Below are positions 1 through 64,000 of a stretch of 64,000 nucleotides of DNA, piece by piece. The notes beneath the pieces were generated by a model. It was given only the letters and a program-made list of their open reading frames with translations. It searched no databases and was not told the origin of the DNA. The DNA comes from an uncultured Lachnospiraceae bacterium. GTDB lineage: Bacteria; Bacillota; Clostridia; Lachnospirales; Lachnospiraceae. The translations under genes were made by a program, and so were the position numbers. The stretch lies in contig CAKRJH010000003.1 of the NCBI GenBank assembly GCA_934351255.1, positions 120,588-184,587 on the forward strand. The letters are read 5' to 3'. Numbering within the stretch: position 1 is the stretch's first letter; each line of letters opens with the position of its first letter.

Positions 1-1165
1 CCTTCTCGATAGCCTCCAGGATGTCCTCGGTACTCGGATTCATCGTCTGTCCGCCTTCGATCACGTAGTCCACGCCCAGATCCTCAAAGATAGCCTTCAA
101 ACCATCTCCGACAGAAACCGCAATAAAACCGGCCTCCTTACGTGGCATGGAAGCAGCTTCCTGCGCCTCTTCTTTCTGGCGCTCGGCTACCTTCTCAGCA
201 TCCCGGATCACTTTTTCCTGATGCTCCTCACGCATATTATCAATCTTCATGCTGGTGAGCTGGCCATAGGTCAGTGCCTTCTGGATCGCCAGACCCGGAT
301 CGTTCGTATGCACGTGAACCTTGACGATATCGTCATCAGCCACCACGACCACACAGTCTCCCAGACTGTTTAAGTAGGCCTTGAGTTCCGGCTCCACCTT
401 GTCATTCTCCTGTGGCATCATGATGATAAACTCGGTACAATATCCGAATTTGATGTCATCCGCCGAGGAATCCCCTGTGCCAACCTTGCCTGCAGCCGGT
501 GTTGCGATTGCATTGATGTCTCCCAGTGAGATATCTACTTCATTGCCCTTGAGAGCCTCCAGTACACCGTGCGCAAATGTCATAAGCCCCTGTCCGCCGG
601 AATCTACCACACCGGCCTGTTTCAGTACCGGAAGCATCTCCGGTGTCTGCTTCAGGACCTCATCCATGTGATCGACCACGATCTGTGAAAACTCCACCAG
701 ATCACTGGTCTCTCCTGCTTCCAGAAGTTCTCTGGACTTGTCCGCACCGGACTTGATCACAGTCAGGATGGTTCCTTCTTTTGGCTTCATGACTGCCTTG
801 TATGCGGTGTCTGCCGCGCGGATAATGCCATTGCCCAGCTCCTTTACCGTAATGATATCACATTTCTTGACTTCCTTGGTAAATCCACGGAAGATCTGGG
901 AAAGGATAACACCGGAGTTGCCGCGCGCCCCTCTCAGAGAACCGCTGGACATCGCCTTGGACAGGTTCTCGATGGTCGGCTCATCCTGGCCCTGCACCTC
1001 CCTGGCAGCCGCCATGATTGTCATTGTCATATTGGTTCCGGTATCTCCATCGGGAACCGGAAATACGTTTAATTCGTTGATCCATTCTTTGTTTGCTTCC
1101 AGCGCCTTGGCTCCAGCCAGAAAACAACGCTGCATTAACGAAGCATCCATATTCTCTACCTTCAC
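1..1165 (-). CDS. DAK2-domain protein (YloV/FakA-like fatty-acid kinase subunit). The 3' part lies beyond the window edge.
   Basis: Manual minus-strand translation from GTG at 1165 (SD GGAGGA 7 nt upstream) gives MKVENMDASLMQRCFLAGAKALEANKEWINELNVFPVPDGDTGTNMTMT..., which is the DAK2 signature. It lies downstream of asp23, as in the conserved rpmB-asp23-yloV arrangement. The track shows no minus ORF here because the gene runs off the edge. Confidence 0.75.
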   Translation of the reverse strand, partial: MKVENMDASLMQRCFLAGAKALEANKEWINELNVFPVPDGDTGTNMTMTIMAAAREVQGQDEPTIENLSKAMSSGSLRGARGNSGVILSQIFRGFTKEVKKCDIITVKELGNGIIRAADTAYKAVMKPKEGTILTVIKSGADKSRELLEAGETSDLVEFSQIVVDHMDEVLKQTPEMLPVLKQAGVVDSGGQGLMTFAHGVLEALKGNEVDISLGDINAIATPAAGKVGTGDSSADDIKFGYCTEFIIMMPQENDKVEPELKAYLNSLGDCVVVVADDDIVKVHVHTNDPGLAIQKALTYGQLTSMKIDNMREEHQEKVIRDAEKVAERQKEEAQEAASMPRKEAGFIAVSVGDGLKAIFEDLGVDYVIEGGQTMNPSTEDILEAIEK

Positions 1166-1200
1166 TGTTTGTTCCTCCTCAGGGTCACATCATTTATACA

Positions 1201-1581
1201 TCAGTCATCAATGTCGCGGACACCTTCCACGATCACCGTGATCTTCTCCACTTCCATACCTGTCTGTGCCTCTACACGGCCACGGACATTCTCGATCAGG
1301 TTGCGGGAAACTGCCGGAATGTTCACGCCATATGCAGCGATCACATGCAGCTCAATCTTCAGGCGGTTATCGACAACTGCCAGAGCAACACCTCTGCTGA
1401 CATGCTCCTTCTTCAGCAGATTGGTAACACCGTCTTTGACATTTACAGATGCCATTCCCACGATACCAAAGCATTCCATCGCCGCAGATCCCGCATATTT
1501 GGCCAGGACTTCCCTGTCAATGACGATACTGCCTTTTCCGTTATCCATCTTGCCTTTCATGGTTTTACCCTCCATTTCCAC
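1201..1581 (-). CDS. Asp23/Gls24-family alkaline shock protein
   Basis: 126-aa ORF with an Asp23-like sequence (VIDREVLAKYAGSAAMECFGIVGMAS...IAAYGVNIPAV...). It sits between rpmB and the DAK2 gene. Confidence 0.85.
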   Translation of the reverse strand: MEMEGKTMKGKMDNGKGSIVIDREVLAKYAGSAAMECFGIVGMASVNVKDGVTNLLKKEHVSRGVALAVVDNRLKIELHVIAAYGVNIPAVSRNLIENVRGRVEAQTGMEVEKITVIVEGVRDIDD

Positions 1582-1874
1582 AAAATCAGTTCACTTTTTC
1601 GCACTGAGTCATATTATATTATACCCTATATATTTCAAAAAGGAAACAAAATTATGTGTCATATGTTGGGATTTATTCTCTTTTGGCTCGGAATCGGTAT
1701 GACGATCATGTTTTTTATCCATAATACGGCGTTTGCCGTCTTTCTGATCATCCTTTGTATCTTCCTGGGATACCAGCTTTTCTGCCACTGACATCAGGAA
1801 CGTAAAAAGGACCGGTTCTCACCGATCCTTCCAGGTTCCTTATCCATTCAATCTATCGTCATGGAGTGACGTAC

Positions 1875-2060
1875 TTACGCACGCTCTACTGCTCCAGAAC
1901 GTAAACATCCTGTACATACGGACATCTTCTTTGTTCCGCCGTTTACCTTAACCTTAACAGACTTGATATTTGGCTTCCACATCTTGTTGCTTCTTCTATG
2001 TGAATGACTCACTGCGTTACCAAAATGAACGCCCTTACCACATACTGCACATTTTGCCAT
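1875..2060 (-). CDS. rpmB: 50S ribosomal protein L28
   Basis: MAKCAVCGKGVHFGNAVSHSHRRSNKMWKPNIKSVKV... The in-frame ATG at 2060 has SD AAGGAGG 8 nt upstream. The track ORF begins 3 codons earlier. Confidence 0.9.
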   Translation of the reverse strand: MAKCAVCGKGVHFGNAVSHSHRRSNKMWKPNIKSVKVKVNGGTKKMSVCTGCLRSGAVERA

Positions 2061-2145
2061 CGTAAGCACCTCCTTAACTTATTTTGTCACAACATGCTTA
2101 TTCTACCAAAACTTAACATGAAATGCAAGAACAATTTTTAAAAAT

Positions 2146-2517
2146 TTAATCTTCGACCTCAACATCGATCTTTTCCCCGGCATTTGCACTCTTTCCGGTA
2201 AACTTCTCGATCACATCCGGAACCATATCCAGGATCTTGGTCATGCTGTCCTGATTCTTGACATTGACCAGACGGGTCTGCCCATCCTTGATGACCAGGA
2301 TCGCGCTCGGCTGGATCTTTCCACCCATACCGCCGCCGGCCTTGTCCTTTTTGTCCTCCGAGAACGCTCCCGCGCCCACGCCAAATGATACATCTACCAG
2401 CGGCAGAATGATCGTGCCATCGTCAAATTTTACGGCATCTCCCACCACCGTCTTGGTAGTCAGAAAGCCATCCATGCCCTGAAACAGGCTCTTTACAGTT
2501 GTGTTAAAATCTGCCAT
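2146..2517 (-). CDS. ytfJ: GerW/YtfJ-family sporulation protein
   Basis: Sequence is YtfJ-like (MADFNTTVKSLFQG...GAFSEDKKDKAGGGMGGKIQPSAILVIKDG). Start ATG 2517 overlaps the TAA stop of the upstream ORF (TAATG coupling), with SD GAAGGAGAA upstream. Confidence 0.75.
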   Translation of the reverse strand: MADFNTTVKSLFQGMDGFLTTKTVVGDAVKFDDGTIILPLVDVSFGVGAGAFSEDKKDKAGGGMGGKIQPSAILVIKDGQTRLVNVKNQDSMTKILDMVPDVIEKFTGKSANAGEKIDVEVED

Positions 2518-3359
2518 TATACGTTCTCCTTCCATCTACGCTGTCTTGCGCGAAACGCCTTCCAGGTCTGCCCCAGAAAAACACGTCCGGCAATGATCAC
2601 GGCTGTGATCAGCCGCAATCTGCCTGCCACGTACAGCTCTGTCTCCAGAATCTTTTCCTCAAAATCCGGCCGGATCGCAAACTGTGGCGGGAGCATCCCG
2701 TACAGACAGGATATGGCTCCGAGCAGCATGCCGGTCTGGCAGGGATCTCCCGTGCCAAAATGCACCCATCCTCTGATTCTGTGAGGCCTGATATGTTTCC
2801 AAAAATACACGATCTGCGACCAGAGCAGTTTCAAAAACTCCCGTGTTGCCTCATCCTTCGCAAATTCTCCGGTAACGGTTACCTTATGAAGTTTCTCCTG
2901 TGCGGATAGTTTTATTCTATCCAATCGCCTGATAAAGCGCAAGCGCTTTCCCTGTTTTTTAGCAACAGAATCTTCCGGTGCGGGTTCATCCGCCTCCGGC
3001 TTCCCGCTTTTCGGTGATTCTGCACCCTGTTTCGTTGTTTCCGCATCCTGCCTTACTGAATTGTGACCGGAATCCGCCGGTTCTTCGCCGTCATATCCCT
3101 CATGATCTGCACAATCCGCGGCCGCGGAATCCTTCTTCCGGCCTGCGCGCTTCTTTTTTCTCTGACAGGATATGCCAAAGATCCGTATCTTCTGAGTGAC
3201 TGTCCCCTGCGCATACTCCACAAAGATCCGCAGCACCACGCCTGCCCAGGTCACTCTGACCCGGCACATCGTCTCCTGTTCCTTCTTCAGATCGATCCGG
3301 TAATGAACCGGCACGAACAGAACCGACAACACCACCAGGACTAGCAGCCCCAGAATCAC
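2517..3359 (-). CDS. YtfI-like membrane protein (DUF2953-type), operon partner of ytfJ
   Basis: N-terminal TM helix then RIDL...RVRVTWAGVVLRIF, similar to B. subtilis YtfI. The stop is coupled to the ytfJ start. Family assignment is from memory only. Confidence 0.5.
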   Translation of the reverse strand: MILGLLVLVVLSVLFVPVHYRIDLKKEQETMCRVRVTWAGVVLRIFVEYAQGTVTQKIRIFGISCQRKKKRAGRKKDSAAADCADHEGYDGEEPADSGHNSVRQDAETTKQGAESPKSGKPEADEPAPEDSVAKKQGKRLRFIRRLDRIKLSAQEKLHKVTVTGEFAKDEATREFLKLLWSQIVYFWKHIRPHRIRGWVHFGTGDPCQTGMLLGAISCLYGMLPPQFAIRPDFEEKILETELYVAGRLRLITAVIIAGRVFLGQTWKAFRARQRRWKENV

Positions 3360-3416
3360 CAGCAGCAGGATCCCAATCCATTTGAGAATCTTTAGTATGA
3401 TCCAGATAATCGCCAG

Positions 3417-3758
3417 CTACTCCACCTCCCCGCCAAAGAAACGATGAAACAGTGACGCCGAGATCTCGCCATAGCAGGCATAGACATCCCGGCTGATCCG
3501 CTCGACCTGCTCCCAGGCACTCTCCCGGGAGACCGCCATCCCCACGATCTCGACTCCCCTGTCCCTGTGATAACCAAACCACAGTTCTCTTGAGGAATAG
3601 ACATCCAGACTGTTTGCCGGATTGGAGGGCAGGGTAATGCAATATACGCCCTGTAGCAGTCTGCCCCGTTCCAGTATCTTTCGATACCGGGCCGGGCGGC
3701 GTGAAACTTTCTCATCCATATACAGTTTGGAATTCCAGTTCAGCATATGCCCCTCCAT
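3417..3758 (-). CDS. hypothetical protein (113 aa)
   Basis: ORF in the same orientation and operon context as its neighbours. No recognisable domain. Confidence 0.35.
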   Translation of the reverse strand: MEGHMLNWNSKLYMDEKVSRRPARYRKILERGRLLQGVYCITLPSNPANSLDVYSSRELWFGYHRDRGVEIVGMAVSRESAWEQVERISRDVYACYGEISASLFHRFFGGEVE

Positions 3759-3773
3759 TCCTGTCCCCGTCGT

Positions 3774-5147
3774 TTAGTTCTGCATCAGGTCCGTCAACAG
3801 CTGCTTGGCTGCGGTCTTCTCCGCCTCGTCGTCACACATCTGTAAGGACATTGAAATATAATCTGCCACCTCCTGCGGTGTCGTAAAAAACACCGGCATC
3901 TTATCTAATGTATTTGCCATGATCGCACGGCGAAGCATCCTGCTCTTCGTCTTAAATGACGCTTTGAGTTCGTCGATCAGTGCCGCCGCCACTTCTTCCG
4001 TATCCTGCGATGTCACCTTTGTATCATCGGCTTCCTCCTGAAGCGGTGCAAAATGGCTGCCGGAAGAAAGGACCTGCAGATCCTGCAGTTTCCGGAATTC
4101 TCCGGCCAGTCCCTGCTTCTCGATCTCATCCGCCTGCGCATCGCAGGTTTCCTCCAATACTGCATCCAGCATGGTCATTCCCTCATAGAACTGCTCCTGC
4201 ATTCCCTCGATTCCCGGAAAATACTGTGCCAGTTCCTCCAACTGTTCCTGAGCGTCCTCCGGCTCCTCCACAAACAGCCTGTGGATTCCACGGATCATCT
4301 GTCCCATGCCCGGGATCTTCGGCGCATCGGCCAGATGCCCGCCGGTCAGTACCAATGAATACACTCCGTTGATCAGCTGCGCCAGCAGCATATACAGATC
4401 AGAAATATCATTGAGTCTGGATGCACACACCCGGATCTTCTCCGCATAAATATCATAAAGTTCTTTGGTGATATGTTCATAATCCAGGGATCCCAGTTCC
4501 TCGATCACCGGCGCGAACTCTGTAAAATATCTGTCCATCCCCTCTGCACGGTACAACATGGCATTGGTGCGGAACATATACAAAAAGCTGTCCAGGGAAC
4601 TTCTGTCAGATCCCTTGTACACGGAAATGCTGTCACGGATCACATCGTAAAACCGGCTGCGGGTCATCCTCACCGGAAGCTGGCCGATCGCCATATGGAT
4701 ATGATCATTGATCGCCATATTATCTTTCGTACTGAAGATAAAATTGACAAGCTGCTGTGCAAAGGCCGCATCATCCGGCATCTCCTCCGGAGTCTCAAAG
4801 CGGTACTGCACCCTGTTGAGCACATATTCGTAGAGAACAAACTGGTCTACATATGTAGAAAGAACCTGCATCTTGTCCGTAACTTCCTGCCGGAGAGCTC
4901 CCAGAGATCTGCAAAGTTCCTCTCTGGACGCCTCATTCATGGAAGCCAGTGGCTGTTCTTCATCAAACACACGCCCCACGATCTCCAGAAGCTGCTCATG
5001 ATTGTCTCTGGCCGATTCGATATATGGATTGATCCCCTCTGAGATCAGCTCATAAAACACATAATAATTCATCATAAGCTGCACGCCGGCATATCCGGCG
5101 TGGCTGTGCATGGATTTTTTGATATATTCCTGCAATGTCTGTTTCAT
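3774..5147 (-). CDS. hypothetical protein (457 aa), acidic and helical
   Basis: Long uninterrupted ORF immediately downstream of the large glycosyltransferase gene. No family recognised. Confidence 0.5.
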   Translation of the reverse strand: MKQTLQEYIKKSMHSHAGYAGVQLMMNYYVFYELISEGINPYIESARDNHEQLLEIVGRVFDEEQPLASMNEASREELCRSLGALRQEVTDKMQVLSTYVDQFVLYEYVLNRVQYRFETPEEMPDDAAFAQQLVNFIFSTKDNMAINDHIHMAIGQLPVRMTRSRFYDVIRDSISVYKGSDRSSLDSFLYMFRTNAMLYRAEGMDRYFTEFAPVIEELGSLDYEHITKELYDIYAEKIRVCASRLNDISDLYMLLAQLINGVYSLVLTGGHLADAPKIPGMGQMIRGIHRLFVEEPEDAQEQLEELAQYFPGIEGMQEQFYEGMTMLDAVLEETCDAQADEIEKQGLAGEFRKLQDLQVLSSGSHFAPLQEEADDTKVTSQDTEEVAAALIDELKASFKTKSRMLRRAIMANTLDKMPVFFTTPQEVADYISMSLQMCDDEAEKTAAKQLLTDLMQN

Positions 5148-5171
5148 ATTCTGAGATATTCCTTTCTGTTA

Positions 5172-8100
5172 TTACCAGGTCTGCAACAGGACCCAGCTCT
5201 TAAACCATTTCAGAAAATGTTCTGCATAACTTACGGTACAAGGTGCACCGCTGATCACCGGATAGAACATGATGAACAGCCCCACTGCCAGTGCCGTGTA
5301 AATAAACATGTATTTCTTCCACTTCGGATGCGCCTGCACCAGTCTGAACATGGTATATCCGATCATGATCGTCACAAACGGAACACTTGGGAAATAGTGA
5401 TAGATAAATACCACTCGGGTTACCAGGAACCATGGTGCGTACTGGGACAGATATCCCAGGCTCAGGAAGATCGCATTGCGGTCTCTCCTGGCAATACTCA
5501 GATACAGCATATAGGCAAACGCCGGAATGCCGGCCCACCATACCAGTGGATTACCGAACGCACTGATTCCCTCTCTCACGGTTCCGGAGATCACACGGGA
5601 GTAATACCACATTGGGCGGTACATGATTGGCCACTGCCACCAGGTCGAAGAATACGGATGTTCCGCATCGAGTTTGCTGTGGTAGTCAAACATCGTCTTC
5701 TGCGCCTGGATCACCTTCTGGATCAGCGTGCGGTCTGTTCCGTCATTGAACGGAATGTAGGACAGCACGTAGATCAGCACCGGAACTGCCACAAAGGCAA
5801 TACAGCAAAAGCCGATCGTCTTCCAGAATTTCGGAATGAAGGTATCTACCACTTCCTGATGGGAAATGCCAAGGGTCGTGCCCTTTGGATTCTTTGCCGC
5901 CTGCAGATATTCCACAAACCGGCGTCCCATCTGCACAAAGAAGATCACTGCCAGACCTGCGGATGCATAGATGCCTGTCCACTTGCTGGCCCATCCAAGT
6001 CCCATGGCCACACCGCAAAGTCCCAGCGGCACGAAGGTTTTGGACAGCTTGGTGTCGTAAAAATTCATCTGTGTATAGCAGTACATGAAATAATACGAGA
6101 TGATGATAAATGTCGTGACGAACACATCGATCGTCGCAATACGTGTCTGCGTGAAATGCATGAAGTCAAACGCAAACAATATCGTCGTGATCGCGCTGAT
6201 CCATGTCTCCTTAAACATCTTTTTGGCAAACAGATACATGAACGGAAGCATGATCACGCCAAACAGTGTTCCCATGAAACGCCATCCAAACGGACACATT
6301 CCGAAGATCATGACACCGACTGCCATCAGCTCCTTGCCCAGAGGCGGATGTGTATTTTCGTAACAGTACAGCTTGTGGATCATCTCATAGGCGGTACGTC
6401 CATGATAGATCTCGTCAAAGTAAGTACCGTTCATCTTGGTCGCTTCCCCGGTGAACAGATCCTGCTCGTCGAACAGCGTCGCATAGTCACCGGCATTGAC
6501 CGGCTCCAGCAGATTGCCTGAAGCATCGGTAAATGCCAGTTCCATCAGGCTGTCGCGGTAACCGTCTACCGCTGCTATCTGCAGATATCTGGTCTGCAGG
6601 CTGATCTGCGTATCATTCCACTTGAATACACTGCCGGAATCCCACTTGCCGTTGGTTCCATCGTACAGTGCAGTCCATCCGGCTGCGGGATCCTGTGTAT
6701 ACAGGATACTGTAACCATAGTTATTCTGGTATCCCAGATAATCCCAGATCTTGTCAATATTGACTGTCTCACCAAAGTCCAGCGTAATCGCACCCTGTTC
6801 AAAGGAAGAATACTCCGTCTGCGGCGCATCCATATCCCCCAGATTGGTAAATGCAACGACTGCATAGACCAGCGTGATGACTGCCACCATGATAAAATCC
6901 CACTTAAGCATCTTCACCGCAGGTGCGGATGGCTTGAAGTATCTGTCGGTCTGGTGTTCCTGCGCCTTCTGCTGTTCTCTTCTGGTCAGAGATCTGCTGC
7001 CGGAACGGTTTTTTTTCTGTGAACCGGCTGCCTGCACCTGATCTGTTTCCAGATTCTCTTTGGAATATCCCGAGATCGTATTCCAGATAAACCATGCCAC
7101 CATACAGACACAACACAGAGCGGTAAATTTGACCGGTCCGTTGTCGATCGTCTCCCAGGTAGCATCGTAGAAGAACAGCGCATACGCACAGTTGAAAAAT
7201 GCAACTAAAGAAACTGCCATATAGGAAATATATGTGTCTTTTCTCGGCTTGGCACAATATGCCAGAAGAAGCATGACAACCGCCGGGAAAATGTATCTCT
7301 CATGCATACGCACGGACAATGAGAATACCAGGATGTAAATAAACGCTCCGAAATAGTAGTATTTGGACTCGTCCTTTTTGCAGCGGATGCCAAAAACGAT
7401 AGATGCAACCACCGTCAGTATCAGAAATGCACTGCCCCAGATCCTTGCCTGGATTCCGAGAAGAGTCTCTGTCTGTGCATGCCAGTTCTTTCCGATCAGC
7501 GCCCAGAAATTGTAGGCATTGACCGAACAATACTCATAGGAACCGAGGGTCTCGGTATACTGTTTGAGCGCCTCCGAGAAACCAAACGGAAGCATCAGAA
7601 GGCCGATCACGCCGATGGCAGCCAGTCCAAGTCCCAGGTTGATCCCGAATTTCTTCCAGTTGAAGTCTTCCAGAAAGACCTGATCGATGATCGCCAGAAT
7701 CAGCACCGGCGCCAGCATCAGTGACTGCGGCTTGATCAGAATGGACACTGCAAATACAAAGTAAGATGGGATCAGCTTCTTCCGTGTGATCAGATAAACC
7801 ATCCATACCAGGAAGAATGTGAACACACCATCTGTCTGTCCCCAGACTGCACCGTCCAGGATCACGATCGGATTGAACAGATACAGCGCTGCGATCCAGG
7901 AGGAGGACACTCTGGTAAATCTCCGGGATGCCACCCGGTAGATCAGATAACCGGTTCCGATATCTGCCAGGATCGCCGGCAGCTTGGTGATGACATTGGT
8001 CATCGTGGATCCCCACTCACAGCCAAACAGTTTGCGCAGTGCGCCGCAGACATACAGGATATAAATATATCCCGGTGGATAATCCGCAAATCCCTGTCCG

Positions 8101-8378
8101 GTATAAAATGTCTTAAATCCGTTGTTGACTGCATAATCTGCCCAGCCTACGAAACAGTTCATATCGGTCTCATGACCACGATATACTGCAGCGGCGATCA
8201 GTCTCACCAGAAGACCGGCGCCAAGTACCAGAAGCAGTACCGTCATTCCCAGATTCTCATCGGTATCTGCTCCTTTTTTGCGGACGTCCCTGCGGACCTG
8301 ACCGCCTGCGGTGACCGGTTTGTAGGCCAGCCACATGATCACAGCGGCAATCAGTCCGATCAAGATAATCTTTCCCAT
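5172..8378 (-). CDS. Large polytopic membrane glycosyltransferase with two GT-C-like domains. The C-terminal domain is GT39/PMT-like (phospholipid-carrier-dependent).
   Basis: 1068 aa and very hydrophobic. The C-terminal half carries ...YENTHPPLGKELMAVGV..., diagnostic of PMT/GT39-type GT-C enzymes. The N-terminal half is a second polytopic GT-C-like module (ADYPPGYIYILY...). The antisense + ORFs inside it were ignored. Confidence 0.7.
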   Translation of the reverse strand: MGKIILIGLIAAVIMWLAYKPVTAGGQVRRDVRKKGADTDENLGMTVLLLVLGAGLLVRLIAAAVYRGHETDMNCFVGWADYAVNNGFKTFYTGQGFADYPPGYIYILYVCGALRKLFGCEWGSTMTNVITKLPAILADIGTGYLIYRVASRRFTRVSSSWIAALYLFNPIVILDGAVWGQTDGVFTFFLVWMVYLITRKKLIPSYFVFAVSILIKPQSLMLAPVLILAIIDQVFLEDFNWKKFGINLGLGLAAIGVIGLLMLPFGFSEALKQYTETLGSYEYCSVNAYNFWALIGKNWHAQTETLLGIQARIWGSAFLILTVVASIVFGIRCKKDESKYYYFGAFIYILVFSLSVRMHERYIFPAVVMLLLAYCAKPRKDTYISYMAVSLVAFFNCAYALFFYDATWETIDNGPVKFTALCCVCMVAWFIWNTISGYSKENLETDQVQAAGSQKKNRSGSRSLTRREQQKAQEHQTDRYFKPSAPAVKMLKWDFIMVAVITLVYAVVAFTNLGDMDAPQTEYSSFEQGAITLDFGETVNIDKIWDYLGYQNNYGYSILYTQDPAAGWTALYDGTNGKWDSGSVFKWNDTQISLQTRYLQIAAVDGYRDSLMELAFTDASGNLLEPVNAGDYATLFDEQDLFTGEATKMNGTYFDEIYHGRTAYEMIHKLYCYENTHPPLGKELMAVGVMIFGMCPFGWRFMGTLFGVIMLPFMYLFAKKMFKETWISAITTILFAFDFMHFTQTRIATIDVFVTTFIIISYYFMYCYTQMNFYDTKLSKTFVPLGLCGVAMGLGWASKWTGIYASAGLAVIFFVQMGRRFVEYLQAAKNPKGTTLGISHQEVVDTFIPKFWKTIGFCCIAFVAVPVLIYVLSYIPFNDGTDRTLIQKVIQAQKTMFDYHSKLDAEHPYSSTWWQWPIMYRPMWYYSRVISGTVREGISAFGNPLVWWAGIPAFAYMLYLSIARRDRNAIFLSLGYLSQYAPWFLVTRVVFIYHYFPSVPFVTIMIGYTMFRLVQAHPKWKKYMFIYTALAVGLFIMFYPVISGAPCTVSYAEHFLKWFKSWVLLQTW

Positions 8379-8400
8379 GATGTTCTCTCTCCTTCACTCT

Positions 8401-9315
8401 CTATTGGTCTGATTTTTTCACATGTTGATGCGTGTACAGATGATCTGTACAGTACTCATAATTCCCCTCGCACTTGGAGCAGTACCGGAATTCCAGCGTA
8501 GGATCGTCCAGCTCGGTACGCCCACAGATGGCACAGCGGTGTCTCGCACCTTTGCCCGGCTGTCCCTGGCGCATCTTGCGGCGGAATTCCTGTTTCCTGT
8601 GAATCTCTTTGGGCGAAACCTTCCGGTAGTCCCGGGTCGTGAAAAAGAAGATCAGGAAATTGGCCAGCGCTACAAGGATAGCCACCGCACCGCTGATAAA
8701 TACCGCGCTGTAGCTTGTCCCACGGAACAGGACTGCATAATACAGATACCGGATCACCATGTATCCCAGATACACACCGTCCAGCATCGCAAGCCATTTG
8801 ACTTTGATCGGGATCAGGAACCACAACATCAGCTGAAGATTCGGATTGACCGCGGCAAACGCAAAGAACATGGCCCAGTAGATATACTGGAATCCGGAGG
8901 CATATACACTCACATGTGCCGGACTAAGATACAGGATCAGGCCTGCCAGCACATTAAAAAACCATCCCGCGAGCATATACAGATTGAACCGGAAGGTTCC
9001 CCAGGCACGCTCCAGAGACCGGCCAAACAGCATAAAGAGGTTGACCTGGATCAACAGAAACAGGATCTGGAACACAATGCCGCCCGTGGCCGTCAGCCCG
9101 TACGGCTCGATCAGGAAGGTAAACAGTCTCCAGATCTGCCCGCGAAATACCTTGTTGTAATCCAGGGCCAGAAACGTGTCATAAATGCCCACACTCTGCG
9201 TAGAATCATACAGACCGAGCACCGCTCCCGCCACGTAGACCACCATAACATACCGGATCAGATCCGGTATCGCATATTTGCCAAATTTGCGTTCCAGTTT
9301 ATCGATAAATTTCAT
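8401..9315 (-). CDS. polytopic membrane protein with a C-terminal zinc ribbon
   Basis: Multiple TM segments and C-terminal CAICGRTELDD...CSKCEGNYEYCTDH. The start was taken at MKFIDK (third codon of the track ORF). Confidence 0.5.
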   Translation of the reverse strand: MKFIDKLERKFGKYAIPDLIRYVMVVYVAGAVLGLYDSTQSVGIYDTFLALDYNKVFRGQIWRLFTFLIEPYGLTATGGIVFQILFLLIQVNLFMLFGRSLERAWGTFRFNLYMLAGWFFNVLAGLILYLSPAHVSVYASGFQYIYWAMFFAFAAVNPNLQLMLWFLIPIKVKWLAMLDGVYLGYMVIRYLYYAVLFRGTSYSAVFISGAVAILVALANFLIFFFTTRDYRKVSPKEIHRKQEFRRKMRQGQPGKGARHRCAICGRTELDDPTLEFRYCSKCEGNYEYCTDHLYTHQHVKKSDQ

Positions 9316-9408
9316 ACACACTTGTCCCTTCTTTTTCTAAAAAACATGACATATAGGTATAGAAACCCAATATGTCATGTTATATTATAATGTTGCCTTA
9401 TCTCTTTG

Positions 9409-9672
9409 TCAAACGCGACGGTATACTATGATCTTCTCCCATTTTCCCTGTGCTAATTCCTCCGGAGTCGGTGGATTGTCGGGCTTCTCCGGCTTATTCA
9501 TCTCCGTCTCCGGAACCGGCAGGCAAAGGACATCTCCCGCCTTCATGTTGTAGACATCGATCGTAGGGTTTGCTTTTAACAAGGAAGACAGAGAAATGTT
9601 CTTTTTCACGCTGATCCCATACAGGGTATCTCCCTCCATCACAGTATAACTGGCATATGGACATCTGGCCAT
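9409..9672 (-). CDS. LysM-domain protein
   Basis: YTVMEGDTLYGISVKKNISLSSLLKANP...GDVLCLP is a LysM motif. Confidence 0.6.
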   Translation of the reverse strand: MARCPYASYTVMEGDTLYGISVKKNISLSSLLKANPTIDVYNMKAGDVLCLPVPETEMNKPEKPDNPPTPEELAQGKWEKIIVYRRV

Positions 9673-9813
9673 AACGCGCTCCAATTTCTAAATTATTACT
9701 TAATTCTATTCCATTGCCGTTTATTGGTGATTGCATTGGCCAAAAAATTGTCTTATAATAGGAAAATGTGACGATTTGGGGTCACTGTGTATTCAGAAAG
9801 GATGTACTTACTT

Positions 9814-12800
9814 ATGAAGTTACCATGTCATACTTTAGGAATTGATATCGGATCTACCACAGTTAAAATCGCCATCCTCAACCCGGAGGGCGAGATTATC
9901 TTTTCCGATTATCAGAGACATTATGCCAATATCCAGGAGACATTGGCATCTATTATAAACGACGCTTACCGGGAGCTCGGCGACCTGCCTCTCTCCCCGG
10001 TCATCACCGGTTCCGGCGGACTGGCACTTGCCAAGCATCTGGACATTCCCTTTGTGCAGGAGGTTGTGGCTGTAGCCACCTCCCTGAAAGATTATGCACC
10101 GCGCACCGACGTAGCGATCGAGCTTGGCGGTGAGGATGCAAAGATCATCTACTTTACCGGTGGAATTGACCAGCGTATGAACGGAATCTGTGCCGGAGGT
10201 ACCGGTTCCTTTATCGACCAGATGGCCACGCTGCTCAAGACAGACGCCGCCGGCCTGAATGAATATGCAAAAAACTATAAAATGATCTATCCGATCGCTG
10301 CCCGCTGTGGTGTGTTCGCCAAGACGGATATCCAGCCTCTGATCAATGAGGGTGCGACCCGCGAAGATCTTGCAGCCTCCATTTTCCAGGCGGTGGTCAA
10401 CCAGACGATCTCCGGTCTTGCCTGCGGTAAGCCGATCCGCGGTAATGTCGCATTTCTGGGAGGTCCCCTGCACTTCCTGACCGAGTTAAAACAGGCATTC
10501 ATCCGCACCCTGGATCTGAAGGGTGACGCGATCATTGCCCCGGATCACTCCCATCTGTTTGCGGCATCCGGTGCTGCCATGAATGCAAATCCGGATGAGA
10601 CGATGTCCTCACTGGAAGCACTCCGTGAAAAACTCTCTCACCACATTGAGATCGAGTTTGAGGTGACACGTCTGGAGCCTCTGTTCCGTGATGAACAGGA
10701 ATATCAGGATTTTCTGGCAGATCACTCCAAAAAGGATGTCAAGAAGGGGGATCTTTCCACCTACCGCGGCAACCTGTTCCTGGGTATCGATGCCGGATCC
10801 ACGACCACCAAGATTGCCCTGATCGGTGAAGACGGAACTCTGCTTCACTCCTTCTACGGCAACAACAACGGAAGCCCGCTCAAGACCTCGATCCAGGCGA
10901 TCAAGGACATCTACGCGCGTATTCCGGAGGGCTGTCAGATTGTCCGCTCCTGCTCCACCGGTTATGGTGAGGCTCTGTTAAAATCCGCGCTTCTGCTCGA
11001 CGAGGGCGAAGTCGAGACCGTAGCCCACTACACCGCGGCAGCATTTTTCGAGCCGGATGTAGACTGCATCCTGGATATCGGTGGCCAGGACATGAAATGT
11101 ATCAAGATCAAGAACCACTCCGTCGACAAGGTACAGCTCAATGAAGCCTGTTCCTCCGGCTGTGGTTCCTTTATCGAGACCTTTGCCAAGTCCCTGAACT
11201 ATGAGGTGTCTGATTTTGCCAAGGTAGCTCTGTTTGCCAAGAATCCGATCGACCTGGGTTCACGCTGTACCGTATTTATGAATTCCAAGGTCAAGCAGGC
11301 ACAGAAGGAAGGAGCGACCGTCGCTGATATTTCCGCAGGCCTTGCATACTCTGTCATTAAGAATGCCCTGCTAAAGGTTATCAAGCTCACCGATCCAAAG
11401 GATCTCGGTACGCGCGTGGTAGTACAGGGCGGAACCTTCTACAATGACGCTGTTTTGCGCAGTTTTGAGCGCATCTCAGGATGTACCGCAGTCCGCCCGG
11501 ACATTGCCGGTATCATGGGTGCATTCGGTGCCGCGCTGCTGGCCAGAGACCATTATGAGGGACAGCAGACGACCATGCTGACATTACAGCAGATCAATGA
11601 CCTGAAATATGAATCCAGCATGGCACGCTGCAAGGGCTGTACCAACAACTGTCTGCTGACCATCAACCGCTTTACCGGCGGCCGTCAGTTTATCTCCGGC
11701 AACCGCTGTGAACGCGGACTGGGCAAGCAGAAAAACAAAGACAATATTCCAAATCTGTTTGAATACAAGAACAAACGGCTGTTCCAGCATTACAAACCGC
11801 TGGACGAGGAGCATGCAGTCAGAGGATCTGTGGGTATTCCACGTGTTCTGAATATGTACGAGAACTATCCGTTCTGGTTCACATTCTTTACGGAACTGGG
11901 CTACCGGGTTGTCCTGTCGCCGGTCTCCTCCCGTAAGATCTATGAGCTGGGCATCGAGTCCATCCCAAGCGAGTCCGAGTGTTACCCGGCCAAGCTGGCT
12001 CACGGACATATCACCTGGCTGCTACGTCAGGGACTGGATTACATATTCTACCCATGCATTCCATATGAGCGCACCGAGGTGCCGGACGCCAACAACCACT
12101 ACAACTGTCCGATTGTGACTTCTTATGGAGAAAACATCAAGAATAACGTCGAGGAACTGAAGGATCCTAAGATCAAATATCAGAATCCGTTCCTCTCCCT
12201 GGAATCCGAAAAGATTGCGACCAGCCGTCTGGTGGATTACTTTACCGCAGAGAATGACATCCCAGCCACTGAGATACGCCGCGCCGCAGCACTTGCCTGG
12301 AAAGAGATGGAGAATGCCCGCGAGGATACCCGCAGGAAGGGCGAGGAAGTGCTCGCCTATATGGAGAAGACCGGTCGCCGCGGCATTGTGCTGGCCGGCC
12401 GTCCTTACCATATCGACCCTGAGATCAACCACGGTATTCCGGATCTGATCGCATCCTACGGTGTGGCAGTCCTGACCGAGGACAGCATCTCTCACCTGGG
12501 CGAAGTCGACCGTCCTGCCATCGTCTCAGACCAGTGGATGTACCACTCCCGTCTGTACAAGGCAGCATCCTTTGTCCGTACCAGAGACGATCTGGATCTG
12601 ATCCAGCTCAACTCGTTCGGATGTGGACTGGATGCCGTCACCACGGATCAGGTCAGCGATATCCTGACCAAATCCAACAAGATCTACACGGTACTCAAGA
12701 TCGATGAGGTCAACAACCTTGGAGCAGCCCGCATCCGTATCCGCTCCCTTCTGGCGGCGGTCAAGGAGCGCGAGCGCAAGAACATCAAACCGGTGCAGGC

Positions 12801-14055
12801 GGATACCGCACATCACCGTGTGCTGTTTACCCAGGAGATGCGAAAGGACTATACGATCCTCGTCCCACAGATGTCTCCGATCCATTTCGATATCCTGCAG
12901 CCGGCCATGCGTGCCTGCGGCTATCAGGTCGAGGTCATGCCAAGTGATCCGGAATGTGTGGACTACGGTCTCAAATACGTGAACAATGACGCATGTTACC
13001 CTTCACTGATCGTAGTAGGCCAGTTTATGCGTGCCCTGACTTCCGGCAAGTATGATCTGAACCGAACCGCCCTGATGATCACACAGACCGGCGGTGGCTG
13101 CCGTGCGACCAACTACATCGGCTTCATCCGCCGTGCCCTCGAGAAGGCCGGCATGGGACAGATCCCTGTTATCTCCGTCAGCGCAGGCGTGGAGACCAAC
13201 CCCGGTATGAAATACAGCCTCAAACTCATTCATGCAGCTCTGCAGGCTCTGTATTACGGCGATGTATTTATGCGCGTGCTCTACCGCACCCGTCCTTATG
13301 AGGCGGTACCGGGTTCTGCCAATGCCCTGCATCAGAAGTGGTTAAAGATCTGTCAGGATGCCGTAACCCATCCAAACAAGGCACAGTTCAAGAAAAATGT
13401 GCGCCAGATCGTCCGCGAATTCGATGAACTTCCTCTGCGCGAGGATGTCCGCAAGCCGAGAGTCGGCATTGTCGGAGAGATCCTGGTCAAGTTCATGCCG
13501 CTTGCCAACAACTATCTGGTAGAGCTGCTGGAAGCAGAGGGTGCTGAGGCCGTCTGTCCGGATCTGATGGACTTTATGATGTACAGCCTGTACAATGCCA
13601 ACTTTAAGGCAGAGTACCTCGGCAAAAAGAAGTCCTCCGCAAAGATCAACAATCTGCTGATCTCCTATCTGGAGAATTACCGGAAAGCAGCCAATGACGC
13701 CTTTGCCGCAAGCAAACGCTTTGAGCCGACGACTCCGATCTCCAAGCTGGCCGAATATGCAGATCCGATCGTCTGCGCCGGCAATCAGACCGGTGAGGGA
13801 TGGTTCCTGACCGGTGAGATGGTCGAGCTGATCCACTCCGGTGTGCCAAACATCGTGTGTGCTCAGCCATTCGGATGTCTGCCAAACCACGTCGTAGGTA
13901 AGGGTGTTATCAAGGAGCTGCGCAACCGCTATCCGGATTCCAACATTGTAGCCGTAGACTACGATCCGGGTGCCAGCGAGGTCAACCAGCTGAACCGTAT
14001 CAAACTGATGCTTTCCACCGCGGTCAAGAATCTGAATGAACCGGTGGATGCCTGA
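9814..14055 (+). CDS. Acyl-CoA dehydratase activase-related fusion protein (2 x BadF/BadG/BcrA/BcrD ATPase and 2 x HgdB-like DUF2229 domains)
   Basis: [15 protein letters not shown] at the N-terminus and a second [15 protein letters not shown] copy further in (each with CAGGTGSF or CSSGCGSF) mark two activase ATPase domains. The long intervening and C-terminal regions are cysteine-containing. Total about 1410 aa. ATG 9814 was chosen (SD AAAGGA 11 nt upstream). The track ORF starts at GTG 9787. Confidence 0.8.
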
Positions 14056-14093
14056 GTCGGGGTTCTACGTGAATTGTTCCTATATTGCAAGAC

Positions 14094-14130
14094 AAAAGGG
14101 GAACTGCATTTTCATGCAGTTCCCCTTTTT
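14094..14130. terminator. bidirectional rho-independent terminator between convergent genes
   Basis: GGGGAACTGCAT-tttc-ATGCAGTTCCCC flanked by A-run and T-run (AAAAGGGG...CCCCTTTTT). Confidence 0.6.
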
Positions 14131-14146
14131 GATGGTATTTTCCGGA

Positions 14147-15403
14147 TCAGTCACCGGAGAAGAAATTCCGGTCAAAGCCCGTATTCTTTGGATGGGACAC
14201 ATCCACATCTGCCTCCTGTCCATCCGGTTTCTGACCGTCCTCCATGCGCTGCCACTGCTGCTGTTGTCTGGTGGCCATCTCCGGTCTCCATGGAACCTCT
14301 CCAAAATCCTTTCCATATTCTTCATCCACCGGTCTGTCTTCCATCGGATCCGCGCTCTTCTCCTGCCAGATCTCCCGGTTCTGTCCCAGATCCCCGCGAA
14401 ATGCAGATGCATTGTCCGGGGTTTTCTCCGGCTCAGGGCGCGTCTTCGTCCATTTCCCCTGACGATCAAGCACCGCCAGCGTAATACCGATCGCTGCCGC
14501 CAGCACCAGCGTCACAGCGATACCGCCCTCCAGTCCGAATTTCCCGCCATTGAAGAAATATAGCGGTTCTGAGATCTCGCTGCCAAGAATGGATACCGTC
14601 TGACTGGTTCCGCTGACACGGATGCCAAAGACATTGCCCTGGACGAAATTCCATACGCTGTGCAATGCCCCGACCATCCAGATATTCTCCGTGGCCAGAA
14701 ATACCAGAGAGGCCAATACACCGAATAAAAACAGGTTCAGATAGGCCCAGGTGGTAATCCCGTCATTGGCTCCATGCATCATGGCGAACATCAGCGCAGA
14801 CAGAAAGATACCGGATCCCACAGAATATCTTCTCGCGACCGACACCATAAAATAGCCACGAAATACGACTTCCTCGGCCAGTCCCTGCACCATATAACCT
14901 GCAAAGAACAGGGCAAGATACCCCACACAATCCGGGCTGTCCAGCCCCAGGCAATGTACCGCTCCGGTCAACAGACAGATACCATAAGCCGCTCCCATGG
15001 CCAACGCACCGTATAACATGCCCAACAGATACGACGGAATCAATCTGCGAGCAGTAAATCCCATGGAACGTGCCGTCCTCTTCTGCAGGCCGCACCCCAC
15101 TATGAAACTGGCAATGATCAGCCCGATCTCTCCCAGCAGCATCACGGCTGTCAGCCACCCCGGCATATTCTGCAGCAATTCCATAGTCTGCTTAAAATCA
15201 GGCACGCCTCCCTGCGAGGTCAGTGAGCTAATATCCATCTTCGTCATCATCCAGGCGGCGATCACGGGAGAGACCAGAAGCGATGTAATGATCGTGCCTC
15301 CATATTCCACGCCAAACAGGATCAGGATCTCCGGCAGCCAGTGTCTCCCCGGCTTGGTCCGGCCTGTGGATTTCATAAAATCCGGTTTCACAAAATATCT
15401 CAT
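14147..15403 (-). CDS. CPBP-family intramembrane metalloprotease (CAAX protease/Abi-type)
   Basis: Polytopic, with EEVVFRGY and FAMMHG...N motifs (EExxxR ... HxxxN/D). The C-terminal tail is hydrophilic and low-complexity. Confidence 0.75.
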   Translation of the reverse strand: MRYFVKPDFMKSTGRTKPGRHWLPEILILFGVEYGGTIITSLLVSPVIAAWMMTKMDISSLTSQGGVPDFKQTMELLQNMPGWLTAVMLLGEIGLIIASFIVGCGLQKRTARSMGFTARRLIPSYLLGMLYGALAMGAAYGICLLTGAVHCLGLDSPDCVGYLALFFAGYMVQGLAEEVVFRGYFMVSVARRYSVGSGIFLSALMFAMMHGANDGITTWAYLNLFLFGVLASLVFLATENIWMVGALHSVWNFVQGNVFGIRVSGTSQTVSILGSEISEPLYFFNGGKFGLEGGIAVTLVLAAAIGITLAVLDRQGKWTKTRPEPEKTPDNASAFRGDLGQNREIWQEKSADPMEDRPVDEEYGKDFGEVPWRPEMATRQQQQWQRMEDGQKPDGQEADVDVSHPKNTGFDRNFFSGD

Positions 15404-15510
15404 ATTGATTCGTACAGATGCAGTCCTACCGCATCACACAATCCCCCTTTGTCTGTAATACTTTATATTTTAGCCAAATCTCCAGTATTTGTAAACTCTC
15501 CTTATTTGCC

Positions 15511-15523
15511 TGCGGAATCCGCA
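15511..15523. promoter_or_regulatory. 6-1-6 palindrome TGCGGAaTCCGCA in the divergent promoter region (candidate operator)
   Basis: Perfect inverted repeat between the divergently transcribed CPBP protease and XRE regulator genes. Confidence 0.25.
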
Positions 15524-15639
15524 AAATTTCACTGTCAGTTGTAGTTCTTCACCAATGGTTGGTTCTCCTTTTTCATCAAATTCAATATTCTAAACATATT
15601 AGGGTTAGGATGATCATGAGATAAAGGATGGATAATAAC

Positions 15640-16044
15640 ATGAAATATAAAGATGACAGCATCCAGATCGATCCGGATGAGCTGAAGCGTCTGATGATCC
15701 AGATTGGAGACCGGTTCCGGATGCAACGGATAAAATACCATATGACACAGGATCAGCTTGCGGAGATCCTCCAGTGTTCCACAGCACATATCTCCGAGAT
15801 CGAGCGCGGCAATAATATGTTTTCCGAAAAATTTCTAATCAAGCTGTTCCTGTGCACACCATTTTCTCCCAACGCATTGTTCGGCGGTCTGGAATCTCCT
15901 CTGTATTCCCATCAGCAATACGATGGTCAGCCAACACTCAGGGATTCTGCTTCCTACCTCTCATCCCAGGAGATGATGCCGGTCTCAGAACACAACCGTA
16001 TTATTGATGATCTCACGGATATTATTCATTCCCTGAAACGCTAA
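15640..16044 (+). CDS. XRE-family helix-turn-helix transcriptional regulator
   Basis: HTH segment MTQDQLAEILQCSTAHISEIERGNN. ATG 15640 has SD AAAGGATGG 8 nt upstream. Diverges from the CPBP protease gene. Confidence 0.7.
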   Translation: MKYKDDSIQIDPDELKRLMIQIGDRFRMQRIKYHMTQDQLAEILQCSTAHISEIERGNNMFSEKFLIKLFLCTPFSPNALFGGLESPLYSHQQYDGQPTLRDSASYLSSQEMMPVSEHNRIIDDLTDIIHSLKR

Positions 16045-16246
16045 AAAAAGAGCAAAACCAGCGTTTTGCTCTGGCAAGAATTTCTTCGAAATTCTTGTTG
16101 GCCTGTCACCACATTACAGCATTTTCCTATCACAAAAAAAAGAGCAAAACCAGCGTTTTGCTCTGGCAAGAATTTCTTCGAAATTCTTGTTGGCCTGTCA
16201 CCACATTACAGCATTTTCCTATTATATAAAAAAGAGCAAAACCAGC
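16045..16246 (+). repeat. Tandem array (2 full units plus 1 partial) of an approximately 90-bp unit with two hairpins, in the 3' UTR of the XRE gene. A related array lies at 56133-56330.
   Basis: Units 16045-16133 and 16134-16224 are near-identical: aaaaaaGAGCAAAACcagcGTTTTGCTCtggCAAGAATTTCttcGAAATTCTTGttggcctgtcaccacattacagcattttcctat. A partial third copy runs 16225-16246. Confidence 0.8.
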
Positions 16247-16256
16247 AAAAAATATA

Positions 16257-16310
16257 CCCCGCTTCCCTCCGGTACATCTCAGTACCAGAGCAGGAAGACG
16301 GGGTTTTATA
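16257..16310. terminator. bidirectional terminator-like GC-rich hairpin
   Basis: CCCCGCTTCCCTCCGGTAC-atctca-GTACCAGAGCAGGAAGACGGGG followed by TTTTAT. The minus-strand side is also T-rich. It lies between convergent genes. Confidence 0.55.
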
Positions 16311-16352
16311 TTGTCCTGATTTCGTTCTTATCACAGTTTTGGTTCTTATAAG

Positions 16353-17717
16353 TTAGTTCTTGAAGCTGTGGATCGGAGCCGGGATACGTCCGCCTCTGTT
16401 GACAAAATCATCACAGGCAAACTGATTGACCGGCATGATCGGTGCATATCCGAGCAGACCACCAAATTCAACAGTCTCTCCGACGCCCTTTCCGATCACA
16501 GGGATCAGACGTACCGCCGTGGTCTTCTGGTTGACCATACCGATGGCCATCTCATCCGCGATAATACCCGCGATCGTCGCCGGTGAGGTATCTCCCGGCA
16601 CGGCGATCATATCCAGACCAACCGAACATACGCAGGTCATCGCCTCCAGCTTCTCCAGCGTCAGACATCCGTCATTGACTGCATTGATCATACCCTGATC
16701 CTCGCTGACCGGGATAAATGCGCCGCTGAGTCCGCCGACATAGGAAGATGCCATGACACCGCCCTTCTTCACCTGGTCATTGAGCATAGCCAGGGCTGCT
16801 GTCGTACCCGGAGCACCCGCTCTTTGCAGTCCCATCTCCTCAAAGATATCCGCAATACTGTCTCCGATCGCCGGTGTCGGTGCCAGAGAAAGATCGATGA
16901 TACCAAATGGGATCCCCATACGCTTGGAAGCCTCTCTGGCTACAAGCTGTCCCACACGTGTGATCTTAAATGCCGTCTTCTTGATCTTCTCTGCCAGATG
17001 ACCAAAGTCTGTACCATGCTCAGACTCCAGCGCTTTTCTCATAACACCAGGGCCGCTGACACCGACATTGATGATCTCATCTGCCTCTGTCACGCCGTGG
17101 AATGCACCTGCCATGAACGGATTATCATCCGGTGCATTACAGAATACCACCAGCTTGGCACATCCAATGCTGTCGCGGTCTGCCGTGCGCGCTGCGGTCT
17201 GATGTACGATATCTCCCATCAGACGAACCGCATCCATGTTCAGACCGGTCTTGGTGGAACCAAGGTTTACCGAACTGCATACAAAATCCGTCACTGCCAG
17301 GGCGTCCGGGATGGAACGGATCAGCAGCTCATCGCTCACAGTCATTCCCTTGGATACCAGTGCACTGTATCCTCCGATGAAGTTGATCCCCAATGTCTTG
17401 GCCGCACGATCCAGCGTCCTGGCGATCGTCACGTAATCCTCCGGCGTCTTGCAGGCCGCTGCTCCGATCAGTGAGATCGGAGTGACTGAAACACGCTTGT
17501 TCACGATCGGGATTCCATATTCCCTCTCAATATCCTGTCCGGTCTTCACCAGATCTTTGGCCACCGTAGTGATACGGTTGTAAATCTTTTCATTTAACCG
17601 GTCGAGATCGCTGTCAATGCAGCTCAGGAGACTGATACCAATGGTAATGGTACGCACATCCAGATTCTCCTTCTCGATCATATTATTGGTCTCAGTAACC
17701 TCATGTATATTAATCAT
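16353..17717 (-). CDS. UPF0210 (DUF711) PFL-like family protein
   Basis: [31 protein letters not shown] matches the conserved UPF0210 N-terminus. The gene is paired with the upstream ACT-domain gene. ATG 17717 has SD GGAGAA. Confidence 0.85.
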
Positions 17718-17817
17718 GTCATTCTCCATTCTGAAGCGCCCCTCGTCACCGGCCGCTGTGGATCAAACCGTCTGTGTCCACATGTCCTGCGTGGCGCTCC
17801 TTCGTGTGCCGGGATTA

Positions 17818-18090
17818 TCAGATACGGTGCATCTTGTCGAAGATATCTTCACGCTGTGCATGGATCAGGCAGTTCATGTCCTCCCCGATCTGGTCGAGCT
17901 CATCGACCATATCTCCAAATACAACCGTCGCATCTGCGGTATCAACGATCATCATCATGTTAAAGAATCCATCCACGATCGTCTGGGAGATATCCAGAAT
18001 GTTGATCTTTTTGTCTGCCAGATATGTACATACCTTGGCGATGATACCTACACTGTCCTTGCCCACTACGGTGATTACTGTTTTTTTCAT
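17818..18090 (-). CDS. ACT-domain protein (UPF0237 family)
   Basis: MKKTVITVVGKDSVGIIAKVCTYLADKKINILDISQTIVDGFF... This is the conserved partner of UPF0210. Confidence 0.85.
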   Translation of the reverse strand: MKKTVITVVGKDSVGIIAKVCTYLADKKINILDISQTIVDGFFNMMMIVDTADATVVFGDMVDELDQIGEDMNCLIHAQREDIFDKMHRI

Positions 18091-18110
18091 GTTTTCATCC
18101 AAACCTTTCT

Positions 18111-18905
18111 TTACAATGTGATAAGAGTGGAGAGGTCGTCGCGTCTGGCTACCTCCATCTCAAAAGGAAGCTTTTTCAGCCCCAGTTCCTCCCAGAGCTG
18201 GCATTTTACGGATTCATATGCCAGTTCCGGATAGTTGTTTTCCTTGGACAGATGTGCCAGGAAAGTATATTTCAGCGGACTGTCTGCCAGACGGCTGAGC
18301 AGTCTGCCGGAATCCTCATTGGAAAGATGCCCCCGGTCGCCCAGAATGCGCTGCTTGAGCGGATACGGATACGGACCGGTCTCCAGCATACTGATATCGT
18401 GGTTGGCCTCCAGGAACAGAACCTCACTGCCCATCAGATGATCGACAATGTAATCGTCAAATTTGCCAAGATCCGTCGCAATGCTCATCTTTTTCCTGCC
18501 ACAGTGCACACTGTAGCACACCGGATCCATCGCATCATGATAGGAATGAAACGGCAGAATGTCCAGACTGCCCATCGTAATCTCCTGATCCGGATACAAC
18601 TGGTAGAGATGATCCATGCGGATCACTCCTTTCTTGTCCTTCTGACGGATGGCATCCAGCGTCCCGGCCGTCGCATAGACCGGAATATCAAACATTTTGA
18701 CCAGCATCGGAATCCCCTGGATATGATCGCTGTGCTCATGTGTCACAAAAATGCCGTCCAGATCCTCGGGTCTGACTCCCAGTCTGGCCAGGCCATCCAC
18801 AATCCTCTTGCGGCTGATTCCGGCATCGATCAGGATATGATGTTTTCCGTCTCCCACATAGAGACAGTTTCCGCTGCTGCCACTGGCAAGGCTACAAATT
18901 CTCAT
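18111..18905 (-). CDS. MBL-fold metallo-hydrolase (YycJ/WalJ-like)
   Basis: MRICSLASGSSGNCLYV...HEHSDHIQG metallo-beta-lactamase motifs. The start was taken at ATG 18905. Confidence 0.8.
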   Translation of the reverse strand: MRICSLASGSSGNCLYVGDGKHHILIDAGISRKRIVDGLARLGVRPEDLDGIFVTHEHSDHIQGIPMLVKMFDIPVYATAGTLDAIRQKDKKGVIRMDHLYQLYPDQEITMGSLDILPFHSYHDAMDPVCYSVHCGRKKMSIATDLGKFDDYIVDHLMGSEVLFLEANHDISMLETGPYPYPLKQRILGDRGHLSNEDSGRLLSRLADSPLKYTFLAHLSKENNYPELAYESVKCQLWEELGLKKLPFEMEVARRDDLSTLITL

Positions 18906-19128
18906 GTATTTCAACCACTTTCTCTCATAAGTTACAAACATAGGTATCATACCATAAAAACACGAAAATAAAAAGACCGCCACGGGAGAATCTCCCGCAA
19001 CGGTCTTATGTAATAGAGAAAAGAGTAAGCTGTTATCGGCATTGCTGCCTCAAGTCTCAGATATGTTCTTGTTTATGTTAGATAAATCATAGCACATTAT
19101 AGTCATTTTGTCAATAAAATCATGAATT

Positions 19129-19157
19129 TTGACAGAAAACTTGTAACATGTTAACAT
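19129..19157 (+). promoter_or_regulatory. sigma-A-type promoter candidate for the PHP-domain gene
   Basis: TTGACA, 17 bp, TAACAT about 45 bp upstream of ATG 19201, in an AT-rich intergenic region. Confidence 0.35.
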
Positions 19158-19200
19158 ATTCACAAGATTGTACTTATTAAATGAAAGAACGGAAAACCAT

Positions 19201-19875
19201 ATGAAGATCGAGACACATCTACACACCAGCGAGTCCAGTCCCTGTGCCAGCATCCCCGCCCGGGAGATGGTACATAAATATGTCCGCGCAGGATATGATA
19301 TTGTTGTAGTGACCGACCATTACAATGACTGGGCCAGACAACAGTTCTCCTGCGATACCTGGGAGGACTATGCCAGACAGGCGGTCAAGGGGTATCAGGC
19401 AGCCTGCGAGGCAGTGCGAAACGAACAGCTTCCACTGAGGATCCTGTACGGGGTGGAGATCGCCCTAAGCGGCAGTCCCAATGACTATCTGGTCTACGGA
19501 GCGACACCGGAGTGGCTGTCGGCACATCCTGACGTCTGCACACTCTCGCTGAAGGAATTGTCTGAACTGGTACACCGTGAGAATATGCTCCTCTTCCAGG
19601 CGCATCCTTTCCGGACGTACTGCACCCCGGCGGATCCGCAGTATCTGGACGGTGCCGAGCGATACAATGGCAATCCACGGCATGACAACCGCAACGATCA
19701 GGCATCTGCCTGGATCGATGCCCATGGGTTATCAGATTCCTCCGGCAGCGATTTCCACGATGAGGGGGACGAGGCCAGAGGCGGCATCATCACACAGACT
19801 CCGGTTTACAGTGAAACCGAACTGGCCGAGGTCTACCGCAGTGGAACGTACCGGTTGATCCGTGCATCCGAATAA
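19201..19875 (+). CDS. PHP-domain (polymerase/histidinol-phosphatase-like) metal-dependent phosphoesterase
   Basis: MKIETHLHTSESSPCASIP...VVVTDH... is a PHP signature. Confidence 0.75.
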   Translation: MKIETHLHTSESSPCASIPAREMVHKYVRAGYDIVVVTDHYNDWARQQFSCDTWEDYARQAVKGYQAACEAVRNEQLPLRILYGVEIALSGSPNDYLVYGATPEWLSAHPDVCTLSLKELSELVHRENMLLFQAHPFRTYCTPADPQYLDGAERYNGNPRHDNRNDQASAWIDAHGLSDSSGSDFHDEGDEARGGIITQTPVYSETELAEVYRSGTYRLIRASE

Positions 19876-19916
19876 CACACTGCAACAGGACAGCGTGAAA
19901 GGAATAACATCATTAT

Positions 19917-20927
19917 ATGAAAAAGACTCGTGAAAACAACAAAAAAGACCTGCCGGTACTCACGGCGGGTGATTTTATTCTGCGCATGGCAAACCGCATC
20001 AGCGAGTCCGCCATGAGCGCATATGCAGGGCAGGCCGCTTACATGATGATCCTGTCCTTTTTTCCGTTTCTTCTGTTTCTGCTGATCCTGGTTCCATATA
20101 CCCCGCTGGATGCCAACTATCTCATCACCGCGATCGAGAATTTCATCCCGCATACCTTCCAGGGAGTCCTTACCTCTCTGGTATCTGAGGTCTACCAGTC
20201 CAATGCCAGCAATGCCGTGACCATCATCTCATTGACCGTCATCACCATGATCTGGCTCAGCTCCAAGGCATGTATGTCCCTGATGATCGGTCTGGACCGG
20301 ATCTACAAGGTAGAGATCACGGTGCCGGAAAAAGGACGCATTGCACGGTTTTCCCGCCGCATTCCGGAGGCCAATGCGGTCTTCGCCGTCCTGCTGTGGA
20401 TCTACAAGCGTCTGGCAGCCATGCTGTACACCGTGGTATTTGCCGTTCTGCTGATCGGTTCCCAGCTCTTTCTGGTCTTCGGAAACCAGCTCTACCAGAA
20501 ACTTCTCGACCTGTTTCCGTTTCTCGGACACGTCGTATGGCCATACTTCAGCATGCGTACTCTGCTGATCTTTGCCTTCATGGTACTGTTCTTCAATTTC
20601 TTTTACTGGCATGTACCGACGGTAAAGCCCAAGATCTGGCGGCAGTTCCCCGGCGCGATCGTCGCGGCCGGCGGCTGGATCAGTTTCTCCAAGATCTTTT
20701 CCTGGTACGTGGATCATTACAGCAATTATCAGTCCTTCTACGGGGCCATGACCAGCATCGCATTTATCATGGTCTGGCTGTATTTCTGTATGTGCATCCT
20801 GTTCTTCGGTGCCGTTCTCAACAGCATCTGGGGAGAATACCGGGAAGAGTACCACAGGGCACTCAATTCCCTTTCTTCGTCTTCGGATACCCCACATGAC
20901 ATCCCGGATAATAAAACGACAGAATAG
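19917..20927 (+). CDS. YihY/BrkB-family (ribonuclease BN-like) membrane protein
   Basis: Polytopic sequence with the typical YihY N-terminus (...RISESAMSAYAGQAAYMMILSFFPFLLFL...). Confidence 0.8.
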   Translation: MKKTRENNKKDLPVLTAGDFILRMANRISESAMSAYAGQAAYMMILSFFPFLLFLLILVPYTPLDANYLITAIENFIPHTFQGVLTSLVSEVYQSNASNAVTIISLTVITMIWLSSKACMSLMIGLDRIYKVEITVPEKGRIARFSRRIPEANAVFAVLLWIYKRLAAMLYTVVFAVLLIGSQLFLVFGNQLYQKLLDLFPFLGHVVWPYFSMRTLLIFAFMVLFFNFFYWHVPTVKPKIWRQFPGAIVAAGGWISFSKIFSWYVDHYSNYQSFYGAMTSIAFIMVWLYFCMCILFFGAVLNSIWGEYREEYHRALNSLSSSSDTPHDIPDNKTTE

Positions 20928-22548
20928 CATCCGCTTTATGGTGGTCCTTGGCCATCGTACAGGCTCCGGACTGGCTCATTCCGATCCCATGTCCAAATCC
21001 GCCGCCATAGACCATCAGTCGGTCTCCGGCCACCCGCACGTAAAAGGCATTGGACGGCAGCATGGTCTGACCGGCCTGACGCAGTCCCCCGGTCAATGTC
21101 AGGGATCCATCCGAAATCTGCAGGATCCGCCGCATCACCGTGGTATCTGAGATCACGCGGCTGGTGTCTCCTATGATCCGAATTTCTTTGACCAGACCGC
21201 TCTTCGTCCGTCCGGTCACTTCCACTCCGGTCACATTGGCCACACCGCTTCTTGCGGAAATCTCCGACAAATTGACATGTGCATTCCAACGGTACCAGAT
21301 GTCATCGCTGTCATACATTTTCCAGTCACATTTCCGGATAAATTCCTCAAAATCCTGATTATCAGACAGATCCACTTTCTTCTCAGCCTGGTCTGCCGTC
21401 GTCTTTTCCTTGCCATCCCGGAGCTGCCATCGGCCAGTCAGATATTTTTCCTCTCCGCCCCATACCTCAGACGCATCCGCACTGTGCCCCCAGGAGGTCG
21501 CATAGTAATAGGTAGCCGCAAGATTATTTTTGTAGAGCAGCACCTGCCCCACCGTCTGCCGTACCGCCCGTATGGTACTTTTCGTCTCAGCAATGTTATT
21601 GTATACCTGAAAGGTCGTGCTGTCGTCCAGATCGGCCTGATACTGCGGATAACGGTTCCCGTCAAGCTGACGAAGCGCATAGCTTCTCGCACAGATGGCC
21701 TGCGCCTTGAGCGCCTCCAGCGGTGAACCGGTTCCGATCTCACTGGACACTACACTGTACAGATACTGTCCCAGTGTCACCTGGCTGACTACCGCCAGGC
21801 CGTCCTCGTAACCGGTAATGTCCAGCACGCCCCGATAACTCGGGTGTCCACAGGTTCGGGTGATGCTGCTTAACTGTAGCCTTCCATGGTCACTGCCCAC
21901 CCGGACTGTCTGACTGCCGTCCTCTCCGAGCTCTCCCATTGAAAAATAAATCTGTTCTCCTGCGCTGCAGTCATGCCGCACCCCATCTTTTTTGTAGTAA
22001 AATGCCTTGTCACAGGTAATGACAACCTCCCGGTGCAGCAATGCCTCATAGCCATCCGTCTTGATCAGGACACGGATCTTTCTGGCATCGATCTTCTTCG
22101 CCCGCTTTTTCTGGCGCACAAGCTGCTCCTGACGCTGCTTTTCCTGTCTGGCCGCGATCTTCTCCTGCTGCGCCTGATACAGCCGCTCCGACAGCACGCA
22201 CAGAAATAGCAGCACCACAATACACGGTACTGCCACTCTCCAGTCTGATATATCAAATTTCTTTTGTGGCTTCCTCTTGGAAGATTTTCCGGTCATCCGC
22301 CGAGCAGACACTCCGGACTTTCTGCGGAACTGCGACGTTTTGCGTGTGGAGCGGATGCCTGCCGTGCTCCGCTTTCCGGCTGTCCCTCTCCGGCTCCGGC
22401 CGGATGCATTGCTTCGGCTCCCGCCGGTTGTCCTGCTTCGGCTCTGGCCGGTTGCCCTGCTTCGGCTCTGGCCGGTTGTCCTGCTTCGGTTCTGGCCGGT
22501 TGCCCTGCTTCGGCTCTGGCCGGATGGCCGTTTCTTTGTCGTGCTCAC
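20863..22548 (-). CDS. SpoIID/LytB-domain protein with an N-terminal Ser/Arg-rich repeat region and a TM anchor
   Basis: The C-terminal two-thirds is SpoIID-like (...AICARSYALRQL..., ...YYATSWGHSA...). The N-terminus is (T/A)GQ(S/N)RSR repeats followed by a TM helix. The track start is GTG. An internal ATG at about 22296 would exclude the repeats from the coding region. Confidence 0.7.
   Translation of the reverse strand: MSTTKKRPSGQSRSRATGQNRSRTTGQSRSRATGQSRSRTTGGSRSNASGRSRRGTAGKRSTAGIRSTRKTSQFRRKSGVSARRMTGKSSKRKPQKKFDISDWRVAVPCIVVLLFLCVLSERLYQAQQEKIAARQEKQRQEQLVRQKKRAKKIDARKIRVLIKTDGYEALLHREVVITCDKAFYYKKDGVRHDCSAGEQIYFSMGELGEDGSQTVRVGSDHGRLQLSSITRTCGHPSYRGVLDITGYEDGLAVVSQVTLGQYLYSVVSSEIGTGSPLEALKAQAICARSYALRQLDGNRYPQYQADLDDSTTFQVYNNIAETKSTIRAVRQTVGQVLLYKNNLAATYYYATSWGHSADASEVWGGEEKYLTGRWQLRDGKEKTTADQAEKKVDLSDNQDFEEFIRKCDWKMYDSDDIWYRWNAHVNLSEISARSGVANVTGVEVTGRTKSGLVKEIRIIGDTSRVISDTTVMRRILQISDGSLTLTGGLRQAGQTMLPSNAFYVRVAGDRLMVYGGGFGHGIGMSQSGACTMAKDHHKADAILSFYYPGCHVGYPKTKKGN
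22401..22520 (-). repeat. 5 x 24-bp tandem repeat (CCGGTTGYCCTGCTTCGGYTCTGG) encoding GQSRSRxT units
   Basis: The direct repeats are visible in the sequence. They lie inside the 5' end of the SpoIID-like ORF. Confidence 0.7.
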
Positions 22549-22573
22549 TCTTTCTTAGCCCCTTTTACCATGA

Positions 22574-23284
22574 TCATCTCATATACAGATATTTTTCCAT
22601 CCGTGCCGCCACAATCTGCGTCGTATCGCGGATAAATGCGGCCGCCCTCTCATACGTGTAATATTTCGGAGTCTCGACAGGTTTCTCCTCATCAAAGAAG
22701 AAATCCAGCACCCAACGCGCACTGTCCTGAATCTCCTGTGCACTCACAAGCCCCGGGATCTCAATGTCCGGAACCTGGCTCAGCCATTCTTTGACCTGTC
22801 TCATGCCGGCGGCCTCCCTGGCCAGTCTCCGGTCGATCTGGTTCACATCATATGAAAAATGCGTAAAGGTCTCCATATCGTACTGGGTCAGTCCCAACGC
22901 ATCCTCGATCTTCTCCATAAACTCAGGACGAACTGTCAGCATAAACACCTCGTCGGTCAGAATGTGGGTCACATAGCCCAGATACAGATCCAAATCCGGC
23001 GTCTCCTCCTGACAGAAATGATCCACAAACATACAGATTCTCTGATGAAATTTCTCCTGATTGCGCGGAAATGCAAAGTCCGCGTCCGCAATGCCATCCC
23101 GGAAATGGGTGTGCATCTTCATCGGACGCTTATAATCCGGTCTGGACATCACGCTGTCCGGGCACAGATTGCCCAGCATAAAACGCTGTCTGTCCTGAAT
23201 ATGTATATCCTCGGGATTATCCCTCTTACTCCATCGTTCCAGTAAATTCCAGGCTACCACAAAATGTTCTACTGATCCTGCCAT
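22574..23284 (-). CDS. hypothetical protein, possibly of the zinc-dependent phospholipase C-like (DUF4184) family
   Basis: SVEHFVVAWNLL...GNLCPDSVMSRPDYKRPMKMHTHFRDGIADAD resembles that family. Low confidence. Confidence 0.45.
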   Translation of the reverse strand: MAGSVEHFVVAWNLLERWSKRDNPEDIHIQDRQRFMLGNLCPDSVMSRPDYKRPMKMHTHFRDGIADADFAFPRNQEKFHQRICMFVDHFCQEETPDLDLYLGYVTHILTDEVFMLTVRPEFMEKIEDALGLTQYDMETFTHFSYDVNQIDRRLAREAAGMRQVKEWLSQVPDIEIPGLVSAQEIQDSARWVLDFFFDEEKPVETPKYYTYERAAAFIRDTTQIVAARMEKYLYMR

Positions 23285-23349
23285 CGTATTCTCGTTTTCC
23301 TTTCCCGGCCTGCCGGCTCCGTGCCACAGGCAGCATATTCTATGTTATA

Positions 23350-24396
23350 TCAATATGACTCGTCACCGATCTTATAACCGGCGGTCTTCACCAGATAGGT
23401 CATCGCCTCCACCGGATACCGGCCCGCTGCCGTCTCACCGGTCAGCATCAGTGCCTGAGCTCCCTGTCTCACCGCCTGGTAGATATCACTGACCTCCGCT
23501 CTGGTAGGAACCGGTGTCTCCTGCATCGAATGAAGCATCTGTGTCACCACCATAAACGGTTTTGCCGCCTCACGGCATCGTCCGGCGATCCTCTCCTGCC
23601 ATGCCGGCAGTTCCCACAAAGGCATATTCATGCCGAGATCTCCACGGGCGATCACGATCATATCACTGTCGGGCAGGATCTCATCCAGTGCATGGATTCC
23701 CTGCCTGTTCTCAATCTTTGAAAAAATGCGTACCTGCGAACATCCTCTCTGATCCAATGTCTGCCGCAAATTCTTCACATCATGTCCTCCACGGACAAAC
23801 GGAAGCATCACAGCATCCACACCACACTGCACAAACAGCGTCATATTCTCCAGATCCTGTCTGCACAGCGTCGGAAGATCGATCTCGATCCCCGGAAGAG
23901 ACAGACTCTTGCGCGAGCCCAGAGTCCCTCCCTGCTGCACCAGACAATGCACAACGTCCCGCTCCACGCGTGTCACACGCAGACGGATCAGCCCATCATC
24001 CAGCAGGATCTCCTGCTCCGGCTCCAGATGACCAGGCACCGGATCCGGCACACAGATCACGCTGTGTCTGCCGTCCCCACTGTCACTCTCCATCGCCATA
24101 GCGGACTCAGAGATCAGCACCACATCCTGTCCTTCTTCCAGCATAAGCGGCTGCGCCAGTGCCCCAATCCTGAGCTCCGGCCCCTGCAGATCCACCAGGA
24201 GCTGACAGTCTCTGCCGGTGCGTTCCCGGACCTGCTGCAATGCCTCCAGCCAAGGGCCGGCCTGTCGCAGACTCAGGTGAGAGAGATTCAGCCGAATCCC
24301 CGTCATCCCACAGTCAAGCAGCGCCTCCAGCGTCTCCACTGTATGGCAGCTCTCCCCAAATGTTCCGTAAAACTCCATACGCATCTCCGATTTCAT
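23350..24396 (-). CDS. pyruvate-kinase-family protein, short form lacking the C-terminal allosteric domain
   Basis: ...GMTGIRLNLSH..., KIENRQG, IARGDLGMNMP and MLTGETAAGRYPVEAM match PK core motifs. The 348-aa length is well below a typical PK. Confidence 0.6.
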   Translation of the reverse strand: MKSEMRMEFYGTFGESCHTVETLEALLDCGMTGIRLNLSHLSLRQAGPWLEALQQVRERTGRDCQLLVDLQGPELRIGALAQPLMLEEGQDVVLISESAMAMESDSGDGRHSVICVPDPVPGHLEPEQEILLDDGLIRLRVTRVERDVVHCLVQQGGTLGSRKSLSLPGIEIDLPTLCRQDLENMTLFVQCGVDAVMLPFVRGGHDVKNLRQTLDQRGCSQVRIFSKIENRQGIHALDEILPDSDMIVIARGDLGMNMPLWELPAWQERIAGRCREAAKPFMVVTQMLHSMQETPVPTRAEVSDIYQAVRQGAQALMLTGETAAGRYPVEAMTYLVKTAGYKIGDESY

Positions 24397-24477
24397 ATTC
24401 TACCAGTTAGTATACCACAAAACCAAAGACCTTCCTATGCATTTTTCAAATAACACACAACAAATATAGAAGAAAAA

Positions 24478-24512
24478 AGCACCCTGTACAACAGAGTGCT
24501 TTTCACTGCATA
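24478..24512 (-). terminator. rho-independent terminator downstream of the antitoxin-like gene
   Basis: Minus strand: GCACTCTGttgtaCAGGGTGC followed by TTTTTT. Confidence 0.5.
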
Positions 24513-24526
24513 GCCTATGCTACTGT

Positions 24527-24547
24527 AAGCTGAAAAAGGGACTTGAA
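24527..24547. repeat. 21-bp direct repeat of the tRNA-Thr 3' end (att-like); the second copy is at 25323-25343
   Basis: aagctgaaaaagggacttgaa is identical at both positions. The flanking bases differ. Confidence 0.7.
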
Positions 24548-24568
24548 TATCTAATACGGTAATTCCCT

Positions 24569-24826
24569 TTAAACATTGACTGCCTCCCTCATTTTCGCAA
24601 ACATCTCCTCATGGGTATAGCGTTCTGTGATCTCTTCTGCCATCCTATCCGCAACATCTAATGCATCCTCAACAGATTCCGTCAGCTTTGAGTATGCCTC
24701 AATGCTCATGACTACCATTGATCCATATCCGTTTTTCGTCAAATATACAGGTTCACCGTTTTTTACAGTGGTCTCGATTTCCGTAAACTTATTTCTCAAA
24801 TCTGAAACAGGTCTAATCTCTATCAT
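24569..24826 (-). CDS. Phd/YefM-family antitoxin-like protein (orphan; no adjacent toxin gene seen)
   Basis: MIEIRPVSDLRNKFTEIETTVKNGEPVYLTKNGYGSMVVMSIEAYSKL. ATG 24826 has SD AAGGAGGAG 5 nt upstream. Confidence 0.55.
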   Translation of the reverse strand: MIEIRPVSDLRNKFTEIETTVKNGEPVYLTKNGYGSMVVMSIEAYSKLTESVEDALDVADRMAEEITERYTHEEMFAKMREAVNV

Positions 24827-25100
24827 AAGCTCCTCCTTATCATAATTTTGATAAAATTGTGCCATCCTTATTATATACAACTTATCGAAAATTAGCAACC
24901 GATGTTCAGGACAATCTCATAAAGAATCAACACTGTCAAAAAACGTCCCTCGACTTTAAGAAGAAAAAGACAGACCATATTTGCTATTTCTCAGTGTGAG
25001 CATTTCCTGTTCTGTAAACTTTCTGTTTGCCATAATTTCCTCCAATTCATTTTTATTGTAATATCAATCTGAATCGGAGTCAAAAAAGCGATTTTGTCCA

Positions 25101-25260
25101 AAATAAAGGGGTTCATCAAAACCATGTCCGAATTTAAGGGTTCCCTGTAAACTCATTGTCTAGATTTAAGGGTTTTCATTAAAACTTACTGTCCAATGGT
25201 AAGGGTTTTAAAAACTCAAACTGTCTAATCTATAGGGTACATTTTACTGCACTCTATCAG
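25101..25260. repeat. five iteron-like direct repeats of about 32 bp, consensus a.ttTAAGGGTTt....aaac..a.TGTCy
   Basis: Cores recur at about 25105, 25134, 25166, 25199 and 25231, each followed by ...TGTC(C/T). The block is non-coding and lies between the tRNA and the antitoxin-like gene. Confidence 0.55.
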
Positions 25261-25271
25261 GAAGTTGCCCT

Positions 25272-25316
25272 AAAATAATAAAAAGCCTTAGAAACACTGA
25301 ATTTCTAGGGCTTTTA
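25272..25316 (-). terminator. terminator hairpin immediately 3' of tRNA-Thr
   Basis: AAAAGCCCTAGAAA-loop-TTTCTAAGGCTTTT (one mismatch) followed by TTTTTATTATTTT on the minus strand. Confidence 0.45.
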
Positions 25317-25323
25317 TATCGAA

Positions 25324-25396
25324 GCTGAAAAAGGGACTTGAACCCTCGACCCCTTCATTACGAGTGAAGTGCTCTACCAACTGAGCTATTTCAGCA
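25324..25396 (-). tRNA. tRNA-Thr (anticodon CGT)
   Basis: The reverse complement folds as a cloverleaf: GCTGAAA-TA-GCTC-AGTTGGTA-GAGC-A-CTTCA-CTCGTAA-TGAAG-GGGTC-GAGGG-TTCAAGT-CCCTT-TTTCAGC-T. The anticodon loop has CGT. Confidence 0.85.
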
Positions 25397-25542
25397 TTTG
25401 TCAGTCTCGTACTACGAAACCGACAATCTAAAGTATACTTGGTATTCTCTTATTTGTCAATAAAGCAAATGGTTTTTCTTTGAATCCTGAAATGAAATTT
25501 TAAGTTGATTAACCATTTTACATTTTCCCATCACTATGTTAT

Positions 25543-25992
25543 TTAACATTTATCAAATGCTTCTTGAAAAATAACATTTAAAGCATCATAAAATGCATGC
25601 TCTTCTTTTTGATTTTTAGGTCCCAAAAGAGCTTTTCCAAGAACACCCATCTGCCGAGTTGATACTTCTCTTCTCCAGTTTTTGCTGTCTCCGATCATAT
25701 ATTGTGTCAAATAACAACCATTTTCATTATTGTCTAATGCAAACGCATATCCATAATAATCGTTCATATGCATCGTATTATATATTGTAATACATGGATA
25801 CACTCTTCCAAAAAGTCCTTTTTTCTTACATTCATCTTTGGTAATCGTTAAATTAATTCCATTCAGCTCTGCCAAGTCCGATATAATCTGTGCAAACAAA
25901 TCTAATGAAAAATCACCTCGACAAAATAATGGATTACCACAAATTCTTTCATCTAATACTTTAATCATTTTTTCTTTCGATGTATAAAACAT
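25543..25992 (-). CDS. hypothetical small protein, candidate immunity protein for the upstream nuclease
   Basis: 149-aa ORF directly downstream of the nuclease-like gene (toxin then immunity order). No family recognised. Confidence 0.4.
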   Translation of the reverse strand: MFYTSKEKMIKVLDERICGNPLFCRGDFSLDLFAQIISDLAELNGINLTITKDECKKKGLFGRVYPCITIYNTMHMNDYYGYAFALDNNENGCYLTQYMIGDSKNWRREVSTRQMGVLGKALLGPKNQKEEHAFYDALNVIFQEAFDKC

Positions 25993-26198
25993 CTGCTCCT
26001 TTCTACATAATATACAAGTTCAGGTTAGATAACGTATTTCCTCCTTTCTGTAGCTTTGTTAAATTTATCGTCTGTTCAAACGATATTTATCCTCATAAAA
26101 TGCCATTCCTATTTGGGCACTCTTACAAGCATCTGAATCTCAATATTCCGGATTTCCGTAAAGTAAATCCAATTCTGGTGAACAAACATCGCAATAAT

Positions 26199-26651
26199 TT
26201 ATATATCGTCTGCTTCTTCCGAAAGTTCAAACTCTTCTTCATTTAGATTTTCATTTGTTAAAGAAAAAACTTCTTCTTGTTTTTGACCTCTTTGATCTGT
26301 AATCGTATAGCGTCCCATTATTGCATGTGGACGCTTCGTATTATCCTGATAATACGGTTCAATTTCGACATGTACTTCATTACCGCGCTCTAATTCATCA
26401 GCCCAGGTGTTTTCAAATGTTTTATATGCACTCCGGTTTATAAAACGATTCTGTGCAATCAAATTATTTAATTCACCACTTCCACCAAAGCGGCTGCCGA
26501 TCAAATGTCCTCCATCGTCTGTATCACGCCGAAATTCACCTCCTGCTTTTAATTGAGCAGAAGTATCTCTTACCCCCTGTTCCAAGCGCAAATCTCCCTC
26601 CGCCAAAATAATTCTTCCCTCATCATCTTTTTCATATGAATATCCATTCAT
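26199..26651 (-). CDS. small HNH/EndoVII-superfamily (GH-E-like) nuclease toxin-domain protein. It may be the C-terminal part of a frameshift fusion with the upstream acidic ORF.
   Basis: ...DDGGHLIGSRFGGSGELNNLIAQNRFINRSAYKTFENTWADELE... resembles polymorphic-toxin nuclease domains. There is no SD before its ATG. The ORF continues in frame upstream for 12 codons, up to the in-frame stop at 26688-26690; that stretch includes the A-run. Confidence 0.5.
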   Translation of the reverse strand: MNGYSYEKDDEGRIILAEGDLRLEQGVRDTSAQLKAGGEFRRDTDDGGHLIGSRFGGSGELNNLIAQNRFINRSAYKTFENTWADELERGNEVHVEIEPYYQDNTKRPHAIMGRYTITDQRGQKQEEVFSLTNENLNEEEFELSEEADDI

Positions 26652-26662
26652 TTCATATGAAT

Positions 26663-26992
26663 TTATCTCGTCTTTTTTTTTACATACTCATAAACCTCTG
26701 GATCTTCATCTTCCCCCATCTCCTCCCACTCATCAAGCATTTGATTTAATTCATCAGAAATATCTTGTTCTTCATAATCTTCTCTGACATCGGGTTCCAT
26801 ATCTCCTACATCTTCATAGTCCTCTGAAATGTCGACTTCATCAGGGTAATATTCTGCAACTTCATCATAGTCAATATCACTTGCATCATACTCCACATCT
26901 TTAACACCAAGCATATCATCCAACACAGGGGTATCTGCAATATCACTACCGATATCATCAACATATTCCATATCACAACTCATATCATCCAT
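26663..26992 (-). CDS. highly acidic (about 45% D/E) small protein; its 3' end contains a dnaX-type -1 frameshift heptamer
   Basis: MDDMSCDMEYVDDIGSDIADTPVLDD...EDPEVYEYVKKKTR. ATG 26992 overlaps the ATPase stop by 8 nt. It ends with GTA AAA AAA AAG ACG AGA TAA. Confidence 0.5.
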   Translation of the reverse strand: MDDMSCDMEYVDDIGSDIADTPVLDDMLGVKDVEYDASDIDYDEVAEYYPDEVDISEDYEDVGDMEPDVREDYEEQDISDELNQMLDEWEEMGEDEDPEVYEYVKKKTR

Positions 26993-29648
26993 TTTTCTCA
27001 CCGCCTTTTACAAACAGAGTAATCAGTTTAATTTTTTCCTTATCATCCATTTTATATAATTTGTCATTCAACTGAAGTTTTCGAAACAATTTAATCCTTA
27101 CACAAATAATAAATTCCCGATCATTCCTATACCCCATCGCTGCTATTTTTTTTGCAAAAAGTGATGGAATACTTAAAAACACACCTCGAATTGTTCTTTT
27201 TTTATCTGCATTCTTATATAACGCATCAGCACAAACTGCATAGGCCTCGCTAGAAATATATTCTGCATCTGCCTTGATTCTAAAATTACAACCATCACCA
27301 TATAATCCACACAGATAACACTCTTTATATGGACATAACAATTTTTGCTTATTATCCCAGTAATGCATCAATTTTCTAATCAAATCATTGTCTATGCTTA
27401 ATTTAATTTGTTTCTTTTCTCTTATATCCTCCGTCATCACAAGCTGCGGTTTATTAAATGCTGTAGAATAAACATACGCTTCACCAACTTGCAAACCGGA
27501 GAGAGTTTCTTCCATTTCTGCATCCATATTGGTACTGTTAGCAATCAGTCTTCGTTCTGATGCCTCCACAAGCCGAAACATAATTTTTGTATCTGTGGCA
27601 GCAATGATATCATGAGTCACTTTTGACGGTGATTGATCCGCAATAATAACCCCCGTTCCATACGCCCTGATTTCTTTAAGCATCCTCTGTAATGAACTCA
27701 CTGTTGATGATCCTGCAGAAATATCCGAATTATCCCCTCTTCCTTCCGGAGATAACAGAACATGTGCCTCATCAATCATCAAAACATTTTTGAGTCTGGT
27801 TCCTATACTTGAACTATTTATCTTGGTATATGCGCAAACATCAACCAACAATAACGCCATTATTAATGCTTTTTGCTCCATGTTTTCTATGGAATTCAGT
27901 TCTATAATGGTCGGTCTTGAAATTAAATCTTCAATAGGTATGGTATTGATTGAATCATAAATATTGCTATTCATATCAATTAAATTCATCAATCGCATAA
28001 CACCTGCTGTTTCCAAATTTGATTTTACATCCTTGCTATAATTTGATGTTTGAAGCAATTTCTTAAACACTAAAATAAATTCGTGTAAACCAAATATAGT
28101 AACATCCTTGTCATCAGATGTACTATAATCCTTCCACCCGTATTTCGTATAGCATCGTTGAATGGCGTTTTGGAATAATAAATCTAATGGTGATGGCATA
28201 GAAAAAGCAGCCATAAATGCACTTACCAAAACAGGTTTATATTGCTCCACCGTAATTCCTTTCAATGGAATAAACGGATTAATAATAAATGGAGAAACAC
28301 TAACATTTCCCGGTGTAAAAATTTGTATATCCGGTAGTTGTTCTATTAATGCTCTATACTCTGTCTTAGTCGGTTCGACAATCAAAAACGGAATATTTCT
28401 TTCAGCAAATTGCAACATCAAATTAATAGAAAAGGTTGTTTTACCAGTTCCTGGCATGCCAACAATCAATACATGCTTTGACAGTATTCTTTCGTTACAA
28501 CCAATAGTAATCTTTTTCAGATCTGATGATATTAATTGTCCAAACTTTATATTAGAATCACTAATAATCTCTTCTTTTAACTGTTCTCTTTGCTTTTTAT
28601 ATCTGGTTTCCTCAATACCTGACATATTTCCATCGTAAACCGGCAAACGAAAAAAAGAAATCAATTCTTCGATCGTCATCATCAGCGGAAGTCGATACAA
28701 ATAATTGGAGAGTGGAATGTATTTACGAATTTTCATATTTCTATATTTGTACATTAATAAGGCACTTACGTTCCATATATAATTCGGAAATTCATTGATT
28801 ATGCTGCCAATACTTTTTGATATATCAATACAACTCGCTTCAAAACTACCGATATTACTGTCTCCACCTTTTAAAAGGCTGATAATTTTGGCAGATAAAA
28901 CAGTACAATCTTCTTTGGTTCCAAAAACCAATAAATTGGATAAAAACATAGGTGCATCCCGATTATCTTTATAATAAGATAATACTTCAAACGGTTCCTG
29001 AGCACATGAATCCTTTAAAAGTTGTCCATTAACAGATATTCCTTTTGATAATCCCTCCAGTTCAGAACAATGTTGTACTAATATTGCGATTTCATTCTCA
29101 TACAATTTTGTTGGTAGTATACTAAACGAAACACCGCAATTCTCCATCTGACTCAAAGTATTGATCAGAGATGCCAACCCCTCAGTATTATTTGATGGAA
29201 TAATCTCAGTATAATAAAATGGACAGACACTGGATGGATTAATAACCACCTTTTCCTTTTTTTCTACAGCATATACCAAACTTTTAACATCCTGTCTCCA
29301 AAGATCATCGAACGTTTGACGGCAATGTTCTGAATCTTGACAAAAATATCCAAAATCCGATACTACATTTTGAATGTTATTTATAAGCATTTTTACACGC
29401 GATACTGCTTCTGCGCTTACGTTGTCTATCTTTCGTACAACAATATAAATATGGATTTTCGAGGCATATGATTGATTATCAACTTTCTCGGTCAACCAAA
29501 TGATTTCATAAGCAACATTCTGATTATCAAGTCTATACAACTCTCCTAAAACACTATCAAAATCTGAAATTGTGTCTGAGAAAGTAACAATTTCCAGCAT
29601 ATCAACTGCCAAGAAACGATTGTCTGCTAATTCATACACCTGTACCAT
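26985..29648 (-). CDS. FtsK/HerA/VirB4-type P-loop ATPase (DUF87-like), 887 aa, with a Cys-rich C-terminus
   Basis: Walker A VGMPGTGKTT followed by FLIVEPTKTEY (HerA-like DP.GEY). Walker B VLMIDEAHVLL. IIADQSPSKV matches the TQRP-like motif. The C-terminus carries CPYKECYLCGLYGDGCNF. Confidence 0.7.
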   Translation of the reverse strand: MVQVYELADNRFLAVDMLEIVTFSDTISDFDSVLGELYRLDNQNVAYEIIWLTEKVDNQSYASKIHIYIVVRKIDNVSAEAVSRVKMLINNIQNVVSDFGYFCQDSEHCRQTFDDLWRQDVKSLVYAVEKKEKVVINPSSVCPFYYTEIIPSNNTEGLASLINTLSQMENCGVSFSILPTKLYENEIAILVQHCSELEGLSKGISVNGQLLKDSCAQEPFEVLSYYKDNRDAPMFLSNLLVFGTKEDCTVLSAKIISLLKGGDSNIGSFEASCIDISKSIGSIINEFPNYIWNVSALLMYKYRNMKIRKYIPLSNYLYRLPLMMTIEELISFFRLPVYDGNMSGIEETRYKKQREQLKEEIISDSNIKFGQLISSDLKKITIGCNERILSKHVLIVGMPGTGKTTFSINLMLQFAERNIPFLIVEPTKTEYRALIEQLPDIQIFTPGNVSVSPFIINPFIPLKGITVEQYKPVLVSAFMAAFSMPSPLDLLFQNAIQRCYTKYGWKDYSTSDDKDVTIFGLHEFILVFKKLLQTSNYSKDVKSNLETAGVMRLMNLIDMNSNIYDSINTIPIEDLISRPTIIELNSIENMEQKALIMALLLVDVCAYTKINSSSIGTRLKNVLMIDEAHVLLSPEGRGDNSDISAGSSTVSSLQRMLKEIRAYGTGVIIADQSPSKVTHDIIAATDTKIMFRLVEASERRLIANSTNMDAEMEETLSGLQVGEAYVYSTAFNKPQLVMTEDIREKKQIKLSIDNDLIRKLMHYWDNKQKLLCPYKECYLCGLYGDGCNFRIKADAEYISSEAYAVCADALYKNADKKRTIRGVFLSIPSLFAKKIAAMGYRNDREFIICVRIKLFRKLQLNDKLYKMDDKEKIKLITLFVKGGEKNG

Positions 29649-29654
29649 ACTTTA

Positions 29655-31358
29655 TTAACCTCTCAATCCCTGTATATAATCATCTAATTCGCTTATTTTA
29701 TTTACGCATGTTTCATACGTTTCTTTTTGTTTTTCCAAATCAGCAATAAAAGACTCAAGCACCTGCTTTTTTAAGGCAATAGCATCATAATTTTTTTGTT
29801 CTTTCTGCAACGCTGTCTTTTTTGTGAGCGCTTCAATATGCCAAACAACACCACGATAAAAAATTCCCCATAGAATAAAGATTACTACACCTGTGAACAC
29901 ACCATCCATTATGCTTTCTGTAACGCAGATATACAACACCCAAACTATACATGCTATAAATGACAATCTGAAATCATGAGGTTTCGATAATTTCTTTATT
30001 TTAGGTTTCAGTTCGTTCAGTTGCAACTGCAACATTTTAGTTTCTTCCCTTTTCTGGCTAATCTCCGGCGATACATCACTATATCCTGCAATCTGATCTT
30101 GATAATACTTTTTCTCCTCTTCTGCTTCACCTATTTTCAGTCGCTTATTCTGCTCCTGCAGTCTTCTTATATAGTCTTTCCACTCCTCCTGTATCATTTT
30201 CGCCTTATCTGGATTTGCAACAGTGATTGCATGTTGTACCATATTTTGCATCTCAGAAGCCAACTCATTGTCCAAATGGGTTAAACACTCACTTTGTACA
30301 TAGGGTACTCCCCACCATCCACGATAATCTTCCGGATACCTATTTTGCATTTCAACATATAATTCATATGCTTTTTGCGTTTCATTCAGTTTCATAAAAG
30401 TTTCCGCATTGGCTGCTAAACGGTTCACCTCAGATGTTTCTTCATTTGAGAGAATCCCGGTCTTTCTTTTGTTGTTTTGTATGACGTTGTTAACACCCTC
30501 TACCAGATATTCCACATAGCCTATTTTGTTCAGATCAAAAGATTGAAATGCCGAAAATTCCATTGGCATTTCATACGGAGACATATTTTTAAAGCAAGCA
30601 ATCAGTGTTTTGTCTTTATTTTCTTTCTTTAGTTCCAAAAAACGAGACCATTCATTCTTTACCCAGGTAGAATTATAATATTCCGTTTTAGTTCCCAGAA
30701 CAATCATTACCGTTGCACTCATCAATGCAGCATATATGTACGGTTCATACTCTTGTCCAAGCTTACTTTCCAATGATTTTTTTGCAAAAAATGTACGGTA
30801 TCCCGCCTGCTCTAACGAATTATAAATATTATATGCTATCATGCTGTCTTCTGTTGGCTCTCCATTTTCCATCTTATCTTTGTAACAGATAAAGACATCA
30901 TATGGCTTCTCTTCTTTTACAATTTTAATATACTTATTATAAATCTCGTCAATTTTGGTCGCTTCTTCTTGAAAAACATAAGATTCGTATATATCTGCAT
31001 TTTGCAACGCTGCTTTATAATCCGGATCATCAAAAATAGAATGATCCTGTATTCTATGACATGTCGGTTTCCTTTCTCCCCCAATATCATTTACATACTC
31101 AATACCATATCGGCTTAAAACCATTCCCCAATGAGCCGCTGAATCTTTATGATCTTCTCGAAGTAAATCATCAAAAACAGATATTGCACCATCAAAATCC
31201 AGATTTTGTCTTAAAAACGTAGCACGATTAAATAAATTTTCTATTTTGTCCTTATTTTGGGATACAATCATTTTTGAATCACAATACTTGCATGTTGCTA
31301 TTGAAGTACTTTCATCAAAATCGATATTCGCTCCACACACTTCACACTTTAATATCAT
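29655..31358 (-). CDS. zinc-ribbon TIR-domain protein with a coiled-coil region and two C-terminal TM helices
   Basis: N-terminal CEVCGAN...CKYCDS zinc ribbon. TIR core YDVFICYKD ... ALMSATVMIVLGTKTEYYNSTWVKNEWSRFLEL, in which WVKNE corresponds to the catalytic WxxxE. Two TM helices (LSFIACIVWVLYICV, GVVIFILWGIFY) lie near the C-terminus. SD GGGAGGT. Confidence 0.7.
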   Translation of the reverse strand: MILKCEVCGANIDFDESTSIATCKYCDSKMIVSQNKDKIENLFNRATFLRQNLDFDGAISVFDDLLREDHKDSAAHWGMVLSRYGIEYVNDIGGERKPTCHRIQDHSIFDDPDYKAALQNADIYESYVFQEEATKIDEIYNKYIKIVKEEKPYDVFICYKDKMENGEPTEDSMIAYNIYNSLEQAGYRTFFAKKSLESKLGQEYEPYIYAALMSATVMIVLGTKTEYYNSTWVKNEWSRFLELKKENKDKTLIACFKNMSPYEMPMEFSAFQSFDLNKIGYVEYLVEGVNNVIQNNKRKTGILSNEETSEVNRLAANAETFMKLNETQKAYELYVEMQNRYPEDYRGWWGVPYVQSECLTHLDNELASEMQNMVQHAITVANPDKAKMIQEEWKDYIRRLQEQNKRLKIGEAEEEKKYYQDQIAGYSDVSPEISQKREETKMLQLQLNELKPKIKKLSKPHDFRLSFIACIVWVLYICVTESIMDGVFTGVVIFILWGIFYRGVVWHIEALTKKTALQKEQKNYDAIALKKQVLESFIADLEKQKETYETCVNKISELDDYIQGLRG

Positions 31359-31373
31359 CAGTACCTCCCATTA

Positions 31374-32627
31374 TTATAAATCCTTTAATTTTTCTCGTTC
31401 AATTTTGAACTCCTCGTCAGTGTATAACCCTTCCTGCCAAGCCATTTTCAAACGTTTTAACCGTTTCATATACTCTTCATCATCAATATGATGCTTTTCA
31501 TTGCATGTATTTTCTACTGATGTTTTCAAATGAACCATTCCCGGTATATCATCACCATCCTCGTTGCCATCGCTAGGGGTTACATTTATATTTGCACTAT
31601 CCTTCTCTGTAATCGGTGTCATTAGACTACTTCCTTGAATTTCATTTCCAAAACTACTCATTGTCTGGCTAATAAACGGTGCCATCCCCATTCCCATTCC
31701 AACTCCCATCATGGGTGCACTACTTCTTCCAATGCCTTCATTAGCTGCCGCAATATCCATCACCCCAAATCCTCTTCGCTGATGTTCCGTCATATTAAGA
31801 GTTTTATTAGCAATACTTTGAGCGATTGCATCGCGTTTTTTTATTTCCTCATCTGCTATATGCTCCGTAATTCTGACATTTGCATTGATTGCAGCTTCTT
31901 TTATCCGATTTTTTTCTTCCATATTCAAGAAAGTATTTTGGGACCATAAATGTTTATACATTTGATAATTAGGATCAGCATCAGATGCATTGATATTATT
32001 CACGTATAGATCCACCAACGCTATTCCGTATTCAAACATATAACTGGAAATTGCCTTTTTAAGCTGTTCTGCAATTCCCATTGGATTACTCTCAAGATTA
32101 AAAATCGACGTATTTTCTTCTCTTAAAATTGCGGGAAGCCATTGTTTGATGCATGAAATGATGATTCCTTTAAAATATCTCATCATATGTTCCTGATCGA
32201 ATTGTGTTTCCGTCCCAACCAACTTCAATAATATTTTTTTTGAATCCACTACTTTGATACTCATTTCACCGGACGTGCTAATAGAAAATGGCGGCAAATT
32301 CATGCTTGGATCACTATATTTTATATCTCCAACACCCCAATTAATTGCCATTTGCTCCGTCTTGTTTACAAAATATACTTCACAATGAAATGGTGATATT
32401 CCATCACTCGGCAAATTGATCAGTTTGTTTAAAATAGGTATATTTTTAGTCTGTAACTTATATGATCCTGGTTGAAAGATATCTGTCAACTGACCATCTT
32501 TAAAAAAAGCTGCCTCTTGTGTTTCATGTACAATTAAGGTTGAATGAGTATTAAAATCTTCTCCTGGAAACTTCCATACAAATGTTCTATTATTTATTTC
32601 ACCCTTTATTATGTCAAATATTTGCAT
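31374..32627 (-). CDS. SPFH/band-7 domain protein (YdjI-like) with a C-terminal SHOCT-like domain
   Basis: MQIFDIIKGEINNRTFVWKFPGEDFNTHSTLIVHETQEAAFFKDGQLTDIFQPGSYKLQTKNIPILNKL is the YdjI-type SPFH N-terminus. The C-terminal EEYMKRLKRLKMAWQEGLYTDEEFKIEREKL is SHOCT-like. ATG 32627 has SD GGGAGGG. Confidence 0.7.
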   Translation of the reverse strand: MQIFDIIKGEINNRTFVWKFPGEDFNTHSTLIVHETQEAAFFKDGQLTDIFQPGSYKLQTKNIPILNKLINLPSDGISPFHCEVYFVNKTEQMAINWGVGDIKYSDPSMNLPPFSISTSGEMSIKVVDSKKILLKLVGTETQFDQEHMMRYFKGIIISCIKQWLPAILREENTSIFNLESNPMGIAEQLKKAISSYMFEYGIALVDLYVNNINASDADPNYQMYKHLWSQNTFLNMEEKNRIKEAAINANVRITEHIADEEIKKRDAIAQSIANKTLNMTEHQRRGFGVMDIAAANEGIGRSSAPMMGVGMGMGMAPFISQTMSSFGNEIQGSSLMTPITEKDSANINVTPSDGNEDGDDIPGMVHLKTSVENTCNEKHHIDDEEYMKRLKRLKMAWQEGLYTDEEFKIEREKLKDL

Positions 32628-32637
32628 ATGTCCCTCC

Positions 32638-33228
32638 CTAATAGTTTTCACTATCAACAGTTAATTTTTCAATTCTTGATCCATTGATATCATGATTCTC
32701 TGTCATAAATATTGTAATCATCTCAGAATCTGCTTTCGACTCAATAAAGACTTTCCCATCCGCTCCATTCGGATCATTAGCCGTTTCCGATTTAAAACTT
32801 AATGATGCAATAAAATCATCCATTGATGTATACCCATTAAGTTGTAAAAAAAGTTCAATTACCTCTCCTGAATAATCAGAATCTACGATATCCCCAAAAT
32901 TGGATAACTCTACGGTTGTGCTTTTCATTGCTCCTCCACTTCTTTGAGCCAGACAAGAAACAATGTCTGTTGTTATGCTACTTAATATCTCTCTATCCAT
33001 ATACATATTATTCAATTCATCATACTCTTCATTGTCACCATAAATGTCATTATAAAGATTACTATTTATTTGTTGGTTTGCAATGTTTTGTCCTGAATCA
33101 TTGGTTTGAGTAGATCTACGAGATATAATGATTCCTGTTATTACAATTGCAGTGCACAATAAAATTGCTGCTCCTAAAATAGCAAGTACAATAATTTTAA
33201 TATTATTTTTCTCTTTCATTTTTTCCAT
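32638..33228 (-). CDS. membrane-anchored hypothetical protein (N-terminal TM then hydrophilic domain), first gene of the island operon
   Basis: MEKMKEKNNIKIIVLAILGAAILLCTAIVITGIIIS, then an Asn/Asp-rich soluble region. Confidence 0.45.
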   Translation of the reverse strand: MEKMKEKNNIKIIVLAILGAAILLCTAIVITGIIISRRSTQTNDSGQNIANQQINSNLYNDIYGDNEEYDELNNMYMDREILSSITTDIVSCLAQRSGGAMKSTTVELSNFGDIVDSDYSGEVIELFLQLNGYTSMDDFIASLSFKSETANDPNGADGKVFIESKADSEMITIFMTENHDINGSRIEKLTVDSENY

Positions 33229-33343
33229 TTCCTTTCTATTCTTTGTATCTTTATATTTAAAACCACATAATGATTATTATGGTTTTAGAAACAAAAAAAC
33301 TCCCCATAAAAACAATAGGAAGAAAATGAAAAAGCCAAATTAG

Positions 33344-33372
33344 TTGCATAAAACATTTAAAAATGGTATAAT
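33344..33372 (+). promoter_or_regulatory. near-consensus sigma-A promoter (TTGCAT, 17 bp, extended TGgTATAAT) pointing antisense into the integrase gene
   Basis: Read directly from the sequence. No sizeable + strand ORF follows. Confidence 0.4.
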
Positions 33373-33571
33373 TTTACTAATCTGATTCAACAGAATGGAG
33401 TTCGATTTGACACATTCTGACAACGGATTATATGTAATTTTACTTCATGATATAAACTATAGAATGACAAACGTCAAATTATATAAGAGTTTATGTGCGA
33501 AGTAATTTCCAATGATTTTTATCAAATTACATGTGTCTTTGAATTGCAAAGCCTTGTAAATATCGTACTTA

Positions 33572-34471
33572 TCAGCAAAAACACTGCGTTCTATCCATAT
33601 AATAATCATTATGTAGATTTCCATCATCCACAAGCAAATTCATGTTCTCAAGTTGTTTTCGATGTTCATTATAGGATTCTTTAAGATAAATTCTTGTTGT
33701 CTCTATACTACTATGTCCCAAAATATCCGCAAGTTTAGCAATGTCCCTATATAAGGAATAAAATGTTCTTGCAAACAAATGACGCAGATTATGTGGGAAT
33801 ACCTTATCCTGGTCTATTCCGGCATCACTACAAAGCTTTTTCATTTCACGCCATATCCATGTGCGGTCAACTGCATTTCCTCTTGATGTTTGAAACACCA
33901 TGCCTTTCTTTATACTCTGTACTCGAATATAGCACAGCAAACGAACCTGTAAATCTCTGGGAATTAGTACCTGCCGCTCTTTTCCCTTATTATATATAGT
34001 GACCATCCCCTTTTTTACAGACGTAATCGTAATTGCAGATAACTCACTCACTCGAATCCCTGTTGCACATATTGTTTGTATAATCATACCCAGTCGAACT
34101 TTTCCGCTATCCATAGCTGTTTTCACTAACTTCATATATTCCTTCTTTGATAATTCTCTGTTTTCCGGCACAAACACTTCTTTTTGCAATTTAAATGTTT
34201 TGACTCTAAGTTCATACCATCCTAAAAACTCGAAAAAACGATTTGCTGCAACCAAAAAAGAATTAATACTGCTTGTTTTATAATCTGCATTCATACGCAA
34301 ATGTTCTTTATACTGAATCACGAGCATTTTATCCAATTCTCTATTATCCGCAAATTCCACTAACTTTTTTATATCACACATATATTTTTGTATAGTAGCC
34401 TTACTTTTTTCTTGTTCATACAAATATATTTTATAATCTTCTAACATTTTCTCTGTAATAATCTTTTTCAT
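33572..34471 (-). CDS. tyrosine site-specific recombinase/integrase (XerC/XerD-like)
   Basis: Catalytic-motif candidates ATGIRVSEL (R), HNLRH (H-x-x-R) and HSSIETTRIYL (H...Y). ATG 34471 has SD GGAGGT 8 nt upstream. AT-rich like the rest of the island. Confidence 0.8.
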   Translation of the reverse strand: MKKIITEKMLEDYKIYLYEQEKSKATIQKYMCDIKKLVEFADNRELDKMLVIQYKEHLRMNADYKTSSINSFLVAANRFFEFLGWYELRVKTFKLQKEVFVPENRELSKKEYMKLVKTAMDSGKVRLGMIIQTICATGIRVSELSAITITSVKKGMVTIYNKGKERQVLIPRDLQVRLLCYIRVQSIKKGMVFQTSRGNAVDRTWIWREMKKLCSDAGIDQDKVFPHNLRHLFARTFYSLYRDIAKLADILGHSSIETTRIYLKESYNEHRKQLENMNLLVDDGNLHNDYYMDRTQCFC

Positions 34472-34701
34472 AATGTAGTACCTCCAGTCCCCTAAAAATG
34501 GGAAAAAAATAACCATTTGAAACTTAATCCAAATGGCTTATGTAAATTTACTAATATTTTATTAAAAGCAGATAGATATGCAAGTCCATTTTATGAATAA
34601 TAAATACGAAGGAACACTAGCAAGCCTTTAACGTTGTTACTCATCATTTACACCTTCTATACGATAAGAAATCTTTCCACCAATAAGGCCAGACACATTT
34701 C

Positions 34702-34741
34702 ATTTAAAAGTTAGGGGACAATTTCCCTAACTTTTAAATGA
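34702..34741. repeat. perfect 16-bp inverted repeat with an 8-nt spacer (CATTTAAAAGTTAGGG-gacaattt-CCCTAACTTTTAAATG) at the island right boundary
   Basis: Seen in the sequence. It is not followed by a T-run on either strand, so it is not a typical terminator. Confidence 0.5.
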
Positions 34742-34751
34742 AAGCTTATTA

Positions 34752-34790
34752 AAATCACGCACAGTTATTTTATTCTGTGCGTGATTTTTC
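34752..34790. terminator. bidirectional rho-independent terminator (AAAATCACGCACAG-loop-CTGTGCGTGATTTT)
   Basis: 14-bp stem with T/A runs on both sides, 3' of the GH95 gene. Confidence 0.55.
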
Positions 34791-34815
34791 AGCATATTTT
34801 ACCTTATTGCAGAAC

Positions 34816-36945
34816 CTACTCATAAATCACAATCTCACACTTTGTGACAGCTCCGTCTTTCCATTCTAAAAATTTCAGCACCTTGCCGCCACGCAGACAG
34901 AGTCCTTCGACTCTTCCTTCCCGCCACTCCTTCGGAAGCGCCGGAAGCAACCGAATCTCTCCAGCATGGCTTTGCACCAACATTTCTGCAATTCCGGCCG
35001 TCACCCCGAAATTGCCGTCAATCTGAAACGGTGGATGATTGTCAAACAGATTCGGTAATGTCTGCGTTTCCAGAAGAAGGCGCACATGTTCCAGTGCGAG
35101 ATCACCCTCGCCCAGCCTTGCATACATATTGATGATCCAGGCACGACTCCATCCCGAATGACCTCCGCCACCGGATAACCGCCTGTCTATTGTCTTTTTG
35201 GCAGCGTCCATCAGTTCCGGTGTTTTTTCGGCTGTAATCTGACTTCCCGGATACAACGCAAACAACTGGGAAATGTGTCTGTGACCAATCTCTACTTCAT
35301 CGTAATCCTCGTTCCACTCCATGATCTGACCATGTTTTCCGATCCAGATCGGTGCGATCCGTTTCAAAACATCCTGCAATTCCGAAGTTATTCCATCGGA
35401 AATTTCCAGAATTTCTTCCGCCTGAATACACGCCTGAAACAATTCTTTCATAATCTGATTATCCATGGAAGCGCCTTTACAGATCACACCCTTTTGTCCA
35501 TTCGGCAAATGATATTCATTCTCCGGAGACAATGTCGGTACCGTAACCAGATACTCCCCGTCATCTACCAGATAATCCACCAGAAATCTTGCGGCTTCTT
35601 GCATCGCATCGTAATGTCTGCGCAAAAAATCAATGTCCTGCGTAAACAGATACTGCTCCCAGATATGCAGGCACAGCCAGGCTGCGCCCATCACCCAATA
35701 GCTGGCACTCAGGCACACATCCTGTGGCTCGGTATCGCACCAGATGTCTGTATTATGATGCGCCATAAAACCACGACAACCATACATCTCTGCGGCTGTT
35801 TTCCTGCCGTTTGGACGCATCCGTTCGATCATGTCGATCAACGGCTCCTGACACTCTTCCAAATGACAGACCATCGCCGGCCAATAGTTCATCTCCGTAT
35901 TGATATTGATCGTATATTTACCGCCCCAGGCAGGATAATAATCTTCATTCCAGATTCCCTGTAAATTTGCCGGCAACGATCCCGGCCGGCTGCTGGCGAT
36001 CAGAAGATATCTTCCATACTGAAAAAAGCGTACAATATCCTCCTGCCCCGGAATTTCAAGTTTCACACGGTCATATAGACTCTTATAATCTGTAATATGT
36101 TCCTGCAGAAGTTCTTTCCAACTGTATGATGCCACCTTTTCCAAACGGGTTAATACACTGGTCACAGGATCTTTTTCGCGAAATGTCGTATCTGCTGCCA
36201 AAATGAACATCGCCTCATCGGCATCACGTACCATTGTTGTGTTGCCGATCGTCTCTGTCTTGCCACCCCGGCAGATCACCTTAAATCCGGCCGCGATTTC
36301 TACACCGCCTCTTCCTCCGGCCACCGCTTCCATCAACTGAATCTGGCCGGGCTTTGCTGTAATCCGATCCGCAAAGCCATTATAGCTTGGACGACGGCAG
36401 GTCTGCAATTCATAAGGCTTGTCATCCCACGGCGTCATTCCCCTCGCTATCTCACCATGAAAACTCAGGCAGCCCGGCCGGTCTGCCGTCAGATGAATGA
36501 GCAATACATTTTGCGGATAACTGGCGATCACCTGTCTCTGATAATGAACCCCTTTCCAAGCAAAAGACGTTGTCACGACAGCACGCTCCAGATCCAACTC
36601 GCGATGATACTGTGATATGTCAAATTCCGTACCGTTAAATTCTACATACAAGTTTCCTAACGGCTCGTAGTGTCTTTGTTCTTCGGGGATGCCCGATAAC
36701 GCCAAAGCACATAACTCCTGTGCTTCCTTAATCTTACCGTCCATGATCAGCTCACGTATCTGCGGAAGCTTGTCCTTGGCCGAAGGATTCAAACGATTCT
36801 GAGGTCCACCATACCATACACTGTCTTCATTTAGCTGAATCCGTTCCGTACAGGGATTGCCAAAGACCATCCCTCCTAATTTTCCGTTTCCTACCGGCAA
36901 TGCCTCATCCCATTGAGTGGCCGGTTTATCAAACACAATATTCAT
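34816..36945 (-). CDS. glycoside hydrolase family 95 (alpha-L-fucosidase-like)
   Basis: 709 aa. The N-terminus ...[15 protein letters not shown]...[11 protein letters not shown]... is typical of GH95. Confidence 0.75.
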
Positions 36946-36961
36946 ATTATTTCCTCACCTT

Positions 36962-37561
36962 TCACGCACTCCGAAACTCACACTCGCCTCTCCGCCCCCG
37001 CTCACACGTCGCGCAGATCCCCTGGAATCCCGCGCCGTCCAGATCCACGCGGCAGATCACGCTCTTGGTCGGTGTCAGTATCCCCGGCTCCCGGTACCGG
37101 ACTCCGGTATGCCCAAGTTTTCCCAGGATCTCCGGGATCTTCTCCAGCGGATACTCCGGCTCTGAGCCCCAGAAATGTACCTTGCCTGGTCTGCATCCGG
37201 TCTCCTGCTCCAGCAGCTCCATCACCTGTTCGTACTGATGCATCAGCACGGCAGACACGACGTGTTCCGTCACAAGCTGCCGCAGGACATGATATTGTCT
37301 GCCATAGCGGTCCAGCAGGACATCCAGTCTGCTTCCGAGCGTGATCACCACATCCGCATAGGCCGGTGTGATATGAAGTTCCATGCCCTCCTGATCCTTG
37401 ATGCAGTTTCGCACGTCGCGGATCACCGAGAGCACCACCTCCTGATCCTGCGGATGGTAGTGATGCTGCTTTGCTATCTGTCCGGCAAACTCACGCGATA
37501 ACAGCAGACTCATATCCGTACGGTAATATTTGATTTTCTCGCAATCCTTTTCTGACTCCAT
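36962..37561 (-). CDS. hypothetical protein with a C-terminal Cys cluster
   Basis: 199-aa ORF. ...ICRVDLDGAGFQGICATCERGRRGECE at the C-terminus. No confident family. Confidence 0.45.
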   Translation of the reverse strand: MESEKDCEKIKYYRTDMSLLLSREFAGQIAKQHHYHPQDQEVVLSVIRDVRNCIKDQEGMELHITPAYADVVITLGSRLDVLLDRYGRQYHVLRQLVTEHVVSAVLMHQYEQVMELLEQETGCRPGKVHFWGSEPEYPLEKIPEILGKLGHTGVRYREPGILTPTKSVICRVDLDGAGFQGICATCERGRRGECEFRSA

Positions 37562-37754
37562 CTCTCACACTCCTCATCGCTTGTCCTGTTTGACCATGTC
37601 TCCCCGGCCCTGTCTCTTCTGATTTTTTCTTATGTTCCTGCTCTATCTGATCATTCTCTTTTGGAAATCTTAACATGGATACCCTGTTTTGTACAGGATA
37701 CAGAACAAAGAGTCGCTTGCGACTCTTTCGCGCTCGAGCGGTGCTGTTTACAGC

Positions 37755-37790
37755 CAAAAAAGGGACCCATGTTTTCCACATGAGTCCCCC
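37755..37790 (-). terminator. rho-independent terminator 3' of the LRR surface-protein gene
   Basis: Minus strand: GGGACTCATG-tggaaaa-CATGGGTCCC followed by TTTTTTGG. Confidence 0.5.
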
Positions 37791-37810
37791 GAAATTCTGT
37801 AAAGCCGATG

Positions 37811-40800
37811 CTAACCGATAATCTTCACACCAGACGGCTGTCCTTTTTTCCGAAGCAGCTTGGTATATTTTTTCAGTCTGCTCTTTGGAACACGGATCAC
37901 CGCTTTCTTATGAATTTTGGTAAACGCTTTCTTGCCGACCTTTTTGAGTGTGGTCGTCTTGATCACGATTTTCTTCAGTTTGGTGCATTTTGCAAATGCC
38001 TTTGGACCGATCTCGCTGACAGTATACTTCACACCCTGTGCTTTTACTGTCTTTGGAATGGTCACCTTCTTGACCGTTTTGGAGGTCGTTCCCACGACAG
38101 ATACCTCTGCCTTGGCCTGGTCTGTCACCTGGTACTTCAGCCCTCTCACGGTGAATGTCAGCGCCGTCGGTACCGGTGCCGGTGCAGGAGTAACCTCTCC
38201 ACCCGGAGCCGGTGCCGGGATCTGAGAAGGTGCTGCACCCGGCGTCTGGGTCGGCACTGCCGTTGGCACTTCTGTCGGTGCCACGGTAGGTTCGATGGTT
38301 GGTTCCTGACTCGGTTCAGCACTTGGAACAATCGTCGGCTCCACGGTAGGCACCTCCGTAGGTTCTGCCGTTGGCTCCTGTGTCGGTGCTACATAATCCG
38401 GATCCACTGCCCAGAGCGCATACACTGTGGTATCTGCCTCGATTCCTCTGGTAAAATCAAACACCTTACGGAACGTATTGCTGGTATACCATCCCTGGAA
38501 CAGATATCCCTCACGGGTCGGAGCCTGCGGCTCATTTGCCATGTATCCCTCATAGATATCCTGATCCTCGACGCTGCTGCCTCCCATCGTCTGGAAAGAG
38601 ACACGGTACTGATCTTTCTCGACCCATCCCGCATACAGGTCTGTGTTGTCCTGGATCTCCGTTGCAAAATCAAACTGTTCGGTGGTTTCCTCATCGGTAT
38701 ACCATCCGGTAAAGTTATAATTCTTTCTGGTGATCTTCTCCGGCTCATCCGCAGTGCGTCCTGCCTCGACAGCCTGTGTCTCAACCTCATCACCGCCATT
38801 GCTGTGGAAGTACACATTGTATCCATTCAGCGGAACAAACTTGTTACCATGCAGTTTTGCATATGCATGGGCGGTAGAGTCAACGTATCCATAGATAGTC
38901 ACATTAGACGGGATCGCAACATATGGTTTCACAGAAGATGCATACACCAAGGTGTGAGTCTCGTCCGCAAGACTGCTTGATAACACCGGCTCCTTGATGA
39001 CCATATCCGGATTGTAGATATAGACTTTCTTGACACCGCTGGCACGGAGTGCTTCCACATCCATGCTCTCCACGTTCTCCGGAATATCCAGTGTTTTCAC
39101 ATTTCTGGTTCCCAGGAAGGCTGCTCTGCCAATGGTCTTTACCGTCTCCGGAATCTCAATGCTGCGGATCTGTTTACATTTCAGCAGCATTCCCTGACTG
39201 ATCACATCCAGTTTTCCTCCCAGCGTGATCTCCTCCGCCATGGAATCGTAGAAATATGAATAGTTGTAATCTACCTGATCCACTGCAGGTGCAAACTCAA
39301 TGCTCTGCAGTTCCGGACTCTGGTCATTCCAGAAGATAGAATCCCAGTTCTCCATGTTCGCTGCAGCATGCACGGAAATCTCCTGCAGGCTGGTCATATA
39401 CTGGAAGCTGCCGCCGGAGATCGATGTCAGGCTCTCCGGAAGTGAAACTCGTGTTACATTTCTCTGCCCATAGAACGCTCCCGGGTCAACACTCTCGATT
39501 CCCTCCGGAAGGATCACTTCCGAAATACCGCCAATACGCTCACTTGGATCAAATGGTACGACCGTTTCGCTGGTTGACATTGCTCCATATGCACCCTTCA
39601 GGTTAAATGCCGCAGCGCCGATTCTGGTCAGGTTCTTCAGCCGGCTAAAGTCCACATCAATCCTGTCGTCTGAAATAAATGCGCCATCTTCGATAACCCG
39701 TAAGCTTTCCGGCAAAGTGAGCTCCTGCAGGTTGTAATTAAATGCGAAAGCATTTGCTGCAATCGTCTCAATGCCCTCTCCCACGGTAACTCGCTCGGCG
39801 GTCGGACACAGGTTCATGAAATAGGAATTCTTCTCAATCGAGTTTACCACACCCTCTGTCTTTTCAAACACAAAGTCTGTCACACAGGTTTCCTCAGGGT
39901 ATCGCTCCTTCCATTCAGCGGCACTGGTCACCGGATCGTCCTGCTGTTTTTCGGGTTTGATCAGGCCCGATTCATTGTTGATGCCCAGTATATTGGTAAT
40001 CGTCTGGCTTGGACCATATTCTCCCTGAAAATCACCCTGCACTGTGATTCGTGTCAGTTTCGGACATTTTCCAAACGCATAGGTACCTATCCTCGTGACA
40101 CTGACAGGAATCGTCAGATCCTCAACATTCGTTCCATGGAATGCTGCGGCACCGATCTTCTGCACACCGTCCAGATCCAGACTGGTCAGCCCGGTACATC
40201 CCTCGAAGGCAGCTACTCCGATCTGCTGGACATTGCCAAGTCCTTTTATCTCGGTCAGATTCCTGCAGTGCAGGAACGTCTGGAATCCCAATTCAACATA
40301 CGGCTTCGTTCCGGTCTGATCCGGATAGAGAGTTACACTCTTCAGACTCTGACAATCTGCAAACAGGGATGGAGAAGAACTCTGTCCAAATGCATTTGCA
40401 GGCAGCTTCACCGTCTGGATCGGATCCGGAATGCTCAGTGTCCGATAACCTCCAGACTCTCCTGAGCCGGAGAGAGCATCTCCAAGTGCCGGATTCATAG
40501 CCGCCACTCTCCAGCCAAAGGCCTCATTCTGGATACGGGTCAGTTTACTGTTCTTGGTTGCCTCCACGGTTTTCAGGCTGGTACAGCCATTGAAACTGCG
40601 GAACCCGATATCTTCTACGGAATCCGGTATATTGACCGAAGTCAGGCTGGAACAGTGGTCAAAGATACCTGCAATAAATTTCGTAGCCTTACAGCCTTCC
40701 TCAGAATCGATGGTCTTCAGACTCTCACAATAGCTGAACGTCTGAACTGAATAGTCTGACACGCCAAACCTCTCCAGAGAAGCCGGGAGGGTCAGACTGG

Positions 40801-42523
40801 TCAGTCCGGTATGGGTAAATGACCAGGTGTCCAGAATCCTCACTCCGGTCAGATCTATGGATGCCAGCGCAGTGTCTCTGAAAAAGCAAAGCACTCCAAT
40901 CTGATCAACAGCTCCATTGAGTTTCACTTCCTCCAGAGAAGTACAATCTGCGAACATCTCATAGCCCAGCACAGAATACTGCTTCGGATCCTCCACGCCA
41001 TCTGACAGGATCTCCACCTTTTTCAGACTGGTATTGCCGGCAAACAAACCACCGGGAACTTTGTTTTTCAATACCGCCTCCGGGATACGGATCTCCTCGA
41101 TCGGTGCTCCATCTTTTGAAGCCTCGAGGCGATATCCTCCCGAGTTATTAGGATCCGTTCTGTCCAGAGATTCTATCTCCATCAGATACGAGTCGTATCC
41201 AAACGATGTCGCTGCCAGACGCGAAAGTCTGCTTTCATCTCCGATATCAAATCTCGAAAGACTGGTACATCCATAAAAAGCGTGATCTGTCAGTTCTGTC
41301 ACATGATCCGGAAGATCAAATCCAGACAGTCCGGTACAATCCCCAAACGCCTCATACGCAATATAACCGATGTCCTCCGGAAGTGTCACGGATTTCAAAC
41401 CGGTACAGCCATAAAACATACGGTAGCACAGGATTCCATCGCCCTGTGTTCTCTCCCCGATCGTGATACGTTCCAGTGTCTTGCAGTTTGCAAACAATCC
41501 TACCAGAGGATCCGCATATCGATGGTTATCTCCCAGATCCTCCATCAGAACATCTCCCGGAAGATAGATCTCCGTGAGCGGTGCTCCATAATTGTCCTGT
41601 TCCGGACACTCCTCAAAATATCCAAAGGCTGCATATCCCAGTGTCTCCAGTACGGAATCCTCCGGGATCTCAAAGGTCGTCATATTCGTACAGCCAAAGA
41701 AGGCAAATGCCCCGATCTCCTCCACACTGTCAGGAATCGTCACACTGGTGATTCCCTTCTGCATGGCAAATACAAACGGAGCGATCTGGGTACAGTCGTC
41801 CCGGAGTGCAAGGACTCCATCCTCACTCACACTGCGTGCATCCAGTGCCACACTGCCGGCATAGACGATCCCATCCTCCGCCGGCTCCATATGAGCCAGC
41901 CAGTTCGGCCGTATGACCTCATTTTCTTCCGGCTTATAACGGAAGCCATTCGGTGCATTCAGATATCCATTCCTGATGTATTCCACGCTTTCCGGGAAGG
42001 ATACCTTCTCAATGCCGGTATCTTGCGAGAGCATATAGATGGAACCCAGTCTCTCGATACCATCCTCAAAGTTCACCGTCCGGATCACCGGTGCGGTGAC
42101 TGCCGCCGTGGTGACCGCCTGGAACTCCAGACCGGTAATCTCTGTAATCTCATAGGTATTCTCATCCTCATCCTCCAGCTCAGACGCCACATTCAGAGTC
42201 TCTCCTCCGTAGGTTTCGTCGTAACTCACCTCGGCCTCATATGTCTCATCCTCCTTCGGGGTCAAGACATACTTCAGTTGGTCCTTTGTGATGACTACAG
42301 GTGTAGGCTCCGGTGTTTCCTGAGGTTCCGAGACATCCTCAGAGTCCGACGCAGTGACATTTTCCCCGGATACCGACAGTACCGGATCCGTGATACCGTT
42401 CAGAAGTTCACCGACACTCCGCGTCGGCATCTGAAGGACACTCGCCCTTGAAACACCCGGAAGAACCATTGCAGCCATCAGGCAGAGTACCATACTGCAC
42501 ACAAGTCCTTTCCATTTCTTCAT
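37811..42523 (-). CDS. giant secreted BspA-type leucine-rich-repeat surface protein (1570 aa) with Listeria-Bacteroides (Flg_new) repeats and a Pro/Thr-rich linker
   Basis: Signal peptide MKKWKGLVCSMVLCLMAAMVLPGVSRA. Many repeats of IPDSVEEIGAFAFFGCTNMTTF type (LRR_5). Three WYTDEET...F(D/N)F(A/T) units. A PTQEPTAEPTEVPT... linker. Confidence 0.8.
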   Translation of the reverse strand: MKKWKGLVCSMVLCLMAAMVLPGVSRASVLQMPTRSVGELLNGITDPVLSVSGENVTASDSEDVSEPQETPEPTPVVITKDQLKYVLTPKEDETYEAEVSYDETYGGETLNVASELEDEDENTYEITEITGLEFQAVTTAAVTAPVIRTVNFEDGIERLGSIYMLSQDTGIEKVSFPESVEYIRNGYLNAPNGFRYKPEENEVIRPNWLAHMEPAEDGIVYAGSVALDARSVSEDGVLALRDDCTQIAPFVFAMQKGITSVTIPDSVEEIGAFAFFGCTNMTTFEIPEDSVLETLGYAAFGYFEECPEQDNYGAPLTEIYLPGDVLMEDLGDNHRYADPLVGLFANCKTLERITIGERTQGDGILCYRMFYGCTGLKSVTLPEDIGYIAYEAFGDCTGLSGFDLPDHVTELTDHAFYGCTSLSRFDIGDESRLSRLAATSFGYDSYLMEIESLDRTDPNNSGGYRLEASKDGAPIEEIRIPEAVLKNKVPGGLFAGNTSLKKVEILSDGVEDPKQYSVLGYEMFADCTSLEEVKLNGAVDQIGVLCFFRDTALASIDLTGVRILDTWSFTHTGLTSLTLPASLERFGVSDYSVQTFSYCESLKTIDSEEGCKATKFIAGIFDHCSSLTSVNIPDSVEDIGFRSFNGCTSLKTVEATKNSKLTRIQNEAFGWRVAAMNPALGDALSGSGESGGYRTLSIPDPIQTVKLPANAFGQSSSPSLFADCQSLKSVTLYPDQTGTKPYVELGFQTFLHCRNLTEIKGLGNVQQIGVAAFEGCTGLTSLDLDGVQKIGAAAFHGTNVEDLTIPVSVTRIGTYAFGKCPKLTRITVQGDFQGEYGPSQTITNILGINNESGLIKPEKQQDDPVTSAAEWKERYPEETCVTDFVFEKTEGVVNSIEKNSYFMNLCPTAERVTVGEGIETIAANAFAFNYNLQELTLPESLRVIEDGAFISDDRIDVDFSRLKNLTRIGAAAFNLKGAYGAMSTSETVVPFDPSERIGGISEVILPEGIESVDPGAFYGQRNVTRVSLPESLTSISGGSFQYMTSLQEISVHAAANMENWDSIFWNDQSPELQSIEFAPAVDQVDYNYSYFYDSMAEEITLGGKLDVISQGMLLKCKQIRSIEIPETVKTIGRAAFLGTRNVKTLDIPENVESMDVEALRASGVKKVYIYNPDMVIKEPVLSSSLADETHTLVYASSVKPYVAIPSNVTIYGYVDSTAHAYAKLHGNKFVPLNGYNVYFHSNGGDEVETQAVEAGRTADEPEKITRKNYNFTGWYTDEETTEQFDFATEIQDNTDLYAGWVEKDQYRVSFQTMGGSSVEDQDIYEGYMANEPQAPTREGYLFQGWYTSNTFRKVFDFTRGIEADTTVYALWAVDPDYVAPTQEPTAEPTEVPTVEPTIVPSAEPSQEPTIEPTVAPTEVPTAVPTQTPGAAPSQIPAPAPGGEVTPAPAPVPTALTFTVRGLKYQVTDQAKAEVSVVGTTSKTVKKVTIPKTVKAQGVKYTVSEIGPKAFAKCTKLKKIVIKTTTLKKVGKKAFTKIHKKAVIRVPKSRLKKYTKLLRKKGQPSGVKIIG

Positions 42524-44160
42524 GCATTCTCTCCTTTCTTTTTCATGTCATGAGTTGTGATATATGAAACACAGTCCATTCCGTCTGCAGACCGACCGAT
42601 GGCCACAACCAGTGCGACCAGCAGATAGTACAGATTGATCAGCAGCCAGAACAGAATCACACCGTAAGTCGGTGTCTGTTGTTCCCAGGATGTTTTTAAC
42701 AGCTCCACAATCCCCCAGACAGAAGCCCCCGCTCCCACAAGATACGGGATCGTATAATACCAGTGGCTGGTTCTCTTCGACTTCTGTTTCCGGGTGACGT
42801 GAAACTGCTTCTGCCGGATGCCAAACGTCTCCAGCAGTACCGCCACCAGAAGATATGGGAAAAAGGTGGTTTCATAAATATCGGTCCACCTTGTTGTCCG
42901 GATATTGTCGGCAAACCGTCTCATACAGAGATTCGTAGCCAGATACATGGGCAGCCAGAAGATCAGAACCTGAGGAAGAGTACACTCCACCACGACAGTT
43001 CCAAACAGCGCAAACAATAAGGGGGCCAGCAGATAGATCAGCCGTTTCCACGAACTGTACCAATAGCTGATGCTGGTAAGATAGTTGATCTTCTGGGCAA
43101 ATGTCAGAGTCTTACTGCGCAGATAATGTGTCCTGCGCCCCGACTGGATGCATCCTCTGGCCCAGCGTCTTCTCTGCCGCATCAGTCCACCAAAATCATG
43201 AACTGTCATACCGTCCGCCAGCACCTCGTCCACCGCAATGGCCTGATATCCCGCCTTCTGAAGCTCAATGCCGGTGGCAAAATCCTCGGTAACCACCTGC
43301 TCCACAAATCCACCGATGTGTTCGAGGGCCTCTCTGGACAGCAGGGTATTGGAACCGCCGAAAATGACACTGTTGGTCTTATTTTTGGCGAGCTGGACCA
43401 CCCGGTAAAAGTAATCCTGCTCGTTCGGGATCCGCGAACCCAGGCGAAGATTGTGCTGGAACAGATCCGGCTGATAAAAATGCTGCGGAGTCTGTACAAA
43501 TCCCATCATCCCCTGCAGCTCATGTGCGGAACTTTTGGCCTGTTTCTTTCCCTTGCCCTTTTTCCAGTCCATCTGACGGACATTCGCGCCAAAGTAGGGA
43601 ACCGTATGCATCAGAAAATCCGGCCTTGGCATCATATCCGCATCGAACACCGCGATCAGAGGAGAGGTCGTCTGGCGCAATGCCGCATTGAGATTGCCGG
43701 CCTTGGCACTGTGATGCTCCGTTCTGGTCAGATATCCGACTCCCAGCCGGCTGGCCAGTTCCTGCATCTGCTGCCGCTCCCCATCATCACACAGATAGAT
43801 ATGTATCTTATCGCGGCTGGGGTAATTCATCGCCAGACACGCCGTCAATGTCGCCTCCAGCACCTCCACAGGCTCATTGACCGTCGGTACAAACACATCA
43901 ACGTCCGGAAATCTTGCGGCGGGAAGTCCCGGCAGTTTATGCCGGTACAGCCCATAGTCGTACATATTGTAAAGATGAACCGCCATCTCCAGCAGTCCAA
44001 AGATCTCTGCAAGAAGCAGGATCACCCAGAACACCACCGACAGAATTCCCTTGTCGTGTGGGATCGTAAAGCCGATTCTCCAGACCAGGTAGGTCACGGT
44101 CAGCAATAGCGTGAGAATACTCCAAAATTTATTCCACCAAAGTTTTTTGTTCTTTTTCAT
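42520..44160 (-). CDS. GT2 processive beta-glycosyltransferase, cellulose-synthase (BcsA)-like catalytic subunit, with no obvious PilZ domain
   Basis: Polytopic membrane topology. DD...DAD motifs and QRRRWARG (QxxRW). Confidence 0.75.
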   Translation of the reverse strand: MKKNKKLWWNKFWSILTLLLTVTYLVWRIGFTIPHDKGILSVVFWVILLLAEIFGLLEMAVHLYNMYDYGLYRHKLPGLPAARFPDVDVFVPTVNEPVEVLEATLTACLAMNYPSRDKIHIYLCDDGERQQMQELASRLGVGYLTRTEHHSAKAGNLNAALRQTTSPLIAVFDADMMPRPDFLMHTVPYFGANVRQMDWKKGKGKKQAKSSAHELQGMMGFVQTPQHFYQPDLFQHNLRLGSRIPNEQDYFYRVVQLAKNKTNSVIFGGSNTLLSREALEHIGGFVEQVVTEDFATGIELQKAGYQAIAVDEVLADGMTVHDFGGLMRQRRRWARGCIQSGRRTHYLRSKTLTFAQKINYLTSISYWYSSWKRLIYLLAPLLFALFGTVVVECTLPQVLIFWLPMYLATNLCMRRFADNIRTTRWTDIYETTFFPYLLVAVLLETFGIRQKQFHVTRKQKSKRTSHWYYTIPYLVGAGASVWGIVELLKTSWEQQTPTYGVILFWLLINLYYLLVALVVAIGRSADGMDCVSYITTHDMKKKGENA

Positions 44161-44271
44161 CACGTTCCTCTTGTCTCATCTTCTAACGTCATTCTATGTT
44201 TTGTTGTTTTACAACCAACGTTACATAATTTGCATTATTATATCGTATTTAATATGAAAAAGCAAAGGTTT

Positions 44272-45273
44272 TTATGATATTTTCAAAGATTTCCAGAGAA
44301 TCTTTCCCACCTCCGTCAGATCATCCTGCCCCCAGTCTGACAACTTCCCACAATCCGGCTTCAAAAGAGAAAACGGCTCCTCCTTGTTGGACAGGGACCA
44401 GGCCGTCCAGCTGATCCCGTGCCGGTTCAGATAGGACGCAAACTTCTCTCCTTTTTGGAGATTCTCCCCCGAATCCCCATATCCGGAATCTGTCTGAATC
44501 CCCCACTCGCTGACAAACACCGGAACGCCGCTGTTATGACAGGTCTCCATCATCTGCTCATACTGTTCATTGCTCTGACCGGCATAATAATGAAACGTAT
44601 ACATCACCTGTTCATCCTCCAGCTTTTCCCCACAGACTTTGGTAATGTCAAAGCTGTACTCCGGTGTTCCCACCAGGATCAATGCCTCCGGGGAATACTT
44701 CCGGATCACAGGGATCACCTGACCGGCATACTCACGGATCTGTTCCCAGGACGTCCCGCTGTTTGGCTCATTGCAGATCTCATAGATGACATCCTTTTTT
44801 CCTGCCTGTTCCCCGGCCACCGTATCAAAGAACGTCTTCGCCTCATCCACATGCCGGTTCGGATCGGCATCCGACAGGGTATGCCAGTCCACGATCACAT
44901 AGAGATCACTTTCTCTGGCCGCCCGGATCCCCTGTCTGACCAGTTCCAGTGTTTTCTCCGGTTCGCTCAGATATCCCCCTCCCGGATCATCACTGTACGC
45001 CGCCAGCCGGAAGACATTCGCGCCCTGTGCCCTGAGACTCTCCATCGACTCCCTGCACAAATACTCCGGATACCATAAAATGCCGTGGCTGCTCATACCA
45101 CGAAGCTGCACCGCATCTCCGTGTTCATCCGTCAGTTGTGTTCCCTCCACCCGCAACGCACCATGCGCCTTTGCACCATCCGGATGTTCCGGAACATCAG
45201 AGGTCTTTGTGCAGCCGGTAAGCCCAAGTACCATCAACAAAGCCACCCCCGCCTTAATCCATTTCTCCCTCAT
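44272..45273 (-). CDS. GH5 endoglucanase lipoprotein
   Basis: Lipobox LTGCTK. The GH5 catalytic region includes ...IYEICNEP.... Confidence 0.8.
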   Translation of the reverse strand: MREKWIKAGVALLMVLGLTGCTKTSDVPEHPDGAKAHGALRVEGTQLTDEHGDAVQLRGMSSHGILWYPEYLCRESMESLRAQGANVFRLAAYSDDPGGGYLSEPEKTLELVRQGIRAARESDLYVIVDWHTLSDADPNRHVDEAKTFFDTVAGEQAGKKDVIYEICNEPNSGTSWEQIREYAGQVIPVIRKYSPEALILVGTPEYSFDITKVCGEKLEDEQVMYTFHYYAGQSNEQYEQMMETCHNSGVPVFVSEWGIQTDSGYGDSGENLQKGEKFASYLNRHGISWTAWSLSNKEEPFSLLKPDCGKLSDWGQDDLTEVGKILWKSLKIS

Positions 45274-45986
45274 CGGCTTCCCCCCTTCAATGCTTCCACC
45301 TCCTCCGGTGTCAATGCCCGGTACTGTCCCGGTTCCAGGCTCTCATCCAGAGTCAGGCTCCCCATCTGCAGACGTTTCAGATACACCACCGGCTTGCCCA
45401 CGGCAGCCAGCATCCGCTTGACCTGATGATAGCGTCCCTCATGGATTGTCAGGGTCATACATGTTCTCTGATCCTTCACTTCCAGGATCCGGGCTCGGGC
45501 AGGCAGGGTCATCTTGTCGTCTCCGATGTCCACACCCTGCTCCAGTCTCTGCACATCCTCTCCGGTGACCACGCCGTCCGCCCACAGAAGATAGGTCTTA
45601 TCCACGTGTCTGCCCGGTGACAGCAGGGCATGCGAAAGAGGGCCGTCGTTGGTGATCAGCAGCAGTCCTTCAGTATCCTTATCAAGCCGTCCTACAGGAA
45701 ACAGATCGTTTCGTCTGCTGTCCCGGATCAGGGACACCACGGTCTGATCTCTGGCATCGCTCACCGCCGAGACCACGCCCTGAGGCTTATTGAGCATGTA
45801 GTATTCATATGCCGCGTAAGCCACCTCACAGCCATCCACCTCGACCCGGTCCGCGTTCTCATCCACTTTGTGTTCCGCTTTTTGCACGCATTGTCCGTTA
45901 ACAAAAACACGGCCTGATTTGATGATTTTCTTCACCTCAGACCGTGTTCCGACGGACATCTGCGCCAGATATTTATCCAGTCGCAT
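45270..45986 (-). CDS. S4-domain pseudouridine synthase (RsuA/RluB family)
   Basis: MRLDKYLAQMSVGTRSEVKKIIKSGRVFVNG (S4 domain) and ...GRLDKDTEGLLLITNDG (catalytic Asp motif). Confidence 0.8.
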   Translation of the reverse strand: MRLDKYLAQMSVGTRSEVKKIIKSGRVFVNGQCVQKAEHKVDENADRVEVDGCEVAYAAYEYYMLNKPQGVVSAVSDARDQTVVSLIRDSRRNDLFPVGRLDKDTEGLLLITNDGPLSHALLSPGRHVDKTYLLWADGVVTGEDVQRLEQGVDIGDDKMTLPARARILEVKDQRTCMTLTIHEGRYHQVKRMLAAVGKPVVYLKRLQMGSLTLDESLEPGQYRALTPEEVEALKGGSR

Positions 45987-46005
45987 AAATCCATCCTTTT
46001 ACATA

Positions 46006-47442
46006 TTACATATTTCTGTACAACTCTTCATATTTCCTGGCAGAATTATTCCATGAGAAATCCATGGCCATGCCGCGATCTACGATCTTGTTCCACTCAC
46101 GCTTACGGTTAAAGTACACATTCTTCGCATAACGGATGGTATTGAGCATCTCATGCGCGTTGTAATTCGCAAAGGAGAAGCCTGTACCGGTTCCCTCATA
46201 TTCATTGTATGGCTGTACGGTGTCGCGCAGACCGCCGGTCTCACGCACGATCGGAACCGTGCCATAGCGCAGGCTCATCAGCTGGCTCAGTCCGCATGGC
46301 TCAAACAGCGATGGCATCAGGAATGCATCGCAGGCCGCATAGATCTTGTGAGAGCGCTCATTGGAATAGAAGATGTTCGCAGACACTCTGTCATGATATT
46401 TCCACTCAAAGTGACGGAACAGATTCTCGTAGCGTTCCTCTCCGGTACCCAGTACCACAAGCTGCGTATCTTCCGCACAGATCTCTTCGATCACATAGTC
46501 GATCAGGTCAAAGCCCTTCTGATCGGTCAGGCGGGACACAATACCGATCATAAACTTCTTGTCATCCTCGGCCAGTCCCAGTTCTCTCTGCAGGGCACGC
46601 TTATTCTTGATCTTTTCCTTCCGGAAGTTCCTGGCATTGTAATTCTGCACAATATATGGATCCGTCTCCGGATTGTACTCATTGTAATCCAGACCATTGA
46701 CAATGCCGACCAGATCGCCGCTTCTGGCACGCATCAGGCCATCCAGACGCTCGCCGTAGAATGGCATCTTGATCTCCTCCGCATAGGAATCGCTGACGGT
46801 CGTGATCTTGTCTGCGTATACCAGTCCACCCTTGAGGTAATTGGCATCCCCATACGCCTCCAGCTTGTCATCGGTGAAATAGTATTCATTGAGGCCGGTG
46901 ATATCGATCACCTTCCGTTTGTCCCATATGCCCTGGAACTTCAGGTTATGTATCGTCATGATCGTCTTGATGCCGCGGTAATATGGATTGTCAAGGAAGC
47001 TGTCCTTGATGTATACCGGAATCAGGCCCGTCTGCCAGTCGTGACAGTGGATAATGTCCGGTCTGAAATCCAGTGATGGCATTGCGGATAATGCCGCACG
47101 ACAGAAAAATGCAAATTTCTCAACATCTTCATGGATGTTGCCGTATGGCTGGAATCCCGCAAAATAGAATTCATTGTCAATGAAATAGAATGTAATCCCC
47201 TCGTATTCCATCTCCAGAACGCCCACATACTGGCTGCGCCATGCCAGATCCATATAGAAATGGGTCCGGTACTTCATCTTCTCCTTCCACTCCTGAGGAA
47301 TACATGCATAGTTCGGGATCATGACACGACAGTCAAATTCTTTCTTGTCAAAATACTTTGGCAGAGAACCCACTACGTCGGCAAGACCTCCGGTCTTTAC
47401 GAATGGCACGCACTCAGAAGCCACAAACAATATGTTTTTCAT
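46006..47442 (-). CDS. glgA: glycogen synthase (ADP-glucose type)
   Basis: MKNILFVASECVPFVKTGGLADVVGSLPK... ATG 47442 has SD AAGGAGGG. Confidence 0.85.
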   Translation of the reverse strand: MKNILFVASECVPFVKTGGLADVVGSLPKYFDKKEFDCRVMIPNYACIPQEWKEKMKYRTHFYMDLAWRSQYVGVLEMEYEGITFYFIDNEFYFAGFQPYGNIHEDVEKFAFFCRAALSAMPSLDFRPDIIHCHDWQTGLIPVYIKDSFLDNPYYRGIKTIMTIHNLKFQGIWDKRKVIDITGLNEYYFTDDKLEAYGDANYLKGGLVYADKITTVSDSYAEEIKMPFYGERLDGLMRARSGDLVGIVNGLDYNEYNPETDPYIVQNYNARNFRKEKIKNKRALQRELGLAEDDKKFMIGIVSRLTDQKGFDLIDYVIEEICAEDTQLVVLGTGEERYENLFRHFEWKYHDRVSANIFYSNERSHKIYAACDAFLMPSLFEPCGLSQLMSLRYGTVPIVRETGGLRDTVQPYNEYEGTGTGFSFANYNAHEMLNTIRYAKNVYFNRKREWNKIVDRGMAMDFSWNNSARKYEELYRNM

Positions 47443-47522
47443 ATACACCCTCCTTGTACAAAACATAATCTTCTATATTTTATTATAGCCGAATTATGTG
47501 CGTAGGAAAAGTGTTTTTTTCA

Positions 47523-48326
47523 TTATGCGCGCATCTTGTAGTTAATGCGGATGCGGTCGGCCACCAGTGCGATGAATTCCGAATTGGTCGGCTTGCCCTT
47601 GCGCGCTGACACGGTGTATCCAAACCACTCTTCTAACGTGTCCATCTTTCCCCGGCTCCATGCGACCTCAATGGCGTGGCGGATCGCCCGCTCGACGCGG
47701 CTGGGGGTTGTCTTGTGCTCCTTGGCGATCGTGGGATACAACAGTTTCGTGATCCCGGAGAGCATCTTGCTGTCCTTGACTGCAAGCATGATCGCATCCC
47801 GCAGGTACTGATATCCTTTGATATGTGCCGGCACTCCGATCTCATGGATGACGGCCGTCACATCAGCCTCAAGCTGGTCTTCCCTGCGGCGCACCCGGTT
47901 CTCAAACACCGTATTGATCACTTTGCCCGGTTTGCAGGCGGCGAGCCGCTCCGCCTCCATCACATCGCGCACCCGTCCCACCAGCACTCTGCTGTCAAAC
48001 GGCTTGAGCACATAGTAGGCTGCTCCCAGCCGGAACGTCTGCTCCGTGACGCTCTCTTGATTGACGGCGGACACCACGATCACCTGAGGCTTTCCGTCCT
48101 CCTGACGCATGTTCAGCCGCTCGAGCACGCCGATCCCGTCCATCTTAGGCATGACCAGATCCAACAGCACAACATCCGGATGCAGAGTGCCGATCATCTG
48201 CAACGCTTCCTGGCCATCCGCGGCCTGTCCTACCACCTCCATATCTTCTTCCCGCCCCAGTATCTCCTTCTCCAGGTTCGACATCCGATGATTGTCATCG
48301 ACCACCAGCACTCTGATCCTTCCCAT
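47523..48326 (-). CDS. spo0A: sporulation master regulator Spo0A
   Basis: A receiver domain (VLVVDDN...D) plus the Spo0A-specific C-terminal domain [35 protein letters not shown]. Confidence 0.9.
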
Positions 48327-48445
48327 AAAAAAACCTCCTTCATATCTGCTTCCCTGTTCTGGAAACAGTATAACGAAAGAGGTTTTCTCTGTATGATTAT
48401 TTGGATGTCACTTTTCGACGATTTCTCACCGGATCCCTGCAAATA

Positions 48446-49750
48446 TCAGTACAGGTGACGATTATCGATCACGCGGACCGCCTTGCCCTCGCTTCTGACA
48501 ATGCTTCCGACATCCATCAGATGGATCTTGGCACCGATGCCAAGCATAGAGCGAAGTCCCGCCTCGATCTCTTTGGTCTTGGCTGCTCTGTCAAAGTTTG
48601 GATCTGCTGCCTGCTCTACCGTCACCTCGACATTGATGTCCAGGGTATCTGTATTATTGACACGGTCAACCAGGATCTGGTAGTTCGTACTCATCTTTTT
48701 GTTCAGTAGTACAGTCTCGATCTGGGATGGGAATACATTGACACCACGGATGACCCTCATATCATCACTGCGTCCCATCGGCTTCTTCATACGGATGTGC
48801 GTACGTCCGCAGGAACATTTCTCACGGGTCAGCACACACAGATCTCTGGTGCGGTAACGGATGAGTGGGAACGCCTCCTTGGTGATGCTGGTAAATACCA
48901 GCTCGCCCTTCTCTCCCTCCGGCAGAACCTCCCCGGTCTCCGGATTGATGATCTCTGCAATGAAGTGGTCCTCATTGATATGCATGCCCTTCTGCTCGCT
49001 GCACTCAAAGGAGACACCCGGTCCGCTGATCTCAGTCAGACCATAGATATCGTATGCCTTGATGCCCAGACCTTCCTCGATGCTCTTACGCATCTCCTCT
49101 GTCCACGCCTCAGCTCCGAAGATACCGGCCTTGAGCTTGATCTTATCCTTCAGGCCACGCTCTGCCACTGCCTCCGCCAGGTACGCGGCATAGGACGGTG
49201 TACAGCACAGGATGGTAGATCCCAGGTCTGTCATAAACTGCAGCTGACGCTCGGTATTACCGGAAGACATCGGCAGAGTCAGTGAACCCAGTTTGTGGGA
49301 ACCGCCGTTCAGTCCGGGACCTCCTGTAAACAGGCCGTATCCGTAACTGATATGGACTACATCGTCTTTGGTTCCGCCTGCTGCCACGATCGCTCTGGCA
49401 CAGCAGTCCTCCCACAGATCCAGATCATGCTGGGTGTAGAATGCTACCACGCGGCGTCCCGTCGTTCCGCTGGTGGACTGGATGCGCACACACTCGGACA
49501 GTGGCTTTGCAAGCAGTCCATATGGATACGCTTCGCGCAGGTCGTCCTTCTTCATAAACGGAAGTTTGTGTAAATCTTCAATACCGTGGATATCCTCCGG
49601 TTTGATTCCGGCTGCATCCATTTTATTGCGGTAATACTCCACATTCTCATAGACATGTTTTACCTGAGCAACCAACCGCTCACTCTGCAGTTTCTTGATC
49701 TCCTCCACCGGCATCGTCTCAATCTCCGGCTGAAAAAAGTTTTGTGCCAT
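48446..49750 (-). CDS. phenylacetate-CoA ligase family (PaaK-like) adenylate-forming enzyme
   Basis: PaaK-family sequence (...YRNKMDAAGIKPEDI..., STSGTTG...). It is clustered with iorAB. Confidence 0.8.
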   Translation of the reverse strand: MAQNFFQPEIETMPVEEIKKLQSERLVAQVKHVYENVEYYRNKMDAAGIKPEDIHGIEDLHKLPFMKKDDLREAYPYGLLAKPLSECVRIQSTSGTTGRRVVAFYTQHDLDLWEDCCARAIVAAGGTKDDVVHISYGYGLFTGGPGLNGGSHKLGSLTLPMSSGNTERQLQFMTDLGSTILCCTPSYAAYLAEAVAERGLKDKIKLKAGIFGAEAWTEEMRKSIEEGLGIKAYDIYGLTEISGPGVSFECSEQKGMHINEDHFIAEIINPETGEVLPEGEKGELVFTSITKEAFPLIRYRTRDLCVLTREKCSCGRTHIRMKKPMGRSDDMRVIRGVNVFPSQIETVLLNKKMSTNYQILVDRVNNTDTLDINVEVTVEQAADPNFDRAAKTKEIEAGLRSMLGIGAKIHLMDVGSIVRSEGKAVRVIDNRHLY

Positions 49751-49771
49751 TCCTTCTTCTCCTTTATGGTA

Positions 49772-50341
49772 TTATTGCTGCCCAAGGGCAAATGCTTTCT
49801 TGTTCATCTCCAGGAATCTGGCCGGTACGCAGGCCTCCAGCGCCTCCTGCCATGCCTCCTGCGGAATCTCCGGGAAGTAACGGGATACTCGCCCCATCAG
49901 TACGATGTTCACTGCCTTGGCACTGCCGGCCTCCATGGCCAGGCTAAGTGCATCCACAGCATCCACATCGGCTCCCGCCGCTTTCATCTTCTCGATCAGA
50001 TTTTCCGGATAAGTCGCTGCTCCGGTGATGACGGGCATCGGATCGACCTCCTGGTCAGACACGATGATCTTTCCTCCCTGTTTCAGATATTCCATATATC
50101 TGGCAGCCTCCAGCTTCTCAAAGGAGATGATCACATCGGCCTCTCCCCTGTCAATGATCGGAGAATATACCTTCTCTCCGAACCGTACATATGTCACTAC
50201 GCTTCCTCCACGCTGGCTCATGCCGTGCACCTCGGAAACCTTTACATCATATCCCTGGGTCAGAAGCAGATGTCCCAGCATCTTGCTGGCAAGCAGGGAG
50301 CCCTGACCACCGACACCCACGATCATAATATTCTTTGTCAT
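49772..50341 (-). CDS. iorB: indolepyruvate ferredoxin oxidoreductase beta subunit
   Basis: MTKNIMIVGVGGQGSLLASKMLGH... Confidence 0.8.
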   Translation of the reverse strand: MTKNIMIVGVGGQGSLLASKMLGHLLLTQGYDVKVSEVHGMSQRGGSVVTYVRFGEKVYSPIIDRGEADVIISFEKLEAARYMEYLKQGGKIIVSDQEVDPMPVITGAATYPENLIEKMKAAGADVDAVDALSLAMEAGSAKAVNIVLMGRVSRYFPEIPQEAWQEALEACVPARFLEMNKKAFALGQQ

Positions 50342-50355
50342 GTCAACTCTCCTCT

Positions 50356-52083
50356 CTAATTCTGAATTGCCCCAAAATGACACAACTGCTGGCATACCCC
50401 ACAGCCCACACAGAGTGTCGCGTCGATCACGGCCTTGCCGTCACGGAAGCTGATAGCAGGACAGCCCAGTTTCATACACATCTTACATCCCTTACACTGG
50501 TCGGCATCCACCTTCACAGGAGGCTTTACCTCGACATATTTCAGAAGAGCACATGGTCGGCGGCTGATGATCACGGATGGCTCCTGTGCTGCCAGTTCTT
50601 CCTTGACGGCCCTGTCACATGCCTCCAGATCATATGGATCCACCACGCGGACGCGCCGGAATCCCATCGCCTTGCACAGTGCTTCCAGATCGATCTTGCC
50701 CGCCGGATCTCCCTTGATATTGTAACCGGTAGTCGGATTCTGCTGATGACCTGTCATGCCGGTGATGGAGTTGTCCAGGATGATCACGGTGGAATTGCTC
50801 ATATTGTACGCGATGTTGGCCAGGCCTGTCATACCGGAATGCATGAATGTAGAGTCACCGATGACCGCTACAGTCTTTGCCTCAGACTCCTCGCCTCTCG
50901 CCTTATTGAAACCGTGGATGGAGCTGATGGATGCGCCCATGCAGGCGGTCACATCGATCGCAGAAAGCGGAGCCACTGCACCAAGCGTATAACATCCGAT
51001 ATCACCCATCACGGTACATTTGTTCTTGGATAAGGTATAGAACATGCCTCTGTGAGGACATCCCGCACACATAACCGGTGGACGTACCGGGATATTCTCC
51101 TCCAGAGAGAGGCCGCAACCTGTCTCCTTGCCCATCTTCTGTGCGATCAGATTCTGGGAGAACTCATCCTCCAGCGGGAAGATATCCTTGCCGGATACGG
51201 TCATGCCCAGCTTCTTACAATGTGTCTCGATAATGTCGTCCAGTTCCTCAATGACAACCACCTTGTCCACCTTGGATGCAAAATCCAGGATCAGCTTCTC
51301 AGGGAGTGGGTTGATCATGCCGAGCTTTAAGACGCTGGCATTCTCTCCGTAGACTTCCTTGACATACTGATAGGACGTGGAGGATGTAATGATTCCAAGG
51401 CTGGTGTCACCCATCTCCACACGGTTCAGAGGAGAGGTCTCTGCATATGCGATCAGATCTCTGGTTCTCTGCTCCACGATCGGATGACGGCGCTTGGCAT
51501 TGGCCGGCATCATGACATATTTGGAAATGTCTTTTTGATATTCTTTGATCGGAAATTCCTCACGCTGTGAGGTCTCGACAATGCTCTGGGAATGTGCCAC
51601 ACGGGTACACATCTTTAAGAAGACCGGAGTGTCAAATTTCTCGGAAATCTCATAGGCGATCTTGGTGAACTCAAGCGCCTCCGCAGAATCGGATGGTTCC
51701 AGCATCGGCACCTTGGCCGCAATGGCATAGTGTCTGGAATCCTGTTCATTCTGTGAGGAATGCATTCCCGCATCATCCGCCACACCAATGATCATACCCG
51801 CATTTACTCCGGTATAAGAAATCGTAAATAACGGATCGGCAGCCACGTTCAGACCAACGTGCTTCATGCCGCAAAAACTTCTCTTTCCTGCTACAGCCGC
51901 ACCGAATGCGACCTCCAGAGCCACCTTTTCATTCGGTGCCCATTCGCAGTAAATCTCATCATACTTTGCTGCTTCCTCAGTGATCTCGGTACTCGGAGTG
52001 CCGGGATAGCTGGAAGCCACACCACAGCCTGCCTCATAGAGTCCACGGGCAACCGCAGCATTACCTAACATCAATTCGCGCAT
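50356..52083 (-). CDS. iorA: indolepyruvate ferredoxin oxidoreductase alpha subunit (TPP and 4Fe-4S)
   Basis: MRELMLGNAAVARG..., the TPP-binding region, and C-terminal CxxCxxC ferredoxin motifs (CKGCKMC...CVGCGVC). ATG 52083 has SD GGAGG. Confidence 0.85.
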   Translation of the reverse strand: MRELMLGNAAVARGLYEAGCGVASSYPGTPSTEITEEAAKYDEIYCEWAPNEKVALEVAFGAAVAGKRSFCGMKHVGLNVAADPLFTISYTGVNAGMIIGVADDAGMHSSQNEQDSRHYAIAAKVPMLEPSDSAEALEFTKIAYEISEKFDTPVFLKMCTRVAHSQSIVETSQREEFPIKEYQKDISKYVMMPANAKRRHPIVEQRTRDLIAYAETSPLNRVEMGDTSLGIITSSTSYQYVKEVYGENASVLKLGMINPLPEKLILDFASKVDKVVVIEELDDIIETHCKKLGMTVSGKDIFPLEDEFSQNLIAQKMGKETGCGLSLEENIPVRPPVMCAGCPHRGMFYTLSKNKCTVMGDIGCYTLGAVAPLSAIDVTACMGASISSIHGFNKARGEESEAKTVAVIGDSTFMHSGMTGLANIAYNMSNSTVIILDNSITGMTGHQQNPTTGYNIKGDPAGKIDLEALCKAMGFRRVRVVDPYDLEACDRAVKEELAAQEPSVIISRRPCALLKYVEVKPPVKVDADQCKGCKMCMKLGCPAISFRDGKAVIDATLCVGCGVCQQLCHFGAIQN

Positions 52084-52209
52084 GTTAAGCCTCCTTGTTC
52101 TTATGTATTCATCTGTGAATGCAGGTTCTGCAAACACGTACTGAGAACATTTTATCATATAGAGGCTCAAATGAACACAATTAATTCAAAAAACTCAGAA
52201 TGCCAAAAC

Positions 52210-53520
52210 TCAGAATGACACACTCACCGTAGTGCCAAGTCCCGGCGCACTCTCCACCCGGATCTCTCCGCCGTGCAGATCCACAATGTGCTTGACGATC
52301 GCCAGTCCCAGTCCGGTTCCACCGGTTTTCTTGGAACGGCTCTTATCCACCCGGTAAAAACGCTCGAAAATACGCTGCTGATGTTCCTGGGAAATGCCGA
52401 TCCCATCATCGCGCACAGAGAATCCCTGTCCGATGTTAACCCAGACATTGCCTCCTTCGCGGTTATAGCGGATCGCATTGTCACAGAGGTTGTAGATCAC
52501 CTCTTCCATCAGATCCCGGTCCGCGCGCACCACACAGGATTCTCCCTCCAGATGCAGCCGGATATGTCTCTTTTCTGCCACCGGCCCCAACATGACAATG
52601 CTGTTTTCCGCCAGTTCATACAGATCCACATCCTCCAGATTCAGTGTATCCTCCCTGGAGGAATCCAGTTCGGAAAGTTTCAGGATGTCATTGATCAGGG
52701 AGATCAGACGTCTTGCGTTGCGATGGATCTCTCCGGCAAACCGTCCCACATCATTCTGGCTGACCATACCGTTCTCGATCAGCTCAGAATACCCGGAGAT
52801 CGAGGTCAGCGGTGTCTTTAACTCGTGGGAGACATTGGCGGTAAACTCCTGTCTCATATTCGCTGCCTTGAGAATATTTTCATGCTGTTCGCGGATCAGC
52901 TGGATAAACGGCATCAGCTCCTTGTAGGTCCGTATCTGCTCCAGATGATCGAGATTGGAAGCCACCTGTTCGATCGGCTTGACCAGAGACTTGGTCAGAT
53001 AATGGCTGATCAGCATACTCAGGATCAGCAGAAACAGTCCGATCAAAAGAATCACCGGAAGCACACTGCAAAACAGGTTTATAATACTTCTGGTCTCCTT
53101 GGCCGCACGAAGCACACTGCCATTGTCCAGAAGTACGGCATAGTAATAGTTGGATTTGTTGATCGTCGTGGATGTACGGATCGACTTTCCTTTTCCCTCC
53201 GAAAATGCCTGTGCGATCTCAGGGCGGTCCTTATGGTTGTCCAGCGAATTAACACTCGCATTTGTATCATAGAGAACCCTTCCATCGGATGCAATCAGAG
53301 TGATCCGCAGATTGGTGGACTCTCCTCCGTACGTCCCCTCCACCTTCAGATCTTCCTGTTCAAAGACTCCCGTCTGTTCCATCACCGTACAGATATTCTC
53401 CAGATCATCAAAGACTTCTTTTTGGAAAACCTGATAATATATGGCCGTGGTCATCGCAGTGGTCAGGATGATGGCCAGAACTGCGATGATCATAAATTCT
53501 TTGTATATCTTGCTCTTCAT
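52210..53520 (-). CDS. sensor histidine kinase (PhoR-like)
   Basis: TM, then H-box FTANVSHELKTPLTSISGYSELI, then the HATPase region (GGTGLGLAIVKHIV). Confidence 0.8.
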   Translation of the reverse strand: MKSKIYKEFMIIAVLAIILTTAMTTAIYYQVFQKEVFDDLENICTVMEQTGVFEQEDLKVEGTYGGESTNLRITLIASDGRVLYDTNASVNSLDNHKDRPEIAQAFSEGKGKSIRTSTTINKSNYYYAVLLDNGSVLRAAKETRSIINLFCSVLPVILLIGLFLLILSMLISHYLTKSLVKPIEQVASNLDHLEQIRTYKELMPFIQLIREQHENILKAANMRQEFTANVSHELKTPLTSISGYSELIENGMVSQNDVGRFAGEIHRNARRLISLINDILKLSELDSSREDTLNLEDVDLYELAENSIVMLGPVAEKRHIRLHLEGESCVVRADRDLMEEVIYNLCDNAIRYNREGGNVWVNIGQGFSVRDDGIGISQEHQQRIFERFYRVDKSRSKKTGGTGLGLAIVKHIVDLHGGEIRVESAPGLGTTVSVSF

Positions 53521-53523
53521 CGT

Positions 53524-54198
53524 TTACTCCATACAATATCCGACATTGCGGACTGTCTTGATGTAATGGCTTGCATCCCCCAGTTTGTGCCGGAGCGTCT
53601 TGATGTGCATATCCAGTGTCCGGGATTCTCCCTCAAAATTCGTATCCCAGACGCGCTCCATCAGCACCTCTCTCTTGAGCACGATCCCTGCATTCTGGAT
53701 CAGCAGATGCAGCAGTTCAAATTCCTTGTACGTCAGTTCAACCTTCTCTCCGGACACCTTGCAGCATCTCTTGAGCAGATTTAATTCGATCTCATGATAG
53801 GTCAGTTCCACCTCCTCCGGTGCTCTGTAACACCGGCGCAGCAAAGCCTTGACTCTGGAGATCAGTTCCATGACACCGAACGGTTTGGTCAGATAATCAT
53901 CCGCCCCCGAATCCAGTCCCTTGACCTTGTCGATCTCCGAGGTCTTGGCAGTCACCATGATCACCGGCAGGGTCTTCGTCGCACTCTCCGCGCGCAGCCT
54001 CTTCATGATCGAGATTCCGTCCGTGTCCGGCAGCATGATATCGAGCAGCACCAGATCCGGAGCCTTTACCTGCATCTTCTCAAAAAACGCCTTACCACTC
54101 TCAAATTCCTCGACCTCATATCCGCTGTTCTTGAGGGCAAAACTCTCAATCTCCCGGATATTTACATCGTCTTCCACCACATAGATCAAAAATGCCAT
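53524..54198 (-). CDS. OmpR-family response regulator (PhoP-like)
   Basis: MAFLIYVVEDD...LLDIMLP (receiver) and a winged-helix C-terminus (...RTLDMHIKTLRHKL...YIKTVRNVGYCM). The start was taken at the in-frame ATG that gives MAFLIY. Confidence 0.8.
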   Translation of the reverse strand: MAFLIYVVEDDVNIREIESFALKNSGYEVEEFESGKAFFEKMQVKAPDLVLLDIMLPDTDGISIMKRLRAESATKTLPVIMVTAKTSEIDKVKGLDSGADDYLTKPFGVMELISRVKALLRRCYRAPEEVELTYHEIELNLLKRCCKVSGEKVELTYKEFELLHLLIQNAGIVLKREVLMERVWDTNFEGESRTLDMHIKTLRHKLGDASHYIKTVRNVGYCME

Positions 54199-54214
54199 AA
54201 TCCGTCTCCTCTCT

Positions 54215-55981
54215 TTATGGCAGCTGATATTTCTCCTGGAAGGCCAGAAGTCTTCCCTCATACCAGATGTCTTCTCCGCTGCTGATCTTTTCCACATACT
54301 CATGTGCCTCAATGCCCTCGACGCCATTCTGGATCACAGCAAGTGCCACATTGCTCAGATGGTCTCCGATCCGCTCCAGATCCGTCGTGATATCTTCCAG
54401 CACAAATCCCATATCCACGCTGCATTTACCGTGTCTGAGTCTCTTGTGATGTCTGCGGGAGATCTCCTCCTTCAGCTCATCGATGCACTCCTCCAGCGGC
54501 TCGATCGTCTGCGCAGATTTGATATCATCTTTCTCAAAACATGCAATACAACTGTCCATCATCTCCTGAACAGCATCCGCCAGCACGTGCAGTTCACGAA
54601 CCGCCTTCGGAGAAAATTCCTGCTGCTTTTTCTGCATTTTGCTGACCGCATGCATCAGATTCAGGGAAATGTCCGAGATCCGCTCAAAATCTCCCACACA
54701 GTGCTGCAGTTCCACCAGTCTCTTTCCCTCCTGGGCCGAGAGGTGTCTTCCCGCGATCATCGTCAGATAGTTGCCAATGCTGTCCTCATAATGGTCCACT
54801 TCTTTTTCGAGATGATCTACCCGTTCACTTGCCTCTATATCATACTCAAAGATCAGACCCGTTGCAAGGCACAGGGCCTTGGAGGAAAGCTGTGCCATGG
54901 ACTGTGTCGCGCGGGCAGCCTGCATCAGGGCAAAGCCCGGCTGATCCAGAAATCTCGGGTCAAGCTGCTGCAGTGCAGTGTCCTTCTCGTGGGCATTGTG
55001 TTCCTCGCGTTCCGGAATGGACAGGCACGCCAGTTTCTCCAGGACATTGGAAAATGGGAACAATACGATGGTTGCTCCGATATTAAACAGGGAATGAATC
55101 GTCGCGATCCCGGCCGGTCCCGCCGCATGGCCGAGAAAGGCAAACGGCGCAAAGGCATTGATCGTATAAAATATCACCATGAACAAACAGGTTCCGATCA
55201 GATTGAAATACAAATGCACAAAGGCGGTTCGCTTGGCATTCTTGCTCGCACCGATCGCGGACAGAAGCGCCGTCACACAGGTACCGATGTTCTGTCCCAT
55301 GATGATCGGGATGACGGTCCCGTAACTGACACTTCCGGTCAGACAGAGGGCCTGCAGGATACCGACCGATGCAGAAGAACTCTGGATCACCGCGGTCAGG
55401 ACCGCACCGGCGATCATACCCAGCAGAGGCTGCGAGAACATGGTCAGAATACCTGTAAATTCCGGCACATCCTTGAGCGGAGATACCGCACTGCTCATCG
55501 CTTCCATACCGTACATCAGGATTGCAAAGCCCACAAGAATGCTTCCCACATCCTTCTTGCGGTCGGACTTGGAAAACATCAGACAGATAATTCCGATCAG
55601 AGCCAGCACCGGTGAAAAGGAGGTCGGCTTTAACAGCTGGATCCAGAAACTGTCACTCTGGATACCGGAAAGACTCAGGATCCATGACGTCACCGTGGTA
55701 CCGATATTGGCACCCATAATGATCCCGACTGCCTGATGCAGCTTCATAATGCCGGAATTTACAAAACCGACCACCATGACGGTCGTGGCCGAGGAACTCT
55801 GGATCACTGCCGTCACGCCCGCACCCAGGATCACCGCCATAAACTTGTTGGAGGTCAGTTTCGCCAGAATGCTCTCCAGCTTTCCGCCGGACAGTTTGGC
55901 CAGGCCTTCTCCCATCAGATTCATACCGAACAGAAACAGGGCAAGACCTCCCACCATTGATAATACTGCGAATATGTCCAT
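54215..55981 (-). CDS. Na/Pi-cotransporter-family (NptA-like) membrane protein with a C-terminal PhoU-like domain
   Basis: ...VIQSSSATTVMVVGFVNSG... and a second ...VIQSSSAS... half-repeat. The C-terminus has PhoU-like helical repeats. Confidence 0.75.
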   Translation of the reverse strand: MDIFAVLSMVGGLALFLFGMNLMGEGLAKLSGGKLESILAKLTSNKFMAVILGAGVTAVIQSSSATTVMVVGFVNSGIMKLHQAVGIIMGANIGTTVTSWILSLSGIQSDSFWIQLLKPTSFSPVLALIGIICLMFSKSDRKKDVGSILVGFAILMYGMEAMSSAVSPLKDVPEFTGILTMFSQPLLGMIAGAVLTAVIQSSSASVGILQALCLTGSVSYGTVIPIIMGQNIGTCVTALLSAIGASKNAKRTAFVHLYFNLIGTCLFMVIFYTINAFAPFAFLGHAAGPAGIATIHSLFNIGATIVLFPFSNVLEKLACLSIPEREEHNAHEKDTALQQLDPRFLDQPGFALMQAARATQSMAQLSSKALCLATGLIFEYDIEASERVDHLEKEVDHYEDSIGNYLTMIAGRHLSAQEGKRLVELQHCVGDFERISDISLNLMHAVSKMQKKQQEFSPKAVRELHVLADAVQEMMDSCIACFEKDDIKSAQTIEPLEECIDELKEEISRRHHKRLRHGKCSVDMGFVLEDITTDLERIGDHLSNVALAVIQNGVEGIEAHEYVEKISSGEDIWYEGRLLAFQEKYQLP

Positions 55982-56132
55982 GTTTTCTTCCTTTCATCCA
56001 TACAATTCATAGTGTTTACATGTGCTGACTGCCTTTCGGTCACATATTTCTGACCATGACAAACAGCCTGATTACGACCAAAGTATAATCAAGCTGTGTA
56101 AAATGCATATTATCGCAATGTAAAATCTATGT

Positions 56133-56330
56133 AAAAAACGGCAAAACCTGCGTTTTGCCCTAGCAAGAATTGCTTCGCAATTCTTGTTGGACTTCCACTA
56201 CATGACAGCGATTTTCTATTCTAAAAAACGGCAAAACCTGCGTTTTGCCCTAGCAAGAATTGCTTCGCAATTCTTGTTGGACTTCCACTACATGACAGCG
56301 ATTTTCTATTCCAAAAAACGGCAAAACCTC
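56133..56330 (+). repeat. Tandem array (2 full units plus 1 partial) of an approximately 90-bp two-hairpin unit related to the array at 16045-16246
   Basis: Units 56133-56222 and 56223-56312 are identical: aaaaaaCGGCAAAACctgcGTTTTGCCctagCAAGAATTGCttcGCAATTCTTGttggacttccactacatgacagcgattttctattc. The partial copy at 56313-56330 overlaps the stop of the small upstream ORF. Confidence 0.8.
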
Positions 56331-56563
56331 TATTCCTGGTTCATAAGATAGAACAATCCACCCAGATATCCTGCAAATACAGCAGGATATCCGATAAAGC
56401 AGATCATCCAGTCTGCCCGGTCCAGCATGAAGATCCTCACCGCCATCCAGGCCGTCAGTCCGATCAGCCCGAAAAAAGCGGAATTCAACAGAAGAAATAA
56501 CGTTTTGTTGCCATGAACAATCTGATATAAGCCTTTACACCATTCTCTGTAAATATTCATCAT
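56330..56563 (-). CDS. small hydrophobic membrane protein (77 aa)
   Basis: Two predicted TM helices. The ATG overlaps the phoU stop by 4 nt. Confidence 0.4.
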   Translation of the reverse strand: MMNIYREWCKGLYQIVHGNKTLFLLLNSAFFGLIGLTAWMAVRIFMLDRADWMICFIGYPAVFAGYLGGLFYLMNQE

Positions 56564-57216
56564 ACATCACCTTTTTTCTCCTTGACACCATTGACGGAAA
56601 AGATTACCCACTCGGCAATGTTTACCGCATGGTCTCCAATCTTCTCAAAATACTTGGCGACCATCAGAAAATCGGTAGCCTGTTCTCCGTTGTTGACATC
56701 CTGGTTGATCAGATCCACCAGTTCCTGACGGACCATCTTGAACAGATCATCCACCACATCGTCGTGTGCGATCACGGCTCTGGCTTTCTTCACATCATTT
56801 TCCACATAGGCGTCAATGCTTCGGATCACCATATCGGTGGTTTCTGCCGCCATCTGTTTGATGTGATCCAGTTTCTTGATATATGGTTCTTTCGCCAGAA
56901 AAATACTGATTCTGGCAATGTCCGATGCCTGATCTCCGATCCGCTCCAGGTCCGTCACCATCTTGAGGGCTGCTGAGATAAACCTCAGATCCCTGGCGAC
57001 CGGCTGCTGGCACAGCAGAAGTTTCAGGCACAGTCTCTCGATCTCCTTTTCCTTTTCATCAATCTCTTCCTCAAACTCAATGGTCGCATGTGCTTTTCCC
57101 ACATCCTGTCCTACCAGGGCCCCGATCGCCATCTCGATAGAATGCTCCACCAGCTGCCCCATCTGGATCAGAAGATCATTGAGCTGTTTTAACTGCTGCA
57201 AATACTTCTCTCTCAT
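56560..57216 (-). CDS. phoU: phosphate-transport regulator PhoU
   Basis: Two PhoU repeats (...DLERIGDQASDIA..., ...FEKIGDHAVNIAEW). Confidence 0.85.
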   Translation of the reverse strand: MREKYLQQLKQLNDLLIQMGQLVEHSIEMAIGALVGQDVGKAHATIEFEEEIDEKEKEIERLCLKLLLCQQPVARDLRFISAALKMVTDLERIGDQASDIARISIFLAKEPYIKKLDHIKQMAAETTDMVIRSIDAYVENDVKKARAVIAHDDVVDDLFKMVRQELVDLINQDVNNGEQATDFLMVAKYFEKIGDHAVNIAEWVIFSVNGVKEKKGDV

Positions 57217-57243
57217 GTTCGTCTTCCTTTCCCTATTCCCCGA

Positions 57244-58008
57244 TCAACCGAACCGTCCGGTGATATAGTCTTCGGTTCGCTTATCCCGCGGATTGCTGAA
57301 TATCTCGTCCGTCTTTCCGGCTTCAACGATCTCTCCCAGCAGGAAAAATACGGTTTCATCGGAAATCCGGGCCGCCTGCTGCATATTGTGGGTGACCATG
57401 ATGATCGTGTATTTTTCTTTCAGGTCCACCACCAGATCCTCGATCTTTGACGTAGAGATCGGATCCAGCGCAGAGGTCGGCTCATCCATCAGGATCACCT
57501 CAGGCTCCACCGCCAGCGCCCTTGCGATACAGAGTCGCTGCTGCTGTCCGCCGGACAGCCCCAGCGCACTCTTCTTCAGACGGTTTTTCAGTTCATCCCA
57601 GATAGCTGCCTGCTTCAGGGACCGCTCCACGATCTCATCCAACTGTTCTTTTTTATGGATGCCATGTGTTCTCGGTCCAAACGCAATATTGTCATACACA
57701 CTCATCGGAAACGGATTCGGTTTCTGAAAAACCATTCCGACTCGCTTTCGAAGCAGGTTCACATCCATGTCCCCGTAAATATTCTCTCCATCCAGACGGA
57801 CATCACCGGTGATCCTGCATCCCTCGACCATATCATTCATTCGGTTCAGGGATTTCAGGAAGGTACTCTTGCCACATCCTGAAGGTCCGATAAATGCCGT
57901 CACTTCCCGGTCTTTCATATCCAGATTGATATTATTCAGAGCATGAAAATCTCCATAATACAGATCCAGCCCTTTTACTGTCATCTTGTTTTGCGTGTTA
58001 TTTTCCAT
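57244..58008 (-). CDS. pstB: phosphate ABC transporter ATP-binding protein
   Basis: [35 protein letters not shown]. Confidence 0.9.
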
Positions 58009-58073
58009 TCCAGCTATTCTCCATTCCGCAGACGCTTCTGCTCAATCTATTATATTCACACAGTATCCGCATC

Positions 58074-58913
58074 CTACGCACTGGCCAGTTTTCTTGCCAG
58101 CTGGTTGGACAGGAAGTTGATCACAATGACCAGGATCAACAGGATCACTGCCGTGGCATATGCTTTGTCCTCATGCAGTCCCTCGTTCGCCAGGACCCAC
58201 ATGTGCAGTGCAATGGTTCGTCCGGATCCCATCAGTCCCTTTGGGATCTTGGCCACCGTTCCCGACGTATAGATCAGCGCTGCGGTCTCTCCCACAATTC
58301 GGCCAATGGCCAGGATCACGCCGGATAAGATTCCGGGGACCGCCGGAGGGAGCACGACCCGGATGACGGTGCGCAGTTTTCCTGCTCCCAGTCCGAAACT
58401 CGCCTCGCGGTAGGAATCCGGAACAGACTGCAGTGCCTCCTCCGTCGTTCTCATGATGACCGGCAGAACCATGATCGCCAGAGTAAATGCACCGGCCAGC
58501 ATGGACTGTCCCCATTTCATGGCATTGACGAAAAACAGAAGACCAAACAGACCATATACGATGGAAGGAATTCCCTGCAGGGTCTCTGTCGTGATGCGTA
58601 CCACCTTCACCACCTTGCTGCCTCTCCTGGCATACTCGGAAGTATAGATTGCCGCACCGATTCCCACCGGTACCACGATCAGCAGCGTCACCGCAGCCAT
58701 CATGATCGTATTGATCACAGACGGCACCACAGAGACATTGACTGAGTCATATGTCCTGCTGAAAAAATCCAGCGACATATGCGGAATGCCCTTGGCCAGT
58801 ATGTAACCGATGATGAACAGCAGCATCCCGAAGGTGATCGCAGCCGCCGTATAGCAGCACAGGGACAGAAGTCTTGCTTCCAGTTTGTAATGTCTATTCA
58901 TCGCTTCCTCCAT
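58074..58913 (-). CDS. pstA: phosphate ABC transporter permease
   Basis: Permease topology. The EAA-like region and its operon position match PstA. Confidence 0.85.
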   Translation of the reverse strand: MEEAMNRHYKLEARLLSLCCYTAAAITFGMLLFIIGYILAKGIPHMSLDFFSRTYDSVNVSVVPSVINTIMMAAVTLLIVVPVGIGAAIYTSEYARRGSKVVKVVRITTETLQGIPSIVYGLFGLLFFVNAMKWGQSMLAGAFTLAIMVLPVIMRTTEEALQSVPDSYREASFGLGAGKLRTVIRVVLPPAVPGILSGVILAIGRIVGETAALIYTSGTVAKIPKGLMGSGRTIALHMWVLANEGLHEDKAYATAVILLILVIVINFLSNQLARKLASA

Positions 58914-58920
58914 CCCCTTT

Positions 58921-59868
58921 CTAATGTTCTTTTCTCTTTAACAAGGAGAAGCACAGGTTGATCACCAGGATAAACAGGAACAGTACCATTCCTGTGGCGA
59001 TCAGCGCCTCTCTGTGAAGTCCGGTCGCATACCCCATCTCAATGACGATGTTCGCCGTCATGGTTCTCACACCGTGAAGAATGCTGTCCGGCATCTGCGG
59101 CTGATTTCCTGCCACCATGATCACCGCCATCGTCTCACCGATCGCACGTCCCACACCCAGGATCACTCCGGCCAGGATACCGGATCTGGCAGCCGGAACG
59201 ATCGTGCGGAATACGCTTCTCTCATGCGTTGCCCCGAGCGCTCTCGCACCCTCATAATAACTGTCAGGCACAGCACGGATCGCAGATTCGCTGACACTGA
59301 CGATCGTCGGCAGGATCATGATGCCAAGCAGTACTGAAGCCGTCAGAATACTGCAGCCATTGGTATTCATCCCAAAGTTGTCTCGCAGCATTCTCACCAG
59401 CGGTACCAGCATCACCAATCCAAAGAAACCATATACGACCGATGGGATTCCGGCCATCAGATCGGAGGCCGGCTTGATCAGCGAATAGATTTTTTTCGGA
59501 CAAAAGCGTGCCATGAACACCGCCGTCAGGATTCCCACCGGCACACCGACGATCACTGCTCCAAGTGTTACCACCACACTTCCTCCGATCATCGGAAGAA
59601 TTCCAAAGGATGGCTGCCCATTGGTCGGAGCCCAGGTCGTTCCCAGCAGGAAATTGGCTGCTCCGATTTTTCTGACCGCCGGAATTCCGTTGGCAAACAG
59701 GAATACACAGATCAGCAGGATCGCCAGAACCGAGAGGAGTGCCATGAGCGTAAATACGACTTTGGCAATCGCCTCTTTCACCCGGTTAATGACTACGCGG
59801 TCCTGCGTAGTCATCACGTTCTGTCTTACCTTTTCCGGACGTTTTGCAACAGAAACCGTCTGTTCCAT
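58921..59868 (-). CDS. pstC: phosphate ABC transporter permease
   Basis: Permease topology. Operon position matches PstC. Confidence 0.85.
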   Translation of the reverse strand: MEQTVSVAKRPEKVRQNVMTTQDRVVINRVKEAIAKVVFTLMALLSVLAILLICVFLFANGIPAVRKIGAANFLLGTTWAPTNGQPSFGILPMIGGSVVVTLGAVIVGVPVGILTAVFMARFCPKKIYSLIKPASDLMAGIPSVVYGFFGLVMLVPLVRMLRDNFGMNTNGCSILTASVLLGIMILPTIVSVSESAIRAVPDSYYEGARALGATHERSVFRTIVPAARSGILAGVILGVGRAIGETMAVIMVAGNQPQMPDSILHGVRTMTANIVIEMGYATGLHREALIATGMVLFLFILVINLCFSLLKRKEH

Positions 59869-59884
59869 AGTTTCTTATCCCCCT

Positions 59885-60796
59885 TTATTTCAGGCTCCAG
59901 TCTGTCAGGTCGCCCACATAGATCTGCTTGATCTGATCCAGACTCAGGTCAGAGATGTCATTTTTGTTGTTTACAATGATCGCGATACCATCCAGAGCAA
60001 TGGCGGTGGCAGTAAGCTTAGATGCCTCATCATCTGACAGTTCACGGGATGCCATGCCAATGTCACAGGTTCCCTCGATGGCAGATGTCATACCGATGGT
60101 AGAATCACTCTGCTGTACCTCGACGGTTACCCCTCCGTTGACTTTCTGATATTCCTCTGCCAGCTTCTCCATAACCGGAGTCACTGAGGAAGATCCGGCT
60201 ACCACCACCTTACCGGAGGCTTTGCTGCTCTCGAAATCTTTTGCGGAATCGTCAATCTTGATGTACTTGTTATCCTCTACAATCGTCTGTCCCTGTGCAC
60301 TCAGGATGAAATTGTAGAAATCCTGAGCGGCGTCAGACATTTTCTTGTCCTTGGAAACTGCTACGTTAAATGGTCTGGATACCTTGTAGGTACCTGCCTT
60401 TACATTGTCTGTGGTCGGCTCTACGCCCTCCACATTGACCGCCTTTACCGTGTCATTTAATGCTCCCATGGAAACATAGCCGATCGCGTTGCTGTCGCTT
60501 GCCACATTGTTCAAAACGACATCGGTGCTGTTCGCGATGATCGCGCTTGTCGTGGTGTGATCGACCTTATTTCCGTCAGCATCCTTTTCCTCGACACCGG
60601 TCAGTTCCACGAATGCCCCGCGGGTTCCGGATCCGTCCTCACGGCTGACCACGGAAATGGTTCCGCTCACGCCGCCCTTGTCTGCGCTTCCGGAAGAAGA
60701 CGCATCCTTATTTCCACAGCCTGTCATCAATGTGATTGCCATCAGTCCGGCCATAGCAACACAACTTGTTTTCTTGAATAATTTTCTCATTCTCAT
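59885..60796 (-). CDS. pstS: phosphate-binding lipoprotein
   Basis: Lipobox LMTGCGNK. PstS-like PBP sequence. Confidence 0.85.
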   Translation of the reverse strand: MRMRKLFKKTSCVAMAGLMAITLMTGCGNKDASSSGSADKGGVSGTISVVSREDGSGTRGAFVELTGVEEKDADGNKVDHTTTSAIIANSTDVVLNNVASDSNAIGYVSMGALNDTVKAVNVEGVEPTTDNVKAGTYKVSRPFNVAVSKDKKMSDAAQDFYNFILSAQGQTIVEDNKYIKIDDSAKDFESSKASGKVVVAGSSSVTPVMEKLAEEYQKVNGGVTVEVQQSDSTIGMTSAIEGTCDIGMASRELSDDEASKLTATAIALDGIAIIVNNKNDISDLSLDQIKQIYVGDLTDWSLK

Positions 60797-60844
60797 TTAC
60801 CTCGTTTCTATATTGTTTTCAACTTACAATCCAAAGTTTACAAA

Positions 60845-60878
60845 ACGAACGTAAAATCTACTATCATCCGAACGTAAA
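60845..60878 (-). promoter_or_regulatory. direct repeat TTTTACGTTCG x2 (about 23-bp periodicity) upstream of pstS; candidate Pho-box
   Basis: cgaacgtaaaa occurs twice on the + strand, at 60845-60855 and 60868-60878, in the pstS promoter region. Confidence 0.3.
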
Positions 60879-60896
60879 AAAAAAGTAAAAATAAAG

Positions 60897-60930
60897 CAAA
60901 AAGGGGACAGACTTTCATCTGTCCCCTTTC
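60897..60930 (-). terminator. rho-independent terminator 3' of the large upstream gene
   Basis: Minus strand: GGGGACAGA-tgaaag-TCTGTCCCC followed by TTTTTGCTTTATTTTTAC. Confidence 0.55.
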
Positions 60931-60946
60931 GGGTCATAGCGCCCTG

Positions 60947-63900
60947 TTAGAAATTTGTGAGAACCCGGGCAAGGGTGTAGGTCACATAATCCGATAATGA
61001 TGTCGTGGAAGGATTGTCCTTATCCTGCACAGAGATGGCGTTTCCCTCTTTATCCAGCAGGGTCACCTCTGCCACCAGACGATAGTTCGCATACATAAAA
61101 TCCGTCTGTTTCGTGGACACATCCACGGCATATTCTACCGGAAGACGATAGACACCATCTTCCAGATTGGCAAAACTTCCGTCTGCTTTTGTCTGGGTAA
61201 ACGTCCACGTATGATCCTTCTGGCTTAATCCCTGACTCTGATACCCGGATGCCTTCCTGACACCGGCCTTTACATAGTCAAGATAACGATCTGTTGTGAT
61301 CTTCTTATAACTCCTGCTGTTCTCTTTCTGTTCCAGATGGAACGTAAACTTCATCATTTGTACCTTTTCCAGTACACTCTTCCAGCCTGTCCAGTTATTA
61401 AAATCGATGACGGCCGTAGCGTTGATCACCTGGGAGCGGTTCTCCGGAAGATCATTCAGGTTGATTCCAAGCTGATCAACATTATCCCCGTTAAACGTCA
61501 GTTCCAGATATCCGGTTTCGTCTTTATAGTAAAAACTCTTAGGCTCCGCGCTGGCTCTCCATGTACTCTCTGTCAATTTGTCGGTCGAGCTTGCGAGTCT
61601 GGCATTGTACTGAAAATGCAGCGACTGTTCCGGTTTTCCATCGGAAACAATAGATGCAGGAACCAATTCCCGGATCGATTCTTTCGACATGGTAAGTGTC
61701 ATCTGCGCCTCCACACAGATATCTCCCGTCTTGTCTGCCGATTTCAGGATATCCGTCCGGACCGGAGACAGATCGATCGCAGCACTCTCTGAATTTACCG
61801 CGCCCAGCACAAGCTTCATTTTTCCTTCTTCCGAAGTCCATGGATAAGAAGCACAGTACACTTTCGTATCAGATCTGACCAACTTGCCGTTCTGATAGTT
61901 ATAATACTGTTTTGTGTCTCCCTTCTGGGAATACACCATAAATGATACCGTTCCGGACGTCCCGGAATCCGTCAGGAAGGAAAGCTCCTCTTTATTATTG
62001 TAAGGAGTGGCAATAAATTCCTGATAGAGTTTATCGGTATTCGCATCATAGCTCTGGCTGCTGTTGAAGGAGATGGTATTTTTCAGATGAATGTCAATAT
62101 TGGCTGTATCCGTATTGATCTTGTGATTCCCATCGTTACTCTGATCCTCCAGTTTCTGTGTGTAACTTGCCAGAATACTATATGTACTCTCCGTATTACT
62201 CCTGTCATCCAGAGATGTTTTGTCATACCGGTGAACCTGGGTAATGTTGCAAGGCGAACTGGTGTCCACCTTCGCTGCCAACGCACCGTTGATGCTGGTC
62301 AGACCGGCAGGCTTGGCACACTTCTCAGGGACATTGACCACCACATAGTAGTTTTCAGACACCTTTTGAGCATTGTCCAAAGTAATGGAATACGCTGTTT
62401 TCCCCTGATCAGCCTCGTTCGATGCATTCTTCAGACGGTAGTATCTGCCGTCCGTCGTCACAACCGTTGCATCCGCTGCATTCTCAGCCTCTATAAACCG
62501 CCCTGCGTTATCCACGGTGGCGGTCGCATGATACAGCCTGCTGACTGCGGTTTCCTGATAGTTCTTCCCTTCCCGGTCAACAAAAGCAGACAGAGGAACC
62601 GTTACTTCATGATGGTTAATGTCAGAAGACTGTACCTTATACGTATAATAGGTATCCTGATCCTGGGTATCCACCAGTGTGATCCTGGAACCGGCAGGGA
62701 GATATCCCTCGGAACAGTCAAAGATCAATTTCTTGTCAAACCCTCTGGTGAGATCTGCTCCGGACTCCATAAAACTCTGCCAGTCAAACTCTGCCGCCTG
62801 ATTCTGGCTGGAATTATAAATCCAGGAAAGATAGCCCGTCATGTCAGCGTCATACTCTACCAGAACGTGTTTCTTCAGTACGTCATATGGCTCAGACGTA
62901 AAGATGCTCTCATCGTTTAAGGTAGCGCAGAAGTCAATCTCCACAATACGGCGGACTACGATAGGAACATAGACCGTCTGCGTATGTTCTCCCGCCGTAA
63001 AGGTTACGGTAAGAAGGGTAAACTGCTTCCTGTCATTGTCGTAATCCTTGCCCATGGAATAGGTAATACCGCCGGCTGAATTCTTTACTATCAGGGAACT
63101 GCCCCCGGTATTCTCAAATTCACTACCATTCCATCGGTATGTTTCACTTTTCGCATCCACAAGTTTCTTTCCCTGCTGCAATGCAAGGGAATATCCACCA
63201 TTGGTCAACAGATCCAGGTATTTGCGGATGTCTGTTCCAATGCTGTTGCCCGCCGCGAGAAGAACCCGGAAATCACTTCCCAAAACGTCTCCCTCGGCTT
63301 CGTTTTGTGTATGGAAGGTCGAAACCTTGTTCGACACATCAAACCCGTTCGTCCCCGTCAGACCGACTCCTGTCGTGGTATATTTCACTCGTCCGCTGTC
63401 CTGCGCCACTCCATTCTTCATCTCCTGATAGATCAGGTCGACATTGTTGTTCACACTGCCTGAATCCATGGCGTTGTAGACAGCGTCACCAAATAAGGTG
63501 CCAAATGCTCCGGAAAAGACGGTTCCGTCTGTGAACCGGCCCTTCGGGCTGGTGATGACGTTTACCTTAGAACCAATTTCCTTATCAATAACGGTGATTG
63601 GAACACTACATGTTTTCCCCTCATACGATGCCGTCAAATTGCTTTCGCCAGCCATGACATTACTGATCGAATTCTTGGACAACTGAACCTTAGTAACATC
63701 GACAGGCATCATGACACCCCTGTTTTCATCATACAGGGCAAACTCAAGTCCCATAGCCGTTTTTAAGTCAGAAACCTGTTCCTCTGTGTTGAAAGAACTC
63801 TTTGTACAGGCGGTGAGAATAAGCTTTGTATAGTTGGCCTGGCTGACAGGTGTTTTTTCGATTTTGATGGTTTTAAACACATCAGCACTATTCTCAAGGG

Positions 63901-64000
63901 TGTATGATTTATAGGCCTGCGTTTCTTTACCAAATAACTCTTGAGCCAAAGAGTTATTCATGGCAGTGGATTTACTTTCTCCCTCAAAGGTATAGGATCT
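60947..64000 (-). CDS. very large hypothetical protein (more than 1017 aa). The N-terminus lies beyond the window edge.
   Basis: The open frame continues without a stop from 63961 to the end of the window. No repeats or known domains were recognised. Confidence 0.55.
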   Translation of the reverse strand, partial: RSYTFEGESKSTAMNNSLAQELFGKETQAYKSYTLENSADVFKTIKIEKTPVSQANYTKLILTACTKSSFNTEEQVSDLKTAMGLEFALYDENRGVMMPVDVTKVQLSKNSISNVMAGESNLTASYEGKTCSVPITVIDKEIGSKVNVITSPKGRFTDGTVFSGAFGTLFGDAVYNAMDSGSVNNNVDLIYQEMKNGVAQDSGRVKYTTTGVGLTGTNGFDVSNKVSTFHTQNEAEGDVLGSDFRVLLAAGNSIGTDIRKYLDLLTNGGYSLALQQGKKLVDAKSETYRWNGSEFENTGGSSLIVKNSAGGITYSMGKDYDNDRKQFTLLTVTFTAGEHTQTVYVPIVVRRIVEIDFCATLNDESIFTSEPYDVLKKHVLVEYDADMTGYLSWIYNSSQNQAAEFDWQSFMESGADLTRGFDKKLIFDCSEGYLPAGSRITLVDTQDQDTYYTYKVQSSDINHHEVTVPLSAFVDREGKNYQETAVSRLYHATATVDNAGRFIEAENAADATVVTTDGRYYRLKNASNEADQGKTAYSITLDNAQKVSENYYVVVNVPEKCAKPAGLTSINGALAAKVDTSSPCNITQVHRYDKTSLDDRSNTESTYSILASYTQKLEDQSNDGNHKINTDTANIDIHLKNTISFNSSQSYDANTDKLYQEFIATPYNNKEELSFLTDSGTSGTVSFMVYSQKGDTKQYYNYQNGKLVRSDTKVYCASYPWTSEEGKMKLVLGAVNSESAAIDLSPVRTDILKSADKTGDICVEAQMTLTMSKESIRELVPASIVSDGKPEQSLHFQYNARLASSTDKLTESTWRASAEPKSFYYKDETGYLELTFNGDNVDQLGINLNDLPENRSQVINATAVIDFNNWTGWKSVLEKVQMMKFTFHLEQKENSRSYKKITTDRYLDYVKAGVRKASGYQSQGLSQKDHTWTFTQTKADGSFANLEDGVYRLPVEYAVDVSTKQTDFMYANYRLVAEVTLLDKEGNAISVQDKDNPSTTSLSDYVTYTLARVLTNF

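Follow-up and report, generated by a model that had tools for sequence, protein, structure and literature searches.

A small, apparently undescribed interspersed repeat of gut Lachnospiraceae that lies behind intrinsic terminators forms a copy-number-variable array in a phosphate locus

Bacillus cereus carries a small interspersed structured repeat, bcr1. REP/BIME elements, the pneumococcal BOX, RUP and SPRITE elements, and bacterial MITEs are further repeats of this kind (PMC3049150, PMC2817692, PMC10969869). The Lachnospiraceae unit described here shares with all of them a length below 200 nt, the absence of coding sequence, stable hairpins, a dispersed intergenic distribution, lineage-specific subfamilies, an arrangement that is sometimes modular or clustered, the lack of a transposase of its own, and the capacity to serve as a terminator or to influence neighbouring transcripts. 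Unlike them, it has no terminal inverted repeats and is not arranged in REPIN-type inverted pairs; it lies strictly behind the T-tract of an intrinsic terminator, in a single orientation, and its hairpin would form a terminator with a duplicated T-tract. No RAYT or IS partner was identified.

Mycobacterial MIRUs are head-to-tail intergenic units of 40-100 nt, present at several loci per genome in strain-variable copy number; a classic MIRU site lies between senX3 and regX3, a phosphate-linked two-component system. MIRUs do not act as terminators, and the short ORFs inside them extend into the stop and start codons of the genes on either side. The Lachnospiraceae units are likewise tandem, intergenic, found at several loci and variable in number between strains, but their periods are 90 and 92 nt, they hold no conserved frame, and a terminator stands at the end of each unit. 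Intrinsic terminators, for their part, are normally alike in shape and not in sequence. Hairpin 1 of the unit resembles an ordinary one, with a G+C-containing stem of 8-10 bp, a 4-nt loop, 6-7 T's and a co-directional gene upstream, but its sequence is nearly constant at at least 100 unrelated loci, where a conserved tail is attached to it. To our knowledge, group IIC introns are the sole elements so far known to home to terminators. PMC12584367, citing Robart et al. 2007 (PMC1871835), describes them as retroelements that insert after intrinsic terminators; the Lachnospiraceae unit is like them in lying downstream of Rho-independent terminators, in the terminator's orientation, without a promoter and dependent on host read-through. 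Only this insertion context is alike, however, and we rejected a group IIC intron as the identity of the unit: it is 62-92 nt long, has neither ribozyme domains nor a reverse-transcriptase ORF, matches no group II intron in Rfam, and is flanked by a duplication of a sort that retrohoming via reverse splicing does not produce. The family is closest to the REP, BOX, RUP, bcr and MITE-type repeats and to the MIRU-type minisatellites; what sets it apart from them is a strict position and orientation behind terminator T-tracts, and the new terminator that comes with each copy.

The window, by which we mean the whole 64,000-nt stretch of DNA that was analysed, contains two arrays of the unit, called array A (near 16 kb) and array B (near 56 kb) below; their features are collected in Table 1. 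Tandem Repeats Finder placed array A at 16043-16246 (period 92, 2.2 copies) and array B at 56132-56329 (period 90, 2.2 copies, 99% matches, score 389). Units of one array are 97-99% identical and identity across the arrays is ∼81%, which bears out a first-pass annotation that took array B for a second array of the two-hairpin unit of array A. Read on the minus strand, the unit consists of a tail of ∼35 nt, hairpin 2, hairpin 1 and a T-tract. As minus-strand RNA, hairpin 2 is CAAGAAUUGC GAA GCAAUUCUUG and hairpin 1 is GGGCAAAAC GCAG GUUUUGCC, then GUUUUUU. Both hairpins are predicted in both arrays, the hairpin 1 stems folding at -10.5 and -13.3 kcal/mol, and the compensatory stem substitutions reported between the arrays are indeed present, one pair in each hairpin: in hairpin 2, counting from the loop, the second pair is G-C in one array and U-A in the other; in hairpin 1, counting from the base, the third pair is G-C or A-U. 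The hairpin motifs of arrays A and B occur at only these two sites in the 64-kb window (0 matches expected from shuffles), and a covariance model built from family members and run on the window found no copy beyond them. A consensus scan scored hairpin 1 with its T-run as a predicted intrinsic terminator in each of the four full units, and only for the minus strand; in both arrays this G+C-containing stem-loop and T-tract lie downstream of a co-directional gene, which is orf77 for array B and a DUF711 gene (16353-17729) for array A.

Two points of the first-pass annotation need correction. The arrays had been given opposite transcriptional orientations, and they lie the same way round on the + strand; the partial copy had been said to overlap the stop codon of the 77-aa ORF, and it abuts that codon (56330-56332). 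Array A stands between convergent genes and, in antisense, could also belong to the 3' region of the + strand XRE gene; despite this convergent setting, the family-wide pattern ties the unit to the co-directional upstream gene.

Table 1. Coordinates of the repeat arrays and of neighbouring features in the 64,000-nt window
Feature	Position	Strand	Evidence or remark
Partial unit: 3' arm of hairpin 1 and T-tract (AGGTTTTGCCGTTTTTT)	56313..56329	-	Directly after orf77 stop codon
Unit B1, 90 nt: tail GGAATAGAAAATCGCTGTCATGTAGTGGAAGTCCAAC, hairpin 2, hairpin 1, T-tract	56223..56312	-	Aligned with 55 family members
Unit B2, 90 nt	56133..56222	-	98.9% identical to B1
B1 hairpin 1 (GGCAAAAC GCAG GTTTTGCC), then GTTTTTT 56223-56229	56230..56249	-	Terminator scan; stem -10.5 kcal/mol
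B2 hairpin 1, then GTTTTTT 56133-56139	56140..56159	-	Intrinsic-terminator motif, terminator scan
B1 hairpin 2 (CAAGAATTGC GAA GCAATTCTTG)	56254..56276	-	
B2 hairpin 2	56164..56186	-	
orf77: 77-aa ORF, two hydrophobic stretches, last gene before array B	56330..56563	-	
phoU	56560..57216	-	Pfam PF01895
nptA-like Na/Pi cotransporter with PhoU domain, first gene past array B	54215..55981	-	Pfam PF02690 and PF01895
Promoter-like site for nptA-phoPR	56107..56135	-	-35 region is a Pho-box-type direct repeat, TTTTAC-ATAGA-TTTTAC, 56119-56135
Array A: 92-nt units 16136-16227 and 16044-16135	16044..16246	-	Orientation as array B
Half hairpin 1 and T-tract ahead of array A units on the minus strand	16228-16246	-	
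Native terminator of the DUF711 gene (CCCCGTCTTCC...GGAAGCGGGG, then TATATTTTTT)	16247..16303	-	Array A starts directly after the T-tract

We conclude, with a probability of about 0.6, that array B is just over two head-to-tail copies of a non-coding, non-autonomous interspersed Lachnospiraceae repeat, a terminator-carrying passenger that is copied and pasted at terminator T-tracts. The repeat is found well beyond the window. A two-hairpin pattern matched genomes of Butyribacter intestini, a Butyribacter MAG, a Jutongia MAG and an uncultured Lachnospiraceae MAG, and among these matches are an array of three units, one of them diverged, and a long unit beside a unit without hairpin 2; scans of viral collections gave four contigs with long and short forms, and a hairpin-1 pattern gave at least 120 metagenome loci, largely labelled human gut. 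Two forms can be told apart, a long one of ∼90 nt and a short one of ∼62 nt without hairpin 2. After removal of redundancy and contig edges, 40 long, 21 short and 20 solo hairpin 1 architectures, together with several arrays, of which some combine long and short units, were counted among the matches listed. The consensus unit has a tail of ∼35 nt (TATAGGAAAATGCTCGTAAyGTAGwG...CCAAC), an optional 10-bp hairpin 2, and a 10-bp hairpin 1 (GGGCAAAAC GCUG GUUUUGCCC) followed by the T-tract. The alignment of the 56 long units among the matches listed has a mean identity of 86%; the two hairpins are its only consensus structure, with 98.5% of cells paired and 3 covarying pairs. One pair of hairpin 2 is G-U in 31 of these listed units and A-U in 24, which restricts the fold to the terminator strand; the complementary strand would carry C-A mismatches. 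The metagenome sample was retrieved with a pattern of hairpin 1 plus TTTT, which partly forces the invariance of the hairpin 1 core and of the T-tract in it. That bias does not touch the first genome scan or the secondary copies that lie in the flanks of the retrieved loci; these, though few, agree with the sample. The secondary copies include a compensated hairpin 1 variant, GCAAAGC...GCUUUGC, and truncations at both ends, among them 3'-truncated and internally deleted units.

The family is apparently undescribed, resides in gut Lachnospiraceae and shows VNTR-like behaviour. A literature search by exact sequence strings and by topic found neither the sequences nor a description of the repeat in the papers it covered, the consensus unit had no match in the phage (INPHARED) and plasmid (PLSDB) collections, and Rfam, searched with the whole window at gathering thresholds and with the locus at E <= 10, returned only a tRNA elsewhere and chance miRNA-like hairpins. 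No full-length parent element, transposase or reverse transcriptase was found for the family: when the ORFs within 3 kb of at least 100 loci were clustered, no partner enzyme or transposase-like family emerged, and the recurrent ORFs were orthologous housekeeping genes.

The tail of the unit is conserved in sequence across genera, and no structure is predicted for it. A function of the RNA itself or in protein binding, kept by selection, would also explain this, in place of a purely selfish repeat, and it is a counterpoint to our main reading. The unit might then be a functional RNA module, an sRNA or 3'-UTR element kept by selection and acting in trans, with the tail as seed or protein-binding site, hairpin 2 as stabiliser and hairpin 1 as terminator; we consider this unlikely. 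In its favour, ATAGGAAAATGCTCGTAA and CCAAC are nearly invariant in the tail although no search pattern required them, many base-pairing sRNAs are laid out in the same way, with a 5' part free of structure ahead of a terminator hairpin, the structure is strand-specific through its G-U pairs, and lineage-specific subfamilies are present within genomes. Promoter scans of both strands, however, found no conserved sigma-70-type promoter for the unit, and what lies upstream is a different native terminator at each locus, so the unit would be made by read-through alone. Conspecific strains hold 0-3 copies, truncated and internally deleted copies are common, and no Rfam family matches. An sRNA gene with its own promoter was likewise rejected, the terminator being present and the promoter not conserved; sigma-H-like and extended -10 readings of the tail, judged by eye, did not fit.

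The interspersed-passenger reading draws on where the units lie. We compared 67 non-redundant arrays that begin with a tail with random positions in the same loci. Among the matches listed, the 16 nt upstream held a T-rich run in 65 of the 67, against 15% of random positions, and an A-rich run in none (0/67). The 47 nt before the T-rich run folded at a median of -15.9 kcal/mol, against -5.9 kcal/mol at random positions (p = 8e-24, among the matches listed); these hairpins, different at every locus, are the native terminators of the upstream genes. Units start 3-8 nt after the upstream T-tract, in the orientation of that terminator, and among the matches listed the gap between T-tract and ATAGG measured 4-8 nt at 60 of 63 loci, 36 of which had a gap of exactly 5 nt. 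The nearest upstream ORF was co-directional in 43 of 53 listed loci; downstream ORFs among the matches listed were co-directional in 26 cases and opposite in 26, and the genes are unrelated.

The T-tract appears to be duplicated on insertion. The prefix shared by the sequences after the upstream T-tract and after the unit's own T-tract had a mean length of 1.56 among the matches listed, against 0.74 ± 0.11 when shuffled, a value reached in 0 of 2000 shuffles, and the first base after both T-tracts was the same in 42 of 59 listed loci, against 25.8 expected. Upstream and unit T-tract lengths are weakly correlated. Unambiguous duplications are found in L097 (TTTGTTATGG), L121 (TTTTTTTAATAT), L134 (TTTTGTGCT), and L069 and L098 (CTTTTTTATT). 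The apparent duplication holds the T-tract and is ∼7-13 nt long, a length that seems variable and is blurred by changes in T-tract length; 0-3 extra bases, mostly G, precede TATAGG. Sister lineages (HemB 91-93% identical) retain, at the hemB locus, the native terminator of the DtxR-like gene upstream, but they lack a unit; only in the L097/L164 lineage does one stand behind it. No exact empty site (flanks without remnant) was found, the hemB spacers of the sister lineages being too diverged for base-by-base comparison, and we therefore infer insertion with T-tract duplication from the statistics and the sister-lineage absence.

These features suggest how the repeat would spread. New copies would be pasted at terminator T-tracts, with duplication of the T-tract; the incoming hairpin and the duplicated T-tract would make a new terminator and with it a new target, which would explain arrays of unlike units. 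The arrays of this type (L014, L018 and L134) fit repeated insertion behind the preceding unit's terminator. Near-identical neighbouring units would be gained or lost in another way, by unequal recombination or slippage between the repeats of 17-45 nt at unit ends; near-identity within arrays and direct repeats of 17-19 nt at the unit ends are consistent with this. A duplication that includes the T-tract and seems to vary in length, orientation specificity, and the absence of inverted ends and of a linked enzyme fit poorly with a transposase of fixed stagger. Target-primed reverse transcription of a U-tailed read-through transcript and template switching between T-tracts would both fit.

In the first of these, the repeat would move through a SINE-like RNA intermediate: a read-through transcript that ends with the U-tract of hairpin 1 would pair with the A-tract facing a terminator T-tract and be reverse-transcribed from a nick at that place, and the product would be integrated with duplication of the T-tract. 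We regard this as improbable. It agrees with the orientation-specific association with T-rich and not A-rich sequence, with a duplication that includes the T-tract and seems to vary in length, with the extra bases before TATAGG, with the lack of inverted terminal repeats, and with the many copies that retain only the 3' part (solo hairpin 1, or hairpin 2 plus hairpin 1); the group IIC introns, which PMC12584367 presents as promoter-less retroelements behind terminators, are a precedent. On the other hand, no reverse transcriptase is linked to the family among the ORFs within 3 kb, an excess of 3'-part-only copies is expected from a search anchored on hairpin 1, and the copies free of that bias include 3'-truncated and internally deleted ones, as ordinary decay would give. 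Changes in T-tract length blur the duplication lengths, and template switching by DNA polymerase between post-hairpin T-tracts would leave the same scars without RNA. The broader proposal that the family is a new kind of mobile element, promoter-less, 62-90 nt long and homing in a single orientation to terminator T-tracts, perhaps RNA-copied by target-primed reverse transcription on the A-tract as a SINE-like parasite of read-through transcripts, is rather unlikely as a whole.

Several other identities were considered and rejected. The unit is short, non-coding and present in many dispersed copies, as a MITE would be; its 5' end, (G)GTATAGGAAAATGC, and the reverse complement of its 3' end, GGGCAAAACC..., do not form terminal inverted repeats, and no IS with the unit's ends was seen near any copy. 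REP/BIME elements were excluded on arrangement, the units being always head-to-tail with no inverted pairs, and no tyrosine-transposase-like neighbour is enriched among the ORFs within 3 kb. A MIRU-type short ORF running through array B is permitted on the + strand by the 90-nt period (56184-56351), because 90 is a multiple of 3; the frame is conserved neither in array A, with its 92-nt units, nor in the family. A mini-ORF in the tail (ATG CTC GTA ACG TAG) is common, is missing in array B, and has an SD-like AGGA too near its ATG. In a CRISPR array unique spacers would be found, and here the entire 90-nt period is repeated. Type III toxin-antitoxin RNA repeats (ToxI-like) do not agree with a terminator in each unit and varied housekeeping genes downstream, and a riboswitch or cis attenuator does not agree with downstream genes that are unrelated and half of them convergent, with the absence of conserved tail structure, or with the lack of an Rfam match.

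Array B lies in a phosphate locus. Pfam assignments give the minus-strand order pstS, pstC, pstA, pstB, phoU, orf77, array B, an NptA-PhoU fusion, a response regulator and a histidine kinase, which agrees with the first-pass placement of the array between phoU/orf77 and nptA, all on the minus strand. PhoP/PhoB boxes are hexamer repeats with an 11-bp period, and on these features we take the TTTTAC-N5-TTTTAC sequence immediately past the array to be a PhoP-dependent nptA-phoPR promoter. The first TTTT of the box is supplied by the T-tract of the last array B unit. A similar TTTTAC-N5-TTTTAC lies upstream of pstS, and the box is also found upstream of nptA in sister species (L154-L156). The description of the array as embedded in one operon therefore finds no support: with a terminator in every unit and a Pho-box-type promoter next to it, array B separates two transcription units. 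The sister species, whose NptA is 73-74% identical, have the gene of a small alarmone synthetase between the orf77 homologue and nptA, and no repeat unit was found at their pho locus. The closest named NptA homologues come from Lachnospiraceae MAGs.

The number of units at this locus varies between strains. Many gut-metagenome contigs encode an identical orf77 protein, and the alleles were taken from these. The orf77-nptA spacer of conspecific contigs is 168, 258, 278 or 348 nt long. The 168-nt spacer holds no full unit, just half a hairpin and a T-tract; the 258-nt spacer holds one unit, and the 348-nt spacer, which is the window allele, holds two. The 278-nt spacer (L004, L007 and L010) has one unit and an intact first hairpin 1, preceded by AGGTGGGGGT, and in its light the window's partial copy looks like a 20-nt deletion between two AGGT repeats. 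The count of intact predicted terminators that separate orf77 from the nptA promoter is 0 where no full unit is present (L002 and L008), 1 in the one-unit alleles, and 2 in L004, L007 and L010 as well as in the window allele. At locus A, 0, 1, 2 or 3 units are present among contigs with an identical XRE protein. Both loci thus show tandem intergenic units of strain-variable number, in the manner of MIRU-like VNTRs. The contigs are assembled from short reads, a process in which arrays may be collapsed, and one of them (L023) has an N-gap within array A, so that copy numbers may be underestimated. Collapse cannot account for the unit-free alleles or for the allele with AGGTGGGGGT. Elsewhere, L036 and L134 are versions of one locus, with 528 of 530 flanking bases in common; the difference in their arrays is a single 93-nt long unit, which adjoins a resident short unit and may have been either inserted or deleted.

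These alleles bear on a role in phosphate control. An attenuator or processing site specific to the pst-phoU-nptA-phoPR cluster, as the first-pass annotation had suggested, would suit the position of array B between phoU/orf77 and nptA and the sense orientation of its predicted terminators, which can lower read-through into nptA-phoPR. The proposal is largely refuted, and we consider it very improbable: many unrelated genes precede the unit and its neighbours are diverse, strains of one species have 0, 1 or 2 units, sister species have none here and retain the nptA Pho-box promoter, and neither a ligand-type nor an antiterminator structure is present, nor does any Rfam family match. The annotation's fallback, an insertion tolerated in an intergenic spot, comes close to what the evidence indicates. 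That array B is a mere local tandem duplication of the native terminator of orf77, a minisatellite without a family, is scarcely credible: the 99% identity within the array and copy-number changes that fit unequal recombination between unit ends agree with it, but an 81%-identical array lies 40 kb away and at least 100 related loci in other genera have the same boundaries, so that local duplication is refuted as a complete explanation and is likely to remain as the mechanism of the copy-number changes.

On the interspersed-passenger reading, array B would be carried as a passenger, with the pstSCAB-phoU-orf77 transcript on one side and the PhoP-dependent nptA-phoPR promoter on the other. The unit count would set the number of intact predicted terminators and so is likely to alter, or reduce, pst-operon read-through into nptA-phoPR. 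With 0, 1 or 2 predicted terminators behind the pst-phoU operon and ahead of the autoregulated nptA-phoPR genes, the naturally occurring alleles offer a ready-made test series for the influence of read-through on phosphate signalling.

The family is common in abundant human-gut Lachnospiraceae and therefore affects the annotation of gene boundaries, terminator prediction, short-read assembly and strain typing; its arrays collapse or break short-read contigs, and in strain typing they act as VNTRs. Homing to terminators, and building terminators from a carried hairpin and the T-tract of the target, would be a new behaviour for small bacterial repeats. If its copying should prove to be RNA-based, the family would be the first of its kind in bacteria.

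Probable PhoP boxes, direct repeats of the form TTTTAC-N5-TTTTAC, lie upstream of nptA and of pstS (see the table of window features). The final unit of array B, the repeat array between orf77 and nptA, provides the first TTTT of the nptA box through its T-tract. The junction, GCCGTTTTTTACATAG, is identical across all alleles, the conspecific contigs that carry zero, one or two units in this spacer. In three contigs of sister species (L154, L155 and L156, ~1745-2363) a gene for a small alarmone synthetase with a RelA_SpoT domain is found between the orf77 homologue and nptA, while in the window's species this gene is absent and the repeat array is there instead.

Features of the window
Feature	Position	Strand
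TTTTAC-N5-TTTTAC direct repeat, upstream of nptA	56119-56135	(-)
TTTTAC-N5-TTTTAC direct repeat, upstream of pstS	~60850-60905	(-)
orf77-nptA spacer	55982-56329	
Hairpin 2 with GCGAAGC tip	56254-56276	
Hairpin 2 with GCGAAGC tip	56164-56186	
24-nt tandem repeat, 6.2 copies	22376-22523	
561-aa ORF with octapeptide repeats	20863-22548	(-)
Very long ORF, 1422 aa, BcrAD/BadFG-type activase ATPase domains fused to DUF2229	9787-14055	(+)

At its tip, hairpin 2 has GCGAAGC in array B and in most family members, with GCAAAGC, GCTTTGC or GCTTTAGC as variants in others. GCGAAGC is the classic DNA mini-hairpin d(GCGAAGC), which is unusually stable, a hint that hairpin 2 might matter in single-stranded DNA and not in RNA alone. 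In the family alignment, the tail of most units contains AGGAAA-ATG CTC GTA ACG TAG. This is a mini-ORF of four codons whose in-frame TAG is conserved; array B does not have it. The SD-like AGGA is too close to the ATG, and the mini-ORF is probably not translated.

Two further features of the window were recorded. The 24-nt tandem repeat codes for octapeptide repeats rich in Arg and Ser (TGQSRSRA-like), located at the N-terminal end of the 561-aa ORF. The gene call for the activase-DUF2229 ORF in contigs of the same species is 1413 aa.

Short-read assemblers collapse or break the repeat arrays, which makes copy numbers taken from public assemblies unreliable; one scaffold (L023) has an N-gap at ~3600-3760, within array A, the sister array. 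Long- and short-form members of the family, again shortly after a terminator, occur in IMG/VR contigs classed as viral (L029-L032); a search of the annotated phage collection gave no family member. At some genes (family loci L036, L057 and L104), hairpin 1 of the repeat is apparently the sole terminator past the stop codon. If so, the element would there have been co-opted as the gene's working terminator.
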